Source of the DNA: Patescibacteria group bacterium
GTDB taxonomy: Bacteria > Patescibacteriota > Patescibacteriia > UBA1558
NCBI GenBank assembly: GCA_016784445.1
Contig: JADHUR010000001.1
Coordinates: 155,128 to 193,465, forward strand
Direction of reading: 5' to 3'
Length of the DNA stretch: 38,338 nucleotides
The position numbers and the translations under genes were made by a program. Every line of letters starts with the position of its first letter. Positions within the stretch are counted from its first letter, which is position 1. The notes under the pieces were generated by a model. That model had not been told where the DNA came from, did no database searches, and saw only the letters and a program-made list of their open reading frames with translations. Below, piece after piece: positions 1-38,338 of the stretch.

Positions 1-17443: not shown

Positions 17444-17478
17444 AAAACCCCTATCGATTACCTGATAGGGGTTTTTAT
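17444..17478. terminator. Bidirectional intrinsic terminator between pth and the orphan lipoprotein gene
   Basis: 12-bp stem AAAACCCCTATC/GATAGGGGTTTT with T tracts on both strands. Confidence 0.88.
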
Positions 17479-17925
17479 TTACTGCTGCAGAATTATTACC
17501 TGCTCATAGGTTGTTTCTATCCAAGAATCATTTAACTCAGAAAAGAAACCCTCACCTAAAGATGAAATAAAAGTCTGAATAGCACCTCCTAAACTTTTAT
17601 ACACTACTATTTCAACTAGCAGCTCTTCATCTTCATAAAATACAGCTTCCTGTGTTTTAGTTTTCATACCGCCAATCCAGCTGTCAGAGAATACAACCAC
17701 TGCATCATTACCATACTCTGTAATATATACACCAATTGCTCTATCATTACCGTTAATAACACTAACCTGCTTGCCAGTGATTGCGCCAAAGTCAAATTCA
17801 ATTTCAATGTGACCAATCTCATACACCCCAACATTATTATCTGTAGTCAGATAATAGATATCTGGCTCAGGTGCAGCTTCCTGACATGACATGAAAAGTA
17901 CAACAATCAATATTAAAGCACGCAT
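17479..17925 (-). CDS. Hypothetical predicted lipoprotein (148 aa)
   Basis: MRALILIVVLFMS|C lipobox-like signal; SD AAGGAG at 17932-17937; beta-rich acidic mature part. Confidence 0.7.
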   Translation of the reverse strand: MRALILIVVLFMSCQEAAPEPDIYYLTTDNNVGVYEIGHIEIEFDFGAITGKQVSVINGNDRAIGVYITEYGNDAVVVFSDSWIGGMKTKTQEAVFYEDEELLVEIVVYKSLGGAIQTFISSLGEGFFSELNDSWIETTYEQVIILQQ

Positions 17926-17955
17926 TTTAAACTCCTTTATTCTTACGTTTATAAT

Positions 17956-17984
17956 ATTATATAAAAGAAAAAGGGCCGTATCAA
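17956..17984 (-). promoter_or_regulatory. Predicted sigma70 promoter for the lipoprotein gene, overlapping the upstream terminator
   Basis: TTGATA-17 nt-TATAAT. Confidence 0.6.
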
Positions 17985-18000
17985 TTTGCCGACCCTTTTT
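17963..18000 (-). terminator. Intrinsic terminator closing the unannotated minus-strand transcript
   Basis: AAAAAGGGTCG...CGGCCCTTTTT followed by CTTTT; one G-U pair forms only on the minus strand. Confidence 0.7.
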
Positions 18001-18249
18001 TATTGTATCAGCTTAATCTGAGAAATCTTGATCCAACAAGCAAGTAAGTATAACTTGACCCCAGACCGACTGCTGATACTATAAACAATTTAATGAACAC
18101 TATCCTACAAACCAGTGTAAGATGTTAATCACAAGGATTAAACACCTTAACTCAATAGCAATGAAAATATGAACAAGGAGGGGTGTCATAATTTCGACGC
18201 TACTGGCTAGTAGGATATTGTCCACTAATATTTGCGTTTCAATGAATAA
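17963..18249 (-). ncRNA. Candidate structured non-coding RNA (~290 nt), family unrecognised
   Basis: Own promoter and terminator; domain 1 is a ~27-bp stem (18090-18228) with internal hairpin 18118-18149; domain 2 is closed by GTATCAGC/GCTGATAC; several G-U pairs favour the minus strand. Confidence 0.6.
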
Positions 18250-18260
18250 TAAGGTATATT
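18232..18260 (+). promoter_or_regulatory. Predicted promoter for mfd
   Basis: TTGCGT-17 nt-TATATT. Confidence 0.5.
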
Positions 18261-18284
18261 AGCATAGAAATAAATACTTGTCAA
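18256..18284 (-). promoter_or_regulatory. Predicted strong sigma70 promoter driving the candidate ncRNA
   Basis: TTGACA-17 nt-TAATAT with TG extended -10; no annotated gene within 330 nt downstream. Confidence 0.72.
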
Positions 18285-18293
18285 GATGTAGCT

Positions 18294-21200
18294 GTGGAAA
18301 TTACAAGAAAATTGCCTAAAAAATACATTATTTCAGGCAATAACAATATTTTGAATAGAGCATATCTTACCCCCCTATTATATAAAAATGGGGTATTTTG
18401 GCATTGTGTAAGTAATGATTATGAAATAGCTAGATTGAATAAATTACTTAAATGGTGGTTTAAACAAGAAAAAATAAATAAGCCGAATATTTTACTTTGG
18501 CCAAATGATAAAGAATTAACACCTGAACATTATTACCATATTATATCAACAAGTAATAATATTATTATTACTACCCCAACTAATATATTATCTAAGACAA
18601 TTAATCTTAAGGAATTTGAAGATAATATAATACTAATACATAAAGGAGATAAACTAAATCTACCAGATATTAAATCTAGACTAATTAAGATTGGCTATGA
18701 AGTTAATACTCAAGCAGACGATAAGGGATTAATATCTTATCGTGGATTCATTTTAGATATTTGGTCACCTCAGTTAAATAATCCTATTAGAATAGAACTG
18801 GACAATGATACTGTAAAAGATATTTCTATAATAAATAATGAGACGAAAAAGAAAATTAAATCATTAGAAAGGGTTCAAATAATACAAGCTGTTCTTAATT
18901 CTAAATTAAAAACTCCCCTATTATCTATATTAGATAAACATAATATTTTAATAGATAATTCTGAAATAATTGAACATCCTGAAATTGAAGAAAGTTTTTT
19001 AAATAATATATATGCAATCAAACCTATTCATGAAGAAAAAAGTATAGCATCCCTCAGAAATACAGATTATTTTCATGGAAATCCTAGGGGGTTAAAAAAA
19101 TATATTGAAGATAATAAGCCAAATATTATTACACAAAGTAAGGATAGAATAGAACACTTATTAAATGAATTAAAAGTAAATACAAATATATCAGAATTTA
19201 AGGACTTCTTATTCCCAGGTATGGAAGATAGAAAGAGAGACAAGCATTATTTAACAGATATAAACATCTTCAAAGCAGAAGTAATAAAAGTCAATAAACA
19301 AGATAATGTTTATCAAGTAGATATTAATCAAGGAGACTTCATTGTCCATAGAGATCATGGTATTGCTAAATTTACAAAAACAGTTTTCCAAACTGTAGAT
19401 GGCATTGAAAGAGAATATTTTTTACTTCAATATAGGGACGAAGACAAACTATATTTACCAATAGATCAATTGGACAGAATAAGTAAATATCTTGGTATTA
19501 AAAATCCAAAACTACATAGACTAGGTGCTGCTTCAACTTGGCCACAGATAATCCGTAAAGTAAAAGAAGATATTATTAAAATGGCACAGCAATTACTTAA
19601 TCTATATGCTAGGCGCGAATTAAGTAAAGCAATGGCATTAAAACCCTTTATAGGTGAAGAAAAGAAATTAGCAAATAGTTTTCCCTATGAAGAAACACCA
19701 GATCAAAAAAGGGCACTAAAAGAAACATTAGATGATTTAAATAAAACAGAACCAACCGATAGATTAATCTGTGGTGATGTAGGCTTTGGTAAAACAGAAA
19801 TTGCAGTCAGAGCAGCATACAGAGCTGTTCTTAATAAGCAACAAGTTATACTACTCTGCCCTACTACGATTCTAGCTCAACAACATTATGATACTTTTAT
19901 TTCTAGATTTAAAGATTATTCTATTAATATTGCACTATTATCTAGATTTGTAGATACAAAAAAACAAACAGAAAATATATCAGATATTAATAGAGGTAAA
20001 GTAGATATAGTAATTGGTACGCATAGACTATTATCTAAAGACATTAAATTCAATAAAGCAGGATTAATAATCATAGACGAAGAACAACAGTTCGGTGTTA
20101 AAGATAAGGAAAAGCTAAAGGATTTAAAAACAACAGCCCATATAATAGCTTTATCAGCCACACCAATACCAAGAACATTAAATCTAAGTTTAAGTGGTAT
20201 ACGAGATATTAGTGTCATAGCAACTGCTCCTATTGGTAGATTACCAATTAAAACAACTGTGAAGAAATACTCTGAGGAGATTATTAAGGATGCCCTTAAA
20301 TTTGAACTTGAACGTAAGGGGCAAGCATATTATCTATATAATAAGGTTGAAACAATAGATGAACAGCTTAAGTTTTTAAAAAAACTATTACCAAATTATA
20401 CATATGGTATTGTTCATGGACAATTACCTTCAAAAGAAATTGCAGCTACTATGCACGACTTTGACATCGGTAAAATAGATATTCTTATTTGCTCTACAAT
20501 TATTGCTAATGGCCTAGACCTTCCCAATGTTAATACTTTAATAGTAACAGGGGCGCAGAACTTTGGACTGGCACAGCTTTATCAAATAAGAGGTAGAATT
20601 GGCAGATCACATAAACAAGCGCATGCCTATTTCCTTTATAATTCTCAAAAATTAAAAGGCCTTGCCGCTGAAAGACTACAAGCTCTCCAAGAAGCAGAAG
20701 CCTTGGGTTCTGGCTTTCAAATAGCTACCCGAGATATGGAAATAAGGGGTATTGGTAATATATTAGGGAAAAAACAACATGGTAAAGTTTCACTTATTGG
20801 ACTTACTCTTTATAATGAACTAATAAAACAAACTGTTAGTGAAATTAAATCTGGACTCATACCAGCTCCTTTAGTAGACGCAACTATAGACTTACCAATA
20901 AGCATTGGACTTCCTCAAGATTATCTCAAGTCTGAAAGTAGTCGTTTAAGATATTATCAGCTACTTGCTAATTGTAATGAAATAGATAAATTAGATAGTC
21001 ATTTCAAAAGATTGCCAAAGCCTTGGCCACAAAAAGTTAAAAACCTCAAAGAAATAACAGAGCTCCGAATACTTGCAGAAAAAGCTGGTATAAATTTAAT
21101 AACAGCTAAACATATTAGAAATGAACAATCTTTTAATATTTATTTATATATACATTTCTCGGAAGAATTAGATTATTCAATAGTAAGTAAACTTCTAAAA

Positions 21201-21323
21201 CAAAATTCTAATTGGGAATTTAAAGAGAATGTTCTTAAAATAGATAAAACAAAACTAGATAATAATTGGCTTACAAACTTAAAAAAAGTAATACAAATGT
21301 TTATTAGAAATGAATCAAATTAA
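18294..21323 (+). CDS. mfd: Transcription-repair coupling factor (divergent, shortened N-terminus)
   Basis: RID region (GDFIVHRDHGIAKF), GDVGFGKT, DEEQ, SATPIPRT, QIRGRIGRS, TRG motif (GSGFQIATRDMEIRG); GTG start. Confidence 0.95.
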   Translation: MEITRKLPKKYIISGNNNILNRAYLTPLLYKNGVFWHCVSNDYEIARLNKLLKWWFKQEKINKPNILLWPNDKELTPEHYYHIISTSNNIIITTPTNILSKTINLKEFEDNIILIHKGDKLNLPDIKSRLIKIGYEVNTQADDKGLISYRGFILDIWSPQLNNPIRIELDNDTVKDISIINNETKKKIKSLERVQIIQAVLNSKLKTPLLSILDKHNILIDNSEIIEHPEIEESFLNNIYAIKPIHEEKSIASLRNTDYFHGNPRGLKKYIEDNKPNIITQSKDRIEHLLNELKVNTNISEFKDFLFPGMEDRKRDKHYLTDINIFKAEVIKVNKQDNVYQVDINQGDFIVHRDHGIAKFTKTVFQTVDGIEREYFLLQYRDEDKLYLPIDQLDRISKYLGIKNPKLHRLGAASTWPQIIRKVKEDIIKMAQQLLNLYARRELSKAMALKPFIGEEKKLANSFPYEETPDQKRALKETLDDLNKTEPTDRLICGDVGFGKTEIAVRAAYRAVLNKQQVILLCPTTILAQQHYDTFISRFKDYSINIALLSRFVDTKKQTENISDINRGKVDIVIGTHRLLSKDIKFNKAGLIIIDEEQQFGVKDKEKLKDLKTTAHIIALSATPIPRTLNLSLSGIRDISVIATAPIGRLPIKTTVKKYSEEIIKDALKFELERKGQAYYLYNKVETIDEQLKFLKKLLPNYTYGIVHGQLPSKEIAATMHDFDIGKIDILICSTIIANGLDLPNVNTLIVTGAQNFGLAQLYQIRGRIGRSHKQAHAYFLYNSQKLKGLAAERLQALQEAEALGSGFQIATRDMEIRGIGNILGKKQHGKVSLIGLTLYNELIKQTVSEIKSGLIPAPLVDATIDLPISIGLPQDYLKSESSRLRYYQLLANCNEIDKLDSHFKRLPKPWPQKVKNLKEITELRILAEKAGINLITAKHIRNEQSFNIYLYIHFSEELDYSIVSKLLKQNSNWEFKENVLKIDKTKLDNNWLTNLKKVIQMFIRNESN

Positions 21324-21381
21324 AAAATACTTGCAATTATTTCAAATAATATATAAGGTATAAGCACATAAGAAATAATAT

Positions 21382-22263
21382 ATGAATAAACAAAGGGTCC
21401 TAATTCGGGCTCTTTCTTTAATTCCCAATTTAGGACCGGTATCTATAATTAAAATAATGCGAGTCTATCCAAATCTAGAAGATCTTTGGCGGGATTCTAA
21501 TACAAATATTAATAGAAATCTTGGCAATATCATTACAGGTAAAATATTCCCAGCTATATATAATATTAATGCGTACAAACTTGAAGAGGAAATTAATTCA
21601 TCAGATATTAAATACATTACAATACTAGATAAGGAATACCCCTATCTATTAAAACAGATCTATGATCCTCCCATTATAATATATTATAAAGGGAATATTA
21701 ATGCCTTTGGTAATGAAAGATATTTAGCAGTAGTGGGTCCAAGAAAGATATCTAGCTATGGAATGGAAGTGATTCCTTATTTACTCAATTCAATTGCAAA
21801 AGAAAATATCACCATCGTTTCTGGTCTTGCCATAGGTGTTGATTCTGAAGCGCATAAAGTAGCTATTAAAAATCATAAACCAACAATTGCAGTCCTTGGT
21901 AGTGGAATAGATAACAATTCTATATATCCTAAACAAAACTTAGGTCTAGTTCAAGAAATAATAGATAATAATGGACTAATAATATCTGAATACCCTCCAG
22001 GAACATCGCCAAAAGCTCAAAATTTCCCGAGAAGAAATCGTATCATATCGGGACTTTGCCAAGCCAGTCTCATTATTGAAGCGGCTGAGAGATCAGGCTC
22101 ATTAATAACTGCCTATCAAGCACTTGAACAGAACCGTGAAGTACTGGCAGTACCCGGCCATATACTATTGACAAATTCACTTGGAACTAATAAACTACTC
22201 CAGCGTGGTGCAAGACTAATAGTAAGCAGTGAAGACATATTAGAGATATACAATCAATACTGA
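21382..22263 (+). CDS. dprA: DNA processing protein DprA (Smf)
   Basis: YPYLLKQIYDPP, AVVGPRK, VSGLAIGVDSEAH, FPRRNRIISGL, EAAERSGSLITA. Confidence 0.96.
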   Translation: MNKQRVLIRALSLIPNLGPVSIIKIMRVYPNLEDLWRDSNTNINRNLGNIITGKIFPAIYNINAYKLEEEINSSDIKYITILDKEYPYLLKQIYDPPIIIYYKGNINAFGNERYLAVVGPRKISSYGMEVIPYLLNSIAKENITIVSGLAIGVDSEAHKVAIKNHKPTIAVLGSGIDNNSIYPKQNLGLVQEIIDNNGLIISEYPPGTSPKAQNFPRRNRIISGLCQASLIIEAAERSGSLITAYQALEQNREVLAVPGHILLTNSLGTNKLLQRGARLIVSSEDILEIYNQY

Positions 22264-22279
22264 AAGCTACATATTATAG

Positions 22280-22308
22280 TTGCTTATTTACAGTAAAATT
22301 AGTAAAAT
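22280..22308 (+). promoter_or_regulatory. Predicted promoter for the folC-like gene
   Basis: TTGCTT-17 nt-TAAAAT. Confidence 0.5.
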
Positions 22309-22368
22309 AGATATTGTTTAATTAAATACCGCAATAAACTCAGACTACTCTTAAGGCGGCTCTTATCA

Positions 22369-23640
22369 TTGTATATAAAATTTATGGGAATCAAACACGA
22401 CATTGAAAAATATCATCGTGCAGTTGACTTTCTTGAAGGCCTTGTTGGTATGTATGGCGAGAATAAAGTACCTGTAAAAAACAAGCTTAGAATCTTCAAA
22501 GAATATCTCCATGAAATTGGTGACCCTCACACAAAGTGTAAGGTTATTCATGTTGCGGGTACAGCTGGTAAAGGAACCACAGCATCATTGATACATTCGA
22601 CACTAGTTAAGGCAGGTTATAAGGTTGGGCTATATATGTCACCTCACACAACCACCTTAACAGAACGTATTAAACTTAATAACAGATATATTGCAGCTGA
22701 AGCTCTATATAATATTATAGACAAAATAAAACCTGCTATGCACGAGATAGATATTCCACCAAATTTCTTTGGCATGACACTGGCTATTGCTTTTAAATAC
22801 TTTGCTGAAGAAAAGTGCGATTATGTTGTTTTAGAAGCTTTACTTGGTGGTAAATATGATCACACTAATGTAGTTCCACAAGCTGAAGTAACAGTTATTA
22901 CAAATGTTGGATATGACCATACTGCAGTACTTGGAAAAACTCTTAAAGAAATTGCTACTCAAAAAGCAGGTATTATTAAAAGGGGTACTAAAGCACTTAC
23001 GTCAGAAAATAAACCTCGAGCTTTAAAGGTTATTAGAGAAAGATGTGAGGCTGTTAATGTACCGCTTACAATAATTGAACCAAATGGTGATCATTATAAA
23101 GATATAAATGTAAGATTAGCTCAGGCTGCTATATATAAGCTAGGTGTAAAACAAAAGATTACAAAATCTATTATTGCTAACTCAGCTAAATTGCCATGTC
23201 GTGAAGAAGTTATGCAAACCAGACCAATGGTAATGCTAGATGGTGCACATAATCCACCAAAGATAAAAGCAATAACATCAACTATAAAAAAGATGAAAAA
23301 GCCTTTAAAATATTTAATCATTGGTATGTCAGCTAATAAAGACTGGCGAACTTGTTTAAAGGAAATCGTACCAGAGGCAAAGTATATATATTTAACTAAA
23401 TATTTAAGCTCAAGACGTTCTACTGTTTCACCTCTAAGAATGAAGAAATATATAAATAAACACTTCCCTAAGAAAAAAGTTGAACTATTCTGGGATGCAA
23501 CTGATGCATTAAATACAGCTCTTGATAGAGCTAAAAAAAGAGATGTTATTTTAGTTACTGGATCTATGTATTTAGCTGGAGAATTAAGAACTCACTGGAT
23601 TCCAGAAGATAATATTCTAAGATATAGATCTAGCTTCTAA
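22369..23640 (+). CDS. folC: FolC-like folylpolyglutamate synthase/dihydrofolate synthase (Mur ligase superfamily), divergent
   Basis: IHVAGTAGKGTT, GLYMSPH, ERI, GGKYDHTNVV, LDGAHNP, VTGSMYLAGE; the start could be ATG 22384. Confidence 0.82.
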   Translation: MYIKFMGIKHDIEKYHRAVDFLEGLVGMYGENKVPVKNKLRIFKEYLHEIGDPHTKCKVIHVAGTAGKGTTASLIHSTLVKAGYKVGLYMSPHTTTLTERIKLNNRYIAAEALYNIIDKIKPAMHEIDIPPNFFGMTLAIAFKYFAEEKCDYVVLEALLGGKYDHTNVVPQAEVTVITNVGYDHTAVLGKTLKEIATQKAGIIKRGTKALTSENKPRALKVIRERCEAVNVPLTIIEPNGDHYKDINVRLAQAAIYKLGVKQKITKSIIANSAKLPCREEVMQTRPMVMLDGAHNPPKIKAITSTIKKMKKPLKYLIIGMSANKDWRTCLKEIVPEAKYIYLTKYLSSRRSTVSPLRMKKYINKHFPKKKVELFWDATDALNTALDRAKKRDVILVTGSMYLAGELRTHWIPEDNILRYRSSF

Positions 23641-23641
23641 T

Positions 23642-23670
23642 TTGACTTGGCTAAAGATATATACTATCTT
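23642..23670 (+). promoter_or_regulatory. Predicted promoter for topA
   Basis: TTGACT-17 nt-TATCTT. Confidence 0.45.
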
Positions 23671-23693
23671 GAAACATATTAAACTAATATTAT

Positions 23694-25895
23694 ATGAGTA
23701 AAAAATTAGCAATAGTAGAATCTCCAACAAAAGCCAAGACTATTAGTCGTTTCCTGGGTAAGGAATGGGATGTTCAATCTTCTTTTGGACATATTAGAGA
23801 TCTTCCTAAAAGTAAACTTGGTGTAGATCCTGAAAATAATTTTGAACCTATATATGAGATTCCTATAAAAGCTAAGAAAGCTGTAGCTAATTTAAAAAAA
23901 AGAGTTACTAAAGATACTGAAGTTTATCTTGCAACTGATGAAGATCGTGAAGGAGAAGCTATTGCTTGGCACCTTATTCATGCTCTTAAATTAAAGCCTG
24001 GTAATACCAAACGTATTGCTTTTCATGAAATCACCAAAATAGCCGTAGAAGAGGCTATTGCTAATCCACGTGAGTTAGATGTTAATATGGTGAATGCACA
24101 GCAAGCAAGGCGCATTTTGGACAGAATAGTGGGTTATAAGCTATCGCCTTGGCTATGGAAAAAGGTAGCTAAGGGATTATCCGCTGGTCGTGTACAATCT
24201 GTAGCTGTGAGACTTACAGTTGAAAGAGAAAAAGAGATTGAAGCATTTAAAGCAGATGAATACTGGACTATTCTTGGAGAGTTTAAAAAGGGTTCAGACA
24301 TATTAAATACTCAACTCTCAAAGATAAATAATAAGAGAGTAGCTAAATTAGATATTAATAATGAAAAGGATGCAGCTAAGATTAAAAAAGAAGCTGAAGT
24401 TTTAGATTATACAATTACTGAAGTAAATAGTAGAAAAGAAAAGAAAAATCCACCAACTCCACTTACTACTTCCCTTCTACAACAAGAAGCTAATCGTAAA
24501 TTAGGTTTTTCATCTAAGCAAACTATGATGCTTGCTCAACAATTATATGAAGGTATTGAATTGGGCGGTAAAGAAAGTGAAGGTTTAATTACATATATGC
24601 GTACAGATTCACAGAATCTTAGTGATAAATTTATTAATGATGCACGAAGTTTAATTGAATCTAAGTTTGGGAAAGAATATTTACCAAAAAGTGCTAAGGT
24701 ATATAAGACAAAGAGTAAGAATGCTCAAGAAGCCCATGAAGCTATCAGGCCAACAAATGCGTCTAATGAGCCAGATAATATTAAATCTTACTTAAACGAT
24801 AAACAATATAAATTATATAAATTAATATGGAGCAGATCTATTGCTAGTCAAATGAATGCAGCTGAGATAAATGTAACTAGTATAAGTATTGAAGACAAAG
24901 ATTCTAAATATACTTTTACAACAACTGGATCTGTTATTGCATTCCCTGGTTATTTAGAAGTATATACAAACTTTAAGGGTAGTGATTTACTACCAGCTTG
25001 CTCTGAAAAAGACAAGGTAGATTTAGAAAAGATCATAAATGAACAACACTTCACTAAACCACCAGCACGTTATTCAGATGCTGGCCTTGTTAAAGAACTT
25101 GAGAAAAAAGGAATTGGCAGACCTTCAACTTATGCCCCTATTATCTCTACTATAATTGCCAGAAACTATGTAAGTAGAGAAGAAAAAAGATTAAAACCTA
25201 CAGATATAGGTACTATTGTTACGGAATTACTATTAAAACACTTCCCAGATATTTTAGATTATACATTTACTGCAAATATGGAAGAAGATTTAGATGAGAT
25301 ATCGCTGGGTAAAAAAGAATGGCAACCAGTAATTAAAAATTTTTATACTCCTTTTATGGATAATTTAGAAAAAAAATATGAAGAAGTCAGTAAAGATGAC
25401 TTAGTTGAAAAAACAGATGTACAATGTGATAAATGCGGTGCAGACATGGTTATTAAGATGGCACGCTTTGGCAAGTTTATGGCTTGTTCAAATTATCCAG
25501 ATTGTAAGAACACTAAAAATATTGGTGATGATAATAAACCAGAAGAAAAAGAAAAAATTGAAGAACAATGTGAAAAATGTGGATCTGAAATGGTTGTTAA
25601 GCATGGACGCTTTGGTAAATTTATAGCTTGTTCAAATTATCCAGATTGCAAACATACTAAACAAATTGTTGAAGAAACAGGAGCAGCTTGTCCAGATTGT
25701 AAAAAGGGCAAAATAGTTGCTAAAGGAACAAAGACTGGTAGAACATTTTATGCTTGTGATCAATACCCTAATTGTAAATTTGCTCTATGGCAAAAACCAA
25801 ATGGTGAAACCTGTCCAGATTGTAAATCCCTACTGGTATTTGGTAAGGATGATAAAATATTCTGTTCTAGTAAAGAATGTAAATTCGAAAAATAA
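23694..25895 (+). CDS. topA: DNA topoisomerase I with C-terminal zinc-ribbon repeats
   Basis: IVESPTKAKTI, ATDEDREGEAIAWH, SAGRVQS, catalytic ITYMRTDS, GIGRPSTY, C4 zinc fingers. Confidence 0.98.
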   Translation: MSKKLAIVESPTKAKTISRFLGKEWDVQSSFGHIRDLPKSKLGVDPENNFEPIYEIPIKAKKAVANLKKRVTKDTEVYLATDEDREGEAIAWHLIHALKLKPGNTKRIAFHEITKIAVEEAIANPRELDVNMVNAQQARRILDRIVGYKLSPWLWKKVAKGLSAGRVQSVAVRLTVEREKEIEAFKADEYWTILGEFKKGSDILNTQLSKINNKRVAKLDINNEKDAAKIKKEAEVLDYTITEVNSRKEKKNPPTPLTTSLLQQEANRKLGFSSKQTMMLAQQLYEGIELGGKESEGLITYMRTDSQNLSDKFINDARSLIESKFGKEYLPKSAKVYKTKSKNAQEAHEAIRPTNASNEPDNIKSYLNDKQYKLYKLIWSRSIASQMNAAEINVTSISIEDKDSKYTFTTTGSVIAFPGYLEVYTNFKGSDLLPACSEKDKVDLEKIINEQHFTKPPARYSDAGLVKELEKKGIGRPSTYAPIISTIIARNYVSREEKRLKPTDIGTIVTELLLKHFPDILDYTFTANMEEDLDEISLGKKEWQPVIKNFYTPFMDNLEKKYEEVSKDDLVEKTDVQCDKCGADMVIKMARFGKFMACSNYPDCKNTKNIGDDNKPEEKEKIEEQCEKCGSEMVVKHGRFGKFIACSNYPDCKHTKQIVEETGAACPDCKKGKIVAKGTKTGRTFYACDQYPNCKFALWQKPNGETCPDCKSLLVFGKDDKIFCSSKECKFEK

Positions 25896-25901
25896 TATAT
25901 A

Positions 25902-25932
25902 AAAAAATCCTGGATATATTCCAGGATTTTTT
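25902..25932. terminator. Bidirectional terminator between topA and the pilin gene
   Basis: AAAAAATCCTGGA-TATAT-TCCAGGATTTTTT perfect 13-bp stem. Confidence 0.9.
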
Positions 25933-25951
25933 ATTTAACAGTAATTTACAA

Positions 25952-26443
25952 TTAATCGTTGTCTATCCAACCTTCATTCTCACTAATATTAAATCCCCAC
26001 GTACTATCATCTGCCTCTAAAGCCTTTGTATATAATTGATAGCTTTCACTACTACAAGTAGGGCATGTTGCCGTTAAGGCTTCCGGTGAAACATAAACAT
26101 AAACATTATCAACTGTATTTTGTGGATCTGTTACAAGAGGGGCTGTATATGTACTCATAGCAGATGCAAAATCACCGCCGGCGGTTATCCAACAGTCCTC
26201 TGTACTATCACAAACTAAAGGAACGGTGCTTCCACCAGCTGTCAGTGGAGCGCGATCATTTTCCTGAATATAAAGTTGTACTGCATTATTTAAAATCTTA
26301 ATATCTCCCTGACGTCTAGCATCTCTTGCTTTTTCTCTTGCAGTATTAAGTGATACCACAGCGAGTGTTGAAAGTAGCCCAATAATGGCTATAACAACTA
26401 ATAATTCTATAAGGGTGAACCCTTTTTGTTTGTTTTTATACAT
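25952..26443 (-). CDS. Type IV pilin / PulG-like pseudopilin
   Basis: KQKG|FTLIELLVVIAIIGLLSTLAVVSL N-methylation motif with Glu5; ...KARDARRQGDIK; Cys pairs CDSTEDC and CPTC. Confidence 0.93.
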   Translation of the reverse strand: MYKNKQKGFTLIELLVVIAIIGLLSTLAVVSLNTAREKARDARRQGDIKILNNAVQLYIQENDRAPLTAGGSTVPLVCDSTEDCWITAGGDFASAMSTYTAPLVTDPQNTVDNVYVYVSPEALTATCPTCSSESYQLYTKALEADDSTWGFNISENEGWIDND

Positions 26444-26501
26444 AGCTTGAATTTAATATTAATATACAGTAATATTATAATACAAATTTAATAAAAGTAA
26501 A

Positions 26502-28007
26502 ATGGATACACATAAAGCTAAAATTGAAGAAATCATTGCGGTTACCAAAAAACAGAACCCTGAAATGAGCCTAGAGCACGAAAAATTGATTCGTAATGCT
26601 TATTCTTTTGCTTCACTAGCACATCGCGGTCAAAAAAGACTCTCTGGTGATGACTATATTGTTCATTGTATTTCTACTGCAAAAGTACTTGCAGATATGC
26701 ACCTTGACCCTATTACTATAGCTGCTAGTTTATTACATGATGTACCAGAAGATACTAATGTGACACTATCTGAAATTAGGAAAAACTTTGGTAAAGAAAT
26801 TGCTCAAATAGTTGAAGGAATTACAAAGCTTAGTAAGGTTAAATATCGTGGTATTGAACGTTATGCTGAGAATTTACGTAAAATGTTTATTGCTATGGCA
26901 AAAGATATTCGTACAGTTGTAATTAAATTTGCAGATAGAATACATAATTTACAAACATTAAAATACCAACCCCCACAAAAAGCATTACGTATTGCTAAAG
27001 AGTCAATGGAAATATATGCACCAATTGCAGATAGATTAGGAATGGGAGAATTAAAATCTATGCTTGAAGATTTATCTTTTCCATATATTTATCCTAAAGA
27101 AAGTGCTTGGACCAAATCTATAACAAAAGATAGTTTGAAACATAAAGAAAAGATTATTGAAAAAGCTAAACGTACTCTATCTAAAGAGCTTAAAAAAAGT
27201 AATATTGAAACTAATGGTATATCAAGTCGTGTAAAAAGTATTTATAGTATTTATGAGAAGCTAATGTCACATGACAAGAATCTCGATCGTATTTATGATT
27301 TAGTTGCTATGCGAGTAATTGTTAAAACAGAAAAAGATTGTTATGCGGTCCTTGGAATCATTCATACATTATGGACACCTCTAAAAGGTAGAATTAAAGA
27401 TTATATAGCTCAACCAAAACCAAATGGTTATCAATCACTTCACACTACTCTATTTACCGGTAAGGGAGAAATTATTGAAATACAAATACGTACACAAGAA
27501 ATGCATGATATTGCAGAATTTGGAATTGCAGCACATTGGCATTACTCTGCTAATAAAGCTGGGACAATTCCTGTTAATTACAAAGAATGGATTAATAACT
27601 TAATAGAGTGGCAAGCAGATATTGGAGATAGTGAAAAATACTTAGATAATTTACAAAAAGTTAAACTAGACTTTTTTAAGAATAGAATATTTGTTTTTAC
27701 TCCCGAAGGTGATGTTATTGATTTACCAGAAAATGCTACTCCTATAGATTTTGCATACACCATTCATACAGACCTAGGTAATAGATGTATAGAAGCTAGA
27801 ATTAATAGGGCTATAGCTAACCTAGACAGTAAGCTTAAAAATGGTGATGTAGTAGAAATTATTACTAATAAATCTAGACAATGGCCAAATCCTGATTGGC
27901 TAGACTTTGTTAAAACAGATCAGGCCAGAGACAAAATAAAAGCTGCCCTAAAAAAGAAAAGAGGTTTTAAAAACCTCAATCTCAAGAATCCTTTTTCTAA
28001 AGAATAG
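26502..28007 (+). CDS. rel: Bifunctional (p)ppGpp synthetase/hydrolase (RelA/SpoT family) with HD, synthetase and TGS domains, lacking the C-terminal ZFD/ACT
   Basis: HRGQKRLSG, LHDVPEDT, KFADRIHN, RVKSIYSI, GRIKDYIA, YQSLHT, EIQIRT, VFTPEG, TPIDFAYTIHT. Confidence 0.93.
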   Translation: MDTHKAKIEEIIAVTKKQNPEMSLEHEKLIRNAYSFASLAHRGQKRLSGDDYIVHCISTAKVLADMHLDPITIAASLLHDVPEDTNVTLSEIRKNFGKEIAQIVEGITKLSKVKYRGIERYAENLRKMFIAMAKDIRTVVIKFADRIHNLQTLKYQPPQKALRIAKESMEIYAPIADRLGMGELKSMLEDLSFPYIYPKESAWTKSITKDSLKHKEKIIEKAKRTLSKELKKSNIETNGISSRVKSIYSIYEKLMSHDKNLDRIYDLVAMRVIVKTEKDCYAVLGIIHTLWTPLKGRIKDYIAQPKPNGYQSLHTTLFTGKGEIIEIQIRTQEMHDIAEFGIAAHWHYSANKAGTIPVNYKEWINNLIEWQADIGDSEKYLDNLQKVKLDFFKNRIFVFTPEGDVIDLPENATPIDFAYTIHTDLGNRCIEARINRAIANLDSKLKNGDVVEIITNKSRQWPNPDWLDFVKTDQARDKIKAALKKKRGFKNLNLKNPFSKE

Positions 28008-28008
28008 T

Positions 28009-28887
28009 CTACTCTACAATTTTACCTATAATTCTCTTTAATTCTTCAATAGAATAATACTCAATAACCAATCTGCCACCATTCTCATCTGTTTCTATTT
28101 TAATTCTAGTATCTAAATAATTTCTTAATCTTTCCTCATCAGCAGATAATTCTATATTTGAGGCTCCAATCGGAGCTGTTTTTTTATACCTGGCTGTAGC
28201 TCTACGAGTCTCTCTAACAGTCATACCCTCTCTTATAATCTTTTTAAATAACTTCATCTGATATTTAGGATCTTCTACACTTAAGATTATCTTTGCCTGT
28301 CCCTTGCTAATGGTTCCAAGTCTTATTGCTTCTTGTATTTCCTTTGGTAAATTTAATAATCTAATGGAATTAGCAATAGATGATCTATTCTTATCTACTC
28401 TATCTGCTACTTGCTCTTGAGTCATATTAAACTCATCTATAAATCTCTTATATGCAAGTGCTTCTTCAATGGCATTTAAATTCTCTCTTTGTAAATTTTC
28501 AAGTAAAGCAAGTTCTAATTTTTCTAAATCTGTTGTTGCTCTCACTATGACTGGTACTTTCTCAAGTCCTATTAAAGTAGCTGCTTGCCATCTACGCTCA
28601 CCGGCAATCAATTGATAGTCTTCACCCTTCTTCGAAACAAGTAATGGAGCTAAAATACCATACTTCTTAATAGATTCAGCTAATTGTTCTAATTCTTCAT
28701 GTTTAAAATCTAATCTAGGCTGATAAGGATTAGGAGTTATTCTAGTTGTTAAAACACGCTGAAGAGTACCCTCTTCATTTGTTGGTTTAATATCATCTTG
28801 TATTAAATTTATTTCTTCTTCTGGTTGAGATATTGGTGTCTGTGGAATCAATGACCCCAATCCTCTACCCAAACTTCTATTTACCAT
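28009..28887 (-). CDS. parB: ParB/Spo0J partition protein
   Basis: SLGRGLGSLI, NPYQPR, LIAGERRWQA, ENLQRENLN, HTH region. Confidence 0.97.
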   Translation of the reverse strand: MVNRSLGRGLGSLIPQTPISQPEEEINLIQDDIKPTNEEGTLQRVLTTRITPNPYQPRLDFKHEELEQLAESIKKYGILAPLLVSKKGEDYQLIAGERRWQAATLIGLEKVPVIVRATTDLEKLELALLENLQRENLNAIEEALAYKRFIDEFNMTQEQVADRVDKNRSSIANSIRLLNLPKEIQEAIRLGTISKGQAKIILSVEDPKYQMKLFKKIIREGMTVRETRRATARYKKTAPIGASNIELSADEERLRNYLDTRIKIETDENGGRLVIEYYSIEELKRIIGKIVE

Positions 28888-28904
28888 ATATATATTATAT
28901 CAGA

Positions 28905-29675
28905 TTAAAAGCGTTTTGCCTCGGCTATTTCTTTTGCAAGCTTCTCATAAGCTTTTGCACCTTTCGATCTATTATCATACTCATAAATAGATTTACCATG
29001 AGATGGAGCTTCTGCTAGTCTTACATTTCTAGGAATAATAGATCTAAATATTTTATTTGGAAAATATTTATATAATTCATAAAAAACAGACTCAGATAAT
29101 TTAGACCTACCATCATACATTGTCATAACTGCACCTAATATTTTTAACTCCGGCTTTAAATTCTGCCTTACAAGCTCAATAGTATGAAGCAATTGACTCA
29201 ATCCCTCTAAAGCATAATATTCAGTTTGTACAGGTATTAGCACTTCATCTGCTGCAACTAAACCATTAATTGCTAAAATACCTAGTGATGGCGGATTGTC
29301 TATTATTACAAAGTCATACTTATGTGAAATTGTGCTAATATTATCCCAAAGCTTAAATTCTCGTCTTGGCATTGAAACAAGTTCTATATTAGCACCAGCT
29401 AAATTTGTATTTGCTGGAGCTAAGTGTAATTTACTAATCTTTGTCTTTTTAATAATGCTATCTAACTGTTTAGGCTCGTCAACCAGAACATCATAAATAC
29501 TCTCCTCAAGATCTGTTACCCGCAAGCCAAAGCCAGAAGATGCATTACCTTGTGGATCAATATCCACTAGCAAAACCTTATATCCGAGTTTAGCTAAAAA
29601 AGCCGACAAATTAATTGCAGTAGTTGTTTTGCCGACTCCACCTTTTTGATTTACAACGGATATTGTTCTTGTCAT
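28905..29675 (-). CDS. parA: ParA/Soj ATPase
   Basis: NQKGGVGKTT, DIDPQGNAS, PVQTEYYALEGL, IPRNVRLAEAPSHG. Confidence 0.97.
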   Translation of the reverse strand: MTRTISVVNQKGGVGKTTTAINLSAFLAKLGYKVLLVDIDPQGNASSGFGLRVTDLEESIYDVLVDEPKQLDSIIKKTKISKLHLAPANTNLAGANIELVSMPRREFKLWDNISTISHKYDFVIIDNPPSLGILAINGLVAADEVLIPVQTEYYALEGLSQLLHTIELVRQNLKPELKILGAVMTMYDGRSKLSESVFYELYKYFPNKIFRSIIPRNVRLAEAPSHGKSIYEYDNRSKGAKAYEKLAKEIAEAKRF

Positions 29676-29734
29676 AATTGACTTAATTATACCTAAAAAA
29701 TTGCTTTATTTCAATGATATAAACTGCATATGGG

Positions 29735-29763
29735 TTGACTTATTAACATAAATACCGTAAAAT
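29735..29763 (+). promoter_or_regulatory. Sigma70 promoter of the tRNA cluster
   Basis: TTGACT-17 nt-TAAAAT, 26 nt before tRNA-Leu. Confidence 0.75.
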
Positions 29764-29789
29764 AATAACGCTTTTATAGATGTCCACCA

Positions 29790-29876
29790 GGGCGAGTGGT
29801 GGAACTGGTAGACACGTAGGTCTCAAAAACCTATAGGCGCAAGCCTGTGAGGGTTCGATTCCCTCTTCGCCCACCA
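29790..29876 (+). tRNA. tRNA-Leu(CAA)
   Basis: Acceptor GGGCGAG/TTCGCCC, anticodon loop CTCAAAA, long variable arm, GTTCGA T-loop, encoded CCA. Confidence 0.96.
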
Positions 29877-29877
29877 T

Positions 29878-29954
29878 GGCGGGGTAGCTCAGGTGGTTAG
29901 AGCGCAGCACTCATAACGCTGAGGTCGTGGGTTCAAATCCCACCCCCGCTACCA
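29878..29954 (+). tRNA. tRNA-Met(CAT), probably elongator
   Basis: Anticodon loop CTCATAA, paired 1:72, G2-C71/C3-G70, A73, encoded CCA; Ile2(lysidine) cannot be fully excluded. Confidence 0.9.
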
Positions 29955-29968
29955 AAAATTATGAAAAT

Positions 29969-29997
29969 TTGACAATTATTATCCTGCAAGATAATAT
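29969..29997 (+). promoter_or_regulatory. Internal promoter for tRNA-fMet
   Basis: TTGACA-17 nt-TAATAT. Confidence 0.65.
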
Positions 29998-30013
29998 ATA
30001 TACACAATTACAT

Positions 30014-30089
30014 CGCGGGGTAGAGCAGTTGGCAGCTCGTCGGGCCCATAACCCGAAGGTCGTTGGTTCGAGTCCAACCCCCGCTACCA
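30014..30089 (+). tRNA. Initiator tRNA-fMet(CAT)
   Basis: C1:U72 mismatch, three consecutive G-C pairs in the anticodon stem (TCGGG/CCCGA), CAT anticodon, encoded CCA. Confidence 0.96.
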
Positions 30090-30094
30090 AAAAC

Positions 30095-30121
30095 AGCTCA
30101 GACTTATTCTGGGCTTTTTTT
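30095..30121 (+). terminator. Intrinsic terminator after the tRNA cluster
   Basis: AGCTCAGA-CTTAT-TCTGGGCT followed by a T run. Confidence 0.8.
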
Positions 30122-30144
30122 GTTAAATAAACTATAATACATTT

Positions 30145-30600
30145 ATGTATTTAACTACTCACAGTGCTGTTGGAATAGTGCTTGCAACAAAAACAGTAAA
30201 TCCACTATTCGCTTTTATATTTGCATTCATTGCACATTATATTTTAGATATAATTCCACACGGTGATGAATCTATCTTTAATAAAGATATATCTGCAGTA
30301 AAAAGATATAAAAAAATTATATCTATTGTCTTATTAGATCTCGCTATTACAGCAGTCTATGTTTTCTTTATTATGACAAAAGTTCCTTTAAGTCCTGTAA
30401 TTATATTTGCGGCAGTACTCGGATCAATATTACCAGATATAATTTGGGGCATTTATGATATTAAATCTATAAAAATATTAAAACCATTTGTTAAACTTCA
30501 TAACTTCTTTCACAATCCTAGTAAAAAAATACTACATCTTAATATAGGACTTATTGGTCAAGGAATATTAATAATACTTCTTTATATAATTACAATATAA
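30145..30600 (+). CDS. Predicted membrane-bound metal-dependent hydrolase (YdjM-like)
   Basis: N-terminal THSAVG, HYILDIIPHGD, GSILPD and late H motifs in a multi-TM protein. Confidence 0.65.
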   Translation: MYLTTHSAVGIVLATKTVNPLFAFIFAFIAHYILDIIPHGDESIFNKDISAVKRYKKIISIVLLDLAITAVYVFFIMTKVPLSPVIIFAAVLGSILPDIIWGIYDIKSIKILKPFVKLHNFFHNPSKKILHLNIGLIGQGILIILLYIITI

Positions 30601-30608
30601 TTAAAAAT

Positions 30609-30640
30609 AAAAATACCCGCTTAGTAAGCGGGTATTTTTT
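30609..30640. terminator. Bidirectional terminator between the hydrolase-like gene and ferredoxin
   Basis: AAAAATACCCGCTT-AGT-AAGCGGGTATTTTT perfect 14-bp stem. Confidence 0.9.
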
Positions 30641-30641
30641 A

Positions 30642-30827
30642 TTACTTTAAACTAATTGCTTGAGTTGGGCAGCTATCAACCGCCTGCTGACAATCACATC
30701 CTTTTGCACATCCAGACTCATCTATTACTCTAGATTTTCCATCATCATCAAATTCAAATACTTTTGGACACAATGCCATACATGTACCACAACCGGTACA
30801 TTTATCCTTATCTACAGCTGGTTTCAT
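30642..30827 (-). CDS. Small [4Fe-4S] ferredoxin
   Basis: CTGCGTCMALCP...VDSCPTQAI in 61 aa. Confidence 0.92.
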   Translation of the reverse strand: MKPAVDKDKCTGCGTCMALCPKVFEFDDDGKSRVIDESGCAKGCDCQQAVDSCPTQAISLK

Positions 30828-30865
30828 ATATTATTGTTAATAATTATATATAAATTCTACCAATT

Positions 30866-30889
30866 AAAAAAACACCTGGCAAGGTGTTT
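30866..30889 (-). terminator. Terminator closing the glycan operon
   Basis: AAACACCT-TGCC-AGGTGTTT followed by a T run on the minus strand. Confidence 0.8.
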
Positions 30890-30899
30890 AATATATACC

Positions 30900-32039
30900 T
30901 TAAAATAATGTTGTTTTCCAAACCTTTGGTAAATGAAATTCTTGAGCATAAACATCTGCTAATGATTTAGCAATTTGCTCCCAATCATAATTCTCTCTAA
31001 TAAGTTTTTGATTCACTTTTCCTTCACTTCTTACCTTATCCTGATAACGTATAACATATCTCATTTGTTTCTTCAATTTAGCAATATCATTAACTGGAAA
31101 ATCATACCAATAACAGCCTTCTACTGCATCTTGATGTCCTAAAATATCACTTAGAATAACAGGAGTTCCTAAACTTAATGCTTCAAGAACGGAAATAGGC
31201 ATACCTTCATCCTCTGATGCAGAAAGAAATGCTGCAGCCTTAGATATCAAATTAAAAAGTCTATCTCCAGATAACCATCCTGTAAATATAATATTATTAT
31301 CTGCCATATTTTGGAGTTTAGCAGCATAACTGGTTGTAAAACTTGAATCCCCTACAATCACTAACTTCATATCAGGATTATTTAATTCCTTAAAAGCTGT
31401 AATAATATCCTCTACTTTTTTATGTTTAATAAAACGTGAAACCACAATATAATATTTATTAACTTTTACACCCAAATCTTTGAGTAATCTATCTCCAGAT
31501 TTAATATCTCCTGTATATACACCATTAGGAATATATGTTGTTGGTGTCTTATATCTAACTAAACTGTATTTCTGTAAACCCTTAGATACTGTAACTGTTC
31601 TGTGAGGAAATTTGCAAGCAGTCCACTCACCTATTGTTAATATAGTTCTCGCAAACCATGACCACTTTGCATGATTTCTATCTAATGAATGAAATGTAAC
31701 AACTACTTCTGTATTTGGTTTAAATATTCTTGGAATAAAAGACAATAATGATGGTCCCACCCCTTGATAATGTATAACATCATAATCCTGCCATAAAGCA
31801 TGAATAGTGGCAATAAATACATGAGAAATTGCATCTAAATGCTTTGTATGTAATGAGGGAAGGCTGACTAAATTTACACCATGCCAAGTTTTTCTTGTTT
31901 TACTAGTATAATATGGCCTTGTATAAACAAAAACCTCATGGTCTAATTTAACCAAGTTCTGACTTACTCCTTCGACATATCTTTCAACACCGCCGAATTT
32001 AGTAGGTATTCCTTTTTGTCCAATAAATGCTATTTTCAT
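30900..32039 (-). CDS. Glycosyltransferase family 4 (GT-B)
   Basis: MKIAFIGQKGIPTKFGGVERYVE; EX7E motif EGMPISVLEALSLG. Confidence 0.93.
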   Translation of the reverse strand: MKIAFIGQKGIPTKFGGVERYVEGVSQNLVKLDHEVFVYTRPYYTSKTRKTWHGVNLVSLPSLHTKHLDAISHVFIATIHALWQDYDVIHYQGVGPSLLSFIPRIFKPNTEVVVTFHSLDRNHAKWSWFARTILTIGEWTACKFPHRTVTVSKGLQKYSLVRYKTPTTYIPNGVYTGDIKSGDRLLKDLGVKVNKYYIVVSRFIKHKKVEDIITAFKELNNPDMKLVIVGDSSFTTSYAAKLQNMADNNIIFTGWLSGDRLFNLISKAAAFLSASEDEGMPISVLEALSLGTPVILSDILGHQDAVEGCYWYDFPVNDIAKLKKQMRYVIRYQDKVRSEGKVNQKLIRENYDWEQIAKSLADVYAQEFHLPKVWKTTLF

Positions 32040-32109
32040 ATTTTTTTATCGATATCAAACTTTAACAATTAATTATACATCTGTCAAGGTATTGCTATTG
32101 AACAACTCT

Positions 32110-33897
32110 TCAATCATTAATAACCCTTCCATCATTGGACCAAAAATTATCCAATAACATATTGTTATCTAATTCAATAATCTCCTGATAAATAATATTA
32201 TCATTTACTAGTGATTTGGCATTAGCTGTAATATTACGTAATAGTGATACCGTTTTACCAACTTGACTATTATCTGGTATAATTTCAAATTGTAAATTTA
32301 ATCTAGGCTGTGGTTGATAATACCAACTTGTATCATACTCATCTACTTCCCATGATATACCATCTCCATTAATCACATTTCCTAATGAAGAATTATAATC
32401 TATTAATTTAACATTGTTCCCAAGCTGTGCTTTCAAAATTAAATTTTCAACCCCACCAAAACTTGGCCATAAACGAATGCTTACCCAATAACTTGTTGAC
32501 TCACCCACCTCTGGTGGTAATGGACCATAACCAATTTGATCACCACTTGGTGTAAAGTAATAAAGTCTTGCACTAATATCTAAATGAGGTGTAACTGTTA
32601 ACTGTTTTTTCTCACTAAACACATATATTCTATTTGTTCCGTCTCCTTTATTATCGAGCCAAGATAATTCTGCCCAAATAGACATTTCTGTTCCAGTATC
32701 ACCACTAATTCTTTTGATAATGAATTTTGGATTAAAGAAATCCTCTGCTTGAACCTCAACTGTCTTTGAATAGTATTGAGATGGAGTAAATTCAGTTTCT
32801 AAACCCACGCCACTGCTATAGAATTTAACTTGAACATCATTCAAATCTACTTCTTCATAATTATAATAATATATCTGAGCTTGATATTCATTTCCTAATA
32901 TATATTGATCCTGTGCAGTGATAGATAAATCTAAATCTACTTTGGGAAGTATATAGTCTGCTTCAGCTATTCTCCAATCTTGACGTAAAGATTCATCATT
33001 AATAATGATATTAGTAGCAATTCCAAATTTAGCTTGTGCGGCTGCTAAATATGTTAATCTACCAATAAGTTCCAACTCTTTAGTCTCATTTGCATTTAAA
33101 GAACCAATATTCCATTCATGATCTTTAAAATTATATGTATATTGTAAATACTCAAAATCTACAGGAAATTGCACAGCAAGTTTAACATCAGATAAATTAT
33201 CACTTGAATTATTTGTTACGGTTAATTTTATTGGAAGTCTATTATTTAAATATACCTTTTCTGGAACAGATATATTACTTGATAATAATGAGCCTATATA
33301 CTCAATATTTCTCGATATAGTCTTATTATGTCTTAGTCCAAGGTTTTTATAATACATTCTTATTTCCCAATCAGCACCTAATTTTGTATCTGCCCACATC
33401 AAACCATTAATTGTAAACTCACCATTAGAGCCTGGTAATAAATTACCCAAGGTAATGATATTATCTTTCTCACTATACTCAAAACCATTTGTAATTACTT
33501 CTTTAAAATCAAAACCTCTCGGTGGTACTAAACTCATATATGCATCTTCAATGGTATTCCTATTATCATTCTCCCAATAAATTACATAACTTACATCTTG
33601 CCCTGAAACCTGTTCACTATTAATACTCATTTCTAAATCTATATATCTATTACTAGTAATAGGGTGATTCCAAAAAAATATTAAAGCTACAAATAGCATC
33701 ATAATACCAATTATGATTAATAAATCGGAAACAAGTGACATCGATCTTTGATGATATAAACGAGCATATCTCATCTGTGCAGGTTTTATTACAATTCTGT
33801 GTGCATGAATACCAATAAGCTGACCAGATCTTTTCATAACTGATTGTTCAATCTTCCTATTTTCTTGTAAATTATTATCTTTCATATTTTTTACCAT
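32110..33897 (-). CDS. Membrane-anchored hypothetical protein with DUF11-like/Ig-like repeats
   Basis: One TM near the N-terminus; two similar modules (YVIYWENDN...ITLGNLLPGSNGEFTING and LTVTNNSS...WNIGSLNANETKELELIG); C-terminal YFTPSGDQIGYGPLPPEVGESTSYW; the start could be ATG 33885. Confidence 0.7.
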   Translation of the reverse strand: MVKNMKDNNLQENRKIEQSVMKRSGQLIGIHAHRIVIKPAQMRYARLYHQRSMSLVSDLLIIIGIMMLFVALIFFWNHPITSNRYIDLEMSINSEQVSGQDVSYVIYWENDNRNTIEDAYMSLVPPRGFDFKEVITNGFEYSEKDNIITLGNLLPGSNGEFTINGLMWADTKLGADWEIRMYYKNLGLRHNKTISRNIEYIGSLLSSNISVPEKVYLNNRLPIKLTVTNNSSDNLSDVKLAVQFPVDFEYLQYTYNFKDHEWNIGSLNANETKELELIGRLTYLAAAQAKFGIATNIIINDESLRQDWRIAEADYILPKVDLDLSITAQDQYILGNEYQAQIYYYNYEEVDLNDVQVKFYSSGVGLETEFTPSQYYSKTVEVQAEDFFNPKFIIKRISGDTGTEMSIWAELSWLDNKGDGTNRIYVFSEKKQLTVTPHLDISARLYYFTPSGDQIGYGPLPPEVGESTSYWVSIRLWPSFGGVENLILKAQLGNNVKLIDYNSSLGNVINGDGISWEVDEYDTSWYYQPQPRLNLQFEIIPDNSQVGKTVSLLRNITANAKSLVNDNIIYQEIIELDNNMLLDNFWSNDGRVIND

Positions 33898-35849
33898 GAA
33901 AATATATTTCTATTCATTGATATAATATCCAATTCTCCGTCACCAGATAAATCTAATATAGATAAATCTAAACCCAATGTATTTGAGCCCTCACCAATAA
34001 GCCACTCATTTTGTAATTGACCATCCATATCAAATATTCTTATTTCTGCTTTTCCACCACGACCGGGAGTAGTTACTATCTCAGCCCTACCATCATTATT
34101 TAAATCTGCAGTAGCAACTGTTACACCACCTCTAAACGCTGGGTCAAAAGCCATAAAACCAGGACTCAATAATGTTCCAGCAGCATCAAATATCCTTACA
34201 TGAGGCCCGCCGCCAAAACCAGCACCTGCTACTATTTCCATTCTACCATTATTATTCATATCTGTTACAGCTACAGAAACACCGCCCCTAAACTTATCTG
34301 AATAAGCAAAGAAACCAGGATTAATTAATCTACCATCACTACTAAAGATACGAATTTGTGGCCCGCCACCTCTTTCTGTGCCAGTTATAATTTCAACCCA
34401 ACCATCACCATTTAAATCTCCTACTGCAAAATTTATACCTTGATTATATTTTTCTGTATATGGATAAAATCTTTTAACAAATTCATCTTGATTATATATA
34501 TCTATCCAATTATTACCAGCTATTACTTTATCTAAATTACCATCTGAATCCATGTCTATACTTACCACCTTATTATCTCCAGCTGCTTTATTGTCATAAA
34601 CAAAATAACCATTCTTCACCTTATTACCGCTCGGATCATATATATTTGCAAAACTTCCATTTCTAAATACAGCTCCTATAATATTTTTAGATCTTCTTAA
34701 AAAAATCAAACCATCTTGTGGTGGAATATTTACAGAAGTCACAATAATTCCATTATTTATATTTGAATCTTGCTTACCACTAATTTTTTCAAACTCCCCT
34801 CCTAGTTTAATTCTATGATTTGTAAGTGAAGGATTTATTAATATTGTTCCCTGTTCAAAATCTCTACGCCAAACACCATAACTATTATCTAACAATAAAT
34901 TATATGCACCACTAAGTGGCCTACCTAAATATTGATCATATTCATCATACCACCATGTTTGAGCATGATTTTCATCACCATAGTCAAAACTAAAATATCC
35001 ATCAGATAATAGTGCTGAAGTTAAACCAAATCTCATACTCTGATAATCTGTATGAATACTAGTATTATTTGTATTACTATTAATAATAATTGTAGTTGGC
35101 TCTATAACTTTCTCTGTCATGGATAAATAATCTGACATATTGCTTTGCCAATTACCTGTATATACTTCTGGCCAATTTTCATATAAACGTCCATTTGTAT
35201 ATGATGCATAACTACTACTACTATTTATAACAAGCAATTTATCTTCGGGCATCTGATTTTTAATAGACTGAAGTAAATTATTCATCGAATTCTTCCAATT
35301 ACCATCTGTTACTCTTGAAGTTCCATCTATCCAAGAAACACTATCAAAACAATTATCTAAAAATATTCCATCCCAATAATTATTTACTAAAATACTATTA
35401 TTTATAAACTCTGGTAAGAATAACTGCCAATTACTACTTGTAATATCAATCATGTTTGTACCTTGCCAAAAGGATACTTTAGAACCAGAACTACTGTATA
35501 ACCATAAATTATCTCTATTCACTTTATCATAAACTATTCTCCACGGATTATTTATATCTGTTGAACTATGTTGAGTTTGAATTTCTTCAACTGTCATATA
35601 TGCAAGTAATTTAATGTCTGGATTAATTTCCTTAATTCTTTGTAGTGCATATTCACTAGTATATTGATTCTGCATATCTAAAACTAATATGTCCCATTTA
35701 GCTAAATCATTCACTACTGAATCTTCTATTCTCCATTTAAGATAATAGTTTGCAAGCTTAGGATAATCTTCTTTAATACCAAAACTAATTTGTGGTAAAC
35801 ACAAAACAAGAACTACTACTATTAAAATGTATTTACCTAATACTTTCAT
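33891..35849 (-). CDS. Secreted putative glycoside hydrolase (GHL15-like TIM barrel) fused to FG-GAP/VCBS-like repeats
   Basis: Signal peptide; WDILVLD, WDGIFLDN, MRFGLTSALL..DGYF, WWYDEY, GVWRRDF; C-terminal repeats VAVGDLNGDG..EIITG...GGPQIRIF. Confidence 0.75.
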   Translation of the reverse strand: MKVLGKYILIVVVLVLCLPQISFGIKEDYPKLANYYLKWRIEDSVVNDLAKWDILVLDMQNQYTSEYALQRIKEINPDIKLLAYMTVEEIQTQHSSTDINNPWRIVYDKVNRDNLWLYSSSGSKVSFWQGTNMIDITSSNWQLFLPEFINNSILVNNYWDGIFLDNCFDSVSWIDGTSRVTDGNWKNSMNNLLQSIKNQMPEDKLLVINSSSSYASYTNGRLYENWPEVYTGNWQSNMSDYLSMTEKVIEPTTIIINSNTNNTSIHTDYQSMRFGLTSALLSDGYFSFDYGDENHAQTWWYDEYDQYLGRPLSGAYNLLLDNSYGVWRRDFEQGTILINPSLTNHRIKLGGEFEKISGKQDSNINNGIIVTSVNIPPQDGLIFLRRSKNIIGAVFRNGSFANIYDPSGNKVKNGYFVYDNKAAGDNKVVSIDMDSDGNLDKVIAGNNWIDIYNQDEFVKRFYPYTEKYNQGINFAVGDLNGDGWVEIITGTERGGGPQIRIFSSDGRLINPGFFAYSDKFRGGVSVAVTDMNNNGRMEIVAGAGFGGGPHVRIFDAAGTLLSPGFMAFDPAFRGGVTVATADLNNDGRAEIVTTPGRGGKAEIRIFDMDGQLQNEWLIGEGSNTLGLDLSILDLSGDGELDIISMNRNIFSW

Positions 35850-37026
35850 ACATTTTCATTAGCTTTATATAATAATCTTCTGTAGAATATTTGTCGGCAG
35901 ATATCCTTGCATTACTAGCAAGTAAATCTCTTAAATTGCTATCATTATTCAATATCTCTACCTGTTCTATTAAGCTATCTACACTATTATTTTTAAATAA
36001 TAGTCCATTATATTTATGCCGTACAATTTCAGGAATACCACCAATATGACTAGCAATAACTGGTGTTCCTAATACAAAACTTTCAAGTATTGCCAGTGGA
36101 CAATTCTCATACCATCGTGATGGAATAATACAAGCAATTGCACTCTCTATTCTAAGTTGTAAGTCCTCACTAGATAATTGACCTAGCCAATTAACATTTG
36201 GTAAATCATATTCTTCTTTTAATCTATTCTCATCTGGTCCAGTGCCTGCAATTTCAAATTTAATCTTTGGTAATCTTTTAGCCGTTTCTAGAATTAAATC
36301 TACTCCCTTCTCATTAATAATTCTACCAGCATATAGATAATAGTCTCCTACAGAAGAATCTCCAGCATCTACCTTTTGAACAAAATTAGGTAATATCTCA
36401 ACCCTAGCATCTGGATAAACTCTTTTAATATGATTTGCTAAAAAATGACTAGGAGATATGAATAAATCTACCTTTGCATAATAACCTTTAATCCTGTGCC
36501 AATAATTTACAGTACTAGATAAAACAGAGGCGCCAAATGAATCTTTAATAGCTCTATTTAATATTACTCTCCAGTAATGCCATTTGTTTGGATTAAATAT
36601 TTTATTCTTAGCAAATAATGAATACAAAGGGCTTACCAAATAGTAATCATGCGCTGTCATAATAACTGGAATATTGTTCTTCTTTAATATATGGATAACA
36701 GATGGAGATAATTGATGATAAATATTGTGCAAATGAGCAATATCTGGTCTCTCATTTTTAATAAGCTGTTCAAGATTTCTTTCTGCCTGCTTTGACCAAA
36801 ACATAGTTCTTACCTTCTTAAACATATCCTTATTAAATTTAACCTTAGAAAAATCTAAATAGTCTACGAAATACTTATTCTGCTGACAAGGAATATTTTT
36901 AGAATAATGCATAGACATAAATATTACTTCATGCCCTTTTTCTTTTAATATATCTGCTAATTCTAAATAATGACGGTCTGCACCACCCTGAATATAGTGA
37001 AACTTATTTATTAATAGTATCTTCAT
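35833..37026 (-). CDS. Glycosyltransferase family 4 (GT-B)
   Basis: MKILLINKFHYIQGGADR, HLHNIYHQLSPS, PSRWYENCPLAILESFVLGTPVIASHIGG. Confidence 0.93.
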   Translation of the reverse strand: MKILLINKFHYIQGGADRHYLELADILKEKGHEVIFMSMHYSKNIPCQQNKYFVDYLDFSKVKFNKDMFKKVRTMFWSKQAERNLEQLIKNERPDIAHLHNIYHQLSPSVIHILKKNNIPVIMTAHDYYLVSPLYSLFAKNKIFNPNKWHYWRVILNRAIKDSFGASVLSSTVNYWHRIKGYYAKVDLFISPSHFLANHIKRVYPDARVEILPNFVQKVDAGDSSVGDYYLYAGRIINEKGVDLILETAKRLPKIKFEIAGTGPDENRLKEEYDLPNVNWLGQLSSEDLQLRIESAIACIIPSRWYENCPLAILESFVLGTPVIASHIGGIPEIVRHKYNGLLFKNNSVDSLIEQVEILNNDSNLRDLLASNARISADKYSTEDYYIKLMKMYESIR

Positions 37027-38303
37027 TCTTGTTCATTTAAATAATTCTGTGAAATATACATAAGTGCAAAAGCAAGTCCTAATGGTAACCACATCTTTGC
37101 AGAATAGTATCCTGTATCTAATAATTGAAATATTAATTGTCCAACCACAACAATTATTGCTATTAAAGCACCCCAACGCCACGGATTGGTTAAACTAAAT
37201 CTCAAATAATTTTTAATTAGAACATAGAGGAAATATGCCATCATGCTAAACCACACTACAACACCTAAAACGCCCTGTTCAGCTATTAATTTCCATAGAA
37301 CGCCGTGCTGTTCAAGTGGTTGTCCAAATTCATACACATAATATATATCTTTACTTACAATTTCTTGCCAAGTTCCAATTCCATTACCTATCCACGGATG
37401 TTCCAAAAATAGTAGCCAGCTCTTATCTATCATAGCAAGTCTAGCATCATTAGAACTTGTAACAAAATTAGTTTGTGCAAATGTAATAAAATATATTGCC
37501 AGTAAAGCAAGTATAACTATTCCTATCCACCAGAACTTTTTAATAAAAGATACAAACTGATATCTATAATATATAGCTGCTAAAATAAATAATTCAATCC
37601 ATAATACAAGCCAACCTGTTCTAGAAAATGTCAGTAATACAGTACCGATCATAAAGGCTAGGCCCAAATATAACAACTTGCTATATTCTTTCTCCTGATA
37701 ACGATAAACAAGCAACCAGCTGAATAATATAATACTAACTAAACTTTCAGCTAATAGATTATGGCTTGATCCATATGGAAATAAATTAAACCAAGATAAT
37801 GGTGTTGCCATGTGAAAGGCTTGAGGAATCTCAGGCCAAATAAAGGATACTAGACCCATGAAAGATAAAAAAATACCTAATGAGTATAAGCACCAACTAA
37901 TTTTCCAAAATCTTCTTTCACTGCTTGCTACAAACTGTATAAATAAAAAATAGAAAATATAATAAAACCCTACAAATCTCCACCAATACTTTACGCTAAC
38001 CATTAGCTGCTCTGGCCAAACATTAAATAAGGATAATGCCCCAGTTATAAATAAAAATAAAAGTGGAATTAGATTCAATAGTATTTGCTTTGATATAGTA
38101 AATGATTTCTTCCCTACTGCATCTTTAGTAAAATAAGCTAGGCTAACAATAGCTAATAATATAACTAATAAATCTGCATATGGAATGTTTATTTCCCAAC
38201 CATAATTCCAATAAAATTGATTAAATGGATATAATAAAACAACGGCACATAAAATACCTGTTATAAGTCTTAATTTGCCTTTAATTGCTTGTTTTTCTCC
38301 CAT
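37023..38303 (-). CDS. O-antigen ligase / Wzy_C family polytopic membrane protein
   Basis: About 11 TM helices; HN, LTFSRTGW, SNDARL...HPWIGNGIG, H..LWKLIAEQGVLG; SD-like AAGGGAG upstream. Confidence 0.85.
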   Translation of the reverse strand: MGEKQAIKGKLRLITGILCAVVLLYPFNQFYWNYGWEINIPYADLLVILLAIVSLAYFTKDAVGKKSFTISKQILLNLIPLLFLFITGALSLFNVWPEQLMVSVKYWWRFVGFYYIFYFLFIQFVASSERRFWKISWCLYSLGIFLSFMGLVSFIWPEIPQAFHMATPLSWFNLFPYGSSHNLLAESLVSIILFSWLLVYRYQEKEYSKLLYLGLAFMIGTVLLTFSRTGWLVLWIELFILAAIYYRYQFVSFIKKFWWIGIVILALLAIYFITFAQTNFVTSSNDARLAMIDKSWLLFLEHPWIGNGIGTWQEIVSKDIYYVYEFGQPLEQHGVLWKLIAEQGVLGVVVWFSMMAYFLYVLIKNYLRFSLTNPWRWGALIAIIVVVGQLIFQLLDTGYYSAKMWLPLGLAFALMYISQNYLNEQE

Positions 38304-38338
38304 TTATTTACTCCCTTATTAAACCATATCTAACCATA

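What the first reader, a model, noticed from the sequence alone, without database searches (positions are those of the whole stretch)
17963..18249. Unannotated two-domain structured RNA with its own promoter and terminator
Seen (minus strand): a consensus promoter (TTGACA-17-TAATAT, extended -10) fires into about 290 nt with no long ORF that ends at an intrinsic terminator. The downstream lipoprotein gene has a separate promoter, arguing for a stand-alone transcript rather than a riboswitch leader. Domain 1: GTGGACAATATCCTACTAGCCAGT pairs with ACTGGTTTGTAGGATAGTGTTCAT (24 bp, two mismatches, three G-U, extendable to ~27) and encloses the hairpin TAAGGTGTTTAATC-CTTGT-GATTAACATCTTA and an apparently unpaired ACCCCTCCTT (anti-Shine-Dalgarno-like). 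Domain 2: GTATCAGC/GCTGATAC, then GGTCTGGGG/TCTCAGATT, topped by hairpins CAAGT/ACTTG and CTTG/CAAG. G-U pairs occur only in the minus orientation. I see no RNase P (GGAAAGUCC), tmRNA, SRP (GGAA/AGCAG) or common riboswitch signature. Inference: a novel sRNA, possibly a divergent 6S-like or SD-blocking regulator, in a lineage with few known ncRNAs.
Basis: partly seen in the sequence, partly recalled or inferred. Interest (0 to 1): 0.8.

Follow-up and report, generated by a model that had tools for sequence, protein, structure and literature searches.

The report
Conserved CPR small RNA, anti-Shine-Dalgarno loop
The flagged stretch is a real small RNA gene with its own promoter, and its first ~140 bases belong to an uncatalogued family kept as a single copy by many ultra-small (CPR/Patescibacteria) bacteria; the family always shows the ribosome's mRNA-docking sequence CCUCCU in an open loop, whereas the second "domain" is peculiar to this one genome.

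Summary
On the minus strand, a near-consensus extended -10 promoter drives about 290 nt that has no conserved ORF, folds far better than shuffles (z -7.5, against -3.0 for the plus strand) and ends at a hairpin plus U-run.

Only domain 1 (window 18088-18232) is conserved. It is a Y-shaped RNA:
- a ~27-bp closing stem, P1;
- hairpin P2, whose 8-nt loop reads CCCCUCCU;
- hairpin P3.

A covariance model finds it once per genome in all 6 genomes of the family, in 188/401 genomes of the class and in further Patescibacteria classes. It usually lies convergent with pth. 42 of 43 modelled pairs show changes on both sides, and the loop core CCUCCU never varies. Rfam 15 has no match.

Domain 2 (18005-18079) has no homolog, even in the same genus.

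It is not 6S RNA, SRP RNA (the lineage lacks Ffh) or a MITE.

The genome uses Shine-Dalgarno sites at only about 6-10% of genes. The most likely role is therefore a trans-acting RNA that pairs with, or competes for, the SD sites of that minority. A protein-binding housekeeping role is the main rival.

The parts
18256..18284 (-). Promoter: TTGACA (18284-18279), 17-nt spacer, extended -10 TGcTAATAT (18264-18256). The inferred transcription start is near 18249.
   Evidence: 10 of 12 matches, TG present. The same TTGACA-17-TGnTAAnnT stands about 20-25 nt before P1 in most homologs. It is one of only 20 such promoters in the genome.
18088..18232 (-). It is a member of the CPR anti-SD-loop RNA family.
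   Evidence: Covariance-model hits of 162 bits (R1) and 121 bits (R2). z -7.1. 89.5% of cells are paired and 42 of 43 pairs show changes on both sides across 76 homologs.
18202..18227 (-). P1, 5' strand of the ~27-bp closing stem. It pairs with 18090-18116.
   Evidence: helix 1: 27 pairs, 26 with changes on both sides, 92% paired.
18157..18201 (-). P2 hairpin: AGCG/UGCU, GAAA/UUUC and AUGACA/UGUUCAU, topped by the loop.
   Evidence: Every homolog folds into an equivalent hairpin.
18176..18183 (-). Apical loop CCCCUCCU. The core CCUCCU (18176-18181) is identical to the 16S rRNA anti-Shine-Dalgarno motif.
   Evidence: CCUCCU is invariant in all 76 aligned homologs. The genome's own 16S rRNA ends in GGAUCACCUCCUUUCU.
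18118..18149 (-). P3 hairpin UAAGG...CCUUA with the loop UCCUUGUGA.
   Evidence: helices 3-5 covary. P3 is missing or tiny in some lineages (L048, L052, L053; L176, L180, L181, L184).
18090..18116 (-). P1, 3' strand.
18005..18079 (-).
   Evidence: Folds as described with z -3.5. No homolog in the same genus, family or order.
17963..18001 (-). Intrinsic terminator-like hairpin plus U-run. The loop holds the -35 box of the next promoter.
   Evidence: MFE fold. Not reported by the consensus scan (11-nt loop).
17956..17984 (-). Separate promoter TTGATA-17-TATAAT for the 148-aa gene.
   Evidence: 11 of 12 matches.
17479..17925 (-). 148-aa lipoprotein-like gene (MRALILIVVLFMSCQ...) with the SD AAGGAG at 17932-17937. 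It is a conserved but dispensable downstream neighbour of the RNA.
   Evidence: no Pfam family; homologs lie downstream on the same strand in G002, G003, G065, G042 and G078, and are absent in G001, G005 and G004.
16826..17428 (+). pth (peptidyl-tRNA hydrolase), convergent with the RNA. It is the phylum-wide synteny partner.
   Evidence: pth lies convergent and downstream in 61 of 76 homolog loci.
18294..21323 (+). mfd, divergent from the RNA promoter.
   Evidence: mfd lies upstream and divergent in 25 of 76 loci.

Best explanation
Window 18088-18232 (minus strand) encodes a stand-alone small RNA of about 140 nt. In this genome a non-conserved 3' extension lengthens the transcript to about 290 nt. 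The RNA belongs to an uncatalogued family that Parcubacteria-type CPR bacteria keep as a single copy, usually tail-to-tail with pth.

Shown:
- A strong sigma-70 promoter.
- A Y-shaped fold maintained by compensatory changes.
- An apical P2 loop whose sequence CCUCCU never varies and equals the 16S rRNA anti-Shine-Dalgarno sequence.
- Shine-Dalgarno sites at only about 6-10% of this genome's genes.

Inferred mechanism: the exposed loop base-pairs with the AGGAGG ribosome-binding sites of that leadered, SD-dependent minority. By competing with the 30S subunit it lowers or tunes their translation. The long P1 stem protects both ends of the RNA in a lineage without known sRNA chaperones.

Confidence split: about 0.95 that this is a real conserved RNA gene, and about 0.45-0.5 that SD pairing is what it does.
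For: - Structure and strand: z -7.45 on the minus strand against -3.0 on the plus strand. R1 scores 162 bits forward and 33 bits reverse. Frequent G-U pairs fit only the forward strand.
- Conservation: present in all 6 family genomes and 22/86 in the order with a 3-sequence model, 188/401 genomes and 147/300 genera of the class, and 37/401 across the phylum, including other classes. There is virtually always one hit per genome.
- Covariation: 89.5% of cells paired against 64.8% in shuffles; 42 of 43 pairs changed on both sides; score 0.708 against 0.257 (0 of 500 shuffles) and at most 0.19 when the partners are slid.
- The loop core CCUCCU is invariant in 76 of 76 homologs and is predicted unpaired in every individual fold.
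- Stand-alone transcript: most homologs have their own promoter and terminator, and the next gene is the convergent pth.
- Targets exist but are few. GGAG peaks at -11 to -9 before only about 37 of 591 first-ATG starts, and upstream regions are A-rich and G-poor. About 70 GGAGG-plus-start sites exist. Many of the genome's 20 consensus promoters precede long leaders with AGGAGG.
- Not in Rfam 15: nothing at E<=10 on the window and nothing at E<=0.1 on 20 homolog loci.
Against: - No target has been verified.
- A 6-7-nt seed matches every SD site, so the target ranking is uninformative. SD sites show no preference for the extra G that would favour pairing with the sRNA over the 16S rRNA: 15 of 70 are GGAGGG.
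- Single-copy conservation across a phylum, conserved nucleotides in P1, and a loop-E-like GAAA/AGUA internal loop in P2 of most members look more like a protein-bound housekeeping RNA than a typical base-pairing regulator.
- The alignment used for the pair counts was fitted to the model, so it leans towards the structure.
Confidence: 0.5

Rival explanations
1. Housekeeping ribonucleoprotein or decoy. The RNA is bound by a conserved protein and works as a mimic of the 16S 3' end. It would titrate or guide a factor that normally recognises the anti-SD tail, for example Era's KH domain, bS21, or a 3'-end-processing or aSD-cleaving nuclease. It would not pair with mRNAs.
For: - One copy per genome across a class and beyond, in genomes of about 1 Mb.
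- An rRNA/tRNA-grade promoter.
- Exact retention of CCUCCU, rather than merely a C-rich loop.
- Conserved base pairs in P1 (CU/AG and CAG/CUG).
- A sarcin-ricin/loop-E-like GAAA/AGUA internal loop in P2 of most members. Such loops are typical protein-binding sites (established knowledge).
- Tight linkage to the translation-related genes pth and der.
Against: - No candidate protein partner was identified.
- The loop-E-like motif is degenerate in this window's own family.
- P3 is dispensable in several lineages.
- Linkage to pth can be neutral: the two genes are tightly packed and share a bidirectional terminator.
Confidence: 0.25
2. Anti-SD supplied in trans. The RNA carries the anti-SD function for ribosomes, complementing or replacing the 16S 3' tail in Parcubacteria that are losing it.
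For: - Tsurumaki et al. 2022 (PMC9297842) found the 16S CCTCCT motif in only 48% of Parcubacteria.
- Here, 33 of 292 class genomes with a 16S 3' region lack CCTCCT. 26 of those 33 (79%) carry the RNA, against about 115 of 259 (44%) of genomes with the motif (odds ratio 4.65, p 1.8e-4).
Against: - The association is clustered in a few families (f10, f19, f47, f80, f93, f107, f44), so it is phylogenetically confounded.
- Seven genomes lack both the 16S motif and the RNA.
- G000 and more than 100 other RNA-positive genomes have a normal 16S anti-SD.
- No mechanism is known by which a free RNA could position an mRNA on the 30S subunit.
Confidence: 0.07
3. Cis-acting leader. The RNA is the 5' leader of the downstream lipoprotein gene family, and its loop masks that gene's SD.
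For: - Homologs of the 148-aa gene lie downstream on the same strand in G000, G002, G003, G065, G042 and G078.
- In G003 a lipoprotein gene starts 25 nt after P1 with no terminator between them.
- The downstream genes carry SD-like sites.
Against: - In G001, G005, G004 and most of the 76 loci, a terminator and the convergent pth follow the RNA.
- In G000 a terminator and a separate 11-of-12 promoter intervene.
Confidence: 0.05
4. A highly divergent copy of a known housekeeping RNA (6S RNA or SRP RNA).
For: - The genome has no Rfam 6S or small-SRP hit, and 10 relatives have no small-SRP hit, so both slots look empty.
- The RNA is single-copy, strongly promoted and closed by a long stem.
Against: - The Ffh M domain (PF02978) is absent from G000 and 12 relatives, while 14 of 14 controls are found. 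G000 has no DTAGR-motif GTPase. There is therefore no SRP protein to bind.
- There is no GNRA-capped helix 8.
- The fold is a three-way junction with 0-1 unpaired nucleotides on the 5' side, not a rod with a central bubble.
- At 109-150 nt it is short for 6S RNA.
Confidence: 0.03
5. Decayed MITE-like inverted repeat, or merely a bidirectional terminator or insulator between pth and mfd.
For: P1 is a long, near-perfect inverted repeat lying between convergent and divergent genes.
Against: - Single copy.
- Compensatory changes in 42 of 43 pairs, and strand asymmetry.
- An invariant loop and a conserved promoter.
Confidence: 0.02

Closest known systems
C-rich or anti-SD-loop base-pairing sRNAs: RsaE/RoxS (Rfam RF01820) and Listeria LhrC of Firmicutes, 6C RNA of Actinobacteria (RF01066), and the 'cuckoo' CcsR / alpha-r14 RNAs of Alphaproteobacteria with CCUCCUCCC loops. 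The family properties are recalled from established knowledge.
   Same: All are stand-alone sRNAs with their own promoter and terminator. The conserved C/U-rich motif sits in a hairpin loop and is complementary to GGAGG-type ribosome-binding sites. The expected action is occlusion of SD sites.
   Different: - No sequence or covariance-model similarity; no Rfam family reaches E<=10 on the window or E<=0.1 on 20 homolog loci.
- One loop instead of two to four repeated motifs.
- Both ends are closed by a ~27-bp stem and the fold is a three-way junction.
- Most members carry a loop-E-like internal loop.
- It is kept as a single copy across a phylum of ~1-Mb genomes in which most genes have no SD site.
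The same unnamed CPR 'anti-SD-loop' RNA family, reported earlier by this scan in other genomes (notes e1-831049, e1-5095583, e1-5017784, e1-809348 and others; AI notes, not publications).
   Same: The CCCUCCU loop, a consensus promoter, a position next to pth, absence from Rfam, and SD-poor host genomes. I re-derived each of these independently here.
   Different: This window's copy is a Y-shaped form of ~140 nt. It carries an extra ~95-nt 3' extension specific to this genome, and it lies between mfd and pth rather than between dprA/topA and pth.
6S RNA (RF00013)
   Same: Single-copy, abundant-looking, closed by a long stem, and housekeeping-like in its distribution.
   Different: No covariance-model hit, no central bubble, a three-way junction, shorter length, and an invariant loop motif that 6S RNA lacks.
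16S rRNA 3' end (anti-Shine-Dalgarno tail)
   Same: An identical CCUCCU hexamer. In some members the flanks also match, as in ACCUCCUU.
   Different: In the sRNA the motif sits in a closed hairpin loop of a free RNA, not in a single-stranded 3' tail inside the 30S subunit.

Membership tests
CPR anti-SD-loop small RNA (uncatalogued family defined here by models R1 and R2) | Significant covariance-model match over the full length | tested here: met
   R2 scores 121 bits (E 1.5e-28) on window 18088-18232. This sequence is in the seed, so note also that family members not in the seed of R1 scored 28.9-63.8 bits.
CPR anti-SD-loop small RNA (uncatalogued family defined here by models R1 and R2) | Hairpin loop with invariant CCUCCU | tested here: met
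   CCCCUCCU at 18176-18183 is unpaired in the MFE fold. CCUCCU is present in 76 of 76 homologs.
CPR anti-SD-loop small RNA (uncatalogued family defined here by models R1 and R2) | Long closing stem that pairs the 5' and 3' ends and is kept by compensatory changes | tested here: met
   Helix 1 has 27 pairs, 26 with changes on both sides, and is 92% paired.
CPR anti-SD-loop small RNA (uncatalogued family defined here by models R1 and R2) | Own sigma-70 promoter, single copy, position beside pth | tested here: met
   (pth convergent in 61 of 76 loci).
CPR anti-SD-loop small RNA (uncatalogued family defined here by models R1 and R2) | The RNA is transcribed | not testable with these tools
SD-targeting base-pairing sRNAs (functional kind) | An accessible motif complementary to SD sites that exist in the same genome | tested here: met
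   The loop is unpaired. About 70 GGAGG-plus-start sites exist.
SD-targeting base-pairing sRNAs (functional kind) | Demonstrated pairing with target mRNAs and repression of them | not testable with these tools
   Only duplex energies could be computed, and they are uninformative.
6S RNA (RF00013) | Match to the Rfam model | tested here: not met
   No hit at E<=10 in the genome or in the region. The model's sensitivity is modest: only 7 of 14 control genomes were found.
6S RNA (RF00013) | Rod shape with a large central bubble between the closing and terminal stems | tested here: not met
   The fold is a three-way junction with 0-1 nt between P1 and P2.
Bacterial SRP RNA (RF00169) | Match to the Rfam model, including the helix 8 motifs | tested here: not met
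   No hit at E<=10 in G000 or at E<=1 in 10 relatives; 13 of 14 control genomes were found.
Bacterial SRP RNA (RF00169) | The partner protein Ffh (M domain) is encoded | tested here: not met
   PF02978 is absent from G000 and 12 relatives, while 14 of 14 controls were found. G000 has no DTAGR GTPase motif.
Riboswitch or cis-regulatory leader | Consistently upstream of a regulated gene in the same transcript | tested here: not met
   A terminator and a convergent gene follow the RNA in most loci.
MITE or repeat element | Multiple copies, with no compensatory evolution | tested here: not met
   Single copy. Strong covariation.

The most novel reading that the evidence does not exclude
The RNA is a housekeeping part of translation initiation in Parcubacteria: a separately encoded, highly expressed carrier of the anti-Shine-Dalgarno sequence. 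In this reading it either takes over SD recognition as the 16S 3' tail decays, or it governs as a block the small leadered, SD-dependent gene set in genomes that otherwise initiate without SD sites. One observation fits this: 79% of class genomes whose 16S lacks CCTCCT carry the RNA, against 44% of the others. That association is phylogenetically clustered, and the RNA also coexists with an intact 16S anti-SD in this genome.
Probability: 0.08. Interest if true: 0.95.

Novelty: new variant of a known kind. Interest (0 to 1): 0.7.

Why it matters
CPR/Patescibacteria make up a large share of bacterial diversity. They have minimal genomes and almost no described regulatory RNAs. A single-copy, strongly promoted RNA with a covarying structure, kept across classes of this group and absent from Rfam, would be one of very few lineage-wide non-coding RNAs beyond rRNA, tRNA and RNase P RNA.

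Its only invariant sequence is the ribosome's own anti-SD hexamer, yet most genes in these genomes lack SD sites. That links the RNA directly to an open question: how do these organisms start translation, and why do some of them lose the 16S anti-SD?

The question is testable with simple in vitro assays (binding to SD leaders, 30S toeprinting) and with existing groundwater metatranscriptomes.

Tried and rejected
- **Rfam.** The gathering scan of the whole window found only three tRNAs. The E<=10 scan of 17850-18400 gave only noise, the best being Bacteroid-trp on the plus strand at E 2.6. The E<=0.1 scan of 20 homolog loci found only tRNAs at or above a family's gathering score; the few other listed matches lie outside the RNA positions.
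- **6S and SRP RNA.** Both were rejected.
- **tmRNA.** ARAGORN finds none in the genome, and the RNA has no tRNA-like end.
- **Coding.** The 41-aa ORF at 18100-18225 is not kept. In G005 the same frame reads GAT GGG CAG CAC CCT ATG AGC CAG TAG, which ends in a stop (sequence).
- **Domain 2 homologs.** BLAST-type searches in relatives and in the family found nothing.
- **Co-evolution of SD sites with the sRNA loop.** I looked for a GGAGGG preference and found none.
- **Signal peptides.** SD-led genes are not significantly enriched for signal-peptide-like N-termini (37% against 29%, p 0.18). My permissive SD-gene caller also has a high false-positive rate: 68 in the frame+1 null against 93 observed.
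- **Target ranking by duplex energy.** Uninformative.
- **Literature.** Searches found no description of such an RNA.
- **Named pth loci.** Those of Daviesbacteria, Levyibacteria and Saccharibacteria gave no hit at E<=1.

Full report
**1. Where the window lies**

The window is contig C7:155128-193465 of a 0.70-Mb, 20-contig genome that is 92.5% complete. Its same-genus relative G001 is the MAG 'Candidatus Komeilibacteria bacterium KTG4t2parc1'. NCBI places that organism in the Patescibacteria group, Parcubacteria group.

The finding sits between three genes:
- mfd (18294-21323, plus strand);
- a 148-aa lipoprotein-like ORF (17479-17925, minus strand);
- pth and der further on (plus strand).

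**2. Checking the observation**

- The promoter is TTGACA-17-TAATAT with a TG extension (18284-18256).
- The ~27-bp outer stem, the UAAGG...CCUUA hairpin and the unpaired ACCCCUCCUU are all there.
- The four stems of domain 2 appear as listed.
- A 10-bp hairpin plus U-run ends the unit at about 17963. The consensus terminator scan skips it because its loop has 11 nt.
- A second promoter, TTGATA-17-TATAAT, precedes the ORF.

The 287 nt fold at -91.2 kcal/mol, against -58.4 +/- 4.4 for dinucleotide shuffles (z -7.45). The plus strand reaches only z -3.0. The element occurs once in the genome.

**3. What is conserved**

BLAST against 60 relatives found only domain 1, in G001 (83% identity over query bases 1-167) and faintly in G005.

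In both genomes the homolog lies between mfd and pth. It has the same TTGACA-17-TGCTAATAT promoter and its own terminator directly after P1. Domain 2 and the 148-aa gene are both missing.

A covariance model built from these three sequences (R1) found one copy in all six genomes of the family and in 22 of 86 genomes of the order. A second model built from 21 sequences (R2) found:
- 188 of 401 genomes and 147 of 300 genera of the class, almost always exactly one hit per genome;
- 37 of 401 genomes sampled across the phylum, including families of other classes.

Among 80 pth loci with organism names, R2 hit Komeilibacteria, a Kuenenbacteria MAG and one MAG labelled Gammaproteobacteria (the label is doubtful). 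It hit none of about 65 non-CPR loci, nor the Daviesbacteria, Levyibacteria or Saccharibacteria loci.

Domain 2 has no homolog in the genus, family or order. Its fold is only moderately better than chance (z -3.5). I therefore treat it as a genome-specific 3' extension or spacer, not as part of the functional family.

**4. Anatomy of the family** (76 aligned homologs)

- **P1.** A closing stem of 25-30 bp pairs the 5' and 3' ends. A few of its pairs are conserved (CU/AG, CAG/CUG).
- **P2.** A hairpin whose 8-11-nt loop always contains CCUCCU, usually as CCCUCCU.
- **P2 internal loop.** In most lineages P2 carries an internal loop GGC-GAAA...(A)AGUA-GCC. This matches the GAA/AGUA sarcin-ricin/loop-E consensus (established knowledge of RNA motifs). 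In this window's own family the motif is degenerate.
- **P3.** A hairpin UAAGG...CCUUA. It is reduced or absent in some lineages, giving forms of 109-124 nt.

Each sequence folds into this shape on its own.

Pair counts on the model alignment:
- 89.5% of cells form standard pairs, against 64.8% in shuffles and 36-49% when the partners are slid by 1-3 columns;
- 42 of 43 pairs have changes on both sides;
- the covariation score is 0.708 against 0.257 (0 of 500 shuffles).

The caveat is that this alignment was fitted to the model.

The strand is settled by three observations: R1 scores 162 bits forward and 33 bits reverse, G-U pairs are abundant, and the promoter and terminator lie on that strand.

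The 41-aa ORF across domain 1 is not conserved. It has an in-frame stop in G005 (sequence).

**5. Genomic context**

pth lies downstream and convergent in 61 of 76 loci, often within a few bases of the RNA's 3' end. der follows pth in 36 loci, and mfd lies upstream and divergent in 25.

Homologs of the 148-aa gene follow the RNA on the same strand in six genomes from three families. That gene is therefore an old but dispensable neighbour, not an insertion. In G003 a lipoprotein gene begins 25 nt after P1 with no terminator. Read-through coupling is possible in some lineages, but it cannot be the general function.

**6. What it is not**

- **Not in Rfam 15.** Nothing was found on the window or on 20 homolog loci.
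- **Not 6S RNA.** There is no RF00013 hit and no central bubble.
- **Not SRP RNA.** RF00169 finds nothing in G000 or in 10 relatives. The Ffh M domain is absent from G000 and 12 relatives although all 14 controls are found. G000 has no DTAGR-motif GTPase at all.
- **Not tmRNA**.
- **Not a MITE.** It is single-copy and its pairs are compensated.

**7. Mechanism**

The genome's 16S rRNA ends normally, in GGAUCACCUCCUUUCU. Even so, few genes use SD sites:
- GGAG peaks at -11 to -9 before only about 37 of 591 first-ATG starts;
- an SD-like 4-mer in -18 to -4 occurs at 10.8% of starts, against 8.3% in an in-gene control;
- upstream regions are A-rich and G-poor.

About 70 sites combine GGAGG with a start codon and an ORF. 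Many of the genome's 20 consensus extended -10 promoters precede long leaders with AGGAGG. One of these is rpsU (bS21), whose site is GGAGGUGA.

The invariant, exposed CCUCCU loop is thus perfectly complementary to the ribosome-binding sites of a small, leadered, SD-dependent gene set.

My preferred reading (about 0.45-0.5) is a trans-acting RNA that occupies these SD sites and so tunes that gene set. It would work like the C-rich-loop sRNAs of Firmicutes, Actinobacteria and Alphaproteobacteria, but it is not homologous to any of them.

The shown steps are the structure, the conservation, the loop identity, the scarcity of SD sites and the stand-alone gene organisation. The inferred steps are transcription, pairing and the effect on translation.

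**8. Rivals**

The main rival (about 0.25) is a protein-bound housekeeping RNA or a decoy of the 16S 3' end. It is suggested by:
- single-copy conservation at phylum scale;
- exact retention of the 16S hexamer;
- the conserved P1 pairs;
- the loop-E-like motif.

A bolder rival is that the RNA supplies the anti-SD in trans.
- Published work found the 16S CCTCCT motif in only 48% of Parcubacteria (PMC9297842).
- In my sample, 33 of 292 genomes with a 16S 3' region lack the motif. 26 of those 33 carry the RNA, against about 115 of 259 of the rest (odds ratio 4.65, p 1.8e-4).
- The signal is concentrated in about seven families, seven genomes lack both, and the RNA coexists with an intact anti-SD in this genome and in more than 100 others. 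I therefore rate this reading at about 0.07.

The cis-leader, divergent 6S/SRP and MITE/terminator readings are each at or below 0.05.

**9. Earlier notes of this scan**

Earlier notes describe the same family in other CPR genomes. I used them only as leads. I re-derived here, independently, the absence from Rfam, the loop invariance, the pth linkage and the SD-poor genome.

- the Y-shaped form flanked by mfd and pth;
- the non-conserved domain 2;
- the loop-E-like motif;
- the class-level and phylum-level counts;
- the cross-tabulation with the 16S anti-SD;
- the absence of SRP.

**10. Limits**

- The model searches over more than 40 genomes used strict filters, so absences are soft.
- The count of RNA-positive genomes without a 16S 3' region (47) was made by hand and may be off by a few.

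Noticed in passing
whole genome G000 and relatives (no window coordinates): The SRP pathway appears to be missing from this CPR order. There is no Bacteria_small_SRP hit in G000 (E<=10) or in 10 relatives (E<=1), including single-contig genomes. There is no Ffh M domain (PF02978) in G000 or in 12 relatives from 7 families, although 13 of 14 and 14 of 14 control genomes are found. G000 has no DTAGR-motif GTPase (Ffh/FtsY type) in any frame. FtsY and the large SRP RNA model were not tested separately.
   Followed up: partly
whole genome G000: Shine-Dalgarno sites are rare: about 6-10% of genes, with A-rich, G-poor upstream regions elsewhere. The SD-led minority tends to have consensus TTGACA/extended -10 promoters and long leaders. 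rpsU (bS21, start near C7:166760, minus strand) carries the fully complementary GGAGGUGA, which recalls the Bacteroidetes situation.
   Followed up: partly
class-level genomes: 33 of 292 genomes that have the 16S 3' region (AAGTCGTAACAAGG plus at least 45 nt) lack CCTCCT 24-36 nt downstream. They cluster in families f10, f19, f47, f80, f93, f107 and f44. I could not retrieve the variant 16S ends to see what replaces the motif.
   Followed up: partly
window 17479-17925 (-): The 148-aa lipoprotein-like protein (MRALILIVVLFMSCQ..., no Pfam family) has homologs directly downstream of the RNA in six genomes of three families (25-53% identity). Its function is unknown.
   Followed up: partly
homolog loci L039, L137, L145 and others (P2 region): Most family members outside this window's family have a GGC-GAAA...AAGUA-GCC internal loop in P2, which matches the sarcin-ricin/loop-E consensus. 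In G000 the motif is degenerate.
   Followed up: partly
G000 contig C18, complement 12366-12444: ARAGORN reports a tRNA with an undetermined anticodon ('tRNA-??? (ga)') next to a tRNA-Met gene. It finds no tmRNA gene in the assembly.
   Followed up: no
L064 3440-3556 (-): A 5.3-kb MAG contig labelled 'uncultured Gammaproteobacteria bacterium' (CAYJWS010000071.1) carries a 42-bit match to the CPR RNA model beside a pth gene that is 45% identical to this window's. The taxonomic label is probably wrong.
   Followed up: no
window 29790-30086 (+): Three adjacent tRNA genes. Rfam and ARAGORN agree: Leu-CAA and two Met-CAT.
   Followed up: no
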